Shown piece by piece: positions 1 through 64,000 of a stretch of 64,000 bases of DNA. A program made the translations under genes and the position numbers. The stretch is from an uncultured Piscirickettsiaceae bacterium. Its GTDB lineage: Bacteria; Pseudomonadota; Gammaproteobacteria; GCF-002020875. The stretch spans positions 36,065 to 100,064 of the forward strand of contig CAZKCT010000001.1 of NCBI GenBank assembly GCA_964551545.1. Direction: 5' to 3'. The notes under the pieces were generated by a model. It had not been told where the DNA came from and did not search any database. It saw nothing but the letters and a program-made list of their open reading frames with translations. Numbering within the stretch: the first letter of the stretch is position 1; the number at the start of each line of letters is the position of its first letter.

Positions 1-504
1 GGCTGGAGTGAGGGGTTTGAGTCAGCTCACTTCTATCCCGAAGATCTACCACAAGAGTGGCGCCTCACCTATCTCTCGAATGAGGTGGATCGGGTGGTGA
101 TTTCTGCTGCGGAGGTGTTGGCGGCGGATGAGGAGCAGATCGAAGAGTGGGAAGAGGATACTCATGAACAGTTTGGCTTTCTGCTTCTCTATCCTTCAGA
201 GGATTCACTGGATCCGCTGTTACAGCGTCTGCGACCACTTGGAGAGAAGTTGGTCGGGACTATTGAAGAAAGTGCGTTGGAGTCCCTGTCGATTGATGTC
301 GCTTCTGGTGAGGAGATTGGGCAGCTTCGTGGAGGGAGCGGCGTGGCCATCTTGATGCCTCGTGAAGTGCTTTCTCCCGCAGCCGTTCGGGCGACTGTTG
401 AGGCGTTGCGAGCGCAGGATATGGATACCCTGTTGATCGCCCCATCCCCTGGATTTACTGCGAATTTGTCCAATTTCGAGACCATCTCCTCTCTGTTGGG
501 GTAG
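1..504 (+). CDS. Hypothetical acidic protein, 5'-partial; the reading frame is open from base 1
   Basis: Frame 1 has no stop from position 1 to the stop at 504. The product is acidic (EEQIEEWEEDTHEQ) and I recognise no motif. It ends 49 nt before mlaF. Confidence 0.4.
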   Translation, partial: GWSEGFESAHFYPEDLPQEWRLTYLSNEVDRVVISAAEVLAADEEQIEEWEEDTHEQFGFLLLYPSEDSLDPLLQRLRPLGEKLVGTIEESALESLSIDVASGEEIGQLRGGSGVAILMPREVLSPAAVRATVEALRAQDMDTLLIAPSPGFTANLSNFETISSLLG

Positions 505-552
505 TGGGCGCGTATAATGCCCACTTTCCGTTCCGATTGAGAGCATTTTACT

Positions 553-1419
553 GTGCCGAGACCCCATCGATCCAAAACGCATGCCGCGCGAGGCCGTCAG
601 AAACGACGACCCGTCGATCGTCTAGTGCGGATTCGTGGGGTTGAATTTGTTCATGAGGCTGGCACCGGGGTAAAAACCTCGCTGTTTCAGGGGATTGATC
701 TGGATATCCATCGCGGCAAAGTGGTTGCGATTCTGGGGCCGAGCGGCACCGGCAAGACAACGCTACTGAAACTGATTGGGGGGCAGCTGGAGCCGAGCCG
801 AGGCTCGGTTGAGGTGGATGGTCAAGTGCTATCTGAGTTGTCGCGCCGATCGCTGTTTCAGCTGCGCCAGCGCATGGGGATGCTGTTTCAGAGCGGCGCA
901 CTGTTGACCGATCTGGATGTCTTTGAGAATGTGGCCTTTCCGATTCGTTCGCATACCCGACTTCCAGAAACCATGGTGCGCGACCTGGTACTGATGAAGC
1001 TGGAGGCGGTGGGGTTGCGTGGAGCGCAATCGTTGATGCCGTCTGAGCTTTCGGGCGGAATGGCACGCCGGGTTGCGCTGGCGCGAGCGATTGCACTGGA
1101 TCCAATGATGGTGCTCTATGATGAGCCCTTTACCGGGCAGGATCCGATCTCGATGGGGGTGCTGATGAAGCTGATTCGGGAGCTTAATCAGGCATTGAGA
1201 TTGACCAGTGTGGTGGTCTCCCATGATGTTGAAGAGACCTTGGCGATTGCCGATTATGCCTATCTGATTTCGGGGGGGCAGGTGGTCGGAAAAGGGACCC
1301 CGCAACAGATTCGTCAGGCGGCCTCTCCATGGGTGCAGCAGTTCCTTCGAGGTGAACCCGATGGACCGGTCTCTTTCCATGCTGAGGCGCTCCCTGTTGA
1401 ACAGGAGTTGATGGCGTAA
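553..1419 (+). CDS. mlaF: Phospholipid ABC transporter ATP-binding protein MlaF
   Basis: Walker [13 protein letters not shown] signature LSGGMARR and Walker B LYDEPF are present. It is first in a conserved mlaFEDCB order. The true start may lie slightly downstream of 553. Confidence 0.85.
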
Positions 1420-2177
1420 TGGTGTCACCACAGCGACTGTTCTCAATGTTTCGGCGCTTGGGGCGGGGGCAGCTTTTTCTGTTGCATCTGCTGGGGGGGG
1501 TAACCGCCTGCTCCTCTCGTTTGCCGTTGATGGTGCAGCAGCTCTATGCCATTGGGGTTCATTCGCTGCCAATTGTGGCGGTGGCAGGCCTGTTTGTGGG
1601 GATGGTATTGGGGCTGCAGGGGTACAACACACTGGTTGATTTCGGTGCGGAGGACTCGCTGGGGGTGCTGGTTGCCCTCTCTCTGGTGCGGGAGTTGGGG
1701 CCTGTGGTTGCGGCGCTGCTATTTGCCGGGCGCGCTGGGTCGGCATTGACGGCAGAGATTGGGTTGATGAAGAGCACCGAACAGCTCTCGGCGATGGAGA
1801 TGATGGCGGTCGATCCGGTGCACCGTATTGTTACCCCGCGTTTTTTGGCTGGTGTGCTTTCGTTGCCGCTATTGACGGCGATCTTTACTCTGTTGGGGGT
1901 CGTTGGTGGTTATCTGATTGGTGTCCCACTACTGGGGATTGATGACGGGGCGTTCTGGTCGCAGATGCAGGCTCAGGTGGATTACTATGACGATGTCCTC
2001 AGTGGCATCATCAAGAGCCTGGTGTTTGGTGTGGTGGTCACCTGGATTGCGCTGTTTGAGGGGTATGATGCCCTGCCAACGTCGGTGGGGGTGGCTCGGG
2101 CAACAACAAAGACGGTGGTACATGCCTCGCTGGCAGTATTGTCGCTCGATTTTATATTGACGGTGGTGATGTTTTGA
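1419..2177 (+). CDS. mlaE: Phospholipid ABC transporter permease MlaE
   Basis: Multi-TM permease. Its start overlaps the mlaF stop (TAATG). Sequence similarity to MlaE/Ttg2B, e.g. [28 protein letters not shown]. Confidence 0.85.
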
Positions 2178-2210
2178 TCACCTCCGAACATTGATGGGTG
2201 GAAAAATAAG

Positions 2211-2777
2211 ATGAGACAGAGCAGAACTGTTGAGATCTGGGTGGGGCTATTTGTAGGGCTCGGGATTGCGGCGCTGGTAGTGCTGGCATTCTATGTGGGC
2301 AATCTGGGTAGCTATAATGATGAGGCCCACTACCGGTTAGAGGCCCGTTTTGATGAGATCGGTGGCCTCAAGCCTCGTTCTCCAGTGACGATCTCAGGGG
2401 TTCAAGTGGGCCGAGTGACCACAGTGAGTCTCGATCCACTGGAGTATCGTGCCGTCGTGAGGATGGAGATTGATCCATTGAAGCTGCCACTGCAGCGGCT
2501 TGGGGAGCAGGGGGAGCCGTTACTGAATGAGCAGGGGGAGGCGTTGCTGTGTGGCCCGGACGGGGTGCCTCCTGCCTGTGCCACCGTGCTCTATGAGGAT
2601 GCATCGGCCTCTGTACTCACTGCCGGGATGCTGGGGGAGCAGTATATCGGGCTGGAACCTGGTGGTGGTGCGCTCGGATTTCTCTACCCTGGAGATGAAG
2701 TGCGGATGACGCAGTCATCGATTGCGTTGGAGCAGGTGATTGGCCAGTTCCTCTTCAATCAAGTGGACCGCAATTGA
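2211..2777 (+). CDS. mlaD: MCE-domain protein MlaD, with an approximately 30-aa insertion in the MCE domain
   Basis: N-terminal TM anchor followed by an MCE domain (ISGVQVGRVTTVSLDP ... GEQYIGLEPG). There is extra sequence between the conserved EID and GEQY blocks relative to E. coli MlaD. Confidence 0.85.
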   Translation: MRQSRTVEIWVGLFVGLGIAALVVLAFYVGNLGSYNDEAHYRLEARFDEIGGLKPRSPVTISGVQVGRVTTVSLDPLEYRAVVRMEIDPLKLPLQRLGEQGEPLLNEQGEALLCGPDGVPPACATVLYEDASASVLTAGMLGEQYIGLEPGGGALGFLYPGDEVRMTQSSIALEQVIGQFLFNQVDRN

Positions 2778-2894
2778 TCCCGGAAGGCCGGAAGAAATGA
2801 GATCGTCTATAACAAAATGTAGGTTGCCGGCCATTGAACAAACAGGGAAAATAGGCCGTTCCGCTTCGAACCGTTTAAGAAAGAACGTACTTTA

Positions 2895-3539
2895 GTGATG
2901 AACAGACAGCCCAAAACTCTTCTATTCCTTATCTTTTTAATGTTTGGATGGTTTTCCAGTGCATCTGCCACAACAGCAGAGACGCCAGACCTGACCATGC
3001 AGCGTCTCACCGATCAGGTGATGAGTCGTTTGATCGAGAAAGAGGCGTTTCTCAAACAGAACCCTGATCAGGTGCAGCAGGTCGCGCGCGAGTTGGTGGA
3101 CGAGTTTGTCATTCCTCATCTCGATATGAAGTTGATGTCACGCTGGATCGTCGGCAAGAGCTGGCGCAAGGCGACGGCCAGCCAGCGGCAGCGATTCATC
3201 GATGAGTTTACCGGCATGTTGATTCGCACCTACGCCAGTGCGTTGCTAGAATTCCGGGGTAAGAGTGTGATCTTCAAACCATTCAAGCGTGACCCCAAGC
3301 GTAAAGATGGCGTCGTGCGGGCAGAGTTCTCTAGTAACGATGGAACCCCGGTGATTCCCGTGCTATTCCGAGTGCGTCCCAACAAGCAGGCAGAGTGGAA
3401 GATTTTTGACATCATTGTGGATGGGATTAGTCTGGTGAAGAACTACCGCTCCAGCTTTGGTGCCGAAATTCGAAAGGTGGGACTTGAGGGGTTGATCCAG
3501 CGGCTCTCCAGTCACAATCAGGGGCAGCAGGAGGGGTGA
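2895..3539 (+). CDS. mlaC: Periplasmic phospholipid-binding protein MlaC (Ttg2D family)
   Basis: Has a signal peptide. Tgt2/MlaC family signature WKIFDIIVDGISLVKNYRSSF. It sits fourth in the mla operon. Confidence 0.8.
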   Translation: MMNRQPKTLLFLIFLMFGWFSSASATTAETPDLTMQRLTDQVMSRLIEKEAFLKQNPDQVQQVARELVDEFVIPHLDMKLMSRWIVGKSWRKATASQRQRFIDEFTGMLIRTYASALLEFRGKSVIFKPFKRDPKRKDGVVRAEFSSNDGTPVIPVLFRVRPNKQAEWKIFDIIVDGISLVKNYRSSFGAEIRKVGLEGLIQRLSSHNQGQQEG

Positions 3540-3874
3540 GTGGACCGCACTTCTCGATGGAGGTGGATGACTCTGGTCAGATCCTGATTCGGGGAGAGCT
3601 CACCTTTGCAACGGTCGAGCGTGCGCTGAAAGTCTCTTCAAAATTGTTTGTATCAGAATCCACGTCGGCAGACTCAATCACCATCAATCTCAAGAAGGTG
3701 CGTAGAGTGGATAGTGCGGGGCTCTCGCTGTTGCTGGAGTGGATGCGCCACTTTCGTCGTGAACAGAAGACGGTCTTCTTTGACAAGGTTCCCTATTCAC
3801 TGCAGCGCCTCTCTCGGATTGGCGGAATCGAGTCTCTGCTTCTCTCTGTGACAGCGACCCGGCCCCTCTTCTAG
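3536..3874 (+). CDS. mlaB: STAS-domain protein MlaB (the start may instead be the ATG at 3557)
   Basis: STAS anti-sigma-factor-antagonist fold motifs (INLKKVRRVDSAGLSLLLEW). The GTG at 3536 overlaps the mlaC stop. The alternative ATG at 3557 gives 105 aa. Confidence 0.65.
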   Translation: MSGPHFSMEVDDSGQILIRGELTFATVERALKVSSKLFVSESTSADSITINLKKVRRVDSAGLSLLLEWMRHFRREQKTVFFDKVPYSLQRLSRIGGIESLLLSVTATRPLF

Positions 3875-3878
3875 GAGG

Positions 3879-4792
3879 ATGAACAAGGCGCCTGCCATTG
3901 CACTGCATCAGGTGGAGAAGCAGTATGCATCTACCCACGCCCTGAAGGGCGTCAGTTTTCAGATTGAACAGGGGGAGTTCTTCGGGTTGTTGGGGCCGAA
4001 TGGTGCCGGTAAATCGACCCTGATCAATATCATGGGGGGGCTGGTCCGAGCCACTTCCGGGCGGATTGAAGTGATGGGGCATGATGTGGTTTCCGATTAC
4101 CGCAATGCCCGCAAGCGCATCGGTATTGTGCCGCAGGAACTGGTCTACGACCCCTTCTTCACTGTCTGGGAGATGTTGACCATCCAGTCGGGCTATTTTG
4201 GCCTGGGGCGAGAGAATCATGCTTGGCTCGATGAGTTGTTGGAGACGCTAAATCTGACCGAGAAGCGAGATGAGAACGTGCAGCGCCTCTCGGGTGGGAT
4301 GAAACGTCGGGTGTTGATTGCGCAGGCCTTGGTCCATCGCCCGCCGGTCGTGGTGCTGGATGAGCCGACGGCTGGGGTCGATGTGGAGCTGCGGCGTGCC
4401 CTGTGGAGTTTTGCCCATCGTCTCCATAGTGAGGGGCATACCATCGTGCTCACCACCCACTATCTGGAGGAGGCGGAGTCGATGTGCGACCGCATCGCGA
4501 TTCTCAACCGGGGGGAGTTGGTGGCGCTGAATGCTCAGCAGGCGCTGATCGCCGATTACGCTCATCAGATTGGGGTGTTCGACGGACGTCTGGATGGTGC
4601 ACTGCCGGAGATCGTCGAAAATGCCATCGTCTCCCGCAGTCGCAACCGTACCCAGATTTGTGTCCCGCGCGGCCCAGAACGGCAGGCACTGTTCCAGCAG
4701 TTGGCTGCAATCGGGATTGAGCGGCAGCAGCTTCAGCTGCGAGAGCCAACGTTGGAAGAGGTTTTTCTCGGGTTAACCGGAGACGATGCGCG

Positions 4793-4796
<4 letters not shown>
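3879..4796 (+). CDS. ABC-2 type transporter ATP-binding protein (YadG-like)
   Basis: Walker A GPNGAGKST, signature LSGGMKRR, Walker B VVLDEPTAGVD. It is coupled to the downstream permease. Confidence 0.8.
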
Positions 4797-6813
<2,017 letters not shown>

Positions 6814-6835
6814 CTGAATCAGTTACAATTCGCGC

Positions 6836-7471
6836 ATGGAAAAGCCATTGACAATTGCTCTCTCCAAAGGGCGGATCTACAAGGACACCCTGCCGCTTTT
6901 AGAGGCGGCGGGGATTCGTCCTGTTGATGATCCTGTTACTAGCCGCAAGCTGATTCTCGATACCAACCTCGACCATGTGAAGGTGGTGGTGATCCGTGCC
7001 ACCGATGTCCCCACCTTTGTGGAGCGCGGCGTGGCCGATCTCGGTGTTGCAGGCAAGGATGTGTTGATGGAGCATGGCGGTGAAAACCTCTATGAGCCAC
7101 TCGATCTGCAGATCGCCAAGTGTCGAATGATGACCGCCGGTGTGGTCGGTGCGCCAGAGCCCACAGGCCGGATGCGTATCGCTACCAAATATGTGAAGTC
7201 GGCACAGGACTATTTTTCCTCTCTGGGGCAGCAGGTCGAGATCATCAAACTCTACGGGGCGATGGAGCTGGCACCGCTGGTGGGACTGGCTGATCGCATT
7301 GTCGATCTGGTCGAGACCGGGAATACTCTCAAGGCCAATGGGCTGGAGCCACTGGAAGAGATTGCCCACATCAGCTCTCGGCTGGTGGTCAACAAGGCCT
7401 CCATGAAGATGAAGAGCCGCCAGGTCAAGTCACTGATTGATTTGATGGCGGTCGCTGTTGAGCAGCGCTGA
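6836..7471 (+). CDS. hisG: ATP phosphoribosyltransferase, short form
   Basis: [22 protein letters not shown] at 211 aa is the short HisG type. The murA-hisG-hisD-hisC synteny matches Pseudomonas. Confidence 0.9.
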
Positions 7472-7628
7472 AAATGCACTTTTCCCGCGATGATTGCGTC
7501 AGCTCCGTACTCGAGTCCTCATGTACTGAAATGTACATTCCGGCCCTCCGTGCGGTGCTTCCTTGTCCTCACGGAAAAATTACTATTTTCAGCACCACTC
7601 AAGTAGAAAAGAACCAAGGATAGTCACC

Positions 7629-8918
7629 ATGAGAAGATTGAATCGTGCCGATGCCGGTTTTGATGCCGAATTGGAGCAGCTGCTGGCGTGGGAGGGGGTC
7701 TCCAACGATCAGGTTAATGAGACGGTTCGTGAAATTATCCGTGAGATTCGTGGCCGTGGAGATGAGGCGCTGGTGGAGTACACCAATCGCTTTGACCGCC
7801 TCACGGCAGCGAGCATGGATGAACTGATCCTGCCGCAGGAGCGACTGCAGCAGGCACTGGATAATCTGCCGGAAGATCAGCGCAAGGCACTGGAGCTCTC
7901 CGCAGAGCGTGTTCGGCTTTATCATGAGCACCAGAAGGTGGAGTCGTGGAGCTACACCGAGGACGACGGTACCATGCTGGGGCAGCAGGTGACGGCGCTT
8001 GATCGTGTGGGGCTCTATGTGCCGGGTGGCAAGGCAGCCTATCCTTCCTCAGTGCTGATGAATGCTGTGCCTGCCAAGGTGGCGGGTGTTGAAGAGTTGA
8101 TTATGGTCGTACCGACGCCGGATGGTGTCGTCAACGAGCTGGTGCTGGCAGCAGCGGCAATCTCCAATGTGGATAAGGTTTTCTGTGTCGGTGGCGCACA
8201 GGCGGTTGCAGCGCTGGCCTACGGGACTGAGAGCGTGCCGCAGGTAGATAAGATTGTCGGGCCTGGGAATATCTATGTGGCGACGGCCAAAGGGATGGTC
8301 TTTGGTGCGGTTGGCATCGACATGATTGCAGGGCCGTCTGAGATTTTGGTGGTCTGTGATGGCCAGACCGATCCCGACTGGATTGCGATGGATCTCTTCT
8401 CGCAGGCGGAGCATGATGAGGACGCACAGTCGATTCTGGTCTCCCCCGATGCGGACTTTCTCGATCAGGTCGAGGCGAGCATTAACAAACTGCTCGACGG
8501 CATGGAGCGTGCCGACATCATCCGCACAGCATTGAAGGATCGAGGTGCACTGATTCAGGTCGGGAGCATGGATCAGGCGCTGGAGGTGATCAACACTATT
8601 GCACCGGAACATCTGGAGCTGTCGGTTGATGACCCTCAAGCACTATTGCCTGGCATCAAGCATGCGGGTGCGATCTTTATGGGGCGCTATACTGCTGAGG
8701 CATTGGGCGACTACTGTGCGGGACCAAACCACGTCCTGCCGACCTCGCGCACTGCCCGCTTCTCCTCGCCGCTGGGTGTCTACGATTTCCAGAAGCGCTC
8801 CAGTCTGATCATGTGTTCCGCCGATGGCGCATCAGAGCTGGGCAAGACGGCCTCAGTGCTGGCGCGGGGCGAGGGGCTGACGGCTCATGCGCAGTCGGCT
8901 GAGTATCGTATTAAGTAG
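7629..8918 (+). CDS. hisD: Histidinol dehydrogenase
   Basis: HisD motifs ([35 protein letters not shown]). The ATG at 7629 has an upstream AAGGA. The ORF-track start at 7563 adds 22 unlikely residues. Confidence 0.9.
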
Positions 8919-9007
8919 CTTTTACCATGAAGGGCCTGAAGAATATGAAGATTCTTTGTCGGCAGTTCTTCATGAACTTTATATTCTTCATGGTGTAATC
9001 TGTTTCA

Positions 9008-10087
9008 ATGATGAAAGATTGGGTACGTCCTGAGATTGCCGCGCTGTCGGCCTACCATGTTCCCGCTGCCGGGGATTGGGTCAAGCTTGATGCGATGGAG
9101 AATCCCTATCCATGGCCGGAGGATCTTCAGAAACAGTGGCTGGACGCCCTGCCTGAGGTCGAGCTGAACCGTTACCCGGATCCAGCGGCGCACCAATTAA
9201 CGGCTGAGCTATGTAAAGTAATGGATGTGCCCGAAGGGTACGAGATTGTGTTGGGCAATGGCTCGGATGAGCTGATCCAGCTGTTGATGATGGTGGTGGC
9301 TGCACCGGGACGGAAGATCCTGGCCCCGGAGCCGACCTTTGTGATGTACGAGATGATCGCAAAGTTTGTTGGTATGGCGTTTGTTGGGGTGCCACTGGAT
9401 GGTGAGTTCAATCTTGATCTTGATACTATGGTGGCGGCGATTGAGCAGCATCAGCCTGCGGTGACGTTTTTGGCCTATCCCAATAACCCGACAGGTAACC
9501 TGTTTGATCGTGCCGCGGTCGAGAAGATCCTTGAGGTGGCTGAGGGCTTTGTGGTGGTCGATGAGGCCTACCATGTCTTCGCTGAAGAGAGCTTTATGTC
9601 AGAGTTGCCCAACCATGAAAACCTGTTGGTGATGCGTACCGTCTCCAAGATGGGGCTGGCGGGGTTGCGTCTGGGGTTGATGGCGGGCGATCCGCGCTGG
9701 ATCAATGAGATCAACAAAGTGCGCCTCCCCTACAATATCAATGTGCTGACTCAGCACGCGGCGACTTTCATTCTGCGCCATGCCGAGGTGCTGGAGGCGC
9801 AGGCGGTAACTCTGAGAGAGGAACGAGAGAAGCTGCTACAGGCGCTTGAGTCGATTGATGGCGTAGTACAGGTCTATCCCAGCCGAGCCAACTTCATCCT
9901 GTTTCGGGTGGCAGAAGGGCAGGCGACTCCGTTGTTTGAGGTGATGAAGGTGGGTGGTGTGTTGGTCAAGAACCTCTCTCCGGCAGGCGGTGCGTTGGTG
10001 GATACGATACGTGTCACGGTCAGTCGTTCGGAAGAGAATAGACAATTTCTGGATGCGCTCTCTGCAGGATTGATGTCAATCAAATAG
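9008..10087 (+). CDS. hisC: Histidinol-phosphate aminotransferase
   Basis: Class II aminotransferase. The PLP-lysine region TVSKMGLAGLRLG is present. Confidence 0.9.
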   Translation: MMKDWVRPEIAALSAYHVPAAGDWVKLDAMENPYPWPEDLQKQWLDALPEVELNRYPDPAAHQLTAELCKVMDVPEGYEIVLGNGSDELIQLLMMVVAAPGRKILAPEPTFVMYEMIAKFVGMAFVGVPLDGEFNLDLDTMVAAIEQHQPAVTFLAYPNNPTGNLFDRAAVEKILEVAEGFVVVDEAYHVFAEESFMSELPNHENLLVMRTVSKMGLAGLRLGLMAGDPRWINEINKVRLPYNINVLTQHAATFILRHAEVLEAQAVTLREEREKLLQALESIDGVVQVYPSRANFILFRVAEGQATPLFEVMKVGGVLVKNLSPAGGALVDTIRVTVSRSEENRQFLDALSAGLMSIK

Positions 10088-10225
10088 GCAGAAGGAACTG
10101 TTTCTCAAGGGCGTTCTATTCGCTCTAAAATCAATATTTTCCACTCTGAAGTGGTTCATTTTCTGCGGTATAAATCACCATGCAAGTACTCCATGAATTG
10201 TTTAGACGCTGGCGGATCATTGCGG

Positions 10226-10246
10226 CTGATCTGATCTGATCTGATC
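10226..10246. repeat. (CTGAT)4 pentanucleotide microsatellite containing four GATC sites
   Basis: CTGATCTGATCTGATCTGATC lies about 70 nt upstream of the GGDEF gene's GTG start. Confidence 0.9.
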
Positions 10247-10315
10247 AGTGCGGAGCGACATACCGAGGACTTCAATAGCAGTCGAGGGCAGATTCTGCAC
10301 GGCCGGATACAGGTA

Positions 10316-11326
10316 GTGGCGGTCATTACCTCGTTACTGGCTTTGCTCTGGATACCGGTTGATTTTCTGATGCTGCAACCCGAGCCCTTCCAGATGGTAT
10401 TGTGGATGAGGGTGTTATGGAGTCTGCTCTTTCTGGTGGTTGCCTTTGGCTGGCCTCAGCAAGACCATTCGTTAAGGCGAGGCTACTTGAGGCTGATCGC
10501 AATGATGTTGATCTACGCGCTCGCCTATTTCTATCTCTGGTTCTTTGTCTTTGAGAGTGCGCAGCAGCAGGATTTCACGGCTGGTTACTCCTTTGTCCCC
10601 TATATCGCCATCATGATGTTGGCTGTTTTTCCGTTGACGCTGTTTGAGGGCATGGTGGCCATTGTGTTGGTTGTGCTGGCGGTGTTGGGTACAGACCTCC
10701 AGACCAGCACTATTTTGGCGTTGCCGATCTGGATCAAGCTCTGGTTTATGGGGGTGATTGCAATCATCGTGATGTGGGCCAGTGCCTCGCAGCTCCATGG
10801 GTTGATGGCGCTCTATCGGGAGGCGACCCGGGATGCGGTGACCGGGCTCTTCAATCGGCGCCTGATTCTTGAGGAACTTCAGCGGCTACGCAACGAGCTG
10901 CTAGAGAAGGGACAGCCGGGTGCCGTGATGATGGTCGATCTTGATCGTTTCAAGCGGATCAATGATGAGTACGGACACCTTAGTGGAGATCGAGTACTGC
11001 AGGACTTTGCCCGAGCAGTGACAGGTCTGCATCCCGCGCTGGTACAGGTTGGGCGCTATGGGGGAGAGGAATTTCTAATTCTTGCCTCTGGAGTGGCGGG
11101 TGAGGAGGCCTGTAAGATTTCTGAAATGGTCAATCAGGCACTGCGAAATCGCAGTGTGGCTGGAGTAGATGGTGAACTGATCCAGTATACGGCCAGTATC
11201 GGTGTGGCAGAGTTCGTTGAGGGGGAGAGTGATGAATCACTACTCAATCGAGCGGATCAGGCACTCTATCTTGCCAAGGGTGGTGGGCGCGATAGTACCG
11301 TGCTGGCAGAGCCAGAGGCTTGCTAG
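10316..11326 (+). CDS. Membrane-anchored diguanylate cyclase (GGDEF domain)
   Basis: N-terminal multi-TM region. C-terminal GGDEF domain with an active-site GGEEF and a DRFKRINDEYGHLSGD block. GTG start. Confidence 0.8.
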   Translation: MAVITSLLALLWIPVDFLMLQPEPFQMVLWMRVLWSLLFLVVAFGWPQQDHSLRRGYLRLIAMMLIYALAYFYLWFFVFESAQQQDFTAGYSFVPYIAIMMLAVFPLTLFEGMVAIVLVVLAVLGTDLQTSTILALPIWIKLWFMGVIAIIVMWASASQLHGLMALYREATRDAVTGLFNRRLILEELQRLRNELLEKGQPGAVMMVDLDRFKRINDEYGHLSGDRVLQDFARAVTGLHPALVQVGRYGGEEFLILASGVAGEEACKISEMVNQALRNRSVAGVDGELIQYTASIGVAEFVEGESDESLLNRADQALYLAKGGGRDSTVLAEPEAC

Positions 11327-11332
11327 ATTCGT

Positions 11333-12469
11333 TTACTGTTTAGGCCCGATCTTTACCTGCCAGCGTGCCGCCTCGCCATTGTGAATGCCACGGAGCTCGA
11401 TGGTGGAGCCCAGTGGGCGGTTGAGCGCGTAGTGGGCAATTTCTTCGCCGCTTTGAATGGCATCACCATCGACATGGGTGATGATATCTCCTGGCGTTAA
11501 TCCCGCCTGAGCCGCAGGCCCATTGCGGTAGATGCCAGCCACCAGTGCTCCGTGTGTGGTGCGTACCCCGAATGACTCTGCCAGTTCGGGAGTCAAATTT
11601 TGCATCTCGACACCCACCCACCCCCGCTGGACTTTTCCATGCTCAATCAGCTGCTCCATGACATGCTGCGCCGTGGCGACCGGGATGGCAAACCCAATCC
11701 CATGAGAGGCACCGGTCTTGGAGAAGATGGCGGTATTGATCCCGATTAGGTGACCATCGGCATTGATTAGTGCGCCGCCGGAGTTTCCAGGGTTGATGGC
11801 GGCATCGGTCTGGATGAAGTTTTCCTGGTTGCTGATGCCAAGCTGGTTGCGATTGGTGGCACTGATGATGCCCATGGTGACAGTCTGGCCCACCCCAAAT
11901 GGGTTGCCGATGGCGAGTACCACGTCCCCCACCCGTAGAGGGCTGGAGTGGCCAAAGGTAATTGACGGGAGGTCATCCATATCCATCTTCAGTAGTGCAA
12001 GATCGGTTTCCGGGTCGTTGCCGATCAGCTGTGCCTTGCTGATACGGCCATCATGGAGGGAGATTTGGATCTCATCTGCGCCATCAATGACGTGGTTATT
12101 GGTGAGGATGTAACCATCGCGGCTGACAATGACGCCGGACCCAAGACTGGTCTCCAGCCGCTTGCGCGGCACAGTGCGGAGCTGGTCCCCAAAGAAGTGG
12201 CGAAACACCGGGTCGTCAAACAGGCTGATGCGGCGTTCGGTCACTACCTTGGCGGTATTGATGTTGACCACTGCAGGGGCTGCCTTATCGACCGCGTCAG
12301 CATAGGACACGGGTCCTTGGTGGTTGGCGCTTGGATTGCTGCTCTGTTGAATCTCGACTACGGGACCAGAGCGGACAAAAATCTCCGGACGCAGCAGCAT
12401 CAGCAGAAAGAGTCCGGCCAACGCGAAGGTGGTGAGGCGAATCAGTGTGGTGACAACAGATGAATTCAT
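11333..12469 (-). CDS. degS: DegS/AlgW-like periplasmic serine endoprotease (trypsin fold plus one PDZ domain)
   Basis: N-terminal membrane anchor, trypsin-like catalytic motifs (GYILTNNHV, GNSGGAL) and a single C-terminal PDZ domain at 378 aa. Confidence 0.8.
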   Translation of the reverse strand: MNSSVVTTLIRLTTFALAGLFLLMLLRPEIFVRSGPVVEIQQSSNPSANHQGPVSYADAVDKAAPAVVNINTAKVVTERRISLFDDPVFRHFFGDQLRTVPRKRLETSLGSGVIVSRDGYILTNNHVIDGADEIQISLHDGRISKAQLIGNDPETDLALLKMDMDDLPSITFGHSSPLRVGDVVLAIGNPFGVGQTVTMGIISATNRNQLGISNQENFIQTDAAINPGNSGGALINADGHLIGINTAIFSKTGASHGIGFAIPVATAQHVMEQLIEHGKVQRGWVGVEMQNLTPELAESFGVRTTHGALVAGIYRNGPAAQAGLTPGDIITHVDGDAIQSGEEIAHYALNRPLGSTIELRGIHNGEAARWQVKIGPKQ

Positions 12470-12590
12470 GGGCGGATCATAACGAATCTATGTTACAAAT
12501 ATCGGAACTGTTTAGCTCACTTCTAAAACAGCTACAGGTGTTGCTGAACAGTGACCAAAATATCAGGTTAACCAGAAATATGGGGATGGT

Positions 12591-13337
12591 ATGGACAGAA
12601 ATCAACTGCTCCAGTCACTGGATGCGCTGCTGGAGGTGGACCGTTACAAGGATTATGCCCCCAATGGACTTCAGGTCGAAGGGGGCTCAGAGGTCAATGT
12701 CATTGTCACGGCGGTAACCGCTTCGCAACGGGCGATTGATGTTGCAATTGAGCTTGGTGCAGAGATGTTGCTAGTGCATCACGGTTACTTCTGGAAAGGA
12801 GAAGATCCCTGTGTTGTGGGAATGAAACAGCAACGATTGAAAAAGTTGCTGGGGCATGGAATCAATCTGGCGGCCTACCACCTACCGTTGGATGGCCATC
12901 CACAACTCGGAAATAATGCACAGTGGGGGAAGCTTCTCGAGTGTGTTGTGGAAGGGGTGCTAGAGGATGCAGAGTTGGTTTGTTACGGCACCTTGAATGA
13001 GCCACTCACAGCGGAGGCGTTTGCTTGCAAGGTTGAGTCCGGGCTGGGCAGAAAGCCGCTTCTGATTGAGGGTCACCAGCGGCCGATTCAGAGAATTGGT
13101 TGGTGTAGTGGTGGGGCGCAGGACTATCTCGACCAAGCTGCAGCAGCGGGTCTGGATGCCTATCTTAGTGGTGAGGTTTCAGAGCGGAATTACCACCAGG
13201 CAGTAGAGCAGGGGATCTGCTATCTTGCCTGCGGCCATCATGCGACGGAGCGAGGTGGTGTGCAGGCGCTGGGGCAGTGGATCGAGGCGCAGCATGGCCT
13301 GAGTTGTCACTTTGTGGATGAAGAGAACCCGGTCTGA
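12591..13337 (+). CDS. Nif3-family dinuclear metal-centre protein (YbgI-like)
   Basis: Conserved HHGYFWKGE and C-terminal CGHHATERGGV motifs of the Nif3/YbgI family. Confidence 0.8.
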   Translation: MDRNQLLQSLDALLEVDRYKDYAPNGLQVEGGSEVNVIVTAVTASQRAIDVAIELGAEMLLVHHGYFWKGEDPCVVGMKQQRLKKLLGHGINLAAYHLPLDGHPQLGNNAQWGKLLECVVEGVLEDAELVCYGTLNEPLTAEAFACKVESGLGRKPLLIEGHQRPIQRIGWCSGGAQDYLDQAAAAGLDAYLSGEVSERNYHQAVEQGICYLACGHHATERGGVQALGQWIEAQHGLSCHFVDEENPV

Positions 13338-13366
13338 GTGAGGGCTCAACAAGAGAGGAAGATAAG

Positions 13367-13726
13367 ATGGGTGAGGAATACAGGGGGAGTTGTCACTGTG
13401 GTGCCATTGCGTTCTCCTATCATGGAGAGTCGATTGCCAAGGGGTTGCGCTGCAACTGCTCGATTTGTGCACGCAAGGGGGCGATGATGAGTACTGAGGT
13501 GATTGCTCCCGAGCAGCTACAGATCGATGCAAAACCGGGGGTATTGGGGCTCTATCAGTTTGGGGAGAAAACGGCCAAACACTATTTTTGTAAGGAGTGT
13601 GGTATCTATCCATTCCATGAAACGGCCCGCTTCCCTGGCCACTTTCGAGTCAATCTGGGCTGTATCGAGGGCCTGGATCCTCTGCAGCTGGAAGTGGAAA
13701 CCTTTGATGGAAAGCATCTGCTCTGA
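13367..13726 (+). CDS. GFA-family (CENP-V/glutathione-dependent formaldehyde-activating-like) zinc protein
   Basis: CHCGA ... CNCSIC ... CKECG cysteine pattern typical of the GFA/DUF636 domain. Confidence 0.7.
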   Translation: MGEEYRGSCHCGAIAFSYHGESIAKGLRCNCSICARKGAMMSTEVIAPEQLQIDAKPGVLGLYQFGEKTAKHYFCKECGIYPFHETARFPGHFRVNLGCIEGLDPLQLEVETFDGKHLL

Positions 13727-13779
13727 GTTGCCAGTGCGTAGTCTTATTGGCTGACCTTTGGTCTTGTTAATGGGTCTTG

Positions 13780-15072
13780 TTAAATCGAGAGGCTGCCGCT
13801 GACCGAAAAAACCGGTGTCTCTTTGCCGCGGTTCTCCGGGGCACACCCCGCTGCGATCTCCAGGCACTTCTGCTGGTTCTCTTTAGCGATTTTGACAATG
13901 GAGGGGTCCAGCTTTTCACTTTCGACATATTGGTCGAGGATCTCGATGATTTGTGGAAGCTCCATCCCTTTTCGATAGGGGCGGTTCTGTGCGAGGGCCT
14001 GGAAGACATCGGCAACGGAGAGAATGCGTGCCTCAATGGAGAGGTTGTCCGGGGTGGGATGGAAGGGATAACCGGCGCGGTTGATTCCTTCATGGTGGTA
14101 GGCGGCCCAGAGGGCAATATCCTCGATCCCATCAATATAGCGCAGAATCTGGTAGGTCTCATAGCTGTGGCGATTCATGACCGAGCGCTCCATCTCATTG
14201 AGTGCGCCTGGTTTGTCGAGAATGGCGTCTGGCATCCTCAATTTGCCAATATCGTGGAGAAAGCCGGCAATCTCTACCTTGTCGACCTGCTCCTCTGAGA
14301 GCCCGTGGTGGGTGGCAAGGTAGCGTGCCAGTACCCCAACTCGGGTGGAGTGTTGCGCGGTAAAGGGACTTTTCTGATCGACAATATAGGAGATGATCAG
14401 TGCCATCTGTCGAATCTGCTCAAGATTGAGTGGTTGTCGTTGCTGAACCTTGCCCATCTCCCAGGTGAAACGGATCACATGGCGCTCCTCCAGTGCAACC
14501 CAGAAGGCCTCGGACTGTTGGATCTCTAGAAAGGCGTCGACCAGCTCAGAGTCAAAATAGTGGTCGCGATAACTCTCAATGGATCGAGTGACCTCCTCTT
14601 TAAAGAGCAGAATGTCCTTGCCGTAGTGGGCCGCTGACATCACATCGATGCGGTCCGAGAGGAAGATTAGATTGGCCCTGCGACGATCTTCCGGGCTGAG
14701 ATCGGTATTCTGTAATGTCTCCCACGGCGTGTGGTGGTGGAGAATCGGGAGCGCAAAGGGGGTGAGTGGTTTGAACTCTTTCAGTAACTGGTAGCCAATC
14801 TCACAGTGGATGTGAGCGTCTTCCCAGTCAAAATGGCTGACCAGGTTGTTGTGGACCTGATCAGAGGAGACACCGCAGTCATGGAGCAGTCCCAGCTCAA
14901 AGAGGAAGTGGATCTCGGAGGCCTCGTATCCGAGGTGGTGAGCCAGTTGAGTGGCGATGTAGCCGACCCGCTTACCGTGGTTGGTGTCGTTCATCCCCAC
15001 CAGGTCAACGGTGCTCTCAATTGCCAGCACCATCTGATGAGGGTCAATCTGTAGCGTGGAGGTTTGTGTCAT
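13780..15072 (-). CDS. Tandem HD-domain protein with a C-terminal canonical HD-GYP c-di-GMP phosphodiesterase domain
   Basis: C-terminal HDIGK ... HHEGINRAGYPFH (HD-GYP). The N-terminal half carries a second, degenerate HD-like domain (LLHDCGV ... HHHTPWE). Confidence 0.8.
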   Translation of the reverse strand: MTQTSTLQIDPHQMVLAIESTVDLVGMNDTNHGKRVGYIATQLAHHLGYEASEIHFLFELGLLHDCGVSSDQVHNNLVSHFDWEDAHIHCEIGYQLLKEFKPLTPFALPILHHHTPWETLQNTDLSPEDRRRANLIFLSDRIDVMSAAHYGKDILLFKEEVTRSIESYRDHYFDSELVDAFLEIQQSEAFWVALEERHVIRFTWEMGKVQQRQPLNLEQIRQMALIISYIVDQKSPFTAQHSTRVGVLARYLATHHGLSEEQVDKVEIAGFLHDIGKLRMPDAILDKPGALNEMERSVMNRHSYETYQILRYIDGIEDIALWAAYHHEGINRAGYPFHPTPDNLSIEARILSVADVFQALAQNRPYRKGMELPQIIEILDQYVESEKLDPSIVKIAKENQQKCLEIAAGCAPENRGKETPVFSVSGSLSI

Positions 15073-15311
15073 GGTGGCCTCTAGGGAGTGGGATGATATA
15101 TAACAAATTGTATCGTACCTCTTATAGTCGACACCTTATCCTGAGTCAATTCAGGGTTATTTACTTGACTGAAAAAGTTGGTTATTGGTAGGATAGGATC
15201 TTTATATTGCCTCGATGCTGTCGCGCATCTGAAAGGGGTTGAGATTTGTCAGTGAGCCCCTATGATGAGTGTCGTTATCGACTGATAAGGGGCCAAAAAG
15301 GAGCCATAAAC

Positions 15312-15635
15312 ATGGATGTATTGGAGAGAATTGATCAGCAGGTCAAGAACAACCCGGTGGTGATCTACATGAAAGGGACGCCGCAGTTTCCGGTTTGTGG
15401 TTTCTCAAGTCGTGCCTCGGCGGCACTCAAGCAGACAGGGGTCGAGTTCTCCTATGTCAATGTGCTGGAAGATCCGGAGATTTTCGAGAATCTGCCGCGC
15501 TATGCCGATTGGCCCACTTTCCCGCAGATCTATGTCGATGGGGAGCTGATTGGTGGCTGTGACATCACCCTGGAACTTCACGAAAAGGGTGAGTTGCAGT
15601 CGATGATGGAGGCAGCGACCCGGCAGGAGGGCTGA
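15312..15635 (+). CDS. grxD: Monothiol glutaredoxin Grx4 family
   Basis: CGFS active site (PQFPVCGFSSRA) and a WPTFPQIYVDGELIGG motif. The ATG at 15312 gives 107 aa. Confidence 0.85.
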   Translation: MDVLERIDQQVKNNPVVIYMKGTPQFPVCGFSSRASAALKQTGVEFSYVNVLEDPEIFENLPRYADWPTFPQIYVDGELIGGCDITLELHEKGELQSMMEAATRQEG

Positions 15636-15775
15636 TCCAGTCCAGAATCACGGCATTAGGTGGCCTGTCCAGTCGTCAAATATGGAATGGGCTATCTCAT
15701 CTGTTTGGGTGCCCCAATTGAATGGATCAATGGGTTGTTTTTCTAATGCTTTGAACAGTTGCCTGAATAGTTCCT

Positions 15776-15988
15776 ATGAGTGCATCATTGACGTTGGTAG
15801 ATAGTGACGAAACATTAGATCTTGAGTACATCATGTATGCTACTGATCGAGGATCGAGCACTAAGCATATTGGCGCACGTTTCTTGTGGCATTTCGATGG
15901 GACTACACTTAAATATGCAGGAGTAAATCCGTCTGATGTTGGTGGAGAATTAGTCTGGTCAAATGTGCGCCCGGTTGATGGACTGTAG
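15776..15988 (+). CDS. Orphan hypothetical protein (70 aa) in a low-GC islet
   Basis: An ORF only. There is no Shine-Dalgarno and no recognisable motif. It lies in the AT-richer segment between grxD and the toxin-antitoxin pair. Confidence 0.2.
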   Translation: MSASLTLVDSDETLDLEYIMYATDRGSSTKHIGARFLWHFDGTTLKYAGVNPSDVGGELVWSNVRPVDGL

Positions 15989-16207
15989 TGGCGTGCGTCA
16001 AGGGGGCCACTTCAAGAATCCAAGTTTTTATAAGTGACGGAGGAAGTTTTGTGGTCTCTGGTGTGGGGCGCGCTGGAGGGGTGTAGTTGATAGAATTGGG
16101 AATTTTCTGTCTGGGGCGCTACATTGGATGGTGTAAGGGGTTGGGTATGTCCTTTGGGGGTAGGTATTGCTGTGGCTCAAGTTGACGACTTGTCAAGAAC
16201 AAGCGGG

Positions 16208-16236
16208 TTGTCAATTGCTGAAAAAGAGACTATATT
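16208..16236 (+). promoter_or_regulatory. Sigma70-like promoter for the toxin-antitoxin operon
   Basis: TTGTCA at 16208-16213, a 17-nt spacer, then TATATT at 16231-16236. The GGGAG Shine-Dalgarno and the antitoxin ATG at 16271 follow. Confidence 0.5.
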
Positions 16237-16270
16237 CTGACTGAATTTAGTTCTCTGTTTTGGGAGTGAT

Positions 16271-16540
16271 ATGCACTATTCTACACAAATCAAGCCGATC
16301 AGCTACATCAAGGCCAATGCTGCAGAGGTGCTGGCGTCGTTGGCAGAGCAGCATCAGCCACTGGTGATTACGCAGAATGGAGAGGCCAAGGCCGTGCTTC
16401 AGGATATTTCCAGTTTTGAGGAGACGCAAGAGACGCTGGCGCTGCTAAAGGTTCTGGCGTTGGGTAATCAGGAGGTTGAGGCAGATCAACTGATTCCTGC
16501 AAGGGAGGCTATTTCTCAATTGCGTAGCAAGTACAGGTGA
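16271..16540 (+). CDS. Type II antitoxin, Phd/YefM family
   Basis: At 89 aa, the N-terminus (IKPISYIKANAAEVLASL ... PLVITQNGEAKAVL) is typical of Phd/YefM antitoxins. A GGGAG Shine-Dalgarno precedes it. It overlaps the downstream toxin by 4 nt. Confidence 0.7.
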   Translation: MHYSTQIKPISYIKANAAEVLASLAEQHQPLVITQNGEAKAVLQDISSFEETQETLALLKVLALGNQEVEADQLIPAREAISQLRSKYR

Positions 16541-16869
16541 GTAGTGATCTGTTTGAGGTGTTTTTGACGCAAGGGGCTGAACAGGATCTGCAGTCAATTA
16601 CCGATTATATTGCTCTGCATGACTCTCCAGAGCGTGCTGTATATGTGCTGGATCGGTTGCTTGAGGTGGTTACCAGTCTGGAGAATTTTCCGGAAAGAGG
16701 GGATTACCCTAAAGAGTTGTTAAGTTTGGGGATCAAGGAGTATCGTCAGCTTCACTTTAAACCCTACCGGTTGATTTACCGGATATTGGAAACACGGGTT
16801 GTGACCTATCTGATTGTGGATGGCAGGCGAGATTTCCAGTCTCTATTGGAACGCAGGTTACTGGGTTAA
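16537..16869 (+). CDS. Type II toxin, ParE/RelE superfamily
   Basis: A 110-aa protein directly coupled to the antitoxin (GTGA overlap), with a ParE-like C-terminus (YRLIYRILETRVVTYLIVDGRRD). Confidence 0.7.
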   Translation: MSSDLFEVFLTQGAEQDLQSITDYIALHDSPERAVYVLDRLLEVVTSLENFPERGDYPKELLSLGIKEYRQLHFKPYRLIYRILETRVVTYLIVDGRRDFQSLLERRLLG

Positions 16870-17507
16870 AGAGCTATCCCCTCAAATCGCCCACTCATCT
16901 GATCCCAATCGTTGACCATCTTGCAAAACAGTTTGGCGGTCTCCTCGGTATCGTAGAGTGCGGAGTGGGCTGCCTCGTGGTTCCACTCGACCTGGGCCGC
17001 CTCCGCCATCCGCGCCAGTACCGTCTGACCATAGAAGATGCCGCCCAGTGTTGCGGTATCAAAGCTGCTGAAGGAGTGGAACGGACTATTCTTGATCTTG
17101 CAGCGCTCAACGGCGGCGTTGACGAAACCAAGGTCAAACCAGGCATTGTGACCAATGAGAATGGCCCGGCTACAGCCGGTCGCTTTTACCGCCTTGCGGA
17201 TCGGGTCAAAGATGACCTTCAGTGCCTCCTTCTCCTCCACGGCCATACGGAACGGATGCCAGGGATCACTGAGGCCGATAAACTCCAGTGCCTTGGGATC
17301 CAGGTTGGCGTTCTTGAAGGGGAGTACGTGCTGCTCATGGCTCTCCTGAATCGCCAGCTGGCCATTCTCATCGTAATTGAGGATGGAGGCAGCAATCTCC
17401 AGCAGTGCATCCTTCTTGGCATCAAAACCACCGGTCTCGACATCGACCACAACCGGCAGAAAGCCGCGAAAGCGCTTTGCAATAGGGGATTTTCCACTCA
17501 TGCTCAA
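16866..17507 (-). CDS. rnt: Ribonuclease T
   Basis: DEDDh exonuclease motifs (VVVDVETGGFD, HNAWFDLGFV, AHSALYDT). Confidence 0.85.
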   Translation of the reverse strand: MSMSGKSPIAKRFRGFLPVVVDVETGGFDAKKDALLEIAASILNYDENGQLAIQESHEQHVLPFKNANLDPKALEFIGLSDPWHPFRMAVEEKEALKVIFDPIRKAVKATGCSRAILIGHNAWFDLGFVNAAVERCKIKNSPFHSFSSFDTATLGGIFYGQTVLARMAEAAQVEWNHEAAHSALYDTEETAKLFCKMVNDWDQMSGRFEGIAL

Positions 17508-18883
17508 TTCCCCTCCAGGGTACGAAGAAAGACCTTGGAGTTGCGTTTGTAGTTGTAGAGTGACTGGCGCTCAACAGGCAGGTCTGCCAGTTTTGCAGGC
17601 TCATACCCCTGTTCACGGAACCAGTGGCTGGTGCGGGTAGAGAGGACAAAGAGCTGGCGAATCGTCGATCCATCTTTCTGTAGTTGTTGATCGATATGTT
17701 GGAGCAGCAGATCACCCCGCCCCTCATCGCGATAGTCGGGGTGGATTGCAAGGCCGGCGATCTCGGCGACACCGTGACTGGGGTAGGGGTAGAGGGCGAC
17801 TGTGCCAATGATGGTGCCATCACGCTCCATCACCGTGAAGTGGTTGATCTCGATCTCCAGTAGCTCGCGAGAGCGGGGAACCAGAATGCCCTCCTCCTCC
17901 AGTGGCTGGATCAGCTCGATAATGCCGCCCACATCTTCAATCGATGCAGGGCGGATCTGGTCGTAGCGGTCGGCGCAGATCATGGTGCCGATGCCGTCAC
18001 GGGTGAAGAGCTCCTGCAGCAGACTGCCGCTCTCGATGCTGTCGATCAGGTGGGCACGCGGCACCCCCTGGCGACAGGCGTGGATGGCACTGATCAGGTG
18101 GCGTGCGGTCTGTTCTGGCAGTTTCTTGCGTTGTTCAAGTGTCTGCTCCGCCTCGTCCGGGGTGAGTTGACGTATCAGCCTCTTGCGCTGGTCAAGCAGC
18201 CCCGGCTCGTTGATCAGCGAGAGCATCTTGTCGGCCTCCAGCTGAATCGCCGCTGAGGTCGCCACATCCTCGCTGCTGAGGTTGAAGATCTCACCGGTGG
18301 GGGAGGTGCCGATTGGGGAGAGCAGCACGATGAACCCACTGTCGAGCAGCTGCTCAATGGCAGGGACATCAATTCTCCGAACCTCTCCAGTATGTTGATA
18401 GTCGACCCCTTCACGAACCCCCAGCGGGCGTGCGGTAACGAAGTTTCCAGAAGTGGTGCGAATGTCAGCGCCTGACATGGGGGAGTTGGGAAGGCCAGTA
18501 GAGAGCGCGCCCTCTAGTTCGAGGCGAATAGTTCCAACCGCCTCTTTGACGCAGAGCAGGGCCTCATCATTGGTGACCCGCAGGCCGTTGATGATCTCGC
18601 TTTCGCTATCGAAATCCTGTAGCCGCTCCTCAATTTGTGGGCGTGCGCCCGGCACCAGAACCAGACGGACGCCCAGGCTGTTGAGTAGCGCGAGATCCTG
18701 AATCAGCTCATGGAAGTGCTGATCCTTCAGCATCTCGCCGCCAAAGGTGATGACGAAGGTTCGCCCTCGATGTGCGTTAATATAGGGAGCCGCCCCACGG
18801 AACTGGGTGACAAAGTCGAGGGCCTGTCGACGAGCGTTACTGCCTCGTCTCTTTTTGGTTGCGGCTTTTTTGGTAGTCGTCAC
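17504..18883 (-). CDS. argA: Amino-acid N-acetyltransferase (N-acetylglutamate synthase)
   Basis: An amino-acid-kinase fold followed by a GNAT domain. Collinear with E. coli ArgA (PYINAHRGRTFVI, LFTRDGIGT). Has a lysine-rich N-terminal extension. Confidence 0.9.
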   Translation of the reverse strand: MTTTKKAATKKRRGSNARRQALDFVTQFRGAAPYINAHRGRTFVITFGGEMLKDQHFHELIQDLALLNSLGVRLVLVPGARPQIEERLQDFDSESEIINGLRVTNDEALLCVKEAVGTIRLELEGALSTGLPNSPMSGADIRTTSGNFVTARPLGVREGVDYQHTGEVRRIDVPAIEQLLDSGFIVLLSPIGTSPTGEIFNLSSEDVATSAAIQLEADKMLSLINEPGLLDQRKRLIRQLTPDEAEQTLEQRKKLPEQTARHLISAIHACRQGVPRAHLIDSIESGSLLQELFTRDGIGTMICADRYDQIRPASIEDVGGIIELIQPLEEEGILVPRSRELLEIEINHFTVMERDGTIIGTVALYPYPSHGVAEIAGLAIHPDYRDEGRGDLLLQHIDQQLQKDGSTIRQLFVLSTRTSHWFREQGYEPAKLADLPVERQSLYNYKRNSKVFLRTLEGN

Positions 18884-19001
18884 GGAGTGGAGTCGGCTGG
18901 TTGTAGTGGCTTGCTTGGATTGTAATGGTTCACGAGTCCCTGTAACTGATTCAGGGGTGAGCTAAACAGTTATGTTGGAATTATACCCACCGGGGAGAGT
19001 C

Positions 19002-19694
19002 ATGGCAGAAATTCATACACTGGAACTTGGGTCGATGGAGAACTTCATCCACCTCATCATTGACCGTGCAAGCGGGGAGATGGCGGTGGTGGATCCTGCT
19101 TGGGAGGTTGATGAGATCATCGCCTATGCGGATGAGCATGGGTTGAAGATATCCACCATACTGCTGACGCATGGTCACCATGATCACATCAACGGAGTCG
19201 AGGCATTACAGCAGGCGACTGCTGCAACGGTCTATTTTCATCGTGTTGAGGCCAACTTTTTTGGCTTGGAACATCAAGGTTGGCGCCTGTTTGATTTGCC
19301 ATTTCGCTGCCAGCTAGGGGAGAGCGAGATTGAGGCTGTTGGGACGCCAGGTCATACTCCGGGTAGCGTCTGTTACCACACGGGTGAACATCTGGTGACC
19401 GGAGATACCCTGTTTGTCTTTGGGTGTGGCCGCTGTGATCTGGAGGGGGGTGATCCGCTGGCGATGTACCATTCACTACAGCAGCTGCAGGCCCGTTTTA
19501 ATGGTGAGACCCGGATCTATCCCGGTCATAACTACTCGGTGCAGTCCACCTCAACATTGTCAGAGGAGCAGGCAGGGAATCCATTTCTCCACTGTGCCAG
19601 TGAAGCCGATTTTGTCCACTATCGGATGGTGCTGCATGATCAGCAGCGTAGCGCCCCTTATGGGCCGGTTGCTGCTGATCAGATGGCGCTCTAG
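19002..19694 (+). CDS. Metallo-beta-lactamase fold hydrolase (glyoxalase II-like)
   Basis: THGHHDH metal-binding motif plus downstream His/Asp ligands (GHTPGS, GDTLF). The ATG at 19002 follows a GGAG. Confidence 0.7.
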   Translation: MAEIHTLELGSMENFIHLIIDRASGEMAVVDPAWEVDEIIAYADEHGLKISTILLTHGHHDHINGVEALQQATAATVYFHRVEANFFGLEHQGWRLFDLPFRCQLGESEIEAVGTPGHTPGSVCYHTGEHLVTGDTLFVFGCGRCDLEGGDPLAMYHSLQQLQARFNGETRIYPGHNYSVQSTSTLSEEQAGNPFLHCASEADFVHYRMVLHDQQRSAPYGPVAADQMAL

Positions 19695-21076
19695 CGCATA
19701 ATCATCTCAAGGATCTTTTCGCCGCGATAGACGCGCAGAATCACCATCTTATCGGAGAGTGCCGCAGCCTTCTTCGCCTCTTTCAGTGAGGTGACCGGCT
19801 GCCGGTTGATAGAGAAGATGACATCATCGGGGCGTAGCCCCAGGGTCCACCCGGCCTGTTTTGGTTCGACCTGGGTAACGGCAATGCCGCCTGAGGGATA
19901 GAGATTGTTCTGGGCTGCGGAGAGTGGAGCCATCTCTACGCCGCTGAGGTTTGCGTTGAGCGTATCCCCGGAAAGAGTACGGCTCAATGGTTTGCGAATG
20001 GTGGCAAAGAGGGTGCGAGGGTGGTTGCCGCGCAGCAGAGAGAGCTTCACCTCTTTGCCGACCGGGAAGAGGCCGATGGTGGTCTGCAGTTGGGCTGGGT
20101 TCTCGACCGGATGGCCATTGATGGCGGTGAGGATATCTCCCTTACGTATCCGTGCCTCAGCGGCTGGAGAGTTGCTCTCTACTGCGGTGACAGCCACGCC
20201 CTGTCCTTGCGGGATGCGCAGGCTGCGAGCCATGTTGGAGGAGAGTGGTTTGGTGGTGATCCCGAGATAGCCGCGCTGTACGCCACCGAACTGGATGAGC
20301 TGGTTGCTGATCTCTTTGGCCATGTTGACCGGGATCGCAAATCCGATGCCGACACTGCCGCTGCCATTGGGGGCAAGGATGGCAGTATTGATGCCGACCA
20401 ACTCCCCATTGAGATTGATCAGTGCGCCGCCAGAATTTCCGACATTGATGGAGGCGTCGGTCTGGATAAAGGCCTCGAAGCGTTCCAGTCCAAGGTTGGA
20501 GCGTCCCAGTGCGCTGACGATTCCAGAGGTGGCGGTGTTGCCGAGGCCAAATGGATTGCCGATGGCGATCACAAAATCCCCAACCCGCAGTGTGCTCGAG
20601 TTCCCCAGTGGAATGGAGTGGAGATTGGTGGCCTGAATGCGGAGCAGGGCGATATCGGTCTCCTGATCGGAACCGATGGTCAGTGCGGGAAAGCTGCGGC
20701 CATCCTCCAGTGTCACCTCGATGGCCTCACTCCCCTCAATCAGGTGGTGGTTGGTGAGGATGTAGCCCAGATGGTGATCAATAATAACCCCGGAGCCTTG
20801 TCCGGCTGGATTGCGCCTGAGTGGATCGCGAGGCTGTGTGGCGTTGAAATCGAACTCTTCCAGCGTGCGGTCCGCCGCTGCGGCCTCTGCAGCACGGCTC
20901 AAGGTGGCCGAGATAGAGACCACGGCAGGGATGGCCTGCTCCAGCATGGGGGCCAATGTGGGCATGCCGCCTCGGCTGCCGAAGGCAAGCGGGGAGATGC
21001 CAGCGTGTAGTGGCATGGCAAGCAGCGCCAGTAGTACAGCACTCAGAAACTGAGTTCTAAAGATGTTGGGTCTCAC
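19691..21076 (-). CDS. degQ: DegP/DegQ (MucD)-family periplasmic serine protease with two PDZ domains
   Basis: The mature N-terminus MPTLAPMLEQAIPAVVSI aligns with E. coli DegP. Catalytic motifs GYILTNHHL, D, GNSGGAL. Two PDZ domains. A predicted signal peptide requires the GTG start at 21076. Confidence 0.8.
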   Translation of the reverse strand: MRPNIFRTQFLSAVLLALLAMPLHAGISPLAFGSRGGMPTLAPMLEQAIPAVVSISATLSRAAEAAAADRTLEEFDFNATQPRDPLRRNPAGQGSGVIIDHHLGYILTNHHLIEGSEAIEVTLEDGRSFPALTIGSDQETDIALLRIQATNLHSIPLGNSSTLRVGDFVIAIGNPFGLGNTATSGIVSALGRSNLGLERFEAFIQTDASINVGNSGGALINLNGELVGINTAILAPNGSGSVGIGFAIPVNMAKEISNQLIQFGGVQRGYLGITTKPLSSNMARSLRIPQGQGVAVTAVESNSPAAEARIRKGDILTAINGHPVENPAQLQTTIGLFPVGKEVKLSLLRGNHPRTLFATIRKPLSRTLSGDTLNANLSGVEMAPLSAAQNNLYPSGGIAVTQVEPKQAGWTLGLRPDDVIFSINRQPVTSLKEAKKAAALSDKMVILRVYRGEKILEMIMR

Positions 21077-21134
21077 TCCTTTGATGCCCCCAAGATTGAT
21101 GATACCGCTCAAGATGGATGGGAATGGTACACCA

Positions 21135-22052
21135 TCAGCGCTCAAAATGGCTGCGAGGGTTAAATTGAGTGGCCTCTTCCAATTGCTGGTAGAGGGTTTC
21201 GACTTTCTCCTCGGTGGCTGCTGGGGTCTGAATCTGCAGGGTGATGATTTGATCACCGGCGTTTTTCCCCGGAAGCCCTCTCCCTTTGAGTCGCATCTTC
21301 TGTCCACTCTGAGCGCCAGTGGCGATCTTGACGCCAACTTTTCCGCCGAGTGTTGGAACGGTTACTTTGCCGCCGAGGGCCGCCTCCCATGGGGTGATCG
21401 GTAGGGTTAGCAGAATATTGCTGCCATCAATCTCGAACAGTGGGTCGGCCTCAAATTGGACCTCCAATAGCAGGTCACCCCGTTGGCCGCCGGTGCCTCG
21501 CTCTCCTTGGCCGCTGAGGCGGATCTTCTGCCCCTGTTGAATCCCTTTGGGGATACGGATCTCCAGCTTGCGGTGTTCACCTGAGGGTTGAGGGATACGG
21601 ATGGTGCGACGTGCCCCTTCATAAGACTCCTGTAGGCGGACGCTAATACGCAGGGTCTGTGGGGAGGGGGTGTGTGGGGCAGAGGAGAATCCGCCTCCGG
21701 CAGCGCCGGGGCCCATGCCGCCACCAAAAATGGACTCGAAGAAGTCGCTGAAGCCTGCTCCGCCACCACCAAATCCTTCGCCAAAATGGCCACCACCACC
21801 GAAGCCTGGAGGCGGGCGAAACTCCTGCCCTGCTTGCCAGTTGGCGCCGAGCTGGTCGTAAGATTGCCGTTTTTCCGGATCTTTGAGTACCTCATAGGCC
21901 TCAGCGATCTCTTTGAACTTTTGCTCCGCATTGGCCTCTTTGCTGACATCGGGATGGTATTTGCGGGCCAGTCGGCGGTACTGCTTCTTGATCTCGGCCT
22001 GTGAGGCGTTCCGGTTTACCTCCAGCGTTTTATAGTAGTCGTGATATTCCAT
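21135..22052 (-). CDS. cbpA: Curved-DNA-binding protein CbpA (DnaJ homologue lacking the zinc finger)
   Basis: J-domain with HPD (YHPDVSKE), a Gly/Phe-rich linker, no Cys repeats, 305 aa. Confidence 0.8.
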
Positions 22053-22339
22053 GGTGGAGGGAGCATGCCATTGATGGAGTGAAATTCAATCCATTTTTTG
22101 AGGCTACTCTTATGGGGTATACCTGGCTTCCTGTGGATAACTCTGTTGAAAGTCTGTTTGTGAACACAAGATGTAGTGTTTTAGAAAAAAAGTCAATTTT
22201 TCTATCCGACTGAAAAAGAAGGGATTTCGTTTAGAAGAGAGTGTTTAAATACTTTTAATAACATATAGTTATAATGTTTGTAGTGGGTTGCTCTTAGAGT
22301 TGACAGGATTGTTTTTGCTGCTACTCTTTCCGGCTCCAA

Positions 22340-22355
22340 ACACAATATGTTGTGT
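22340..22355 (+). promoter_or_regulatory. Candidate NrdR box upstream of nrdJ
   Basis: ACACAATATGTTGTGT matches the 16-bp NrdR consensus acaCwAtATaTwGtgt at about 14 of 16 positions. It lies 80 nt upstream of the nrdJ ATG. Confidence 0.55.
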
Positions 22356-22434
22356 TTCTTGCAAAAGTGCAAAAACGCATATTCCAAGAGAGAATCTCTT
22401 AAAAGTTCACCAAATAGGGGGGAGAACGACCAAG

Positions 22435-24603
22435 ATGAAGACAGCTCAGCTACGCTCTGTGCCGGTTCAATCGGCCGACCAATCGCAGACTGCGGTTCCA
22501 TTTCAGCCCGCATCCATCGATATCTGGGACAAGAAGTATCGTCTCAAGAGTAAGGATGGCGAGGTTATCGATGAGGTGATCGAAGATACCTACCGCCGTG
22601 TTGCGCGCGCACTTTCCGAGGTAGAGGAGACCCCGGAGCTGAAGCAGCAGTGGTACGAGGCGTTTGTCTGGGCGCTGCAGCATGGTGCAATTCCTGCAGG
22701 CCGCATCACCTCCAATGCGGGTGCGCAGGCGCACAAGCCGGCAACGTCGACCATCAACTGTACCGTATCCGGCACCATCGAAGACTCCATGAACGGAATT
22801 CTGGAGAAGGTCCACGAAGCGGGGCTGACCCTGCGCGCCGGCTGCGGCATCGGTTATGAGTTCTCCACACTGCGCCCAAAAGGGGCCTTTGTTGCGGGGG
22901 CGGGTGCCTACACCTCCGGCCCACTCTCCTTCATGGATATCTATGACAAGATGTGCTTCACCGTCTCCTCTGCGGGCGGACGTCGTGGCGCACAGATGGC
23001 CACCTTTGATGTCGGTCATCCGGATGTGATGGACTTCATTCGTGCCAAGCGTGAGGATGGTGTGCTGCGTCAGTTCAACCTCTCGTTGCTGGTGACCAAG
23101 GAGTTCATGGAGGCGGTGCGCAGTGACTCCGATTGGCGACTCGCCTTCCCGGTCAGTCAGAAGGTGATTGATAGTGAAGCGCTCGATCTGAACAACCGTG
23201 AGCAGATTGCCTGGCGCGAGTGGGCCAACCCCGAGGGGCTGGTGACCAATGAGCAGGGGCTGGTGGCCTGTAAGGTTTACAAGACCATCCGTGCGCAGCG
23301 GTTGTGGGATGTGATCATGTCCTCCACCTACGACTATGCCGAGCCTGGCTTCATCCTCATCGACAAGGTCAATGAGATGAACAACAACTGGTTCTGCGAG
23401 AATATCCGAGCCACCAACCCTTGTGGTGAGCAGCCGCTTCCTCCTTATGGCTCCTGCCTGTTGGGTTCGATCAACCTCACCCGGTTTGTCGAGAACCCCT
23501 TTACCGATGCCGCCCGTTTTGACTGGGAGAGCTACCGCAAGACCATCTCGATTTTCACCCGTATGCTCGACAATGTGGTGGAGATCAATGGTCTGCCACT
23601 GGGTCAGCAGCGCGATGAGATTCTGACCAAGCGTCGTCACGGTATGGGGTATCTCGGATTGGGCTCCACCATGACCATGCTGGGCATGAAGTATGGTGAG
23701 ACAGACTCTGTCGAGTTCACCGAGCAGATTACCCGCGAACTGGCGGTCACTGGCTGGAAGGCTGGCGTTGATCTGGCGAAAGAGAAGGGGGCGGCCCCTG
23801 CGCTGGACCGTGAGTATGAGGTCACTCCTGCCATGTTGCGGATGCGCCCTGAGATGGCCGAAGATGGCTGGAGCGTCGGAGACCAGATTCTCGGTAAAGT
23901 ACTGCACGCCAAATACAGTCGTTACATGCAGCAGATGGCAGAGGTCGAGCCAGAACTGGTGGCTGATATGATTGAGGTGGGGAGTCGATTTACCCATCAC
24001 AGCTCGATCGCACCGACAGGCACCATCTCGTTGTCACTGGCCAATAATGCCAGTAATGGTATTGAGCCCAGTTTCTCACACATGTACTCACGTAACGTGA
24101 TTCGTGAAGGGAAGAAGACAAAAGAGAAGGTGGATGTCCTCTCCTACGAGTTGTTGGCCTACCGTGAGATGATCAACGCCGATGCGGCACCCTATGCCGA
24201 AGAGGCAGAGAATCAGCTGCCTGACTACTTCATCTCCTCCGAGACCATCAATCCAAAGGCGCACGTCGATGTACAGGCGGCGGCGCAGAAGTGGATCGAC
24301 TCGTCGATCTCCAAAACGGTCAATATCCCCACCGACTTTGATTATCAGGAGTTCAAGGATGTCTACCTCTACGCTTATGAGCAGGGGTTGAAGGGGTGCA
24401 CCACCTTCCGCTTCAATCCGGAGGCCTTCCAGGGCGTACTGGTGAAGGAGCAGGATCTGGAGAATACCACCTACCGCTTCGAACTGGAGAGTGGGGAGAC
24501 TATTGAGGTCAAGGGCAATGAGGAGATTGAGTACGATGGCGAGATGCATACCGCCGCCAATCTCTACGACGCGCTGAAAGAGGGGTACTACGGAAAGTTC
24601 TAG
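22435..24603 (+). CDS. nrdJ: Class II (adenosylcobalamin-dependent) ribonucleotide reductase, large N-terminal part (NrdJa)
   Basis: Active-site NPCGEQPL and the B12-dependent RNR fold. The ATG at 22435 has a G-rich Shine-Dalgarno 10 nt upstream. Confidence 0.9.
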   Translation: MKTAQLRSVPVQSADQSQTAVPFQPASIDIWDKKYRLKSKDGEVIDEVIEDTYRRVARALSEVEETPELKQQWYEAFVWALQHGAIPAGRITSNAGAQAHKPATSTINCTVSGTIEDSMNGILEKVHEAGLTLRAGCGIGYEFSTLRPKGAFVAGAGAYTSGPLSFMDIYDKMCFTVSSAGGRRGAQMATFDVGHPDVMDFIRAKREDGVLRQFNLSLLVTKEFMEAVRSDSDWRLAFPVSQKVIDSEALDLNNREQIAWREWANPEGLVTNEQGLVACKVYKTIRAQRLWDVIMSSTYDYAEPGFILIDKVNEMNNNWFCENIRATNPCGEQPLPPYGSCLLGSINLTRFVENPFTDAARFDWESYRKTISIFTRMLDNVVEINGLPLGQQRDEILTKRRHGMGYLGLGSTMTMLGMKYGETDSVEFTEQITRELAVTGWKAGVDLAKEKGAAPALDREYEVTPAMLRMRPEMAEDGWSVGDQILGKVLHAKYSRYMQQMAEVEPELVADMIEVGSRFTHHSSIAPTGTISLSLANNASNGIEPSFSHMYSRNVIREGKKTKEKVDVLSYELLAYREMINADAAPYAEEAENQLPDYFISSETINPKAHVDVQAAAQKWIDSSISKTVNIPTDFDYQEFKDVYLYAYEQGLKGCTTFRFNPEAFQGVLVKEQDLENTTYRFELESGETIEVKGNEEIEYDGEMHTAANLYDALKEGYYGKF

Positions 24604-24635
24604 GGGGCTTTTGGTAGCGTAATTGAGGAAAAATC

Positions 24636-25373
24636 ATGGCAGTAAAAATCGAAAAGAAAATCGTCAGTTATCAGGTGGTCGAAGAGGAGACCGCTGTAGA
24701 GGAGAGCGCAGCATCGAAGGTCGCCTGTGGTGCTGAAGAGGACACCAGTAATGTGATCCAGATGCACGAAAAGCTGGAGCGTCCTGATCATCTGGTGGGT
24801 TCTACCTACAAGATCAAGACACCGCTCTCTGAGCATGCGCTCTATGTCACTATCAATGACATCCTCCTCAATGAGGGTACCGACCATGAGCAGCGTCGTC
24901 CGTTTGAGGTTTTTATTAACTCCAAGAATATGGACCACTTCCAGTGGATTGTTGCACTGACCCGAATCATCTCTGCGGTCTTCCGCAAGGGTGGTGATGT
25001 CACCTTCCTGGTGGAGGAGCTGCGCTCCGTATTTGATCCGCGTGGTGGCTACTTCAAGAAGGGCGGTAAGTACATGCCCTCTCTGGTCGCTGAGATTGGG
25101 GACTGTATTGAGTGCCACCTGCGCTTCATCGGCATGTTGGGTGGAGACTGCATGGATGACAACCAGAAGGCCTTCCTCGACAAGAAGCGGGCAGAGTTTG
25201 AGGGACAGCAGAAGAAGGCAGAGGTTCCTGCGGCAGCAGAGAGTACAGCAACGGAAGAGAAGAGCAGCTTCCCTGCGGGGGCACAGCTTTGTGCCAAATG
25301 CAGCACCAAAGCAGTGGTGAAGATGGATGGCTGCATGACCTGTCTGAATTGTGGTGAGAGTAAATGCGGATAG
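24636..25373 (+). CDS. nrdJb: Class II ribonucleotide reductase C-terminal part (NrdJb) with a C-terminal Cys-rich zinc-ribbon tail
   Basis: Begins 32 nt after nrdJa and has its own GAGGA Shine-Dalgarno. The C-terminus CAKCSTKAVVKMDGCMTCLNCGESKCG is the RNR reductant tail, as in the split nrdJa/nrdJb of Pseudomonas. Confidence 0.75.
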   Translation: MAVKIEKKIVSYQVVEEETAVEESAASKVACGAEEDTSNVIQMHEKLERPDHLVGSTYKIKTPLSEHALYVTINDILLNEGTDHEQRRPFEVFINSKNMDHFQWIVALTRIISAVFRKGGDVTFLVEELRSVFDPRGGYFKKGGKYMPSLVAEIGDCIECHLRFIGMLGGDCMDDNQKAFLDKKRAEFEGQQKKAEVPAAAESTATEEKSSFPAGAQLCAKCSTKAVVKMDGCMTCLNCGESKCG

Positions 25374-25493
25374 TTGGATTGTGGTGAGATAAGTTTCCTC
25401 CGTAGGTCTTGCCCGGCACGAAAATGGAATTTTGCGTCGGGCGATTTTTAACGGGAAACGGTCAGTAGAAGACTATAGAAAAAGGAAAAGAAG

Positions 25494-26165
25494 ATGATCA
25501 AGCGATGGATGCAGAAGATCGGAATGGCGATCCTCGGTGCAGCACTGGTGGTTCCTGTGGCGGCTGCACAAGACTATAGCCGGTATGGGTACCGTAGCTC
25601 GCCCTACAAGGCGCCTGCGCCGATGCGCCGCTACCAGCCGATTCGTCAGGCGACACCGGACCAGATGCTGCGTCAGGGGGTGGAGCAGACATTCTCCTAT
25701 CTGCGCCGGACAGGGAGTACCGATCTCTCCAATGTGCTTGATTTTGTCAATAAAGAGCTCGGCCCCTACTTTGATTTTGAGTACATGACTCGCCTCGCTG
25801 CAGGCAAGATGGCTAAGGAACTGACCGATGAGCAGATCAAGAAGCTGTCGAAAAAGCTGGAAGAGATGTTCATGACGGCACTGGGGCAGCAGATTGCCAC
25901 CTACGCCTATACCAATCACCGCGTCACCTTCTATCCAGCCAAGCGCTCCCGTTTTGGCAAAGAGGTGAGTGTTGCGGCCCGGATCACCCACCCTCGTGGA
26001 TTCCCCATCAAGATCACCTTCCGGTTCCATCCGACCAAAAAAGGGTGGAAGATCTATGATGTCTCCGCGAACAACAACAGTGCGGTGATGTACTACCGGA
26101 AGCAGCTGGCGATGATTGCACAGCGTTATGGCATGGATGCTTTGTTAAAGAAGACGGACGGATAA
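25494..26165 (+). CDS. Second MlaC/Ttg2D-family periplasmic binding protein (paralogue)
   Basis: Has a signal peptide and the family signature WKIYDVSANNNSAVMYYRKQLA, cf. mlaC at 2895. Confidence 0.7.
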   Translation: MIKRWMQKIGMAILGAALVVPVAAAQDYSRYGYRSSPYKAPAPMRRYQPIRQATPDQMLRQGVEQTFSYLRRTGSTDLSNVLDFVNKELGPYFDFEYMTRLAAGKMAKELTDEQIKKLSKKLEEMFMTALGQQIATYAYTNHRVTFYPAKRSRFGKEVSVAARITHPRGFPIKITFRFHPTKKGWKIYDVSANNNSAVMYYRKQLAMIAQRYGMDALLKKTDG

Positions 26166-26177
26166 GGAGATCGAGGA

Positions 26178-26309
26178 ATGAATGGAACAACAATTTTTCT
26201 ATTGATGAGTGTGGTATCAGTGATTGCGGTCTTTGCGCTCCACTGCAAATCATATAGCCGCAGCTCCTGTAATGCGGTGCTGAGAGGTGCTCTCTCGAAG
26301 GGGAAGTAG
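26178..26309 (+). CDS. Small hydrophobic peptide (43 aa, one predicted TM helix). It is absent from the ORF track because it is under 60 aa
   Basis: AAGGAG Shine-Dalgarno at 26164-26169, 8 nt before the ATG. The product is MNGTTIFLLMSVVSVIAVFALHCKSYSRSSCNAVLRGALSKGK. A terminator follows at 26337-26380. Confidence 0.3.
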   Translation: MNGTTIFLLMSVVSVIAVFALHCKSYSRSSCNAVLRGALSKGK

Positions 26310-26336
26310 TGGTTAAGGGCTAGGGGGAAGCAACCC

Positions 26337-26380
26337 AAAAAGGCCGGAGTCGGACTACCTGACTCCGGCCTTTTCTATTT
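26337..26380. terminator. Bidirectional rho-independent terminator between convergent genes
   Basis: AAAAA, then GGCCGGAGTCGG, loop, CCTGACTCCGGCC, then TTTT. The stem is perfect for about 12 bp. Confidence 0.75.
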
Positions 26381-26394
26381 GGCGTGTGGCTTGC

Positions 26395-27036
26395 TCAGGC
26401 GCCGTACTGCTCGCGGTACGCCTCGACCCTTTTCAGGTTCTCTTCCATGCCAGGCTTTTCGCTGAGATAGGTGATCAGATCGTTGAGTCCAACAATGCTG
26501 GCCACCTCGACCCCATATTGCGCCTCAACCTCCTGAATGGCGGACTGCGCACCCTGTCCACGCTCCTGACGATCCAGCGAGATCACCACGCCACCAAATT
26601 CAGCGCCATTGGCCTGGATGATCTCAACCGATTCGCGCACGGAAGTACCGGCAGAGATCACATCATCGATCACCAGAATTTTCCCTTCCAGTGGAGCGCC
26701 AACAATGACACCCCCTTCACCGTGATCTTTTGCCTCTTTGCGATTGAAGGCGAAAGGCAGATCACGGCCATGCTCTTCGGCAAGGTAGGTGGCAGTCACC
26801 GCCGCCAGAGGAATTCCCTTGTAGGCGGGGCCATAGATCAGATCAAACTCAATGCCGCTCTCGACGATGGCAGCGGCGTAGTATTTACCAAGCCGGGCCA
26901 TCTGGGCACCGGTATTGAAGAGGCCGGCATTGAAGAAGTAGGGGCTGAGACGACCCGACTTCAGGGTGAATTCACCAAAGCGCAATACGTCGGCATCAAT
27001 GGCAAAGTCGAGAAAATCCTTTTTGTAGTCTTGCAT
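26395..27036 (-). CDS. pyrE: Orotate phosphoribosyltransferase
   Basis: Collinear with E. coli PyrE from [13 protein letters not shown] ([22 protein letters not shown]). I chose the ATG at 27036. The ORF-track start adds 31 residues. Confidence 0.9.
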
Positions 27037-27115
27037 GGTGGTCGGGGCTCCGAAAATGGCTTGATCAAGGGGCGCATTATATACTCTCCCTCTTTCTAAT
27101 TGATGGACCAATCGA

Positions 27116-28507
27116 ATGGGCAAAGCCACAAAAATTACCTCTCTTGCTCAGGCGGTCCAGCTGTTTCGGGATAAGCGCCTACTCTGGATCTTCATCCTTG
27201 GCTTCTCCAGCGGTTTTCCCTGGGTATTGATTGGTTCCGCCATGACCGCCTGGCTGCAGGAGGCGGGGCTGACCCGTACCGCCATCGGATTCTTTGGCTC
27301 GGTGTTTGTGGTCTATGCCCTCAACTTCCTCTGGGCACCGCTGTTGGATCGGCTCAAGGTGCCGTTGCTGGGGAGTCGCTTAGGGCAGCGTCGCTCCTGG
27401 ATTGTGTTGATGCAGTGGATCATTTCTGCAGCAGCAATACTGATCGGTTTGACCGATCCTGGTGTCAGTATCTTCTGGACCAGCCTACTGGCGTTGCTGA
27501 TCGCCATCGCTTCGGCGACCCAGGATATTGCGGTCGATGCCTACCGCATCGAGATTATCGGTGCGTCAGAGCAGGAGAAGATCCCCCATGCAGCGGCGAT
27601 CACCACCAGTGGCTGGTGGACCGGTTTCAGTGTGCCGGGGGCAATGGCGCTCTATCTCTCCGATCTGCCGGGTGCAGATTGGTCGATGGTCTATGCAATG
27701 CTGGCCGGGTTGATGTTGTTGCTCTCGTGGCGAGTGTGGCGCATGCCAGAGCCGGAGAGTCACCGCGCTGAGGCGCAGCATGAGGCTGAGGCCCATTATG
27801 AAGAGGAGCTAGAGGAGCACCACCTTGCGGGCAGTGGGGAATCTCGTCACTGGATGGCGTGGTGGGCGGTTACCGTCGTCGAACCGTTTGCCGAGTTTTT
27901 TCGCCGCAATGGTTGGAAGCTGGCCATTGCGGTGCTCTCCTTTATCTTCCTCTTCAAACTGGGAGAAGCCTTTCTGGGGCGGATGTCGATTGTCTTCTAC
28001 AAGGAGATCGGCTTCAGTAATAGTGAGATTGCCACCTACTCCAAATTGGTGGGGTGGTGGGTCACCATTATCTTCTCGCTACTGGCGGGGGTCTTCAATG
28101 CCCGCTTTGGGATTGTACGTGGATTGATGATTGGTGGCGTTGCGATGGCCTCGACCAATCTGCTCTTTGCTTGGTTGGCGCTGGCTGGTCCCAATACCAA
28201 TATCTTTGCGCTGGCGGTGGTGCTTGATAATTTCACCTCTTCATTTGCTACGGTCACTTTTGTCACCTTCATCTCCTATCTCACCAGCCGTGCCTATACC
28301 GCCACCCAATATGCGTTGATGGCCTCGCTCGGTAATCTGGGGCGGACGACTGTTGCCAGCTTCAGTGGTGTCGTGGTTGATGGGCTGGATGGAGATTGGT
28401 TCACCTTCTTTATATTGACCTCTCTGATGGTGGTTCCGGCGCTTGTGCTGTTGTGGCGAATCGGCCACCATCTGCACCACGAAAAAATTCAGGATCGACA
28501 TTCATGA
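27116..28507 (+). CDS. ampG: Muropeptide permease AmpG (MFS)
   Basis: 12 to 14 TM MFS protein with the AmpG N-terminus [26 protein letters not shown]. Confidence 0.85.
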
Positions 28508-30492
28508 AACAATCCCCCATTCAATCTCTCTGGAACGCAGCCGACGCGGCACAGTGTAAGGATGACCTCGAACTGCGGGTCTACAGCTCGCGCTTGTTGG
28601 GGCAGAACCCCAATCTGGTACTGCATGGTGGAGGCAACACCTCGGTCAAGATCACCGAGACTAATCTGGTCGGAGAGCAGGAGGAGATCCTCTATGTAAA
28701 AGGAAGTGGTTGGGATCTTGCTACCATTGAGGCGCCCGGTTTTGCCCCGGTGCGTCTGGAGCCGATGAAGAAGCTGGCGAAGCTGAAAACCCTCAGTGAT
28801 CCACAGATGGTCAATGAGTTGAAGACACAGATGACGTTGGCCGGTGCGCCCTCGCCTTCGGTGGAGACCATTCTCCATGCGGTGCTCCCCTACAAGTTTG
28901 TGGACCATACCCACTCTGACGCAGTGGTGACGCTGACCAACAGTGCCGATGGCGAACAGCGTATTCGTGATCTCTACGGCGACAAGGTGATTATCGTCCC
29001 TTACGTGATGCCCGGTTTTGACCTGGCCCGCACCATTGGTGAGCAGTATGAGCGTGAAGCGAGCGAGCAGACTATCGGTATGATTCTGCTCAACCATGGG
29101 GTCTTCTCCTTCAGTGACTCTGCAGAGGCGTCCTACGAGCGGATGATCGAGCTGGTCTCGATGGCGGAGCAGAGTCTGATGGGGCAGAGTGCCTGGGAGG
29201 TGGATCAAGAGTCAGGCGGTACGCCAGAGGGAAGCCAGCGAGAGACTTTAGCCGCACTTCGTGCAGAAATTTCAGCGGCAGCGGGCCGACCGATGATGAT
29301 GCAGATGACGGAGAGCAAAGCGGGATATAGTTTTGTCCGGCACCCACAGTTGATATCTATTGCCACTCGGGGGCCGGTGACTCCAGACCATGTCCTGCGT
29401 ACCAAACGGATTCCGATGGTGGGGCGTGATGTGAAAGGTTACTGCGACGGCTATGCTGCCTACTTCAATCAGCATGCCCCCAATGCCAAGGAGGAGAAAA
29501 CCATGCTGGATCCCGCACCACGGGTGGTGTTGGATCGGGAATTGGGACTTTGTGCTGTGGGCAAAACGGTCAGTGAGGTTGCGATGGTATCCGACCTTTA
29601 TGAGCAGACCATGACCTGTATCTTGCGAGCAGAGCAGCTGGGTGGCTGGCAGGCGCTTCCTGCCAGTGACATCTTTGATCTGGAGTATTGGGATCTGGAG
29701 CAGGCAAAATTGAGAAAAGGGGGAAGTGCGCCACCATTCCAGGGTGAGGTGGCTCTGGTGACGGGTGCAGCCTCCGGGATTGGCAAGGCGTGTGTTGAAT
29801 CCTTTATTGCACGTGGTGCAGCGGTGATCGGGATCGATATTAATCCCGATATTGAGACGTTGATCGATGGTCCAAATTTTCTCGGGATCGCCGGAGATAT
29901 TGCCGATGAGGCGGCACAGCAGTCGGCGCTGGAGCAGGCCGTGCGCTGCTTTGGGGGTATCGATATGGTGGTGCTCAATGCCGGAATGTTCCCTGGGGGC
30001 ACCCACATCGCAGATCTGAAGAGTGAGGATTTTCAGCAGGTGATGAAGGTCAACCTTGATGCCAATTTGGCGCTGATGCGTGAGTGTTATCCACTGTTGA
30101 GGCAGGCGCCGAATGGGGGGCGTGTAGTGGTGATGGGCTCAAAGAATGTATTGGCACCGGGTGCGGGGGCAGCGGCTTACTCGGCCTCCAAGGCGGCGCT
30201 GACCCAGTTGATGCGTATTGCGGCCTTCGAGTGGGGGGGTGAGGGCATTCGTATCAATGCGCTCCACCCCGACGCGGTCTTCGATACCGGCATCTGGACG
30301 GATGAGGTATTACAGGCGCGTGCTGACCACTATGGCATGACAGTCGAACAGTACAAGACCCGTAATGTGCTCAAGGTCGAGGTGACCAGTCGCGATGTGG
30401 CAGAACTGACTGCAGAGATGTGTGGCCCACTGTTTGCCAAGACCACTGCGGCTCAGCTCCCTGTGGATGGGGGCAACGAGCGGGTGATCTGA
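28504..30492 (+). CDS. Bifunctional class II aldolase/adducin-domain plus short-chain dehydrogenase protein
   Basis: N-terminal aldolase II domain. C-terminal SDR with TGAASGIGKA and a YSASKAA catalytic motif. The ATG overlaps the ampG stop (ATGA). Confidence 0.8.
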   Translation: MKQSPIQSLWNAADAAQCKDDLELRVYSSRLLGQNPNLVLHGGGNTSVKITETNLVGEQEEILYVKGSGWDLATIEAPGFAPVRLEPMKKLAKLKTLSDPQMVNELKTQMTLAGAPSPSVETILHAVLPYKFVDHTHSDAVVTLTNSADGEQRIRDLYGDKVIIVPYVMPGFDLARTIGEQYEREASEQTIGMILLNHGVFSFSDSAEASYERMIELVSMAEQSLMGQSAWEVDQESGGTPEGSQRETLAALRAEISAAAGRPMMMQMTESKAGYSFVRHPQLISIATRGPVTPDHVLRTKRIPMVGRDVKGYCDGYAAYFNQHAPNAKEEKTMLDPAPRVVLDRELGLCAVGKTVSEVAMVSDLYEQTMTCILRAEQLGGWQALPASDIFDLEYWDLEQAKLRKGGSAPPFQGEVALVTGAASGIGKACVESFIARGAAVIGIDINPDIETLIDGPNFLGIAGDIADEAAQQSALEQAVRCFGGIDMVVLNAGMFPGGTHIADLKSEDFQQVMKVNLDANLALMRECYPLLRQAPNGGRVVVMGSKNVLAPGAGAAAYSASKAALTQLMRIAAFEWGGEGIRINALHPDAVFDTGIWTDEVLQARADHYGMTVEQYKTRNVLKVEVTSRDVAELTAEMCGPLFAKTTAAQLPVDGGNERVI

Positions 30493-30504
30493 TTCAGGGG
30501 CTCC

Positions 30505-30957
30505 TTACCCTGTATAGAAATTCTGGGTGAACTGGATTACTCCAGGTGTGGGTTCTGTGCCAGATGAAACCGAAGGCTCGGGTTGCACCTCGATATGGAA
30601 ACGGAGTGTCTCGTGGTCATCAATCCTGAACTGATCGAGATAGTAGATGGTCTCCTGCTCTCGAACCGGGAAGAAGTGGAGTGTGTTGAGCTGTCCATTG
30701 AGGTTGGTGGCACTTCCCTGAATGCGTGCTGCCACCGGCGTTGTTGATCCATCCGCGTGATTCCGTAGTACCGTTACATTGAGCACTGCGCGGTGGCTGC
30801 TGCGGATAATGCCGTGGCGTCGTGCCACATCAGCCGAAATATCGTCAGAGCGGAATGCGTTGTAGTGGGCGGTATAGTTCCCAAAGGTGATGGATTGCTC
30901 CGCCAGTGCCGAAGTGGACAGCAGCGCAAGCGTAAACAGGGTTAAAAATCGTTTCAT
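30505..30957 (-). CDS. Periplasmic DUF4426-like protein
   Basis: Signal peptide MKRFLTLFTLALLSTSALA. GAGGAG Shine-Dalgarno 7 nt upstream of the ATG at 30957. The family assignment is from memory of the motif only. Confidence 0.55.
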   Translation of the reverse strand: MKRFLTLFTLALLSTSALAEQSITFGNYTAHYNAFRSDDISADVARRHGIIRSSHRAVLNVTVLRNHADGSTTPVAARIQGSATNLNGQLNTLHFFPVREQETIYYLDQFRIDDHETLRFHIEVQPEPSVSSGTEPTPGVIQFTQNFYTG

Positions 30958-31182
30958 CGGAGATCTCCTCAATCAGTCGTGATCTTTCTGAGAGATACTC
31001 TATCAATGTTGGATTGATTTCAAGAATGGCGTCTTGTGGTGAGCTGCATCAGAAAGTACTTATAAATTTTTATCTATTTCTATAGATCCCTTGGGCAGGG
31101 TATGATCAGTTTTCATGATATATTTAGTGGCTCCTGGCAGAGGGGCAGATGCGTTGGCCAAGGTAATGAAGGGTAGTATTGA

Positions 31183-31632
31183 ATGAACCGTTCTGATAAC
31201 GAAGTGACAGATACTTTAGAGAAGTTTGTCTGGAGCCAGGATCGCTATGGGGTTGGTGATGATGAAATTGATCGGCAGCACCGAGGGATCTTGGAGGTTA
31301 TTAATGGTCTGATCGAACAGGTGAATGAAGGGAGCCATGATCCAAAAGCACTGGTTGAGGTGTTGGTGGAACTGAATGATTATGCAGTCAAGCATTTTCA
31401 GGCTGAGGAGTCATTGCTGAAGCGGTTGGGATATCCACTGCTGGAACATCAACACCATTCTCACGGTTACTATACAGAGAAAGTGTCTGGTTTTTTGTTA
31501 TCAATGAAACAAGAACAGGTTGCTTTAGAGGATGTTCTTGAATTTATAGGGATGTGGTGGGAGCAGCATATCTTGGTTGAGGATATGGGGTTTAAGGCGT
31601 TTCTTCAGGCTAAACAAGTCCCTCAGGCGTGA
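31183..31632 (+). CDS. Hemerythrin-like (bacteriohemerythrin) protein
   Basis: HHE cation-binding domain pattern (W...IDRQHRGILEVING, H...EE, LEHQHH). Confidence 0.7.
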   Translation: MNRSDNEVTDTLEKFVWSQDRYGVGDDEIDRQHRGILEVINGLIEQVNEGSHDPKALVEVLVELNDYAVKHFQAEESLLKRLGYPLLEHQHHSHGYYTEKVSGFLLSMKQEQVALEDVLEFIGMWWEQHILVEDMGFKAFLQAKQVPQA

Positions 31633-32237
31633 TAAGGCAGCCGCTCAAAACGGTAGATTGCAGTCTCTCCGAGTAGATTAGGAGCTAGTTTTAGTAGTGC
31701 CGCCTTGCGGTGCTGGTGGTCAACCACCGTACGCTCCAGGATTCGAATCCCTTTTTGTTGGCAGAGCGCCTCGAAGTCGCTGACTGTACAGAGATGAATG
31801 TTGGGGGTGTTGTACCAGGTGTTGGGCAGGGTCTTGGTGACCGGCATTTTTCCACCAAACATCAGCTGCCAGCGATTTTTCCAGTGACCAAAGTTAGGAA
31901 AGGTGATGATCCCCTGTTTTCCGACCCGTAGCATCTCGTCCAGGAGTTGATCGGGGTAGTTCATCGCCTGCAGGGTGAGGCTCATGATGACGTAGTCAAA
32001 AGAGTCATCATCAAAGTATTCGCTCAGTCCATGATCAAGGTCTGACTGAATTACCTGAATACCGTTCTCCAGGCAGCTAAGGATATTGTGGTCATCCAAC
32101 TCCAGTCCATACCCTGCTACCTGATGGTGATCCATCATGTGGCGCAGCAGTGTCCCGTCTCCACAACCAAGATCGAGGACCTGACTGCCGCTCTCGATCC
32201 AGTCGCAAATGATCTCTTGATCGGCGCGTAGGCTCAT
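31623..32237 (-). CDS. metW: Methionine biosynthesis protein MetW
   Basis: SAM-methyltransferase-like MetW ([12 protein letters not shown]). It overlaps the metX stop by 4 nt. Confidence 0.85.
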
Positions 32238-33397
32238 TGGAGTCCTCCATCGCGGGCGACCCGCTCCATGTAAGCGCTAAAGATGTTGAGATAGTGAGGG
32301 ATCGCCATCAGGAAGGCGTCATGGCCCTGATTGGCGGTGACCTCGGCATAGCTCACTTTGAGGTCATTATCCAGCAGGGCGCGCACCAGCTCTTTGGAGC
32401 GTGCGGGGGAGAAGCGCCAGTCGCTGGTAAAGGAGATGACACAGAAGTCTGCAGTGGTGTTACGTAGTGCGGTAGAGAGATCATTGTCATGTTTCCCAGC
32501 GGGATCAAAATAGTCGAGTGCCTTGGTCATCCGTAGATAGGTATTAGCATCGAACTTGCCAACAAAGGCGTTGGCCTGATAACGCAGATAGCTCTCGATC
32601 TGAAATTCAACATCAAAACTGTAGTTGATCTGCCCCTCGCGCAGCTCGCGGCCAAACTTCTTCCCCATCGCTTCATCGGAGAGGTAGGTGATGTGGCCCA
32701 ACATCCGGGCCAATTTGAGGCCACGCTCCGGCAGTACATCCTGCTCCTGATAACGCCCCTCGAAAAACTCGGGATCGGTTCGGATGGCCTGTCGGGCCAC
32801 CTCATTGAAGGCGATGTTTTGTGCGGTCAGTTTAGGGGCTGCTGCAATCACTACCGTGTGGCGCAACCGTTCTGGATAGCTGATGGACCACTGTAGTGCC
32901 TGCATCCCGCCAAGGCTGCCACCCACCACGGCAGCCCACTGATCAATGCCGAGGCGGTCTGCCAGTCGGGCCTGGCTATGGACCCAGTCCTCAACGGTGA
33001 CCAGTGGGAAGTCAGGCCCCCATGGCTTGCCCGTCTCCGGATTGATGGAGGTGGGGCCGGTTGAGCCATCGCAGCCCCCAAGATTGTTGATCCCGATCAC
33101 AAAGAAGCGGTTGGTGTCGATCGCTTTGCCGGGTCCAATGGCGGTCTCCCACCAGCCTGGTTTGCGATCTTTTGTGCTGTGATAGCCAGCGAGATGGTGA
33201 TTTCCGGAGAGCGCATGGCAGACCAGAATGGCGTTGTTCTTCTCTTGGTTCAGCGTGCCATAGGTCTCAACGATGAGATCGTAAGCGGGCAGTGTGACGC
33301 CACACTCCAGCGCCAGTGGTTGATCGAAGTGCAGCGTCTCTGGGGTGACGACTCCAACGCTGTTTTCCGGGATCTCTTTTTGGCTCTCTTGAGGCAT
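32234..33397 (-). CDS. metX: Homoserine O-acyltransferase MetX
   Basis: Alpha/beta hydrolase with [13 protein letters not shown] and the [10 protein letters not shown] nucleophile elbow. The ATG at 33397 gives about 387 aa. Confidence 0.85.
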
Positions 33398-33494
33398 CAG
33401 AGGAGTGTAATGAGTGTGATCCAGAGGTGCAATCGATGAGGCGCTGTTTTGTTGAATGTGGTTTGTGAACCCCCCTCTGCTGATAGAGCGCGCC

Positions 33495-34067
33495 TCACCG
33501 CAGCAGGTGTGCAGCAAGATCTCGGACTGGTGCAATCACAATGAACTCAGCAAGCTTGATGCCTAATAGTGCAATAATCGGGGAGAAGTCAACGCCACCG
33601 CTGGCCGGCACCAGGCGACGAATCGGCTGCATCAATGGCTCGGTCAATTGACTGAGCATGATGATACCGGGGTGGTGTGCCCTGGGTTGAAACCAGCTCA
33701 ACACTGCAAGGACTAGAATGGACCAGAAGAGGATGCTGGTGATCAGCGAGAGAATTTCAGATCCAGCCAGGAGTGCCAGCCCCAGCGGATTGGCATTGAG
33801 GTCGCGAATCTGGGTGATGGTTAGGAGCTGGATGTATTGCAGCAGTAGCAGCAATACCAGGGAGGCGCTATCGATGCGATGGCCAGAAGGGAGGATGCGT
33901 CGTAGTGGGGCCAGTATCGGATCACTGAAACGGTTAACCATCTGTGAGATGGGGTTGTAGTAATCGACCCGCATCAGCTGGAAGAGGAAGCGTAGCAGCA
34001 TCAGCAGAATCAGAATGCCGAACAGTGCCTGCAGTAGAAAAATTCCGGCGTTGGAGGTGTGAGACAT
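33495..34067 (-). CDS. yggT: YggT-family membrane protein (tandem YGGT repeats)
   Basis: Two YGGT-like repeats, 4 TM helices, and the conserved position downstream of proC. Confidence 0.8.
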
Positions 34068-34069
34068 GG

Positions 34070-34933
34070 TTACTTGGACTCCTTGTCAGGGTTCTCTTGC
34101 CCCAATATTGAGGCCAGTTCTACAGAGCGATCTCGCGCGGCGGTGAGTGCCTGTTCTACCAGATCCTCAAGTCCCTGTTGCTGGAAAACCTCAATGGCGC
34201 GTTCCGTGGTGCCGCCAGGAGAGGTCACCTTTCTGCGTAACTCGCCACTGCTTTCAGGGCGTTCCAGTGCCATCTTGGCGGCGCCAAATGCGGTCTGCAG
34301 GGTGAGCATGCGTGCGGTCTCCTCGCTCAGTCCCAATTTCTGTCCAGCCGCTTCCATTGCCTCCATCAGCAGGAAGAAGTAGGCGGGGCCACTGCCGGAG
34401 ACCGCCGTGACGGCATCGATCTGTGCCTCACTCTCAAGCCAGACGGTGGTGCCTACGGCGCGCAGGATCGACTCGGCCAGGCTGCACTGTGCCTCGCTCA
34501 CCAGGGCGTTGGCGTAGAGTCCTGTGGCACCACTCTGCAGGAGGGCGGGGGTGTTGGGCATGCTGCGAACCACCGGACGGTTGCCGCCAAGCCAGCGCTC
34601 CAGATCCCCGATTCTGACACCAGCGGCAATGGAGAGGATCAGTGGCTGCTCCTCCTGTGCCGCAAGGGTGGTGCTGATTTCGTGGGCAACGCGGGCCAGC
34701 ACTTGTGGTTTGACCGCAAGCACAATCGCATCTGCATCGACAATGGCGCTGCAGTTATCTGTGAAGGGGAGGGTGCCGAATTGGGCAGCCATCGCCTGCA
34801 ACCCCTCTTCGTTGGGATCGGAGACCCGAATATTGGCGCCAGGGCAGTTTCCGGCGACCAGACCACCAATCAGGCTGTAGGCCATGTTGCCGCCACCGAT
34901 AAAGGTGATTTTCTTCTCTTCCATGGGTGCCAT
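34070..34933 (-). CDS. proC: Pyrroline-5-carboxylate reductase
   Basis: Rossmann ITFIGGGNMA and a C-terminal P5CR dimerisation domain (SPGGTTERAI). Confidence 0.9.
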   Translation of the reverse strand: MAPMEEKKITFIGGGNMAYSLIGGLVAGNCPGANIRVSDPNEEGLQAMAAQFGTLPFTDNCSAIVDADAIVLAVKPQVLARVAHEISTTLAAQEEQPLILSIAAGVRIGDLERWLGGNRPVVRSMPNTPALLQSGATGLYANALVSEAQCSLAESILRAVGTTVWLESEAQIDAVTAVSGSGPAYFFLLMEAMEAAGQKLGLSEETARMLTLQTAFGAAKMALERPESSGELRRKVTSPGGTTERAIEVFQQQGLEDLVEQALTAARDRSVELASILGQENPDKESK

Positions 34934-35132
34934 TCTAGCGACTTGACGAGGCGCTGACCAGTGTTCAGGTGGATGTTGTATAACTTATATTATAAGTCGT
35001 AATCTTCTGTTATTGCTGGAATATCAAGGGGATATGATTTACCATTAGGGGCTATTTTTTGTGGGGATGGCGGAGTCCGAGACCCTGTAGTAACTGATCA
35101 GGTGAATCCAGCTATATGAGGGCACTTCAAAT

Positions 35133-36104
35133 ATGAAAGAGCGTTGGCGCTCGTTACTTCTGCTGGTTGCGTTGCTCCTCTCTTTCGGGGCGACCGGAGT
35201 TGAGGATGGCTCACGCTGTCTGGTGGTCTACTCCTACCATACCGGTTATGCATGGAACGATGCAGTCGATCAGGCGTTGCGCCGGGGGCTGGAAGGGCAT
35301 TGTGAGCTGCGCCCGTTCTATATGGACTCCAAACGCAACCCTAATCCGACCTATCTGCAAGAGAAGGCGGCTGAGGTGGTGGCGCTGATCGAATCCTGGT
35401 CTCCGGATGTGGTGATTGCCGTTGATGACAATGCTTCCAAATATGTGGTGGTGCCCCATCTCAAGGGGCGTGAATTGCCGGTCGTTTTTTGTGGGCTGAA
35501 TGGCGCTGCAGAGGAGTATGGCTATCCATTGTCCAATACCACCGGAATGATGGAGGTGTCGCCTGTTGAGCCGCTATTGCTGACTGCCACGCGAATCATG
35601 AATCTGTCGACTTCGGGTATGCGCGCGCACTTGATTGATGGTGATCGCCTCAGTGCCCATAAGGTTCATCGTAGTATGCAGCGTGTGTTGGCGCAGTGGG
35701 GCGGGGCACTGGAGCCTCATTTTGTACAGAACTTCGAGGAGTGGAAGGCGGCCTACCGAGCATCGCAATCCGGTGACCTGGTGGTGTTGGTGAATAATGC
35801 CGGGATTGAAGGATGGGATCAGAAAGAGGCAGAGTCATTTGTGCGCCAGTATGGTGCGACCATGAGCGTCTCCAATAATCGCTGGATGCGGACATTGGCC
35901 GCACTGACCTTTGCGAAGTTGCCTGAGGAGCAGGGAGAGTGGTCAGCTGCAGCGGTCAAACGGATTCTTAGAGGGACTCCAGTCTCCCAGATTCCATTAG
36001 TGACCAACCGTCGCTGGAAGAGCTATGCCAGTCAGTCGCTGGTCTCAAGAATCGGGGTAAAATTTCCAGTGACGTTACAGCGCCGAGTTGAGTGGATTAA
36101 ATAG
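35133..36104 (+). CDS. PF04392-like ABC-transporter-type periplasmic substrate-binding protein (putative co-sensor)
   Basis: Signal peptide. The N-terminal VVYSYHTGYAWND block resembles the ABC_sub_bind (PF04392) family. It lies upstream of a hybrid sensor kinase. Confidence 0.55.
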   Translation: MKERWRSLLLLVALLLSFGATGVEDGSRCLVVYSYHTGYAWNDAVDQALRRGLEGHCELRPFYMDSKRNPNPTYLQEKAAEVVALIESWSPDVVIAVDDNASKYVVVPHLKGRELPVVFCGLNGAAEEYGYPLSNTTGMMEVSPVEPLLLTATRIMNLSTSGMRAHLIDGDRLSAHKVHRSMQRVLAQWGGALEPHFVQNFEEWKAAYRASQSGDLVVLVNNAGIEGWDQKEAESFVRQYGATMSVSNNRWMRTLAALTFAKLPEEQGEWSAAAVKRILRGTPVSQIPLVTNRRWKSYASQSLVSRIGVKFPVTLQRRVEWIK

Positions 36105-36131
36105 CGGACCAGAGAGACTGAGATAGAGGCG

Positions 36132-37106
36132 ATGATCAAAAAACAGTTATTGACCATACTGCTGCTGTGTCCGTTGGTGGTGCGTGCTGAGGCGCTTGAT
36201 CCGCTGGTGATGCAGCTTCATTGGGTCACTCAGACCCAGTTTGCTGGTTACTACGTGGCCCTTGATCGAGGACTCTACGAAAAGCATGGGCTGGATGTGA
36301 CGATCCTCTCCAGCGGCCCCAATCTCACACCTTCAAAAAATCTGCAATCGGGTCGAGTGGATGTGATTATCGATTGGCTTCCCAATGCGCTGGTACGGCG
36401 GGAGCAGGGGGCACCAATTGTGCAGATTGCGCAGATTTTTGATCACTCCGGTTACGTTCTCGCCTGTCGCAAGGACCATGGTGTAGAGAAGCTGGAGGAC
36501 CTGGATGGCAAGCGGATCGGCTCCTGGTTTGTCGGGGATGAGGAGAACATCATGGCGCTGCTGCGTGAGGTGGGGATTAATGCCGATATCTATCAACAGA
36601 ATTTTGATGTGACTGGCCTGGTGCGTGGGGAGACGGACTGTATTTCGACCATGCGCTATAACGAGTATCTACAGGTTTTGAATGAGGGAATGAGGGAAGA
36701 GGAGATCACTGCTTTTGATTTTGATCGCCTTGGATACGCTACGTTAGAGGATGGGCTCTATGTGTTGGAGTCAAGCCTTGAAGATCCTCAGATACGGGAT
36801 CGCCTGGTGCGCTTTATCGCGGCAACCATTGAGGGGTGGGAATATACGATAGAGCATCCAAAAGAGGCGCTGGAGATTGTGCTCGACCATGACCCAATTG
36901 GTTCACTGGATGAGCATCACCAATGGCGGATGTTGGAGCAGGTTCTGCAGTTGCTCCATGCGGATCGTGGCCAGATTGGCCATCTGCGCCCGGAGGCCTA
37001 TCAGCAGACCATCAAGCTGCTGCTCGATAGTCGCCAGTTGCTTTATTCACCGGTTAATGCAGTGAACGACCAGCTCTGGAAAGAGGCGCGCCAGCTGATT
37101 CGCTGA
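36132..37106 (+). CDS. NMT1/THI5-like (SsuA/TauA-type) periplasmic substrate-binding protein
   Basis: Signal peptide. LDPLVMQLHWVTQTQFAGYYVALDRGLYEKHGLDV is typical of NMT1-like binding proteins. Confidence 0.65.
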   Translation: MIKKQLLTILLLCPLVVRAEALDPLVMQLHWVTQTQFAGYYVALDRGLYEKHGLDVTILSSGPNLTPSKNLQSGRVDVIIDWLPNALVRREQGAPIVQIAQIFDHSGYVLACRKDHGVEKLEDLDGKRIGSWFVGDEENIMALLREVGINADIYQQNFDVTGLVRGETDCISTMRYNEYLQVLNEGMREEEITAFDFDRLGYATLEDGLYVLESSLEDPQIRDRLVRFIAATIEGWEYTIEHPKEALEIVLDHDPIGSLDEHHQWRMLEQVLQLLHADRGQIGHLRPEAYQQTIKLLLDSRQLLYSPVNAVNDQLWKEARQLIR

Positions 37107-39943
37107 TGACGTTTTCCATTCGTCAACGTCTTGTATTCGCCTTTGGGGGAATGAGTGCCCTGACACTGGTGATTACGGTGCTGGTTTGGTCCTCGTTTGA
37201 TGAGGTCTCTACCTCGCATCAGCAGACTTTAGCCGACACTATTCCGTTGACAGTCGAGGCGGACAAGCTGATCATTTCTGTGCAGCGGCTGGTGAAAATG
37301 GCCTCGCAGCTGAAGTCGATCTCTACTGAGGTGGATCACTGGGAGCGGCTATTTGATATTGATCAGCAGGAGCAGTTGATCAAGAATCAGTTTCAGAACC
37401 TGTTCCATGATGCGCCGGATAGTTTTCAGCCAGTCTCGACCTCGCTGGAACAGGTGTTGGATCAGTTGAAACTCAATATTTATGAGATCGATGCTCATAT
37501 TCAGAAGATCATCGGACTCAATCGGCAACGAACTGAGCTGGCGGAGAAGATTCAGAAGACTCAGCGTCAGTTCCTTGCGGTGATGGCGCCTTTGATTAAC
37601 CTGGCGCTGACAGAGTTGACGGCAGAAAAGGTAGAGCCTCGGGAGCAGTCCCGCAAGATCGATCGGCTGACACGGCTCTATTCTGCACTTTCGGCAGGGA
37701 ATCAACTTAGTCAGGATCTCCACTCCGTACTGCTGTCTGAGAAGAGGGTACAGCTCCAGACGATGGAGCGCCGGGTGAGTCGTACCATTCGTCGTATCCG
37801 CCGTAACTTGCGAGGGGTGGAGGGGCACGAGAAGACGGTTACCCCAGTGCTGGATCGATTCCAGACGCTCTCTTCCGCATTTGAGTTGCAACAGAAGCGG
37901 CTGGATGCAGAGAAGAAAGAGCAGAAGCTGGGAGAGAGAATGGCGCAGTTGGAGGACAATATTGCGCATCAGGTGGCGCGACTGATCCGGATCTCCCAGC
38001 AGCGTGTGGTTCAAAGCACCGATGAGACTGGAGCGCTGCTGCGACAGGCGCGTAATGTATCGGTGCTGTTTGCGGTATTGGTGCTGCTGGTTGCACTGTT
38101 CAGTGGTTGGTATGTTCATCGACAAGTGGGTGGGGGGCTGCAGCGGATCATCCGTTCAACCCGGCGCCTCACCACTGGAAAGCTGGATCTGGAGATTCCG
38201 GATCGTGGGCGTCAGGATGAGTTGGGGGAGATGGCCAATGCGCTAGAAGTGTTCCGGCAGCAGGCGATGGAGCGTGATGAGTTGACCGGTCGACTCAATC
38301 GCCATCAACAGCAGTTGGAGCAGCGGGTGGAGGAACGCACCAAGGATCTGCAGTTGGAGATCGAGAAGCATCTGAGGACAACCAAGCAGCTTGAGCAGAG
38401 CAACCGCTACAAGTCAGAGTTCCTGGCCAATATGAGTCATGAGATTCGTACCCCGATGAATGCCATTATCGGGTTTGGAGATCTGGCACAGGCGCTGCCT
38501 AGCTCTAGTGAGATGAAGAAGTATATCGACCATATTCAGGTCGCCTCGCGCTCTCTGCTGACCATCATCAACGATATTCTCGACTTCTCGAAGATTGAGG
38601 CGGGCAAGCTCGAGGTGGAGGCGCGCCCATTTGAGCTGGATCAGTTGCGGCATAATGTGGAGGCGATTCTCTCCGGTCAGGCTGAGAAGAAGGGGTTGGA
38701 GCTCCGCTGTCAGATTGATCCTGGCCTACCCGATTGGCTGTTAGGAGACCTCTCAAGAATTACGCAGGTGGTGATCAATCTGGGCAGTAATGCGATCAAG
38801 TTTACTGACAAGGGGCTGGTTGAGGTGAGCTGTCAGCGCAGTGAGGAGCATCCGGGGATGATTCGCATTGCGGTGAGAGATCAGGGGATTGGGATTGCCA
38901 AAGAGCACCTGGAGCGCATCTTTGAGTCCTTCTCACAGGCAGATGGTTCCATCAGCCGGACCTTTGGCGGGACAGGGCTTGGGCTGGCAATCAGCAAGCA
39001 GTTGGTCTCATTGATGGGCGGTGAGATCTCAGTCGAGAGCCGAGAGGGTGAGGGGAGTCTCTTCTCCTTTACTATTCCCTATCGTCCAATCGCGCCGAAT
39101 CAGACCTTGGTAGCGGATGAAGAGAAGGGGATATCAGTTGAGGAGAGTGGCGTGCTTGAAGGGCTGACGCTGCTGCTGGTGGAGGATAATCCGACCAATC
39201 AGCTATTGGCGGTGACGCTTCTGGAGGGGGTTGGAATTGAGGTTGATGTTGCTGCAAACGGGGAGGAGGCGGTTCATCAGGTGATGGAGAAGCACTATGA
39301 TCTGGCGTTGATGGATCTTCATATGCCGGTGATGAATGGTCTGGAGGCAACCCGGTTCATCCGTAAGCGGTTTGATGTGGATCAGCTGCCGATTATTGCA
39401 ATGACCGCCAATGTGATGGAGCAGCATCGCCGGGAAGCAATGGAGGCAGGTTTCAATGACTATCTGACCAAGCCGATTGATCAAGATTTGCTCTATCAGG
39501 CGTTGGCAAAGTGGGGAAGAAAAGTGGAGAGTAAAGCGGTGGAATCGCCGCAGTCCTTGCTCTCTCAGCGTGAAGAGGATCCGTTGGCGCCACTGCGAGA
39601 GGCATTACCACTATTCAATGTGGAGTTGTTGGCGCATTTGGTTGGGGAAGAGCCAGAGATCATGCGGGAGATCTATCTTCAGTTTCAGCAAGATACTCGG
39701 GAAGAGCTGGGGCTGATCCGTCGGGCGTTGGAGGATAAGGATACTGTCGCCCTGTCGCGGCCAATCCATACCATCAAGGGTATTGCGGCCAATGTGGGGT
39801 GTGTTGCAGTGCAGCAGCGAGCTCAGGCATTGGAACTGCTCTTGGAGCAGGAGGGGCAAGAGGAGCAGGTGATTGCTGAAGCGTGCCTGCTGGTAGAGCA
39901 AGTGGAAGAGGCGCAGCATCAGGTCGCATCACTACAGGAATAA
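37106..39943 (+). CDS. Hybrid sensor histidine kinase (TM/HAMP, HisKA, HATPase, REC, HPt)
   Basis: H-box NMSHEIRTPMNAIIGF. G-boxes GGTGLGLAIS. Receiver LLLVEDNPTNQ...DLALMDLHMP. C-terminal HPt HTIKGIAANVG. Confidence 0.85.
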   Translation: MTFSIRQRLVFAFGGMSALTLVITVLVWSSFDEVSTSHQQTLADTIPLTVEADKLIISVQRLVKMASQLKSISTEVDHWERLFDIDQQEQLIKNQFQNLFHDAPDSFQPVSTSLEQVLDQLKLNIYEIDAHIQKIIGLNRQRTELAEKIQKTQRQFLAVMAPLINLALTELTAEKVEPREQSRKIDRLTRLYSALSAGNQLSQDLHSVLLSEKRVQLQTMERRVSRTIRRIRRNLRGVEGHEKTVTPVLDRFQTLSSAFELQQKRLDAEKKEQKLGERMAQLEDNIAHQVARLIRISQQRVVQSTDETGALLRQARNVSVLFAVLVLLVALFSGWYVHRQVGGGLQRIIRSTRRLTTGKLDLEIPDRGRQDELGEMANALEVFRQQAMERDELTGRLNRHQQQLEQRVEERTKDLQLEIEKHLRTTKQLEQSNRYKSEFLANMSHEIRTPMNAIIGFGDLAQALPSSSEMKKYIDHIQVASRSLLTIINDILDFSKIEAGKLEVEARPFELDQLRHNVEAILSGQAEKKGLELRCQIDPGLPDWLLGDLSRITQVVINLGSNAIKFTDKGLVEVSCQRSEEHPGMIRIAVRDQGIGIAKEHLERIFESFSQADGSISRTFGGTGLGLAISKQLVSLMGGEISVESREGEGSLFSFTIPYRPIAPNQTLVADEEKGISVEESGVLEGLTLLLVEDNPTNQLLAVTLLEGVGIEVDVAANGEEAVHQVMEKHYDLALMDLHMPVMNGLEATRFIRKRFDVDQLPIIAMTANVMEQHRREAMEAGFNDYLTKPIDQDLLYQALAKWGRKVESKAVESPQSLLSQREEDPLAPLREALPLFNVELLAHLVGEEPEIMREIYLQFQQDTREELGLIRRALEDKDTVALSRPIHTIKGIAANVGCVAVQQRAQALELLLEQEGQEEQVIAEACLLVEQVEEAQHQVASLQE

Positions 39944-39944
39944 T

Positions 39945-39978
39945 TCCTGACTGAAACAGTCAGGAAAAATCCTTTTCA
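39945..39978 (+). terminator. Candidate intrinsic terminator after the hybrid histidine kinase
   Basis: CCTGACTG, loop AAA, CAGTCAGG, followed by an A/T-rich tract. Confidence 0.45.
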
Positions 39979-40041
39979 TTTGGAAGGAGGGTGGTACAAT
40001 TCCAAATTATTCAATGATGAGTGAAAGAGGTTTGTAGAATC

Positions 40042-40407
40042 ATGGCAACAGCAGTAACGGACGAATTCAAGGTTTCTAGTGACGCACAGCAGCAGTTGGC
40101 GGCGCTACTTCAGTCTGAAAGTAATGAAGAGATTAAAGGTGTGCGCATCTACGTTGCCGGCAACGGCTGTAGTGGTGTGCAGTGGGGAATGACTTTTGCA
40201 GATAGCGTGACCGAGAGTGATGCCGTGCTGGAGTCTAGTGACCTCAATATCTATGTAGATCCTCAGTGCCTGGCCACTCTGGATGGCGTGGAGATTGACT
40301 ACGTCAATGGTCCACAAGGTCCCAGTTTTGTTTTCAATAATACCAAGGCCCCAGAGGGTGGTGGTTGTGGCACCTGTGGCTCTGCAGGGGCAGGGGGCTG
40401 TTCATAA
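40042..40407 (+). CDS. HesB/IscA-family A-type Fe-S carrier-like protein with a Gly/Cys-rich C-terminus
   Basis: Collinear with IscA (GVRIYVAGNGCSGVQWGM ~ RTSGCSGMAY; LDGVEIDYV ~ LDGTQLDFV). The C-terminal CGCG motif is replaced by GGGCGTCGSAGAGGCS. Confidence 0.6.
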   Translation: MATAVTDEFKVSSDAQQQLAALLQSESNEEIKGVRIYVAGNGCSGVQWGMTFADSVTESDAVLESSDLNIYVDPQCLATLDGVEIDYVNGPQGPSFVFNNTKAPEGGGCGTCGSAGAGGCS

Positions 40408-40433
40408 AGCGGCACGCAGTCTTTGCGGACCAG

Positions 40434-40460
40434 AAAAGCCGGGCTAAGGCCCGGTTTTTT
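40434..40460. terminator. Bidirectional rho-independent terminator between the IscA-like gene and hemJ
   Basis: AAAA, CCGGGC, loop TAAG, GCCCGG, TTTTTT. Confidence 0.8.
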
Positions 40461-40479
40461 GTGGTCTGAATGTGTACCC

Positions 40480-40980
40480 CTAAAAAGGTTTGGCAACCAC
40501 CAGAATCACGACGCCAATCAGCAACAGCGTTGGGATCTCGTTGAAGAGCCGGTAGAAGGTGTGGGGTCGCTGGTTCTCATTCTGTCGAAAGAGCAGCAGG
40601 TAGCGCCAACAGAAGTAGTGGAAGAGCAAGAGCAGAAGCACCAGCCCCAGTTTGGCCCAGAGCCAGAGGGGAATTGTCCATTGCCAGAGGTCGATCATCC
40701 AGAGGCCAGCCAGTAGCGTCAGTATCATTGCAGGCGTCATGATGTAGTGAAATAGCTTGTGCTCCATCACCTTGAAGGTCTCATCAGTGGCAGTGTTCTC
40801 ATTGGAGGCATGGTAGACAAAGAGGCGAGGGAGATAGAAGAGGCCGGCAAACCAGGAGATCAGTGCCAGTAGGTGAATCACCTTGGCAGTGATGAAACTC
40901 TCCCGAAATAGGGTGTAGACGGTGCCGATCACAATCAGCAGTACAGTGGGTTGCAGGATACGAAGTAGAGTGCGATTCAT
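40480..40980 (-). CDS. hemJ: Protoporphyrinogen IX oxidase HemJ family (UPF0093) membrane protein
   Basis: Conserved WFAGLFYLPRLFVYH motif and 4 to 5 TM helices. Confidence 0.7.
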   Translation of the reverse strand: MNRTLLRILQPTVLLIVIGTVYTLFRESFITAKVIHLLALISWFAGLFYLPRLFVYHASNENTATDETFKVMEHKLFHYIMTPAMILTLLAGLWMIDLWQWTIPLWLWAKLGLVLLLLLFHYFCWRYLLLFRQNENQRPHTFYRLFNEIPTLLLIGVVILVVAKPF

Positions 40981-42284
40981 CTCTGGTACCTCTCAAAGAA
41001 AGATTCGGACAGCGCTCGATAGATTGGGGTTGGGCAGAGTTGCCGTGAGATGCCGAAGGCGATCAGTGCAGTGGCAATCATCGGAAGTAGCATGTGAGGG
41101 TTATCTGTCATCTCTAGCACAATAACAAAGGCGGTGATCGGTGTCTGCACCACGCCTGAGAAGTAGCCAACCATTCCCAGCATGATTGATGCGGTCAGCA
41201 GCTCCGGAGTGAACCACTGCGCCACTGCGGAACCAATCCCTGCGCCGACCGCCAATGAGGGGGCGAAGATGCCGCCAGGAATGCCGCTGATGAAGGAGGT
41301 GAATGTGGCCGCCATCTTGGTGAGTGGGTAGAGCCACCCGCTCTCCAGTTCGCCCTCCAGCAGGGCAAGGATCTCAAAATGGCCTGTGCCGTAACTGCTG
41401 TTGCCTGAGAGTAGCCCGATGGCTGCGAGTGTGACCCCACAGAGTGCCGGAATGAGGATGGGGTGGTTTCCAAAATGGGGGGCGATGGTTTGGCTGCTAC
41501 GGACCAGCAGGGTGGAGAACAGCCCCCCCAGCAGACCACCAATCGCTCCGCAGAGGAGGAGCAACGCGATACTGTCGAACGTAAATGGGAGAGAGGTGCT
41601 ATTGCTGCCGATGTAGTTATAGTCGCCAAGCAGAACCATTGCAGTGACCCCGGCAATCAGTACGGCACTGAGGATGGTGCCGCTGTTGCGCTGCTCGAAG
41701 GATCGGTTCAGTTCTTCTATGGCAAAAACGATCCCGGCCAGTGGGGTATTGAAAGCGGTAGCCACGCCAGCGGCTCCTCCAGCGAGAATCAGACCGCGCC
41801 CCATATCATAGCGGTTGAAACGTACGTGGCGGCTGATGGAGTAGAGGATGGCAGCACCAATGTGGACCATCGGCCCTTGCCGCCCCATGGATGCACCACA
41901 CAGTAGTCCAAGCAGCGCCATGATAATTTTGCCAAAGGCGATGCGAAAGGTGAGTAGTTTGGCGCGAGTCTGTTCGTGCTGAATTTCCAGTGCGGCAATG
42001 GTCTGTGGGATACCGCTCCCTTCTGCATTGGGGAAGTAGCGACGGGTCAGTAGCGAGATGGCGACCAGTCCGACTGGAGTGATCAGCAAGGGGAGCCAAG
42101 GGGTATTGTTGGCCAGTTGCCGGAATGTTGATTCCGCCTCATGAGCCAGCAGGGCAAAGAGTGCGGCGGCCAGCCCGAGCAGAAGTGCGCCGCCCCAAAA
42201 GACCCCTTGCCTTTTCCAGAATCTTCTGGAGTTGAGGCGTTGTCGGGTCTGTCGGAGGGCTCGTTGAGGCGTTTTATGGCTCAT
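40977..42284 (-). CDS. ClC-family chloride channel / H+-Cl- exchanger
   Basis: ClC selectivity motifs GSGIP, GRQGP (a GREGP variant) and GIFAP. Multi-TM. Confidence 0.8.
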   Translation of the reverse strand: MSHKTPQRALRQTRQRLNSRRFWKRQGVFWGGALLLGLAAALFALLAHEAESTFRQLANNTPWLPLLITPVGLVAISLLTRRYFPNAEGSGIPQTIAALEIQHEQTRAKLLTFRIAFGKIIMALLGLLCGASMGRQGPMVHIGAAILYSISRHVRFNRYDMGRGLILAGGAAGVATAFNTPLAGIVFAIEELNRSFEQRNSGTILSAVLIAGVTAMVLLGDYNYIGSNSTSLPFTFDSIALLLLCGAIGGLLGGLFSTLLVRSSQTIAPHFGNHPILIPALCGVTLAAIGLLSGNSSYGTGHFEILALLEGELESGWLYPLTKMAATFTSFISGIPGGIFAPSLAVGAGIGSAVAQWFTPELLTASIMLGMVGYFSGVVQTPITAFVIVLEMTDNPHMLLPMIATALIAFGISRQLCPTPIYRALSESFFERYQR

Positions 42285-42934
42285 CGTAGCGAGAGGATCG
42301 GCCAGCCCCGTTTGGTTGCGGTCTCTCTCAGAGTCTCATCCGGATCAACGGCAACCGGGTGATCGACGTGCTCCAGCAGTGGCAGGTCGTTGTGGGAGTC
42401 GCTGTAGAAGGTGCTCCCCTCCATGGAGATCAGTTGTTGCTCTAGCCATTGGTTAAGGCGAGTGATCTTCCCTTCTTGGTAAGAGGGAAGCCCTGCGACC
42501 GCTCCACTATAGCGGCCATTGATACGCTCTGGTTCGGTGGCGATGAGCTGGGGGATACCCAATTTGTCAGCGATCGGTTCGGTGATGAAACGGTTGGTGG
42601 CGGTGATGATCAGCAGTGTGTCCCCTTTATCTCGATGAGATCTCACCAGCTCAACCGCCTTGGGGAGCCAGATGGGCTCGATCTCCTCGTGCATGAACTG
42701 CTGGTGCCACGCCCGTAGGGTCTCCATCGAGTGGTCTGCCAGTGGTTTGAACTGAAATGTCAGCCACTCATGGATGTCGAGCGTGCCCTGCTGGTACTGC
42801 TGGTAGAAGCGGTCATTTTCGCTACGGTAGAAGTCGGCATCGACATGGCCGTGGCGAACCAGAAACTCTCCCCAGAGGTGGTCACTGTCGCCACCAATCA
42901 GGGTGTTGTCGAGGTCAAAAATGGCGAGTGCCAT
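42281..42934 (-). CDS. HAD-IB family hydrolase (phosphoserine-phosphatase-like)
   Basis: HAD motif I DLDNTL at the N-terminus. I chose the ATG at 42934, MALAIFDLDN. Confidence 0.7.
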   Translation of the reverse strand: MALAIFDLDNTLIGGDSDHLWGEFLVRHGHVDADFYRSENDRFYQQYQQGTLDIHEWLTFQFKPLADHSMETLRAWHQQFMHEEIEPIWLPKAVELVRSHRDKGDTLLIITATNRFITEPIADKLGIPQLIATEPERINGRYSGAVAGLPSYQEGKITRLNQWLEQQLISMEGSTFYSDSHNDLPLLEHVDHPVAVDPDETLRETATKRGWPILSLR

Positions 42935-43051
42935 GGGCTGCTCCTGCATGCATTCGTTGAGAAAGCACATTGTACCGTAACCGATTTTTATGAGACTTCT
43001 GTGATAGACTCGAATTCAATATAAAGAACAACAAGAACAGGCTTAACCGTT

Positions 43052-43579
43052 GTGATTGATGAAAATGGATACCGTCCCAATGTAGGCATCATTGTCATCA
43101 ATGGGCAGGGAAAACTGTTTTGGGCCCGCCGCATCGGACAGGACGGGTGGCAGTTCCCTCAAGGGGGCATTGATGAGCATGAGACGCCGGAAGAGGCGGT
43201 CTACCGGGAGCTCTATGAAGAGATTGGGCTAAGGAATAGCCACGTGGAGTTACTGGGGCAGACCCGAGGCTGGCTTAAATACCGGCTGCCAAAGCGCTGT
43301 ATTCGTCCGGGACAGCATCCCGTCTGTATTGGCCAGAAGCAGAAATGGTTTCTCATGAAGCTGCTGGTGCATGACTCTGAGGTGCGCCTTGATCGGGTCG
43401 ATCATCCTGAGTTTGATGCCTGGCGTTGGGTGGACTACTGGGATCCGATTGGTGACGTGGTCTACTTCAAGCGCAGCGTCTATCGTAATGCGCTTTGTGA
43501 GCTCTCCCACCTTGGGCTGCCGCCCGGGCAACGTCGTCTGCCAGATAAATACCGACTCCCCTGTCGAACCGGTTCATAG
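43052..43579 (+). CDS. rppH: RNA pyrophosphohydrolase RppH (Nudix)
   Basis: [15 protein letters not shown] and a Nudix box ([23 protein letters not shown]). GTG start. Confidence 0.85.
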
Positions 43580-43607
43580 ACGCTCTTTCGCGTTTTAGCT
43601 TAGCGTT

Positions 43608-44645
43608 TTAATTTTTCAGTTTCCATGGAATGGCCTCTCCCGCGCGGAAGGGGACCAACTTCTCTGTGCCGAAGGGGTGCTCCGCTGGAACCTCCCAGCT
43701 CTCTTTGTACAATGTGACGGTGTCGTGGTTTCTCGGCAAGCGGTAGAAGTCGGGGCCGTGGTGGCTCGCAAATCCTTCGAGTTTATCTAATGCATCAGCG
43801 CGCTCAAACGCCTCGGCGTAGAGCTCAATGGCGGCGTGGGCGGTGTACATGCCGGCGCAGCCACAGCCGCTCTCCTTGGCGTGACGGGGGTGAGGGGCGC
43901 TGTCAGTGCCGAGGAAAAACTTGGAGTTGCCACTGGTGGCGGCACGCACCAGTGCCTCTCTGTGGCGCTCTCTCTTTAGCACCGGCAGACAGTAGAGGTG
44001 AGGGCGTATGCCGCCCTGAAACATGGCGTTACGGTTCATCAGCAGGTGGTGAGCGGTAATGGTGGCCGCGATATTGTCATCGGCCTGCTCCACAAACTGA
44101 ACACCCTGTTCGGTGGTGAGATGTTCGAAAACCAGCCGCAGTCCAGGCGTCTGTTCCAGCATCGGGATCAGTTTGTCGTCAATGAATCGTGCCTCGCGAT
44201 CAAACAGATCAACAGCTGGGTCGGTCACTTCGCCATGGACCAGTAGTGGGAGCTCACACGCTGCCATGGTGCGTAGGGTCTCCTGTACATGGCTGAGATC
44301 GGTGACCCCGGAGTCGGAATTGGTGGTTGCGCCGGCGGGATAGAGCTTGACGGCTTTGACGTGCTTACTGCGGGCCGCCTTTTCAATCTCGTCCGGGGTG
44401 GTCTGGTCGGTGAGATAGAGGGTCATCAGCGGGGTGAAATTGTGTCCTGCCGGTAGGCTGTCGAGGATACGTTGACGGTAATCGAGCGCATGTTCCACGG
44501 TGGTGATGGGTGGGGCAAGGTTGGGCATCACAATGGCGCGTCCGAACTGCCGGGCGCTGTCGCCGACCACAGCAGCCATAGCGGCACCATCTCTCAGATG
44601 TAGATGCCAGTCGTCAGGGCGGGTAATGGTGAGAGTCTGCTCCAT
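43608..44645 (-). CDS. pyrC: Dihydroorotase, class II
   Basis: N-terminal DWHLHLRD metal-binding motif. About 345 aa, the E. coli-type homodimeric DHOase. Confidence 0.85.
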
Positions 44646-44888
44646 GAGATGTTGGCTCGATTGTGAAAATGGGTCGCTATCATTGCATAAATCCCCTGCT
44701 TTTTCTCGGTTGTTGCAGGGAAATGGGCGATCAATTCTTGATCTTTTTGTTCAAAAAAACGAATATATGAGCAATTAATAATTTATATTAAAAAAACCAT
44801 ATCAAAGGGAATTTGATTCGGGTATAAAGCGTGTTTTTTGCGCGTTACCGTGCCCTTGGACGGTTTTGATTTGAGGTAGAAAAGGATT

Positions 44889-47543
44889 ATGGCTGAAAGA
44901 ATGGACAATGACCCACAAGAGACACAAGAGTGGCTCGATGCGTTGGAGGCGGTGATTGAGTTTGAAGGGACGGACCGTGCCCACTATTTGATCGAAAAGA
45001 TGATGGATCGGGCTCGACGCTCGGGCGTCAATCTTCCTTATAGCTCCAACACAGCCTATGTGAACACTATTCCAGTGAGCCATCAGATCCGTTTTCCAGG
45101 TGATCAGGCGATGGAGCATAAGCTCTTGGCCTATATTCGCTGGAACGCAATGGCGATGGTGGTGAAGGCCAACCACCGTCCGGGTGGCGTCGGCGGCCAC
45201 ATTGCCAGTTTCGCCTCTTCAGCGACTCTCTATGATGTTGGCTTCAACCACTTTTTCCAAGGCAATGATGCAGAGAAAGGGGGCGATCTGGTCTTCTTCC
45301 AGGGCCATACAGCGCCTGGCGTCTATGCGCGTGCCTTCCTCGAGGGGCGGATCAGTGAGGCGCAGTTGACCAATTTCCGTTTTGAGGCGGATGGCGATGG
45401 TGTCTCCTCCTATCCACATCCGTGGTTGATGCGTGACTTCTGGCAGTTCCCCACCGTCTCAATGGGGCTGGGGCCGATTCAGGCAATCTATCAGGCGCGT
45501 TTCATGAAGTACCTGCACCACCGTGAGATTGCCGATACTGATGGTCGTCAGGTCTGGGCCTACCTCGGGGATGGTGAGATGGATGAGCCGGAGTCACTGG
45601 GTGCCATTACCCTGGCCGGACGTGAGAAGCTCGATGATCTGGTCTTTGTGATCAACTGTAACCTGCAGCGTCTCGATGGGCCGGTGCGGGGTAACGGCAA
45701 GATCATTCAGGAGCTGGAGGCACTGTTCCGTGGTGCGGGCTGGAATGTGCTCAAGGTGATCTGGGGCTCTGGCTGGGATGCGCTGCTGGCGAAAGACAAA
45801 ACCGGTCTGCTGTTGAAGCGGATGGAAGAGGTGGTTGATGGCGAGTACCAGAACTACAAGTCAAAGGATGGTGCCTTTGTCCGGGAACACTTCTTCGGCA
45901 AGTATCCCGAGTTGTTGGATCTGGTCTCCGATATGACCGATCAAGACATCTGGAAGCTACAGCGTGGCGGACATGATCCGCGCAAGATCTACGCAGCCTA
46001 TAAAGAGGCGAAGGATCACAAAGGGCAGCCCACCGTGATTCTGGCCAAGACCGTCAAAGGGTATGGCATGGGTGAGGCGGGTGAGGGGCAGAATGCGACC
46101 CACTCACAGAAGAAAATGGGTGTGGAGCACATGCGCCGCTTTCGCGACCGTTTCCATATTCCGGTGACCGATGAGCAGATGGATGAGATTCCTTTCATCC
46201 GCCCTGCAGAGGGAAGCGAAGAGCATAACTACATGCTGGAGCGTCGAGATAGTCTGGGTGGATTCTTGCCGGAGCGTCGTGAAAATGCACCGGCGCTGGA
46301 GGTTCCACCGCTGGAGAGTTTTGAGGCGCTTCTCAAGGGGAGTGGAGAGCGTGAGCTGTCGACCACGATGGTCTTTGTGCGCATGCTCTCTACACTGGCG
46401 CGTGACAAGCAGATGGGCAAGCATGTGGTGCCCATCGTGCCGGATGAGGCGCGTACCTTCGGGATGGAAGGGATGTTCCGTCAACTGGGGATCTACTCCT
46501 CCTCTGGTCAGCTCTATGAGCCAGAGGACTCCGGTAAGGTGATGTGGTATCGCGAGGATACCAAGGGCCAGATCCTGCAAGAAGGGATCAACGAGGCGGG
46601 CGCGATGGCGGAGTGGATGGCGGCAGCCACCGCCTACACCAATCATGGCATCAATATGGTGCCGTTCTATATCTATTACTCGATGTTCGGTTTCCAGCGT
46701 ATTGGTGATCTGGCTTGGGCGGCGGGTGACATGCAGGCGCGTGGCTTTATGGTCGGCGGTACTGCGGGTCGTACCACACTCAATGGGGAAGGGTTGCAGC
46801 ATCAGGATGGCCATAGCCATCTCTTTGCCGCGACCATTCCAAACTGTGTCGCCTATGATCCAACCTACGGCTATGAGCTGACGGTGATTATTCAGGACGG
46901 TATGCGTCGTATGTATCAAGAGCAGGAGAACGTCTTCTACTACGTCGCAGTGATGAATGAGAACTACACCCACCCCGATATGCCAGAGGGGGCGGAAGAG
47001 GGGATTGTGCGGGGTATGTACCCACTCAAGTCGACCGGATCTGGCGAGCGTCAGGTGCAGTTGCTGGGCAGTGGTGCCATTCTGCGTGAAGTAGAGGCGG
47101 CGGCAGAGATGCTGAAGAGCGACTGGGATGTATCTGCCGATATCTGGAGTGTCACCAGCTTCAATGAGCTGGCACGAGACGGGCAAGATACCTCTCGATG
47201 GAATCGTCTCCATCCTGCCGATGCACCGCGACAGAGCTATGTGGCGCAGTGTCTGGAAGGGACCAAAGGGCCAGTGGTTGCCTCAACCGACTATATCCGT
47301 CTCTATGCAGAGCAGATTCGAGATCTGGTGCCTGGGCGTTACGAGACGCTGGGTACCGATGGTTACGGACGCAGTGATACCCGAGAGAAGTTGCGAGACT
47401 TCTTCGAAGTGGATCGACGTTTCGTCACGGTGGCCGCATTGAAGGCGTTGGCGGATGAGGGAACCGTGGAGCTCTCTACAGTCACCGAGGCAATCAACCG
47501 TTACGGGATCGACCCCGAGCGTCCTAACCCCGTTGTACGATAG
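44889..47543 (+). CDS. aceE: Pyruvate dehydrogenase E1 component
   Basis: 884-aa homodimeric-type E1 with a thiamine-diphosphate-binding region (GDGEMDEPES). Confidence 0.9.
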   Translation: MAERMDNDPQETQEWLDALEAVIEFEGTDRAHYLIEKMMDRARRSGVNLPYSSNTAYVNTIPVSHQIRFPGDQAMEHKLLAYIRWNAMAMVVKANHRPGGVGGHIASFASSATLYDVGFNHFFQGNDAEKGGDLVFFQGHTAPGVYARAFLEGRISEAQLTNFRFEADGDGVSSYPHPWLMRDFWQFPTVSMGLGPIQAIYQARFMKYLHHREIADTDGRQVWAYLGDGEMDEPESLGAITLAGREKLDDLVFVINCNLQRLDGPVRGNGKIIQELEALFRGAGWNVLKVIWGSGWDALLAKDKTGLLLKRMEEVVDGEYQNYKSKDGAFVREHFFGKYPELLDLVSDMTDQDIWKLQRGGHDPRKIYAAYKEAKDHKGQPTVILAKTVKGYGMGEAGEGQNATHSQKKMGVEHMRRFRDRFHIPVTDEQMDEIPFIRPAEGSEEHNYMLERRDSLGGFLPERRENAPALEVPPLESFEALLKGSGERELSTTMVFVRMLSTLARDKQMGKHVVPIVPDEARTFGMEGMFRQLGIYSSSGQLYEPEDSGKVMWYREDTKGQILQEGINEAGAMAEWMAAATAYTNHGINMVPFYIYYSMFGFQRIGDLAWAAGDMQARGFMVGGTAGRTTLNGEGLQHQDGHSHLFAATIPNCVAYDPTYGYELTVIIQDGMRRMYQEQENVFYYVAVMNENYTHPDMPEGAEEGIVRGMYPLKSTGSGERQVQLLGSGAILREVEAAAEMLKSDWDVSADIWSVTSFNELARDGQDTSRWNRLHPADAPRQSYVAQCLEGTKGPVVASTDYIRLYAEQIRDLVPGRYETLGTDGYGRSDTREKLRDFFEVDRRFVTVAALKALADEGTVELSTVTEAINRYGIDPERPNPVVR

Positions 47544-47558
47544 AGGAGGAGCAAGACA

Positions 47559-48830
47559 ATGGCAGAGATGATGATTGTTACTGTTCCTGACATCGGGGAC
47601 TTCGCCGAGGTTGAAGTGATTGAAATATTAGTTGCCGAGGGTGATGAGGTTCAGCAGGAAGACTCGTTGATCTCGCTGGAGAGCGACAAGGCAACGATGG
47701 AGATTCCTGCGCCGCAAGGTGGCGTTGTGAAAGGGCTCAAAATTGCGGTTGGAGACAAGGTCTCTGAGGGAGCACCGATCTTGGAGTTGGAGGTGGTTGC
47801 CGGTGCAGCACCTGCTGTAGAGGAGAACCCGAGCGATCCGCCGCCTCAGGTTGAAACGCCAGTGGCTGAAGAGACGCCAAAACCTGCTCCAGCCGCTGTT
47901 GAAACGGCACCCGCGCCATCAGTCATTGATGGCAATAAAGCGCACGCCTCCCCAGCGATCCGTCGTTATGCACGCGAGTTGGGGGTTGACCTCTCTCAGG
48001 TGGGTGGCTCTGGTGCAAAAGGGCGGGTATTGAAAGAGGATGTGAAGCGTTTTGTGAAGAAGGCGCTCTCTGAAGATGGTGTCAAAGGGGGGAGTGGCAT
48101 TCCACCGATCCCCAAGGTCGACTTCTCCAAGTTTGGGAGAGTGGATCCACAACCGCTGTCGCGCATCCAGAAGATTTCAGGCAAGCATCTCCATGCCTGC
48201 TGGTTGAATGTGCCCCATGTCACGCAGTTTGATGAGGCCGATATTACCGAGATGGAGGCGTTCCGTCAGTCGGCGAAAGAGGATGCGGCGGCTCGCGGTG
48301 TGCGCCTGACGCCACTGGTCTTTATCTTGAAGGCGGTGGTTGCGGTGCTCAAGGAGTTCCCTAAATTCAATGCGTCCCTCGATCTGGATAGTGAACAGTT
48401 GATCCTCAAGGACTACTACAACATTGGTGTGGCGGTAGATACCCCGAATGGGTTGATGGTGCCGGTGATCAAGGATGTTGATCGCAAGGGGGTCTATGAG
48501 CTGGCAGAGGAGTTGATGGAGATCAGTGGCCGTGCCCGTGATGGCAAACTCGGCTCAGCCGATCTGCAGGGGGGCACCTTCTCCATCTCCAGCCTGGGTG
48601 GGATTGGCGGAACCCAGTTTACGCCGATTGTGAATGCACCAGAGGTGGCGATCTTGGGAGTGGCCCGCTCACAGATGAAACCGATCTGGAATGGAGCCGA
48701 GTTTGAGCCACGCCTGATGTTGCCGTTGGCGCTGTCGTATGATCATCGGGTGATCGATGGGGCGGATGGCGCTCGCTTTGCTGCACGACTGGGGAATCTG
48801 CTCAGTAGCTTTGTGAAAGTATTGCTCTAG
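47559..48830 (+). CDS. aceF: Dihydrolipoamide acetyltransferase E2, with a single lipoyl domain
   Basis: One lipoyl domain (SLESDKATMEIPA). An Ala/Pro linker. A peripheral-subunit-binding domain. Catalytic domain with DHRVIDGA. Confidence 0.9.
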   Translation: MAEMMIVTVPDIGDFAEVEVIEILVAEGDEVQQEDSLISLESDKATMEIPAPQGGVVKGLKIAVGDKVSEGAPILELEVVAGAAPAVEENPSDPPPQVETPVAEETPKPAPAAVETAPAPSVIDGNKAHASPAIRRYARELGVDLSQVGGSGAKGRVLKEDVKRFVKKALSEDGVKGGSGIPPIPKVDFSKFGRVDPQPLSRIQKISGKHLHACWLNVPHVTQFDEADITEMEAFRQSAKEDAAARGVRLTPLVFILKAVVAVLKEFPKFNASLDLDSEQLILKDYYNIGVAVDTPNGLMVPVIKDVDRKGVYELAEELMEISGRARDGKLGSADLQGGTFSISSLGGIGGTQFTPIVNAPEVAILGVARSQMKPIWNGAEFEPRLMLPLALSYDHRVIDGADGARFAARLGNLLSSFVKVLL

Positions 48831-48943
48831 TCTAATGCCCCCATTGAATTTGGTAATGGTGGGTATTTAGATTTACTGTTTGGCTTGGGTTGCGCCACAA
48901 GGCACGCTACCCGTTTCACGGTCATAGGATTGAGAGAAGAAGA

Positions 48944-50674
48944 ATGACGACTGAGGTAAGAGTACCCGATATCGGGGATTTCGAGGGGGTAGAGGTGATC
49001 GAGTTGCTGGTCTCAGCCGGTGACAGTATCGCCAAAGAGGACTCACTGGTCTCGCTGGAGAGTGACAAGGCGACCATGGAGATCCCTTCGCCAGTTGCCG
49101 GTACGGTGCAAGAGATCAAGATTGTTGTAGGGGACAAGGTATCCCAGGGGGATCTGATCCTACTGGCAGAGGTTGCAGAGACAATAGCAGCGCCTGAGAC
49201 AGAGGAGAAAGTCGCGGCGGCTGCGTCTCCACTTACACCGGCAGCAGCCCCCACTGGTGATGCCGATATTCAGGCGGAAGTACTGGTGCTGGGATCTGGT
49301 CCCGGTGGTTACACGGCGGCTTTCCGTGCCGCAGATCTTGGCAAGAAAGTGGTGATGGTAGAGCGCCACGCCTCGATTGGTGGCGTCTGCCTCAATGTGG
49401 GCTGTATCCCCTCCAAGGCACTGCTACATACCGCACAGGTGATTAACGAGGCGGATTCGATGGCCAATCATGGCGTCCGTTTCAGTCAGCCTGAAGTGAA
49501 TATTGACAAGATCCGTGACTGGAAAGAGGGCGTGGTCAACCGTCTGACCGGTGGTTTGGGTATGCTGGCCAAGCAGCGCAAGGTGCAGGTGGTCACTGGA
49601 GAGGGTCAATTCACCTCACCCAATACCCTGTCTGTAGAGACGGCGGAAGGGATGAAGAGCATCTCTTTCGAAAATGCGATCATCGCAGCCGGTTCTCGTT
49701 CAGTAGAAATTCCGGTTTTCCCTCATGATGATTCCCGGGTGTGGGACTCCACCGATGCACTGCGTCTGAAAGAGGTGCCGGAGCGTCTGTTGATTGTTGG
49801 GGGTGGCATCATCGGACTGGAGATGGCGACGGTCTATGAGGCGTTGGGTTCTAAAATTACTGTGGTTGAGCTCCAGGATTCGCTGATTCCCGGTGCCGAC
49901 AAGGACATTGTCCGCCCACTGCAGAAGCGCATCGGCAAGCGTTACGAGAATATCTATCTGAAGACCCGTGTCGCCAGCATGAGCGCAGAAGAGAGCGGCA
50001 TTAAGGTGGGCTTTGAAGGGGGCAAGGCGCCGCAAGAGGATACCTTCGATGCAGTGCTGGTCTCGGTTGGTCGCGCGCCCAATGGCAAGTTAATTAGCGC
50101 AGAGAGTGCTGGTGTGAATGTCGATGACTATGGCTTTATCGCCACAGACAAGCAGATGCGAACCAATGTTTCTCACATCTTTGCGATTGGAGATATCGTT
50201 GGACAACCGATGCTGGCCCACAAAGCGACCCATGAGGCGAAGGTGGCTGCGGAGGTGATTTGCGGTCATAAGTCAGCCTTTGACCCGCTGACTATTCCAT
50301 CGGTGGCCTATACCGATCCTGAGGTGGCGTGGGCAGGGCTAACCGAGATCGAGGCAAAAGCGCAGGGCATTGAATTCACCAAGGGTGCGTTCCCGTGGGC
50401 AGCGAGTGGCCGTAGTCTCAGTATCGGACGTGATGAAGGGATGACCAAGGCGCTTTTCGACAAGGAGAGTGGCCGCCTGATTGGTGCTGCGATGGTGGGG
50501 ACCAACGCGGGCGAGTTGATTGCCGAGGCGGTGTTGGGAATCGAGATGGGTTCGGACATGGAAGATATTGGGCTGACTATTCATCCCCATCCGACCCTGT
50601 CGGAGACACTCTGTTTTGCTGCAGAGATGGCAGAAGGAACCATTACTGACCTGATGCCACCAAAAAAGAGGTAA
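48944..50674 (+). CDS. lpdA: Dihydrolipoyl dehydrogenase E3 with an N-terminal lipoyl domain
   Basis: N-terminal lipoyl domain (SLESDKATMEIPSP) fused to a flavoprotein disulfide reductase (GGVCLNVGCIPSK redox-active disulfide; C-terminal HPHPTLSE). Confidence 0.85.
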   Translation: MTTEVRVPDIGDFEGVEVIELLVSAGDSIAKEDSLVSLESDKATMEIPSPVAGTVQEIKIVVGDKVSQGDLILLAEVAETIAAPETEEKVAAAASPLTPAAAPTGDADIQAEVLVLGSGPGGYTAAFRAADLGKKVVMVERHASIGGVCLNVGCIPSKALLHTAQVINEADSMANHGVRFSQPEVNIDKIRDWKEGVVNRLTGGLGMLAKQRKVQVVTGEGQFTSPNTLSVETAEGMKSISFENAIIAAGSRSVEIPVFPHDDSRVWDSTDALRLKEVPERLLIVGGGIIGLEMATVYEALGSKITVVELQDSLIPGADKDIVRPLQKRIGKRYENIYLKTRVASMSAEESGIKVGFEGGKAPQEDTFDAVLVSVGRAPNGKLISAESAGVNVDDYGFIATDKQMRTNVSHIFAIGDIVGQPMLAHKATHEAKVAAEVICGHKSAFDPLTIPSVAYTDPEVAWAGLTEIEAKAQGIEFTKGAFPWAASGRSLSIGRDEGMTKALFDKESGRLIGAAMVGTNAGELIAEAVLGIEMGSDMEDIGLTIHPHPTLSETLCFAAEMAEGTITDLMPPKKR

Positions 50675-50686
50675 AATAGACTCAAT

Positions 50687-50768
50687 CACCACAGAGGGCA
50701 CAGAGCACACAGAGTTTTCAAAACGATCTCTCTGTGGACTCTGTGCCCTCTGTGGTTCATCTGTTTTT
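50687..50768 (+). terminator. Long compound palindrome followed by a T-run, a probable terminator of the pyruvate dehydrogenase operon
   Basis: CACCACAGAGGGCACAGAG at 50687-50705 pairs perfectly with CTCTGTGCCCTCTGTGG(T) at 50739-50756. There is an inner CACAGAG/CTCTGTG stem, then TGTTTTT at 50762-50768. Confidence 0.6.
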
Positions 50769-50788
50769 GAAGTTTTTGGAAGATTGTC

Positions 50789-52003
50789 ATGTCAGAGATC
50801 AAGAAAGTCGTACTCGCCTACTCGGGCGGCCTGGATACCTCCATCATCCTCAAGTGGCTGGAGGATGTTTATGGGTGTGAGGTGGTCACCTTTACTGCTG
50901 ATATCGGTCAGGGTGAAGAGGTCGAGCCAGCGCGTGCCAAGGCGGAGGCGATGGGGATCAAGGAGATCTATATCGATGATCTGCGTGAGGAGTATGCGCG
51001 TGATTTTATTTTCCCGATGTTCCGCGCTAATGCGATCTATGAGGGGGAGTATCTGCTTGGTACCTCGATTGCCCGTCCACTGATCTCTAAACGTCTGGTG
51101 GAGATTGCCAAAGAGACCGGTGCGGATGCGATTTCCCACGGCGCAACCGGCAAGGGGAACGACCAGGTGCGCTTTGAATTGGGTGCCTATGCGCTGATGC
51201 CGGATGTGAAGATCATCGCGCCATGGCGCGAGTGGGATCTCAACTCGCGCGCCAAGCTGATGGCCTATGCCGAAGAGCACAATATCCCGGTCGACTTTGC
51301 CCAGCAAGGAAAGAAGTCCCCCTACTCAATGGATGCCAACCTGTTACACATCTCCTATGAGGGCGATATTCTGGAAGACCCCTACGCGGAGCCAGAAGAA
51401 GAGATGTGGCGTTGGAGTGTCTCCCCAGAGAATGCTCCGAATGAGCCGACTTACATTGAGGTCGATTTCGAGAACGGTGATCCGGTGGCGATCAATGGTG
51501 AGGCGATGAGCCCGGCCACGGTGATGGAGACCCTGAACAAGCTCGGTGGTGATAATGGGATCGGTCGTGACGATATCGTCGAGAACCGCTATGTCGGGAT
51601 GAAGTCCCGTGGTTGTTACGAGACACCGGGAGGGACCATTCTGCTCAAGGCCCACCGCGCAATCGAATCGCTGACGCTGGATCGTGAGGCGGCCCACATG
51701 AAGGATGAGCTGATGCCACGCTACGCCAAGCTGGTCTACAACGGCTACTGGTGGTCCCCAGAGCGGGAGATGCTGCAGGCAGCGATTGATGAGACCCAGA
51801 AGGTGGTCAATGGTACGGTACGTCTGAAGCTCTACAAGGGCAATGTGATTGTGGTGGGGCGCAAGTCCGAAACCAATAGTCTCTTCAATGAAGAGATCGC
51901 CACCTTTGAAGAGGATGATGGCGCTTATGACCAGAAGGATGCGGCCGGGTTTATCCGCTTGAACTCACTGCGACTGCGCATTGGAGCCAAGCAGGGTCGT
52001 TAG
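50789..52003 (+). CDS. argG: Argininosuccinate synthase
   Basis: N-type ATP pyrophosphatase motif AYSGGLDTS. 404 aa. Confidence 0.9.
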
Positions 52004-52025
52004 GCTGTATGGGCAGGATGGATTG

Positions 52026-52502
52026 ATGGGACCTTCAGTAAAACTGGTTTTCACCAATCCCATCCACTTTCTCGCCTTCGGATTTGGTTCGGGACTGGCT
52101 CCATTTGCACCTGGGACCTTTGGTACGCTGGCGGCCATTCCACTCTATCTAATGATGCAGCCGCTTTCGCTGCCACTCTATCTTGCTGTGGTTGCGATCG
52201 CGTTCATTGCTGGGATCTGGATCTGTGGGGTCGCGGGTGCCGACCTTGGGGTACATGATCATGGTGGGATTGTCTGGGATGAATTTGTTGGCCTTTGGGT
52301 AACCATGATCGCCGCCCCAGCGGGTTGGCCATGGGTGGTTGCTGGTTTTCTGCTCTTTCGTTTGTTTGATATCTGGAAGCCGTGGCCCATCAGTTGGGCG
52401 GATCAGCAGCTTTCTGGTGGCTTCGGGGTGATGCTGGATGATCTGATTGCAGGGCTTTATGCGCTGCTGTTGATGCAGATTGCGGCGTACTGGTTGAAAT
52501 AG
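52026..52502 (+). CDS. pgpA: Phosphatidylglycerophosphatase A
   Basis: Conserved PgpA motifs (GFGSGLAPFAPGTFGTL ... LFRLFDIWKPWPI). The ATG at 52026 is internal to the ORF-track call. Confidence 0.8.
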   Translation: MGPSVKLVFTNPIHFLAFGFGSGLAPFAPGTFGTLAAIPLYLMMQPLSLPLYLAVVAIAFIAGIWICGVAGADLGVHDHGGIVWDEFVGLWVTMIAAPAGWPWVVAGFLLFRLFDIWKPWPISWADQQLSGGFGVMLDDLIAGLYALLLMQIAAYWLK

Positions 52503-52517
52503 AAATAGCTGTCCCAC

Positions 52518-54119
52518 CTATCGAGGCAGGGTGATTTCAGCGCTGAATCCACCCTCTGGAAGATTATTGAGGGTTAGAGTGCCAGCGTGAGACTCGGTGA
52601 TCTCCTGGACAATGGCCAGACCAAGGCCGATGCCGCCACTCTGGCGATTTCTTGATGAGTCGGCTCGGAAGTAGGGGGTTGTGATCTTCTCCAGGAGTGC
52701 CGGGTCAACCCCGGGACCATCATCAACCACGCGAATGGTGAGCTGGCGTTCATTGTCCTCAATCAACAGCGCCACCTGCTCTCCATATCGGAATGCATTG
52801 TTGAGCAGATTCTGTATGGCGCGCCGGAGTTGGAGTGGCTGGCAGAGGTAGCGCCAATGTGCTTTGCCGTGACTGGAAAGTGGGCGGTTAACCTCCCTCA
52901 TCTCTTGCTGGATCTCAGCGATCAACTGGTTGATATCGATAATCCCGGGGCTTTCTTGGAGCTCTTCATCTCGCAGATAACTGAGAGAGTGCTCGACCAG
53001 TTGCTGGATCTCTCCAATGTCTGCAAGGCTCTGTTGTTGGGGGGTACCACTCAGTAGCGTTGAGATCCTGAGCTGCAGGCGGGTGAGTGGGGTACGAAGA
53101 TCGTGAGAGATGGCATTGAGCATACGAATACGGTTTTGGGTCTGAAGGATAAGCCTGCGTTCACTGCTTCGCTGCTGTTCATAGTACTGTGCGCTCTGCT
53201 GGCTCCGATACTGTACGGTCAGAAAGTAGATCATGGAGAGTATGCCTAGCGCTACCCAGTGAAAAAGAGAGAGCGTGAGAACCTTGATGGTTGCTTCTGA
53301 CCTCAGTAGAAAAGGTTGGCTGGGATTGTTGAGGCGGACTCGGTCCGTGAGGGAAATAGTGATGTTTCCGGCAAGGTCTGAAAGGCTTCCCGTGCCTTTT
53401 CTTTCTACCAGAGGGCGCTGTTTCTCATTGTTTGGGTTATAGAGTGAGAGCGCTGTGGTCAAGCGAGATTTGGGAGGGAGTAGTGTGGTTGGATCAATCA
53501 ACAACCCAACATGGAGCTCAGAATACCAGGGGAATGGTTGGTCCTGCTTTTCAATTAGACGGGTGGTACGTTGTAGTAGGAAATAGTGGGGTTTGTCATC
53601 AATCAAGTAGGGGAGGGAGCTGTGTGCATCGACCCCACTGGTGGCATGAATAGTTCCACTCAGGGCAGGGATCTTTTGTGCGTCCTCGTTGGCCAGAGTG
53701 TATAAATCATCGCTACGGGCGGAATGGTAGAGCAGAATGGGGGAGGTGAGTGCCGGGTGGTTTCCTGCTTTCGTTGTCTCTGTGGGGTGCTCCGTGGGCA
53801 GTGTTGGGAATAGCATTACAGCGCGAACCTGTGGAAAAGGAGCGATCAGCGGGGCGATGGTTGCATGAATCCGTTGCTGCTGGAATAGATCTGCAGGGCC
53901 GATTAGCTGGGCGATGGTTTGCAGAACATTTTCATGGGTCTGGAGGAGATGTTCAATCTGTTGTTTCTGCTGGTGAGAGGCCGAAAAAAAGTCTGCTCTT
54001 GCGGCCACATATTGGTGGATAGTGAGCCATCCAAGCGTGACAGAAACCAGTAGCACCCACCCCGCAATCAAGGTGCGATATCGACGCCAGAGATGACGGA
54101 TAGAGAGGCGGTTCCTCAA
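52518..54119 (-). CDS. Two-component sensor histidine kinase (periplasmic sensing domain, HisKA, HATPase)
   Basis: Two TM helices flanking a periplasmic domain of about 250 aa. H-box LNAISHDLRTPLTRL. N/G boxes (NLLNNAFRY, GGIGLGLAIV). Confidence 0.8.
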   Translation of the reverse strand: MRNRLSIRHLWRRYRTLIAGWVLLVSVTLGWLTIHQYVAARADFFSASHQQKQQIEHLLQTHENVLQTIAQLIGPADLFQQQRIHATIAPLIAPFPQVRAVMLFPTLPTEHPTETTKAGNHPALTSPILLYHSARSDDLYTLANEDAQKIPALSGTIHATSGVDAHSSLPYLIDDKPHYFLLQRTTRLIEKQDQPFPWYSELHVGLLIDPTTLLPPKSRLTTALSLYNPNNEKQRPLVERKGTGSLSDLAGNITISLTDRVRLNNPSQPFLLRSEATIKVLTLSLFHWVALGILSMIYFLTVQYRSQQSAQYYEQQRSSERRLILQTQNRIRMLNAISHDLRTPLTRLQLRISTLLSGTPQQQSLADIGEIQQLVEHSLSYLRDEELQESPGIIDINQLIAEIQQEMREVNRPLSSHGKAHWRYLCQPLQLRRAIQNLLNNAFRYGEQVALLIEDNERQLTIRVVDDGPGVDPALLEKITTPYFRADSSRNRQSGGIGLGLAIVQEITESHAGTLTLNNLPEGGFSAEITLPR

Positions 54120-54925
54120 TGGAGGTCGTCCTGTTCTGGGTGGGAAGACGGAGTGGACCGCTCCGTACTCTTTTCTGATTCGGCGATCTGTAGCTCCAGC
54201 GCCTCATAGGCGGCTAGGACCTCTTTCCGATTCCGTTCCAGTGTGGAAGAGACACGATCCAGGCTTTGTGTGATCTCTCCCAACTCTCCCTCAGTGGGTA
54301 GGTTTTGTGCTGGAGGGGTGAGATTGCCCGATGCGATGCTTCCCATGGCTAGCTTGAGCCTAGACAAGAATTGAGTGAGTTGTTTGGAGAGAAGGTAGAC
54401 CAACAGTAGTGCAACCACAAAGGCGGAGAGACCCGCCCAGAGTGTCTCCATAATCAGTTGTTGGCGACTCTCTTTGAGTCTGTTGTTTGAGAGGGTGAGC
54501 GCCACCGATCCCAGTAGTGGGGCTGGCGCAGTATTGGATGAGTCCCATGTGTCAATAGATAGCATTGACGCATGGATGGGGGCGGTAAAGACCGTTCCTG
54601 GTGTGACCTCCAACAAGGACGAGGGGATGTGCTCAATTTGGGCGAGCAGATGGAACTGGTTATCGTAGATCTCGATTCGGTCAATCTCTGGCTGTTGTAC
54701 GACCTGATTCAGGTAGGTGCGAAGGGCGTCCATATCCCCAGAGAATATCGAATATTCACAACTGGGTGCGATCTGTTTTACCAGAGTTTCTCCATGTCGC
54801 TGATGCTCTATAAGGAGGTGACTCCATCCGTTATAGGCTGTATGGAGTGTCATGGCGATCCATACGATCAAGGCGGGGATAGCGCCTAGCAGAAGAATCT
54901 GGGTTCGAAAAGGCCAATGGTTCAT
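54116..54925 (-). CDS. Membrane protein with a periplasmic domain and a cytoplasmic HAMP-like coiled coil, with no kinase domain
   Basis: TM1, a periplasmic region of about 130 aa, TM2, then a HAMP-like LSKQLTQFLSRLKLAMGSIASGNL and a coiled-coil tail. ATGA overlaps on both sides. Confidence 0.5.
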   Translation of the reverse strand: MNHWPFRTQILLLGAIPALIVWIAMTLHTAYNGWSHLLIEHQRHGETLVKQIAPSCEYSIFSGDMDALRTYLNQVVQQPEIDRIEIYDNQFHLLAQIEHIPSSLLEVTPGTVFTAPIHASMLSIDTWDSSNTAPAPLLGSVALTLSNNRLKESRQQLIMETLWAGLSAFVVALLLVYLLSKQLTQFLSRLKLAMGSIASGNLTPPAQNLPTEGELGEITQSLDRVSSTLERNRKEVLAAYEALELQIAESEKSTERSTPSSHPEQDDLH

Positions 54926-55779
54926 TGCAACGTCTCCTCAAACTGTTGCAGTTGTTGGGTCAAGGTCGATGGATGGTCCAGATGGATCCCGAGGGATCGT
55001 GCGACCTTGGGGTTGGTGACTACGGTAAATTGTGCGGGGTACTGTGGTGAGAACAGGGCAGTGTTGCCTTGTCCTCCCCGGCTGAATTGAGAAATCCACG
55101 TTTGAGTCTGCGCGATCATCTCTTCGCTCGATGTTGATGCCCCCACCACGCAGCCCGCCTGTACCGCCGACGTGGTGTGACAGATTAGCGGTTTCTGTTG
55201 CCGGTAAGCGGAGAGCAGAATGCCGCGAAAACTTTGGGCATTAAATAGGGCGGGGTCATGGTGGGTAATCAAGGCATTCGTGTTAGAGAGGAGCTGTCTC
55301 AATGAGGGGTGTAGCTGTTGTGTGGTCTGTTGCGTGATCTGTAGCCCCTGTTGAGTGAGGATTTCAATATTCTCCTCCTCTCCACTCTGCAGGATACCGA
55401 CGTGGTGAATGGATGGGAGTGCAAGGGCGCTTAACTGAATCAGTCGATGGAGCGGTTGTTCGCGAAAGATTGCAGTGGCGGGGTGTTTGAGTGACGGGGC
55501 CTGTTGTAGGGCCTGATCGAACTCATCATGGGTCACCAACAGGGCCAATAGAGGAGTGGGGATAGACTGTTGTAGTGCGTTGGTTAGGCTCTTCGGGCCA
55601 ATGGTAATGAGTAAGTTGGGTGTGCTGTCAGAGAGGGGTAAGGAGCTGAGTGTCTCCTCTAACTGTATAGAGAAGGACTGATAGGCCTGTGGAGGGTCCG
55701 CCAGTAAGGTGATGGTTCCCGATTGCGCCCCGCTGCCGAATAGAATGCACAGCAGCAAAAGGAGCAGGCGAATACTCAT
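54922..55779 (-). CDS. PF04392-like periplasmic substrate-binding-type protein
   Basis: Has a signal peptide. The C-terminal block QYPAQFTVVTNPKVARSLGIHL resembles ABC_sub_bind family tails, cf. 35133. Confidence 0.45.
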   Translation of the reverse strand: MSIRLLLLLLCILFGSGAQSGTITLLADPPQAYQSFSIQLEETLSSLPLSDSTPNLLITIGPKSLTNALQQSIPTPLLALLVTHDEFDQALQQAPSLKHPATAIFREQPLHRLIQLSALALPSIHHVGILQSGEEENIEILTQQGLQITQQTTQQLHPSLRQLLSNTNALITHHDPALFNAQSFRGILLSAYRQQKPLICHTTSAVQAGCVVGASTSSEEMIAQTQTWISQFSRGGQGNTALFSPQYPAQFTVVTNPKVARSLGIHLDHPSTLTQQLQQFEETLQ

Positions 55780-55797
55780 GCTGGGATATCGCGGGGG

Positions 55798-57771
55798 TTA
55801 CCACTCACTTTTTAGCGTTAGCATGAAATCGGTTTTATTATTATTGGAGTGGCTGCTGTCATACTCCACTACCGTTCCAAGGTGGTGACGAAGCAGTAAG
55901 CCGATTGTTGCGGGTTGAGCGGATGTGAGCTCTATTTTTTGATTGAGTGCTAGATCCACGCGTCGCATTGGCGTAGTGAAATCGGCGGCTGAGCAGCCAC
56001 TGTTTTCGGTGGTGTAGCTGAGTTCGCCACAGAGTAATCCCATATAGTAGAAGGCGAGCGAGCCCTGCAGGGAGGTGCCGAAGCGGTGGGTGGCCATTGC
56101 AGAGAGGATCTTCTTTGGACTGGAGCTGGAGAGATCCTCTGTTTCACTGTGGTAGCTGAAGATATGCCCATAGGAGAGATCCAGACGATTCTTGGCATCC
56201 GGTGTCCAATGAGTCTCAAGTTCAATACCGTTAATCTCTGCAGAGTAGAGATTGGCATGGGTGAATGGGTATAGATCAAAACTGGGAGTGAGGAGTGCTG
56301 TAGGAATTGAATTTGTGGTTAACCCCGTCATGTCGGAGAGTCGCTCCTGATAAAGACGGATGTCTCCACTAGCATTGTGTTGCGGTAGATTAAAGTGCCA
56401 CCCCAGCTCCCGAGCAGTGATCTGTTCGGGACGTAGAGCATAGCTGGATGAGCCGATTTCACTAAGCCTAGAGGAGGCGACGGCGGTGATATAGTTAACT
56501 TCTGGATCGGTCCATTTGGCATACTGCTCTAGCAGATCTGGAGAGCGAATGGCCTCGGAGTAGCTGGCCCGCAGGGTGTGGTTGGGGGTAAGGTGGTAGT
56601 TTAGAGCGACTCTTGGGGAGAGTTTGCTAAACCCTCCAACATCTTCATGGTCCCACATGACCCCGCCATGGAGTAGTAGATGATCGGCGGCTCGCCACTC
56701 CAGATTGGCATAGAGTTGATGGCTGTTCTTCTTGTAGGTCTGCCCATCGCCAAAATAGGTGGAGGACTTTACCCGATCCTGTCGCAGTGCAAGACCAGAG
56801 ACAGAGCGTAGTTGATCATTATGGTTCTGGTTGTACTGTAACTCCAGATGGTAACGGGACTCATCCCAGTTGCGGTTGCCAGCACTCCACTCATGGATCA
56901 CGTTGATTTGTTGATGATAGGCGGTCAGCTCCGTTGAGCGGTCTGCGTCAATGAGTCGCTTCCAGCGGATCTGTTGGTGGCTGTTCTTCCAGTGGGCAGT
57001 AGTTGGCAATGAGATTTTGCCAACATCCTTGTCTCCATCCTTGAATCCCAGGTCGAGATGAATTTGGTCGGTTGGGCTGTGTTGATAATCCCCTCTCCAG
57101 TTGAGGAAATGGAGTGCCTCTTCATCTCGGTAGGTACCTTGGTCATAGCCATCGTCCCCATAGTATTTCATCGAGAGGCGGTAGCTGAGATCCTGGAGAT
57201 TGCCTACATGACGGAATGCACTCTCTCTCCGGTCGCCAGTTCCTGTGGTGACGGAGAGCAGCGAGGGGGTGTCGGCCGAATTGCGAGTGATGATGTTGAT
57301 CACTCCCATAAAGGCATTGGCACCATAAGAGACCGTGGAGGGGGCGCGCACCACCTCGATGCGTTCAATGTCCTCGATGATCAGAGGGAGATCGTTCCAC
57401 ATCACTCGAGAGAATCCGGCCTGATAGACGGAGCGCCCGTCGACTAAGACTTGCAGGTGACGACCATTCCCGCTACCGGATGTATCAAGTCCATGATATT
57501 TAACCTGCGGTTTATTGCCGTTGCTATAGACCACAAACATGCCAGGAACGAGGCGGAAAAGCTCCGCGATCTCTCGAATCCCGCTCTCCTCAATCTGTTT
57601 TCTGCGGATGATGGTGACCGCGGCAGGGGCCTCATTAATGGCCTGCTCGATTCTTGATGGCGTGAGTACAATAGGAAGGGCGTCGAGGTCGTCCAGTGGC
57701 TCTACTGCAATACCAGTTGATGATGTGGTGATTAGCAGGACGGGGATGATGTTCCGGAAAGAGCGCCTCAC
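55798..57771 (-). CDS. TonB-dependent outer-membrane receptor
   Basis: Signal peptide and an N-terminal plug with a TonB-box-like region (ALPIVLTPSRIEQ). Barrel motifs. The C-terminus ends in an aromatic residue (TLKSEW). Confidence 0.8.
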   Translation of the reverse strand: MRRSFRNIIPVLLITTSSTGIAVEPLDDLDALPIVLTPSRIEQAINEAPAAVTIIRRKQIEESGIREIAELFRLVPGMFVVYSNGNKPQVKYHGLDTSGSGNGRHLQVLVDGRSVYQAGFSRVMWNDLPLIIEDIERIEVVRAPSTVSYGANAFMGVINIITRNSADTPSLLSVTTGTGDRRESAFRHVGNLQDLSYRLSMKYYGDDGYDQGTYRDEEALHFLNWRGDYQHSPTDQIHLDLGFKDGDKDVGKISLPTTAHWKNSHQQIRWKRLIDADRSTELTAYHQQINVIHEWSAGNRNWDESRYHLELQYNQNHNDQLRSVSGLALRQDRVKSSTYFGDGQTYKKNSHQLYANLEWRAADHLLLHGGVMWDHEDVGGFSKLSPRVALNYHLTPNHTLRASYSEAIRSPDLLEQYAKWTDPEVNYITAVASSRLSEIGSSSYALRPEQITARELGWHFNLPQHNASGDIRLYQERLSDMTGLTTNSIPTALLTPSFDLYPFTHANLYSAEINGIELETHWTPDAKNRLDLSYGHIFSYHSETEDLSSSSPKKILSAMATHRFGTSLQGSLAFYYMGLLCGELSYTTENSGCSAADFTTPMRRVDLALNQKIELTSAQPATIGLLLRHHLGTVVEYDSSHSNNNKTDFMLTLKSEW

Positions 57772-58484
57772 TGTTCGGTGATTTCAACGGGGGCGGAGAG
57801 GATATACCCTTGATTACGAATGGTCTGGATAATCATCCCGCGTTTGTCCCCAATCTGCTCTCGAATCCGACTGACCTGAACATCAATACTGCGGCTGTTG
57901 ACCTCTACCTGGGTGCCTAGTAACTCATCGGTGACCTGGTGCCGGTTGAGTATCTGGTTGGGACGGTTCAGAAAATGGAGGAGCAGCTTGAGTTGGCTAT
58001 CAGGAAGCGCGACTCGCTGGCCGTCCTCTCGAGTAATGACCCGATCAGGCATGGAGAGGGTGATCCCTCCAAAATGGAAGTGTTGTTGTTTGTCAGGAGA
58101 GGCGGGTGTTGGGGTGCGACGCAGGATGGCATGGATTCGTTCCAACAGCTCACTCGGGTCAAAAGGTTTGGTCAGGTAGTCGTCGGCCCCCAGTCGAAGG
58201 CCGTGAATGCGGTCGCTGGTTTCGGCACGGGCCGAGAGCATAATGATTGGAAGATCGCTCTTTTTGCGTAGGGTTTCGGCGATAGAGAAGCCATCTTCAC
58301 CGGGGAGCATGATATCGAGAATGAGGAGTGCAATCGGCTCACGCCCCAGAATTTCCCATGCCTTCTCCCCATCTGGGGCGGTCCAGACATTTTCAAAGCC
58401 CTTCTTGTTCAGATAGTGGCGGAGCAGCGAACGGATTTCATTGTCGTCATCGACAATCAGCAGGTGTTGAGATAGAGATTCCAT
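57768..58484 (-). CDS. OmpR-family response regulator (REC plus winged-helix)
   Basis: Receiver LLIVDDDNEIR ... LLILDIMLPGEDG ... KPF. C-terminal trans_reg_C winged helix (QRVALPDSQLKLLLHFL). Confidence 0.85.
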   Translation of the reverse strand: MESLSQHLLIVDDDNEIRSLLRHYLNKKGFENVWTAPDGEKAWEILGREPIALLILDIMLPGEDGFSIAETLRKKSDLPIIMLSARAETSDRIHGLRLGADDYLTKPFDPSELLERIHAILRRTPTPASPDKQQHFHFGGITLSMPDRVITREDGQRVALPDSQLKLLLHFLNRPNQILNRHQVTDELLGTQVEVNSRSIDVQVSRIREQIGDKRGMIIQTIRNQGYILSAPVEITEQ

Positions 58485-58537
58485 ATAAAGAATTATAGAT
58501 AATCCCCTGCTGAAATTGTGTTACTGAATGTAACGAG

Positions 58538-58804
58538 TCAAGTGTTTGATTGATCTGTGTTTTGACTTGTGGCACCTTCCTCAATGATCTGATCGAGACG
58601 AATCTCAATGGGCTGTTTTTTCCCATTGATTGCAATGAGGAATTCTCCTCCTGGGCGGGTCACCAGATCGGTTGGGAAGATCTTCTGTGATTCAGTGATC
58701 CCTGAGTTTGTATGCCACTGCAGTCGTAGTGGCCTGCGCTGCAGGATGGCCAGCTCATACTCGCTGTGGCGGGCACAGGAGATGGGCTGGTAAGACGACC
58801 TCAT
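58538..58804 (-). CDS. Hypothetical 88-aa protein translationally coupled to argF
   Basis: Its ATG overlaps the argF stop (ATGA) on the same strand. I recognise no motif. Kept because of the coupling geometry. Confidence 0.3.
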
Positions 58805-59706
58805 TGCTGCATCAAGAACTCGAGCAGGGCTTTCTGGGCATGAAGGCGATTCTCGGCCTCATCCCAGACCACGCTCTGCGGGCCATCGATGACGCCAGCG
58901 CTCACCTCTTCTCCTCGATGTGCAGGGAGGCAGTGCATGAAGAGAGCCTCGGGATTGGCGTGGCTCATCAGCGCCTCATCCACTTGGTAATCCTGGAAGA
59001 TGGTGTTGCGAGTGCTGCTCTCCTCCTCCTGTCCCATGCTGGCCCAGACATCCGTCACAATCAGATCTGCATTGCGTACCGCATCCGCCGGGTCTCTCAT
59101 CAGGGTGATGGAAGATTCGGTCTGTGCCACCATCTCCGGCTTGGGCTCATACCCTTCAGGGGTGGCGATGTTGAGGTGGAAGCCAAAGCGTAGCGCTGCG
59201 TTCATGTAGGAGTGGCACATATTATTGCCATCCCCGATCCATGCCACGGTCTTGCCACGGATGGAGCCACGATGTTCAACATAGGCCTGCATGTCGGCCA
59301 GTAACTGACAGGGGTGGTAGTCATCAGTCAGCGCATTGATGACAGGGACCTTGGAGTACGCTGCAAAGCGTTCCACATTTTCATGGGAGAAAGTGCGGAT
59401 CATCACCACATCGACCATGCTGGAGAGGACGCGTGCGCTATCTTCAATCGGCTCGCCACGCCCCAGTTGGGTATCTCGAGAGGAGAGAAAGATGGCGCTG
59501 CCGCCAAACTGGGCCATACCGGTCTCGAAGGAGACCCGGGTGCGGGTGGAGGACTTCTCGAAAATCATCCCCAGCACCTGGTTCTTCAGCGGCTCATAGA
59601 TCTCACCTGCGTGCTGCATCTTCTTCAGCTCAATCGCGCGTTCGATGAGCTGCTCCAGCTCCTCGCTGCTGAAATCAAGCAGAGTCAGAAAGTGTCTTGT
59701 GGTCAT
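58801..59706 (-). CDS. argF: Ornithine carbamoyltransferase
   Basis: STRTR carbamoyl-phosphate-binding motif, HCLP and 301 aa. It overlaps the argD stop. Confidence 0.9.
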
Positions 59707-60887
59707 GATGGCTGCTCCTCACTCCAGCGTTCTATCAATTCGCTCACCTGATCGATGACTTGGTCGGCCTCATCGTCACTGAGAATCAGTGGGGGCAGCA
59801 GACGAACAACCCGCTCTGCAGTGACGTTAATGAGCAGCTTCTGTTCAAGTGCCTTGGCGACCAGCTCGGTGCAGGGATGAGCTAGCTCAATGCCAATCAT
59901 TAACCCGCTGCTGCGGATGGCGTTGACCTGATCGTTGTTGCCTAGGCGATCTACGAATCCTTGATAGATCCGCTCCCCCAGTTCAGCAGCACGTTCGACA
60001 AGCTTCAGTTGCTGCATGGTCTCAATCACGGCAAGGGCGCCACGAGTCACCAGTGGATTGCCGCCAAAGGTCGAACCGTGCATGCCCGGTTGGAATAGGG
60101 TGGCGGCCTTGCCATGAGCGAGACAGGCGCCAATGGGGAGTCCATTTCCCAGCCCCTTCGCTAGAGTCATGATATCCGGCTGAATGTCATGATGTTGGAA
60201 GCCAAACCACTCTCCGGTGCGCCCCATCCCAGTCTGAATCTCGTCCAGAATCATCAGCCATCCCTGCTCGTCACAGAGAGTCCGAATGCCGCTTAGGTAG
60301 TCTGCATCGGGAATCTGAATGCCGCCTTCCCCTTGTACCGGCTCGACCATCACCGCAACGACCTCTTTGGTGCGGGCTGCGATCTCGGTCAATGCCTCCA
60401 GATCATTATAAGGCGCGCGAATGAACCCTTTGACCAGTGGCTCAAAGCCGGCTTGGACCTTGCGGTTGCCGGTGGCACTGAGGGTGGCAAGGGTGCGTCC
60501 ATGGAAACTCCCTTTGACCACAATAATAGCGGGGTTGTCGATGCCGCTTTGATGACCATAGAGTCGGGCCAGTTTGATCGCGGCCTCATTGGCCTCGGCA
60601 CCGGAGTTGCCAAAGAAGATATTTTCCATCCCGGAGATCTCGCAGAGGCGATCGGCCAGCTGTTGCTGGTTGGGGATCCCGTAGAGGTTGGAGGTGTGGA
60701 GCAGGGTACCAGCCTGGTCGCAGATGGCGGCAGTCACTGCAGGGTGGCTATGTCCCAGTCCGCAGACGGCGATTCCACTCAAGGCATCGAGATAACGGTC
60801 TCCGTTCTCGTTTTCAAGCCATGCGCCTTCGCCTCGAACAAAAGAGACGGGCAGGCGCCCATAGGTGGGCATGATGGTGTCACTCAT
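59703..60887 (-). CDS. argD: Acetylornithine aminotransferase
   Basis: Class III aminotransferase with PLP-lysine region [15 protein letters not shown]. Confidence 0.85.
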
Positions 60888-61039
60888 AAACTTCTAAAAC
60901 TTCTCAGTCAAAAACCCTGTATGAAAAATCCTTTCGTACAAAGCTTTTTCGTCAAAAAATAAAAAACGGCAGCCTCAAAATGATGCTGCCGATCAGTTGA
61001 ATGGATATTGTAATGATTGTTTTTGGTTTGGCAATAAGT

Positions 61040-61066
61040 AAAAACCCCGGAAGAACCGGGGTTTTT
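61040..61066. terminator. Bidirectional rho-independent terminator
   Basis: AAAAA, CCCCGG, loop AAGAA, CCGGGG, TTTTT. It lies 3' of the minus-strand membrane-protein gene. Confidence 0.75.
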
Positions 61067-61086
61067 AGCTTGAGGCCCCGATGATT

Positions 61087-61688
61087 TTAGAAAGGGAGAC
61101 CGTGGCCGTAGGCAGTCATTCCCAAAAGCATCGGGAAGGAGAGCATGGTATTGGTGCGTGATGCCATCAGTGCAACGAACTTGGCCTTTGCAATCTCATC
61201 GGCAGAAGCATCCTTGAGACCAAGAATCTTCTGCTGGTTCGGCCAGATCAGTACCCAGACGTTGAAGAGCATGATGGTGCCAAGCCATGCACCCATGCCG
61301 ATTACTTCCCATCCAGCGGCAAAAGTAAAAGCACCAGCCAGGCCACCCATGCTTTCTAGTGCGCTCACGCCGGTGAACCAGGTCAGAACAGCGGCCCAAC
61401 GGAACCAGAACAGAGCCCGAGGTGCAACATACTTGTTGATCGCGGCTGGGCCAGGTTCACCATCCGCCAGTGCGGCACCAACGGCAGGGACCTGTACTGC
61501 ATTGAAGTAGTAGAGCAGGCCAATCCAGGCAATACCAACAATGGCGTGTAGCCAGACAGTAATCTCAAGCAAGTTCACTGCATAGACAGTGGCCCCTTCT
61601 GCGTTGGGTGTTTTCAGGGCGACAGCAAGGATCAGTGCCAGGATAACGCCGGCGACCACGGTACCAATTCGGGTCTGTAGTGGGTTCA
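61087..61688 (-). CDS. Conserved integral membrane protein of unknown function (about 5 TM helices)
   Basis: Hydrophobic profile. I chose the ATG at 61688 (MNPLQTRIG). The ORF-track N-terminal extension runs into the AT-rich promoter region and is unlikely. The family is unresolved. Confidence 0.45.
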
Positions 61689-61867
61689 TATCAATTTTCT
61701 CCATCGTGAATAAAATAACTAAGCAAAACTGTCGGGTATTATAGGGAGTGAATTGATAAATCGCAATAGCCTTGAAAAAGGAATGTGATTTCATTGTTAG
61801 CTGTATCCCCTTAACCATGTCATTTTGCTGGACAATTAGGAGTTCAGACGGTAGCTTGCTGCCCATC

Positions 61868-63418
61868 ATGGATGCGATTGATCTCACCATTTTTTCCAGT
61901 CGAATTGAGGCGGTTTGTGACGAGATGGGGGCGGTTCTGCGCCGCTCCGCCTTCTCCCCCAATATCCGGGACCGCCTCGACTACTCTTGTGCCATCTTTG
62001 ATGCAGCAGGGGAGCTCTGTGCCCAGGCGGCTCATATTCCAGTCCATCTGGGAAGTATGGCCTTTGCAATGAGAGGCATTGTGGACCGGATGGAGTGGCA
62101 GGCCGGGGACTTGGTGGTTCTCAATGACCCCTTTCTGGGAGGGACACATCTGCCCGATGTGACGATGATCTCGCCACTATTGATTGGGGAACAGTTGACC
62201 GGTTTTGTCGTCAATCGTGCTCATCATGCCGATATTGGAGCAGATAGCCCCGGTTCGATGCCGATCTCAACGGCGCTGGAAGAGGAGGGGGTGGTGATCC
62301 CCCCCAGTTACCTGCTGAGAAACGATCAGGTTCAGCAGCCACTCTATGGGAACCTTCTTGCCGCGTTGCGCAATCCGCAGACCTCACAGGGGGACTTTGA
62401 GGCACAGATCAGTGCAAATCGAGCCGGTATTGCGCGGCTGCAGGGGTGGATTGGTGAGTTAGGGGTGGAAAACTTTCGTGAGGGGCTGGTCGCATTGAAC
62501 GGTTATGCGGAGCGGCTGGCAGCCGGAGCATTGCGCACGATTCCAGATGGACAATATCGCTTCACGGATTTCATGGAGGATGATGGTGCAGGTCATCAAG
62601 ATCTGCCGATCAAGGTCAACGTTGATGTTCAGGATGGTGTCATTACCGTCGATTTTTCAGGAACGGCAGCGCAGACGGCAGGCAATATCAACTGCCCACT
62701 GTCGGTTGCAGCGGCTGGTGTCTACTATCTGTTCCGCTGTCTGATGCCACCACAGACTCCCGCAGCAGCTGGCAGCTTTCGAGCAATCAAAATCAAGGCG
62801 CCGAAGGGTTCGCTATTGAATGCAGAGCGTCCAGCAGCGGTTGCGGCTGGCAATGTGGAGACCAGCAGCCGAGTGGTTGATGTGGTGATGGGTGCATTGG
62901 CACAGGCCATTCCCGATCAGATCGCCGCCGCCAGTCAGGGGACCATGAACAACCTGGCCATGGGGGGAACTGTTAATGGTCGCCACTGGGACTATTATGA
63001 AACCATTGGAGGGGGAATGGGAGCGGGGCCGCAAGAGGGCGGGCGCTCTGCGGTCCAGACCCACATGACCAACACATTGAATACTCCGGTGGAGGTGGTG
63101 GAGATGACCACGCCGGTGCGGATTGAGGCGTATCGAATCCGGCGAGGTTCTGGGGGACAAGGAAAACACCGAGGAGGAGATGGTCTGGTGCGCAGCTATC
63201 GCTTCCTTGAAGAGAGCCAAGTGACGTTGCTGACGGAGCGTAGAGCGCGTGCGCCCTGGGGCCTCGACCAGGGAGCGGATGGAGAGCAGGGGAGAAACAG
63301 GCTGGATGGTGAGCCCCTCCCGGCAAAATGTATGGTGACTGTTCAGCCGGGGGCGCGGATGACGATTGAGACCCCGGGTGGAGGTGGTTATGGAACAGAG
63401 AAAGAAAAGGAGTGTTAA
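61868..63418 (+). CDS. Hydantoinase B / oxoprolinase (HyuB) family protein
   Basis: HyuB family N-terminus (FSSRIEAVCDEMGAVLRRSAFSPNIRDRLDYSCA ... DPFLGGTHLPD). The ATG at 61868 is internal to the ORF-track call. Confidence 0.8.
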   Translation: MDAIDLTIFSSRIEAVCDEMGAVLRRSAFSPNIRDRLDYSCAIFDAAGELCAQAAHIPVHLGSMAFAMRGIVDRMEWQAGDLVVLNDPFLGGTHLPDVTMISPLLIGEQLTGFVVNRAHHADIGADSPGSMPISTALEEEGVVIPPSYLLRNDQVQQPLYGNLLAALRNPQTSQGDFEAQISANRAGIARLQGWIGELGVENFREGLVALNGYAERLAAGALRTIPDGQYRFTDFMEDDGAGHQDLPIKVNVDVQDGVITVDFSGTAAQTAGNINCPLSVAAAGVYYLFRCLMPPQTPAAAGSFRAIKIKAPKGSLLNAERPAAVAAGNVETSSRVVDVVMGALAQAIPDQIAAASQGTMNNLAMGGTVNGRHWDYYETIGGGMGAGPQEGGRSAVQTHMTNTLNTPVEVVEMTTPVRIEAYRIRRGSGGQGKHRGGDGLVRSYRFLEESQVTLLTERRARAPWGLDQGADGEQGRNRLDGEPLPAKCMVTVQPGARMTIETPGGGGYGTEKEKEC

Positions 63419-63421
63419 GAG

Positions 63422-63772
63422 ATGGCAGCTGAATTGAGAAAATACTCAACCAATGAGGAGTTATTCCGGCAAGGAATGAAGGGGGAGTGGTGTGGCGTGA
63501 TCCGTGAAGGGATGGTTGAGGTCTATCGGGAAGATTCGGATGGAGAGCAGACGCCGTTGGCTACGTTGGGAAAGGGGGAGGTGTTTGGTGAGTTGGCAAT
63601 CCTCTCTGATAATGATCGTCGCAGTGCGACAGTGCGGGCCACGGAATATACCGAAGTGATGCAGGTCTCGAAGGCAGATATGGACGCGATGTTGGCCAAG
63701 TCTTCCCCTATTTTCAGGGCTATTGTGATGACGCTGATCAAGCGGATGCAGAGTATGCTCTCCGAAAAATGA
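63422..63772 (+). CDS. Standalone cyclic-nucleotide-binding (cNMP) domain protein
   Basis: cNMP-binding motif GEVFGELAIL ... RSATVRA. AAAAGGAG Shine-Dalgarno 9 nt upstream. It starts 3 nt after the hyuB stop. Confidence 0.7.
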   Translation: MAAELRKYSTNEELFRQGMKGEWCGVIREGMVEVYREDSDGEQTPLATLGKGEVFGELAILSDNDRRSATVRATEYTEVMQVSKADMDAMLAKSSPIFRAIVMTLIKRMQSMLSEK

Positions 63773-63879
63773 ATTTTTCTGGCACAGGATTTGCTTTTTC
63801 TGTCGATAAGATAGAGTGGCGTCAAAAAAAGCGCCATACCATGATGAAGTTGAGATTGACTGAATAGAGGATTCACTCC

Positions 63880-64000
63880 ATGTCGATAGGAACTATAGCC
63901 GGTATTTTGTCCGGGTTTGCGCTGTTTTTCTGGGCAATCTTTGCCAATACGGATAACCCAGCGATTTTTTTGAGTCTATCCAGTTTGGCAATGGTGGCGG
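63880..64000 (+). CDS. MotA/TolQ/ExbB-family proton-channel protein, 3'-truncated by the window edge
   Basis: N-terminus MSIGTIAGILSGFALFFWAIFANTDNPAIFLSLSSLAMVA resembles ExbB/TolQ TM1. Confidence 0.45.
   Translation, partial: MSIGTIAGILSGFALFFWAIFANTDNPAIFLSLSSLAMVA

Follow-up and report, generated by a model that had tools for sequence, protein, structure and literature searches.

A Phd/YefM-ParE toxin-antitoxin operon, a 3' gene relic and non-coding filler between grxD and rnt of an uncultured marine gammaproteobacterium

Results

The genome analyzed here is that of an uncultured marine gammaproteobacterium, and the window is the whole 64-kb stretch of its DNA that was studied. Within the window, the convergent housekeeping genes grxD (stop at 15635) and rnt (stop at 16866) are separated by 1,234 bp, spanning 15636-16869, and argA-rnt forms a transcription unit that faces grxD. 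A first-pass annotation of this DNA had presented the two genes as close neighbors in enterobacteria, a framing that fits neither the host nor E. coli K-12, in which lhr lies between rnt and grxD. Everything described in that annotation was found at the coordinates it gave, and the following features were assigned to the locus.

15312 to 15635, plus strand: grxD, Grx4-type monothiol glutaredoxin, left flank (TIGR00365, 147 bits against a cut-off of 117; PF00462, 6e-21)
15636 to 15763, no strand: left filler, 128 bp, non-coding (no family, plasmid or phage match)
15764 to 15988, plus strand: 3' gene relic containing a 70-aa ORF (phmmer, tblastn, family HMM)
15989 to 16204, no strand: G-run-rich non-coding segment (40% G, 12% C; G runs within 16002-16160)
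16182 to 16196, no strand: palindrome TTGACGACTTGTCAA, upstream of the promoter (direct reading; partly conserved in the related lineage L056)
16208 to 16236, plus strand: predicted sigma-70-type promoter, TTGTCA-17-TATATT (consensus match 10/12)
16228 to 16242, plus strand: likely antitoxin operator core GACTATATTCTGACT, overlapping the -10 box (family consensus, 70 loci)
16262 to 16266, plus strand: Shine-Dalgarno sequence GGGAG for phd (direct sequence reading)
16271 to 16540, plus strand: phd, Phd/YefM-family antitoxin gene, 89 aa (PF02604, 1.2e-15; TIGR01552)
16537 to 16869, plus strand: parE, ParE-type toxin gene, 110 aa, GTG start (PF05016, 9.2e-18)
16866 to 17507, minus strand: rnt, RNase T, right flank (TIGR01298, 284 bits against a cut-off of 246)

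Homology to relatives stops at about 15620-15630 on the grxD side and restarts at about 16875 on the rnt side. The DNA between the two genes is AT-richer than its surroundings, as the first-pass annotation had noticed: its GC content is 47.2%, compared to 54.7% for the window, which places it in the lowest 0.4% of all 1,234-nt segments of the 64 kb. Low GC alone is no proof of foreign origin, however, because a housekeeping kilobase of the same window (31001-32000, with metW) is equally GC-poor at 46.7%.

Next, the two genes at the right end were assigned to families. The phd product scored 57.4 bits with PF02604 (cut-off 29.8) and 40 bits with TIGR01552 (cut-off 20.8), and its matches in the PDB included PfiA (9w3a, 8e-6) and YefM (2a6q, 4e-3); the NCBIfam equivalog model for YefM gave 17 bits, far under its cut-off of 121. 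The toxin scored 65.1 bits with PF05016 (cut-off 23). When the toxin family profile was compared with the PDB, four ParE-type chains (6x0a, PfiT, 5czf, and 5cw7) ranked at the top with full-length alignments, whereas the match to RelE was only partial, at 8e-3 or weaker. The NCBIfam RelE_StbE model reached 25 bits, under its cut-off of 27.9. By this PDB profile search the toxin lies in the ParE/RelE superfamily, nearer to ParE than to RelE, and close homologues carry the JGI annotation "toxin ParE1/3/4." In the toxin family alignment, 48 of the 110 positions are invariant, and ParE is complete here except for its last residue.

The start of parE overlaps the stop of phd by 4 nt (GTGA, 16537-16540), and at its other end the parE stop has the tetranucleotide TTAA in common with the stop of rnt. 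The genes form a two-gene operon with the antitoxin first, and ParE lies directly downstream in 79 of 80 loci of Phd relatives. The tightly coupled Phd/YefM-ParE/RelE pair of the first-pass annotation is thereby upheld, by both Pfam assignments and by the overlap, and the homologue search identified a genuine Phd/YefM-ParE pair of a widespread mobile family. PADLOC defense models matched none of the three proteins (the ORF product, Phd, and ParE), and an AlphaFold model of ParE from a 12-sequence alignment (pLDDT 48) was too poor for use. Judged from its sequence, 16205-16869 is a minimal, intact type II toxin-antitoxin operon composed of Phd/YefM and ParE; the activity and target of the toxin would follow from family membership.

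The promoter that the pair had been credited with was confirmed as a 10/12 match to the consensus, and its -10 region is kept in L056 and in 72 of 78 family loci. The operator consensus derived from 70 family loci is GGACcaTaAAAaGACTATATTcAGTCC, and 16228-16242 is likely the putative antitoxin operator. Only part of the family palindrome that surrounds the -10 box survives in this operon, with GACT...GACT in place of the family's GGACT...AGTCC. Since the operator retains only the central GACT/-10 core of that palindrome, autoregulation may differ in this operon. The separate palindrome at 16182-16196 is the right arm of an inverted repeat (I2), and homology between the window and L056 restarts around it.

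The 70-aa ORF upstream of the operon (15776-15988, ATG at 15776) had been called an orphan. The ORF is present as described, yet it is not an orphan. A word-indexed search of 5.8 billion proteins matched only the ORF itself and first suggested a chance ORF, a reading that was overturned by an exhaustive HMMER/phmmer search. With phmmer against 1.84 billion representatives, 12 matches were found (best, 4e-10), and all 12 align at the extreme C terminus of the matched protein. The same family was matched by tblastn at 15767-15985 (E values from 6e-15 to 8e-10), and the family HMM aligned only over its positions 256-331 of 331 (E value, 8e-18). The proteins of this family are secreted and about 335 aa long; they carry a signal peptide, are Cys-rich in their N-terminal part, and have no Pfam or NCBIfam model. 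Full-length family genes lie directly after genes for PF11924 inverse-autotransporter beta-barrels, on contigs of 36-41% GC from marine bacteria.

Because only HMM positions 256-331 are present, and because neither a PF11924 barrel gene nor a full-length copy or N-terminal part of the family was found within the 64-kb window, the sequence was classed as a relic and not as a family member. It is delimited by an in-frame TGA (15764) on the left and by the native stop codon (15986-15988) on the right. We conclude that 15764-15988 is what remains, the last 23%, of a gene that encoded a secreted protein of about 335 aa; with its 5' three quarters and the barrel gene gone, it is a pseudogene. The suggestion in the first-pass annotation that the insert could hold a remnant of a larger element therefore proved right for the ORF, as a 3' relic of a longer gene. 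Six-frame pieces of 15600-16300 gave nothing under an E value of 0.08 against Pfam and PHROGs.

The ORF could instead encode an expressed small protein, a stand-alone C-terminal domain of the secreted family that was kept for a separate function. The open frame runs over 73 codons (the ATG is internal), identity to the family is 42-48% up to a shared C-terminal DGL, some gene callers call the ORF, and two database proteins of 100 aa (P0247 and P0253) consist of this domain alone. However, P0247 is probably a truncated gene call, because its start falls inside the conserved CDP motif of the family. Homology also extends 5' of the ORF's ATG up to the in-frame stop, as expected of a truncated gene, no Shine-Dalgarno sequence lies upstream, and the signal peptide is gone. 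Of host-gene pieces of the same length, 97.5% have a stronger codon-position signal than the ORF (chi-square, 8.9), the sole within-species SNP in the ORF changes an amino acid, the ORF is missing from L056, and a single-sequence AlphaFold model (pLDDT 57) was too poor for use. We therefore consider an expressed small protein highly improbable; the ORF is probably not a gene, and the relic is most likely not expressed. Length is no evidence of a gene either, because an ORF of at least 70 aa arises in 39% of shuffles of 15636-16270. Low periodicity and the outcome of the shuffles also spoke against a gene, which agrees with a relic whose donor differed in composition, and GC3 is 0.37 in the relic compared to 0.68 in host genes.

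Between the relic and the operon lies the G-tract-rich stretch that had been picked out at first reading. It holds eight runs of 3-5 G, starting at 16002, 16065, 16078, 16098, 16113, 16137, 16143, and 16156, and nowhere else in the 64 kb is the G4Hunter mean over 100 or 150 nt as high. The segment has no detectable codon periodicity and is absent from L056. The first-pass annotation had allowed for a small RNA here, which the structured-RNA and riboswitch test did not bear out: it gave no family match and no clearly stable fold (plus-strand z-score, -2.05; minus-strand z-score, -0.54; a third fold z-score in this test, -0.76), and Rfam returned nothing up to an E value of 1 except a chance snoRNA match elsewhere. 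Across Rfam, Pfam, PHROGs, plasmids, phages, and viral contigs, the filler had no match. We conclude that 15636-15763 and 15989-16204, including the G runs, are non-coding filler. The extreme G/C asymmetry at 16002-16160 is, for its part, unusual for neutral filler.

A functional role for the G-run segment (about 16000-16180) was considered in two forms, as a G-quadruplex regulator upstream of the promoter or as a minus-strand Rho-utilization site. A C-rich, G-poor site on the minus strand would end argA-rnt read-through before antisense entry into grxD, and terminator prediction gave no intrinsic terminator for either strand of the grxD-rnt interval. In minus-strand RNA the C/G ratio rises to as much as 5.5, a value attained by only 0.03% of 78-nt segments; the GC skew (0.49) is in the top 0.2% of the window, and these values, the top G4Hunter means and the plus-strand fold z-score all speak for function. 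Against it, a regular-expression scan of 15990-16200 found no canonical G-quadruplex (four runs of at least 3 G, joined by loops no longer than 12 nt): the loops in this stretch range from 2 to 20 nt, and nowhere do four runs in a row fit the motif. Canonical motifs do occur elsewhere in the window. The missing Rfam match and the minus-strand fold count against function as well. Moreover, L056, the sole other lineage with the same operon, lacks the segment, so the operon does not need it. No homologue of the segment that might supply covariation or conservation was found anywhere. A function for the G runs therefore seems very improbable, and the segment is treated below as filler.

Two other observations concern the same segment. 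A second, decayed copy of the relic domain was looked for inside it with the family HMM, and none was found there. The G-rich stretch upstream of a related module (L064) is a coincidental likeness: that stretch forms the 3' end of an upstream gene with high GC content.

The locus was also compared with that of relatives. In 12 related species rnt and grxD converge at a spacing of -8 to about 70 bp, no homology to 15636-16869 was found in these species, which lack the insert, and no insertion scar was seen in them (rnt identity, 72-91%). One related lineage, L056 (L056/L057), has the same operon at the identical junction. Relative to L056, dN/dS is 0.095 for phd (dS, 0.45) and 0.153 for parE (dS, 1.04), and dS of the flanks is 1.0 for grxD and 0.8 for rnt. 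These ratios indicate that the operon is under purifying selection between the window and L056. Since the L056 pair sits at the same junction with flank-like divergence, the acquisition is old and common to two lineages rather than private to this one. In the L056 spacer, 15735-15767 has a weak local match with a score of 22 (shuffles, 16.2 +/- 2.1).

All 80 metagenomic relatives of the pair that were examined lie in other genomic contexts, and among these loci none has grxD or rnt as a neighbor and none matches 15636-16200. The nearest relatives, at 70-77% identity, occur in unrelated bacteria and unrelated contexts. In both carriers the pair has a GC content of 46-51%, compared to 54-57% for the flanks. 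Both marks of an islet, absence at the same site in relatives and deviating composition, were thus found. The interval between grxD and rnt is free of mobility genes, no tRNA gene was found in the 64-kb window, and flanking repeats at the islet did not go beyond chance matches. The horizontal acquisition proposed at first pass, against which the same genes at the same position in relatives had been named as evidence, agrees with the absence from the 12 species but has to accommodate the one relative, L056/L057, that does carry the pair there.

This relative also raises the alternative that the islet was not acquired horizontally, the pair being ancestral to the clade, vertically inherited, and lost in most relatives. 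The identical junctions and flank-like dS in L056 favor such descent. Both the identity of argA, rnt, and grxD and the synteny of the left flank place L056 nearer to the non-carriers L004, L045, and L006 than to the window, so a single gain would need several losses. The 12 species without a scar, the low GC content of the pair in both carriers, and the nearest relatives in unrelated bacteria all argue against vertical inheritance, and transfer among related lineages by grxD/rnt recombination explains the patchiness equally well. Even under vertical descent, the pair would first have entered the clade by transfer. We regard strictly vertical inheritance as unlikely and retain horizontal acquisition.

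Two other routes of insertion were rejected. The attC core of integron cassettes is GTTRRRY; the junction GTTAAAG misfits this core, and no integrase lies nearby. A miniature element bounded by the inverted repeats 15666-15679 and 16182-16195 was considered as well, but L056 also has the right arm although it lacks the extra DNA. Other copies of 15636-16270 were not found by distant blastn of plasmids and phages or by exact-pattern scans of viral and metagenome contigs (the metagenome collection is without this species' own locus), and the matches seen inside the window itself were chance ones of 11-12 nt. Tandem repeats in 15636-16270 were also absent.

Discussion

The 1.23 kb between grxD and rnt is an ordinary small genomic islet, and very probably a composite foreign one in which an old, intact Phd-ParE operon is joined to a 3' gene relic and non-coding filler. 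The operon unit begins at its -35 box and extends as far as the penultimate or last toxin codon. By analogy with established Phd/YefM and ParE behavior, a dimer of the Phd-type antitoxin would bind and neutralize ParE, and antitoxin and toxin together would repress the promoter through an operator that overlaps the -10 box. The antitoxin is expected to decay faster than the toxin; once synthesis stops, free ParE would poison DNA gyrase and arrest growth. Through antitoxin decay and freed toxin, the module would persist as a selfish addiction element, and it may incidentally stabilize the locus or act against phages.

Among known systems, PfiT/PfiA of the Pseudomonas aeruginosa Pf4 prophage (PDB 9w3a) is the only solved complex that matches both partners. 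PfiT is matched by the toxin alone at 9e-4 and by the family profile at 4e-6; for the antitoxin and PfiA the value is the 8e-6 given above. In both pairs the antitoxin gene comes first and the gene for a toxin of the ParE/RelE superfamily second; the sequence relationship is distant. A special C-terminal extension is reported for PfiT and an unusual DNA-binding domain for PfiA (PMC13048266), and PfiT/PfiA is located in a filamentous prophage whose phage production it controls (PMC7264888, PMC13048266). The pair in the window, in contrast, has housekeeping genes on both sides and no phage genes in its vicinity.

The best full-length PDB matches to the toxin (3e-6 to 2e-4) are the ParE proteins of ParDE and PaaA2-ParE2 (6x0a, 5czf, and 5cw7), and poisoning of gyrase by ParE of the window is suggested by analogy with such toxins. 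The antitoxin partners of those toxins are of the ParD or PaaA2 type, and the partner of the toxin in the window is of the Phd/YefM type; mixed toxin-antitoxin pairings are documented as common (PMC3141249). YefM-YoeB and Phd-Doc share with the window the antitoxin fold family (PF02604 and TIGR01552, with the YefM structure 2a6q), the antitoxin-first operon, and a presumed operator overlapping the promoter. They differ in their toxins, which are YoeB and Doc, while that of the window is ParE-like.

The G runs lend themselves to a further, very improbable reading: the 160-nt segment would be a lineage-specific regulatory element born of the joining of foreign fragments, acting as a long-loop G-quadruplex or a Rho-utilization site. 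If a Rho site were true, it would insulate the convergent grxD and argA-rnt units, whose short shared terminator region was removed by insertion of the islet.

In the preferred reading of an old composite islet, this is one more chromosomal Phd-ParE module of a family with thousands of known members, and it has little import beyond annotation. The history of the ORF, which had no match in the word-indexed search and turned out to be a relic once all representatives were scored, calls for caution with "orphan" calls. Purifying selection has kept the module over a dS of about 1 in two lineages, neither of which is the closest relative of the other. The unusually sharp boundaries of the insert, from the -35 box to about the last toxin codon, show the minimal size of a transferred toxin-antitoxin unit and that the insertion of such a unit can coincide precisely with a housekeeping gene's stop codon.

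Composition and layout of the grxD-rnt islet

Judged from sequence, the stretch that separates the stop codons of grxD and rnt (1,234 bp) is probably a small composite, made up of a predicted addiction module of the Phd-ParE type, intact and long retained, the remaining stump of a gene for a secreted protein, and filler DNA that is unexplained. A Phd-ParE islet belongs to a well-known kind; this instance is new. The locus contains the following features.

13780-15072, minus strand, HD-domain protein
15312-15635, plus strand, grxD, Grx4-type glutaredoxin
15776-15988, 70-aa open reading frame (ORF)
16002-16160, G runs
16208-16236, promoter TTGTCA-17-TATATT
16271-16540, plus strand, antitoxin gene (phd), Phd/YefM family
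16537-16869, plus strand, toxin gene (parE), ParE family
16866-17507, minus strand, rnt, RNase T
17504-18883, minus strand, argA

The first-pass annotation had described an AT-richer 1.2 kb carrying the ORF, the G runs, and a tightly coupled phd-parE pair with its own promoter, and each of these was recovered in place; phd and parE overlap by 4 nt. The GC content is 47.2%, compared with a mean of 54.7% for the window, which places the islet in the lowest 0.4% of equal-length windows. Low GC by itself is no mark of foreign DNA in this genome, since a second kilobase that is equally GC-poor (31001-32000; 46.7%) contains a hemerythrin-like ORF (31183-31632) and the housekeeping gene metW (31623-32237). 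Neither tRNA genes nor any Rfam family at the gathering threshold was found in the 64-kb window. On the plus strand, G exceeded C in nearly all 1-kb bins and the cumulative skew climbed almost monotonically; thus, a single replichore probably contains the entire window, with the plus strand leading.

The rnt/grxD junction in relatives

The RNase T protein was used as a query, with one genome per species, and 52 loci were obtained. The nearest came from marine metagenome-assembled gammaproteobacteria labelled Piscirickettsiaceae, Thiotrichales, or Methylophaga and not from enterobacteria. The outline proposed in the first-pass annotation (a foreign islet) stood; its enterobacterial frame and, as described below, the orphan status of the ORF and the implied recency did not. 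The order argA, rnt, grxD was kept in 12 species (RNase T 72 to 91% identical to that of the window), in all of which rnt and grxD are convergent, with a gap of −8 to about 70 bp. DNA homology of these species to the window ends at ∼15620 to 15630 and restarts at ∼16875, and the suggested comparison with relatives lacking the insertion revealed no counterpart of 15636-16869 in any of the 12. E. coli K-12 has lhr between the two convergent genes (NC_000913.3, 1728347-1734101), and more distant relatives carry peroxiredoxin, response regulator, or cytochrome(-like) genes between rnt and grxD (loci L016, L032, L033, L039, L040, L041, and L046). Given this varied cargo, genes have repeatedly been gained and lost at this junction in gammaproteobacteria.

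Identity and extent of the toxin-antitoxin module

Both proteins passed the Pfam curated thresholds of their own families, and the antitoxin also passed that of NCBIfam. A toxin profile (the window toxin plus eleven homologues) searched against the PDB placed ParE-type chains at the top, at full length (6x0a, PfiT 9w3a, 5czf, and 5cw7; 3e-6 to 2e-4), whereas RelE aligned only across the last 30 residues (8e-3 or weaker). The antitoxin matched YefM and PfiA, the partner in the 9w3a complex. The homologue search thus upheld the Phd/YefM-ParE assignment. Relatives numbered 3,668 for the toxin and more than 7,600 for the antitoxin, with a plateau of homologues at 65 to 77% identity in beta- and gammaproteobacteria. 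Among 80 metagenomic loci with a Phd relative, ParE was directly 3' in 79, and none had grxD or rnt nearby or matched the window DNA 5' of the promoter. The family consensus 5' of the module, cTTGCga.aGGACcaTaAAAaGACTATATTcAGTCC, is a promoter whose −10 box is embedded in a palindrome that presumably serves as the operator. The window retains both promoter boxes (−35 and −10) and a GACT...GACT core. The window toxin falls short of the family's full length by the final residue only, and the stop codons of parE and rnt overlap within TTAA; the unit that was transferred therefore corresponds to ∼16205 to 16866, in essence everything between the −35 box and the final codon of the toxin gene, both included.

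Age and retention of the module

The toxin's closest homologue, at 75% identity, is found on contigs L056 and L057, which represent another lineage, again between grxD and rnt and with an identical right junction; the grxD-phd spacer there is only 181 bp. The same genes at the same site in relatives, an outcome the first-pass annotation had set against its reading, were thus found in L056 and L057 and not in the 12 species. Between the window and L056, dN/dS was 0.095 for phd (dS, 0.45), 0.153 for parE (dS, 1.04), 0.086 for grxD (dS, 1.0), and 0.062 for rnt (dS, 0.8). These values suggest that the module is as old as the split of the two lineages, rather than a recent arrival, and has been retained under purifying selection, which argues for a functional module. 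When 16271-16869 is compared with L056:1634-2231, the toxin is far more diverged (75% amino acid identity) than the antitoxin (91%), and the antitoxin dS comes to about half the values of the toxin and flanking genes (0.8 to 1.04), which may reflect constraint on overlapping regulatory or coupling sequence or partial gene conversion.

On the evidence of three genes, the window is more distant from L056 than are contigs L004, L045, and L006 (argA identity to L056 of 92%, 84%, and 83%, respectively, versus 70% for the window); L056 and L045 also have a desulfoferrodoxin-like left neighbour in common. Since the module is absent from L045 and L006, and the grxD side is rearranged in L004, its distribution appears patchy and would need either several losses or spread among related lineages by recombination of flanking genes. 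In L004 (5637-9479), which among the sampled relatives is the closest to L056 (96% identity in RNase T), the genes that come after rnt encode a 472-aa periplasmic-binding-like protein and a 777-aa sensor kinase, in place of grxD; the breakpoint is the same rnt 3' end at which the islet sits.

The 70-aa ORF as a gene relic

The ORF has no ribosome-binding site, shuffling the region yields an ORF of such length in 39% of cases, and the codon-position signal of the ORF is below that of 97.5% of equal-length host-gene pieces. In a word-indexed search of 5.8 billion proteins, its sole match was itself. An exhaustive HMMER search (1.84 billion representatives) yielded twelve matches (best, 4e-10). 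Proteins of 331 to 342 aa, which carry a signal peptide and are rich in Cys in their N-terminal part, all align through their last 66 to 79 residues to a shared terminal DGL. In the reverse search, the match spanned 15767-15985 (E, 6e-15 to 8e-10), and homology runs 5' past the ATG up to an in-frame TGA at 15764. A family HMM built from six full-length or near-full-length members found only positions 256 to 331 of 331, with no other match in any frame of 15500-16320. Family genes come after a ∼305-aa inverse-autotransporter barrel gene (PF11924), occasionally as tandem paralogues, on contigs of 36 to 41% GC; neither the barrel gene nor a full-length family copy is present in the window. The ORF, taken as an orphan gene in the first-pass annotation, is therefore better read as what is left of the 3' end of a foreign gene, in keeping with that annotation's guess at a remnant of a larger element. 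Its GC3 of 0.37 fits a low-GC donor, and it is not present in L056.

No Pfam or NCBIfam model was found for this secreted, Cys-rich, ∼335-aa family (L145:1-1651, L148:2-1594, L149:403-2359, L150:1284-3211, L151:1-1720, and L152:3-1551), whose C-terminal domain has an ELWxxDGT-like motif. The low-GC contigs are marine, and the barrel gene is stand-alone and directly 5' of the family gene; the pair could correspond to an intimin/invasin-type adhesin divided over two genes.

The G-run segment

The segment at 16002-16160 is 40% G and 12% C and contains the window maximum of the G4Hunter mean at 100 to 150 nt; no four consecutive G runs form a canonical quadruplex motif with loops of ≤12 nt. A small RNA, as had been proposed, is unsupported, with no Rfam match at a permissive threshold and fold z-scores of −2.05 (plus strand) and −0.54 (minus strand). 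The segment and the remaining filler have no tandem repeats and no protein-family signal in any frame, and searches of plasmids, phages, and viral contigs returned nothing similar at the DNA level. Since the minus-strand RNA of the G-run segment is very C-rich and G-poor and terminator prediction gave no intrinsic terminator between the convergent grxD and rnt units, a role in halting read-through from rnt by Rho-dependent termination is conceivable, though unlikely.

Homology with L056 restarts only at ∼16160 to 16205, and 15735-15767 weakly matches the L056 spacer (roughly P = 0.01 to 0.02 from shuffles). Should this match be genuine, the relic and the G-run segment (∼15768 to 16155) would be a single block that L056 has lost or the window lineage has gained. 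At 16135-16185, a good ribosome-binding-site look-alike (AAGGGG, 16135-16140) lies 5' of an ATG at 16147 that starts a 12-codon frame, MSFGGRYCCGSS, the end of which falls inside the TTGACGACTTGTCAA palindrome; this frame is absent from L056 and is probably a by-product of G richness.

Follow-up and report, generated by a model that had tools for sequence, protein, structure and literature searches.

Here, we describe five co-directional genes on the minus strand of the window, the whole 64-kb stretch of DNA that was analysed. An initial annotation of this DNA had assigned the genes to positions 52518-58484, and all five open reading frames are present at exactly its coordinates, with the domain types it had claimed. 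From the promoter onward, the features are:

58519..58534, minus strand: candidate binding site for the regulator, GTTACA-TTCA-GTAACA (paired hexamers at 10-bp spacing), 21 nt ahead of the -10 box
58492..58497, minus strand: perfect TATAAT -10 box, 7 nt before the regulator ATG
57768..58484, minus strand: OmpR-family response regulator (Response_reg + Trans_reg_C; 238 aa)
55798..57771, minus strand: TonB-dependent outer-membrane receptor (TBDR; Plug + barrel; 657 aa; GTG start)
54922..55779, minus strand: PF04392 (ABC_sub_bind)-type periplasmic protein (PF04392 at 42.1 bits; 285 aa; signal peptide)
54116..54925, minus strand: sCache_4 + HAMP protein without an output domain (Pfam; 269 aa), hereafter the stub
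52518..54119, minus strand: sensor histidine kinase (HisKA + HATPase_c; 533 aa; TTG start)

The TBDR GTG start lies on the regulator stop (GTGA), the PF04392 and stub genes overlap at ATGA, and the kinase TTG start lies on the stub stop (TTGA), each a 4-nt overlap, with an 18-nt gap between the TBDR and PF04392 genes. The genes had been described as joined by ATGA overlaps apart from one 18-nt gap; the gap and three 4-nt overlaps are there, but only one overlap is literally ATGA. Splitting of the set by internal promoters or terminators, which the annotation had raised, left no signal: no internal promoter was found on the coding strand by a consensus scan of the operon, a generic scan that says little here, as the conserved operon promoter, which has no -35 hexamer, escaped it, and 6 terminator-like sites were present against 6.2 expected by chance.

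The putative regulator site covers the -35 position, and GTWACA-N4-GTAACW has a single match in the 64-kb window (0.15 expected). GTAACA-N4-GTAAC(A/T) is found at an equal distance upstream of the regulator gene in related loci L002, L005, L010 and L011, and with one mismatch in L021 and L024; we take the repeat to be similar to OmpR/CpxR-type direct-repeat boxes. TATAAT is invariant in 7 of 7 lineages, 6-8 nt before the regulator ATG. There is no room for a Shine-Dalgarno sequence between the -10 box and this ATG, and the operon transcript is predicted to be leaderless or nearly so. Conservation of the repeat and TATAAT in seven lineages implies, as far as sequence can indicate, autoregulation and a leaderless mRNA.

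The regulator (Response_reg 106.9 bits, Trans_reg_C 58.4 bits; Pfam) keeps the acidic pocket DDD, the phospho-acceptor aspartate in LLILD57, and K106-P-F. The kinase consists of TM1, a ~250-aa CHASE/dCache-like periplasmic domain and TM2, followed directly by DHp-CA without HAMP. Pfam scores above cutoffs, together with the HisKA H-box and the HATPase N, G1 and G2 boxes, place the pair in the OmpR/EnvZ class, and the kinase core is EnvZ-like. They are not EnvZ/OmpR orthologues: OmpR, the best NCBIfam match of the regulator, scores 194 bits against a cutoff of 331, and EnvZ scores 141 against 415, with the missing HAMP and the long, CHASE-like periplasmic domain as further differences. Modelling of the kinase sensor predicts a CHASE fold, with a long N-terminal helix and two PDC subdomains between two TM helices; unlike the CHASE-domain kinases Arabidopsis AHK4 and Xanthomonas PcrK, the protein has no sequence-level CHASE match (~10% identity) and is not a hybrid. 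No Pfam family matches this domain even at E<=10 in six family members, and it is found nowhere outside this five-gene family. CHASE-type kinases normally lack HAMP. For that reason a HAMP without a kinase beside a kinase without HAMP is no evidence that one complements the other, an idea that weakened once the kinase sensor proved CHASE-like.

The stub is composed of TM1 (residues 10-28), a periplasmic sCache_4 domain (27.8 bits), TM2 (161-179), HAMP (26.6 bits; cutoff 25) and a conserved coiled-coil tail, and stops ~8 residues before the H-box position in an alignment to sCache_4/HAMP-HisKA kinases. The HAMP domain is divergent and the usual AS1 proline is missing. The N-terminus matches those of LetS, BarA and YfiN (DgcN/YfiN, E 1.6e-5; CHASE8, E 0.005), and the protein shows weak similarity to 5o7j, the periplasmic domain of GacS. 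An exhaustive profile search with the stub returned only three clusters below 1e-30, all ~260 aa or a fragment, and the next tier was mostly 600-940-aa proteins; the seven longer proteins scanned in that tier are sCache_4/HAMP-HisKA kinases, several of them BarA-like hybrids. The stub has the sCache_4-HAMP N-terminus of BarA, GacS and LetS and lacks their HisKA-HATPase-receiver-Hpt transmitter, and its sequence points clearly to derivation from a BarA-like gene.

The annotation had allowed that the HAMP-only gene might be a frameshifted piece of the kinase. This is ruled out, as it is a conserved stand-alone gene: stub and kinase are separate conserved open reading frames in nine loci, with differing junctions (-35 to +6 nt), and the kinase, with a TM1, sensor and TM2 of its own, has an EnvZ-like core as opposed to the BarA-like ancestry of the stub. 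Across the nine loci the stub is 40-66% identical, with an intact frame, equal length and the invariant tail LERNRKE..AAYE.LEL. In every case it directly precedes this kinase, and the stop codon of the one often overlaps the start codon of the other.

The PF04392-type protein has an N-terminal hydrophobic segment and matches its family above the gathering cutoff (25.9 bits) over profile positions 58-282 of 293; PF04392 is matched by 9 of 10 family members. The family profile matches the aromatic-amino-acid binding proteins 3lft (5e-15), 3lkv and 6hni, and solved PF04392 members bind aromatic amino acids (PMC10443332). Compared with remote homologues, the protein has a shortened N-lobe, and it may fail to bind a small ligand. 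Two cysteines, C200 and C210, are conserved in aligned members of the five-gene family and not in remote homologues. No ABC permease or ATPase genes were found in the operon, its flanks, the window or the relatives examined. No relation of its sequence to YfiR/DUF4154 was found, with no DUF4154 match even at E<=1.

The TBDR (Plug 75 bits, residues 46-157; barrel 99.9 bits; Pfam) has, from its GTG start, a normal signal peptide of ~22 aa with the Plug directly after it. An STN N-terminal signalling extension is absent from the receptor, and no sigma or anti-sigma genes lie near the operon, which rules out a FecA-FecR-FecI-type transducer. Identification of the substrate class by homology, suggested in the annotation, gave no assignment: no siderophore, heme, B12 or other TBDR family cutoff was reached (TonB-hemin 102 vs 317 bits, B12 96 vs 600, siderophore 92 vs 224, FepA 49 vs 493). 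The nearest family is NF053590 (TOL_0244-type; 181 bits vs a cutoff of 645), which is also the best match, below cutoff, for the TBDRs of L005, L008, L009 and L010.

At least six further lineages have the gene order at the matching chromosomal site (argF/rof-like … pgpA/argG), with 34-68% protein identity and intergenic spacing of -35 to +18 nt, so that the conserved synteny for which the annotation had proposed a search is borne out. The full five-gene set occupies the arg/pgpA site in L005/L006, L010, L021/L022 and L024; L007 has the matching order on a short contig that ends within the regulator gene, and L004 and L023 are partial loci. Recurrence of the order and tight spacing in independent lineages is, on this comparison, more than chance. 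In L011 the TBDR is reduced to a 74-aa remnant and the periplasmic protein is kept, and in L002 both TBDR and binding protein are missing, with the stub and kinase adjacent. Because these two lineages lost the TBDR, and L002 the binding protein as well, and kept regulator, stub and kinase, the outer part of any relay is dispensable. The five-gene family is tiny and comes from metagenome assemblies only, within a small group of uncultured marine Gammaproteobacteria; a genome scan found only two representative genomes, and two metagenome scans found no further members, only unrelated kinases. Trees were built by neighbour-joining, without support values.

In four of four contexts outside the family (L008, L009, L012 and L025), the gene directly after a PF04392-type gene encodes a protein with a BarA-like sCache_4/HAMP N-terminus, and a TBDR gene lies immediately upstream in all four. 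The L008 kinase scores 746 bits against the BarA model; the L009 kinase is of the HisKA_3 type, with residues 13-270 matching the BarA N-terminus. BarA/GacS-type kinases have the TBDR and PF04392 pair directly upstream in three unrelated loci, and the TBDR described here is 28-30% identical over ~660-700 aa to those preceding BarA-like kinases in L008, L012 and L025. With block scores against these modules of 211-262 bits (TBDR), 77-82 bits (binding protein) and 59-85 bits (stub), the TBDR/PF04392/stub block is, judged by these alignments, homologous gene for gene to an input module that stands directly before BarA/GacS-type hybrid kinases of other Gammaproteobacteria. The third gene of those modules encodes a full kinase, and its counterpart in the five-gene operon is truncated right before the phospho-accepting histidine.

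The initial annotation had proposed a multi-protein relay running from outer-membrane uptake through periplasmic binding and inner-membrane sensors to the regulator. The homologous triad before BarA-like kinases strengthens the view that TBDR, periplasmic protein and inner-membrane sensor go together. Signal flow need not be linear, since the kinase has its own CHASE/dCache-like sensor. The TBDR is dispensable in two relatives, and with a complete sensor in the kinase, signal input may not require the stub. The reading that we favor, tentatively and at slightly less than even confidence, is that a borrowed BarA-type input triad serves as co-sensor for a CHASE-type OmpR/EnvZ-class system, and that the five genes form one envelope-sensing transcription unit with its own promoter, probably autoregulated.

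At the core of this co-sensor model, the kinase of the OmpR/EnvZ-class pair would sense through its CHASE/dCache-like periplasmic domain. The TBDR would import a solute that is scarce or bulky through the outer membrane, or report its own occupancy; the PF04392 protein, which has no ABC transporter partner, would bind the solute or be captured or released by the receptor, and would dock on the sCache_4 domain of the stub. The stub is proposed as a co-sensor because it cannot phosphorylate anything, and might, as part of a hetero-complex in the membrane, tilt the neighbouring CHASE-type kinase between its kinase and phosphatase activities. The phosphorylated regulator would then bind GTAACA-N4-GTAACA over the -35 position, switching on the operon as a leaderless mRNA, and presumably other targets. 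Gene content, domain identities, conservation, block homology and the conserved promoter are observed, and the binding protein and sensor genes are tied by conserved adjacency and translational coupling; which way information flows, every contact between proteins, the ligand and the sign of regulation are inferred. Precedents exist in the binding-protein-dependent kinases LuxP-LuxQ, TorT-TorS and ChvE-VirA and in auxiliary membrane regulators of kinases. As in those three systems and in HptA-HptS and XylFII-LytS, a transporter-less binding-protein homologue is encoded beside a PAS/Cache-type membrane sensor, and docking is presumed; unlike them, the binding protein belongs to PF04392, its likeliest docking partner has no kinase, and the operon includes a TBDR and also a separate second kinase that carries a CHASE-like sensor of its own. 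The stub shares with BarA, GacS and LetS the TM-sCache_4-TM-HAMP-coiled-coil N-terminus, and its closest full-length relatives are BarA-like and have the same TBDR and PF04392 genes upstream; it differs from them in lacking DHp, CA, receiver and Hpt, and the operon differs in its EnvZ-like kinase core and in a regulator of the OmpR type rather than the UvrY/GacA (NarL) type. It is unlikely, in our estimate, that TBDR, PF04392 protein and sCache_4 domain constitute a dedicated and as yet undescribed input pathway of BarA/GacS-class sensors that has been severed here and acts in trans, as a 'split sensor', on an unrelated CHASE-type kinase.

Two-component systems controlling an adjacent TBDR gene are established in Pseudomonas aeruginosa (pfeRS-pfeA, pirRS-pirA), where the kinase is thought to sense a periplasmic ligand imported by the receptor, a FepA-family siderophore receptor encoded by the target gene. 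By this precedent the TBDR, and perhaps the PF04392 protein, could be uptake outputs that share the operon only for co-expression, with the CHASE-like kinase domain detecting the periplasmic substrate. We consider this somewhat unlikely. The kinase sensor domain is complete, well modelled and of a ligand-binding type, one promoter with a regulator-type repeat would co-induce all five genes, and the signalling genes persist in lineages without the TBDR. The same account leaves a binding protein without an inner-membrane transporter and a conserved kinase-less stub without a role, and has to accommodate a PF04392 gene that is always joined to an sCache_4/HAMP sensor gene, including in the four unrelated contexts. 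Here the OmpR/EnvZ-class system is likewise beside a TBDR, but the receptor gene lies inside the operon with two extra envelope proteins, and the receptor falls in no known substrate family, FepA included. If the TBDR were only a co-induced uptake gene, the operon would be an unremarkable case of substrate-induced uptake, with a single odd accessory protein.

Partner switching like that of YfiBNR (TpbB) would make the PF04392 protein, instead of a ligand shuttle, a periplasmic inhibitor of the sCache_4/HAMP protein, sequestered by an occupied or TonB-energised TBDR to free the sensor. The three layers (an outer-membrane protein, a small periplasmic alpha/beta protein and an inner-membrane PAS-like+HAMP sensor) fit this, as do the weak match of the stub to the YfiN N-terminus and to CHASE8, and a nearest TBDR model from a cassette that NCBI ties to 'YfiR-like' proteins and kinases. 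YfiR is disulfide-dependent, and the shortened N-lobe and family-specific cysteine pair of the binding protein also agree. Still, this scheme is decidedly improbable: the periplasmic protein is PF04392 without a YfiR (DUF4154) signature, the outer-membrane partner is a TBDR and not an OmpA-like lipoprotein, output is by phosphotransfer to a DNA-binding regulator with no GGDEF domain, and L011 has the periplasmic protein without the TBDR. Inhibition of one kinase by another is established for RetS-GacS in the Gac network, and the stub, with its clear BarA-like origin and divergent HAMP lacking the AS1 proline, might on that precedent act in trans on the real BarA/GacS of the host through HAMP/TM heterodimers, or be the slowly decaying remnant of a duplicated barA operon, but a role apart from the adjacent kinase is very doubtful given its intact frame and invariant motifs across nine loci, its fixed position before this kinase, and its retention in L002.

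The annotation had not recognised the arrangement as a described system, and full-text literature searches found no description of it; papers on HmrABCX and the ped cluster that came up have no bearing on it. NCBIfam does hold models for an analogous cassette, NF053590/NF053592 (the latter a kinase, 'YfiR-like protein-associated'), in which a TBDR is likewise combined with a sensor kinase and a periplasmic protein, and for which no publication was found. The TBDR here and those of all related modules have NF053590 as their best-matching model (158-181 bits), but scores are far below the cutoffs (645 and 194), and the periplasmic protein here is of the PF04392 type. The operon appears to be an undescribed form of envelope sensing aided by accessory proteins. 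If the relay is true, a natural two-component kinase would be controlled by a kinase-less sensor paralogue fed by a binding protein and an outer-membrane receptor, with four envelope proteins in front of one regulator. The natural signals of BarA/GacS-class sensors are, to our knowledge, largely unknown and have been an open question for decades; with the TBDR and PF04392 pair upstream of such kinases in three unrelated loci, the relay would offer a concrete input route for them. If the split-sensor reading holds, HAMP output could travel laterally from one membrane protein to a different one. The conserved repeat, -10 box and leaderless promoter could serve as a ready reporter for rebuilding the system in a model host, which matters for a system whose natural hosts are uncultured.

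The annotation had counted the operon as the second PF04392-kinase pairing in the window. That count is only weakly true: the open reading frame at 35133-36104 does not reach the PF04392 threshold (15.5 bits, E 0.01), and the gene at 36132-37106, which adjoins the hybrid kinase, is of the NMT1/THI5 type (PF09084, 128 bits).

Five minus-strand open reading frames span 58484 to 52518, at the coordinates of the initial annotation:

57768-58484, minus strand: response regulator, 238 aa (Pfam Response_reg and Trans_reg_C)
55798-57771, minus strand: TonB-dependent receptor (TBDR), 657 aa (Pfam Plug and β-barrel)
54922-55779, minus strand: periplasmic binding-type protein, 285 aa (PF04392, ABC_sub_bind, 42.1 bits, cutoff 25.9)
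54116-54925, minus strand: kinase-less sensor stub, 269 aa (sCache_4 and HAMP, without output domain)
52518-54119, minus strand: histidine kinase, 533 aa (Pfam HisKA and HATPase_c)

Read from the sequence, the junctions are, in order, GTGA, an 18-nt gap, ATGA and TTGA; the 4-nt overlaps and the gap were correctly annotated, but not every overlap is ATGA. The receptor starts at GTG, with a normal signal peptide as the result, and the kinase at TTG, which agrees with the N-termini of its homologues. Hydropathy places a signal peptide on the binding protein and two transmembrane helices each in the stub (10-28 and 161-179) and the kinase (16-34 and 280-298). The kinase H, N, G1 and G2 boxes are all intact, as are the acidic pocket, Asp57 and Lys106 of the regulator. 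Against NCBIfam, the regulator is closest to OmpR and the kinase catalytic core to EnvZ, RstB and CpxA, all below equivalog cutoffs. JGI gene calls on the same DNA give a 205-aa stub (protein P0001) and 512- and 517-aa kinases; these begin at internal codons and omit the first transmembrane helix, so automatic annotation of stub and kinase differs between sources. The window matches metagenome scaffold SUTE22-1_SAMN10231902 scaffold_69, and the same proteins are found on ~30 contigs.

The operon sits among arginine-biosynthesis and other housekeeping genes (50789-52502 and 58801-60887). On its upstream side, in the same orientation, are an argD-like aminotransferase gene, argF and a small ROF-like ORF; on its downstream side are convergent pgpA and argG, followed by pyruvate dehydrogenase genes. 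The site shows no visible mobile-element signature. The ROF-like ORF (58538-58804, minus strand, 88 aa), between argF and the regulator gene, bears a weak likeness (19.3 bits, E 0.0013) to ROF, a modulator of Rho-dependent termination, and keeps its position in relatives at 55-88 aa. Synteny of the gene set, proposed as a check on the initial annotation, is present in relatives from a narrow clade:

Loci of relatives, with identity to the window proteins
L005 and L006, metagenome scaffolds: five genes complete, ≈42-60%
L007, metagenome contig: TBDR, binding protein, stub, kinase and the regulator gene 3' end (contig end), ≈43-56%
L010, Gammaproteobacteria MAG JABGQL010000028: five genes complete, ≈45-60%
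L021 and L022, GCA_964344135.1 and a metagenome contig: five genes complete, ≈36-55%
L024, metagenome contig: five genes complete, ≈33-57%
L004, metagenome contig: partial (contig end), ≈66-68%
L023, metagenome contig: partial (contig end)
L011, uncultured Piscirickettsiaceae MAG: regulator, 74-aa TBDR remnant, binding protein, stub and kinase, ≈38-57%
L002, GCA_964344805.1: regulator, stub and kinase only, ≈44-56%

All of these occupy the arg/pgpA site except L007, a short contig with its flanks outside it, and the arg/pgpA position is constant in every relative with visible flanks. The family is rare: word-indexed searches of 5.8 billion proteins gave 3 clusters for the stub, 9 for the binding protein and 6 for the sensor domain of the kinase; in an exhaustive profile search of 1.84 billion representatives no more than three stub clusters fell below 1e-30, and two metagenome scans yielded no further members. 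The operon is lineage-restricted. The L011 remnant (L011:7720-7923), in the 264 nt that separate the regulator gene from the binding-protein gene, is 46% identical to window receptor residues 482-555 and is the deletion scar of a lost receptor. In neighbour-joining trees with a BarA-like root and without support values, L002 nests among the five-gene lineages, so the five-gene state is probably ancestral and the shorter versions losses. Since the receptor is lost in L011, and receptor and binding protein in L002, with stub and kinase kept in both, this pattern of loss shows the stub-kinase pair to be the obligate core and the outer layers to be optional.

The initial annotation raised the possibility that the HAMP-only gene is a frameshifted piece of the kinase; this is ruled out, as its relatives are BarA/GacS-like and its tail motif (LERNRKE..AAYE.LEL) is invariant across the family. 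Among ~2,900 sCache_4-HAMP homologues of the stub in the exhaustive profile search, matches below the three family clusters are mostly 600-940-aa proteins, and the seven longer matches scanned are sCache_4/HAMP-HisKA kinases, several of hybrid BarA/GacS type. Alignment to such kinases from residue 1, through HAMP and coiled coil to ~8 residues ahead of the H-box, also rejects the stub as a broken part of the adjacent kinase. Its periplasmic domain (residues ~32-157) has weak similarity to the GacS periplasmic domain structure 5o7j, as well as to the YfiN N-terminus and to CHASE8, and its HAMP is divergent, scoring barely over cutoff and lacking the usual AS1 proline. The closest full-length relatives are two proteins, P0021 and P0022, the kinases of loci L012 and L025.

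Remote homologues of the binding protein occur in three other locus types. At three unrelated loci, L008 (5687-11759), L012 (3041-8817) and L025 (3891-9694), the order is TBDR, PF04392 protein, BarA-like hybrid kinase (746 bits on the BarA model in L008). All three are flanked by a PALP (cysK-like) gene on the upstream side and by pdxJ on the downstream side, extended by rlmD in L008 and L025 and by acpS-recO-era-rnc-lepB-lepA in L012 and L025, and this shared housekeeping context suggests that each kinase is that organism's BarA orthologue. A further locus, L009, encodes a NarL-type regulator, an Rce1-like protein, TBDR, binding protein and a kinase whose N-terminus matches the BarA sCache_4/HAMP region and whose core is HisKA_3. 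The window TBDR is 28-30% identical (211-262 bits) to the upstream TBDRs of L008, L012 and L025, the binding protein 25-35% identical (77-82 bits) to their PF04392 proteins, and the stub 24-28% identical (59-85 bits) to the kinase N-termini of L012 and L025. The TOL_0244-family TBDR is the nearest NCBIfam model for the window and related-module receptors (158-181 bits, cutoff 645). In the simplest history, a CHASE-type OmpR/EnvZ-class operon would have gained a TBDR–PF04392–barA-like block, cut ahead of the H-box, between its regulator gene and its kinase gene. TBDR plus PF04392 may constitute a so far undescribed input module of BarA orthologues, and this BarA/GacS input link is a testable lead.

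Upstream of the regulator gene, the same layout recurs in seven lineages (the window, L002, L005, L010, L011, L021 and L024) whose proteins are only ~55-60% identical:

58519-58534, minus strand: repeat GTAACA-N4-GTAAC(A/T), in the window GTTACATTCAGTAACA
58492-58497, minus strand: perfect TATAAT -10 box, after a 21-nt spacer from the repeat

In all seven the ATG lies 6-8 nt past TATAAT, too short a distance for a leader or Shine-Dalgarno sequence, so the regulator mRNA is predicted to be leaderless; leaderless mRNAs are thought uncommon in Gammaproteobacteria. The repeat (one mismatch each in L021 and L024) has a single copy in the 64-kb window, where the expectation is 0.15, and a single copy in each related locus, at a constant place. 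Hexamer pairs 10 bp apart across the −35 region are typical activator sites of the OmpR/PhoB/CpxR family. There are no obvious internal promoters or terminators of the kind that might split the operon: a generic promoter scan, which missed the conserved promoter, reported no other coding-strand site, and terminator-like matches are at chance level. Read-through from same-strand argF may occur; with the conserved repeat and -10 box and no internal signals, an autoregulated promoter of its own, with a putative regulator site, is most likely.

Alongside the observed gene content, domains, coupling, synteny, block homology and promoter conservation, we tentatively offer as the best model, possible though short of probable, a relay from receptor to binding protein to stub co-sensor to kinase to regulator. 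The receptor would let in, or report on, a solute. No ABC permease or ATPase gene lies in the operon neighbourhood, so the PF04392 protein would be a signalling binding protein, acting on the stub sCache_4 domain. The kinase-less stub would in turn tune the adjacent CHASE-type kinase, and the regulator would switch on the operon. No Pfam sensor domain was found in the kinase even at E ≤ 10, and in a full-length structure model TM2 joins the DHp helix directly. CHASE-type kinases normally lack HAMP; this absence being usual for the class, complementation between a HAMP without kinase and a kinase without HAMP was set aside. In its working, the proposed relay would most resemble LuxPQ, TorTS and ChvE-VirA, as a binding-protein-dependent kinase with an auxiliary membrane regulator. 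The operon echoes PfeRS-PfeA and YfiBNR, but judged by the defining features tested it appears to belong to none of these systems. A role of the receptor as co-induced cargo, on the PfeRS-PfeA pattern, is rather unlikely, and a YfiBNR-like sequestration switch is more doubtful still. Least credible is the stub, BarA-like yet always kept with its kinase, as a remnant or as acting on a genuine BarA. Full-text literature searches found no paper on this operon or on the TBDR–PF04392–BarA arrangement, in line with the initial view of an undescribed system, but NCBIfam has models for a comparable cassette of TBDR, YfiR-like protein and kinase, so its curators are aware of the general theme.

The receptor scores below cutoff for every NCBIfam substrate family. 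Cytokinin-like molecules are the ligands of CHASE domains. Among PF04392 proteins, those of known structure take Trp, Tyr or Phe as ligands (PMC10443332). The binding protein has a shortened N-lobe and, across aligned five-gene family members, a conserved cysteine pair (PLIC200HT…AGC210) within the family-invariant stretches YRQQKPLICHT and AGC; equivalents of C200 and C210 are absent from its remote homologues. A single periplasmic cysteine is invariant in the three aligned stub sequences (QIAPSC56E). A disulfide or redox role for these cysteines is possible, and together with the short N-lobe they would allow an interaction that is non-canonical and perhaps redox-linked.

The window was also annotated with a second PF04392-kinase pairing. 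A sensor cluster does exist there, but its PF04392 match is sub-threshold (15.5 bits, E 0.01):

35133-39943, plus strand: sub-threshold PF04392 ORF, NMT1/THI5-type binding protein (128 bits) and TorS-like hybrid kinase

The hybrid kinase aligns end to end with the TorS model (503.6 bits, cutoff 676.5), and the cluster resembles a binding-protein-dependent kinase of the TorT/TorS kind, here with two genes for binding proteins.
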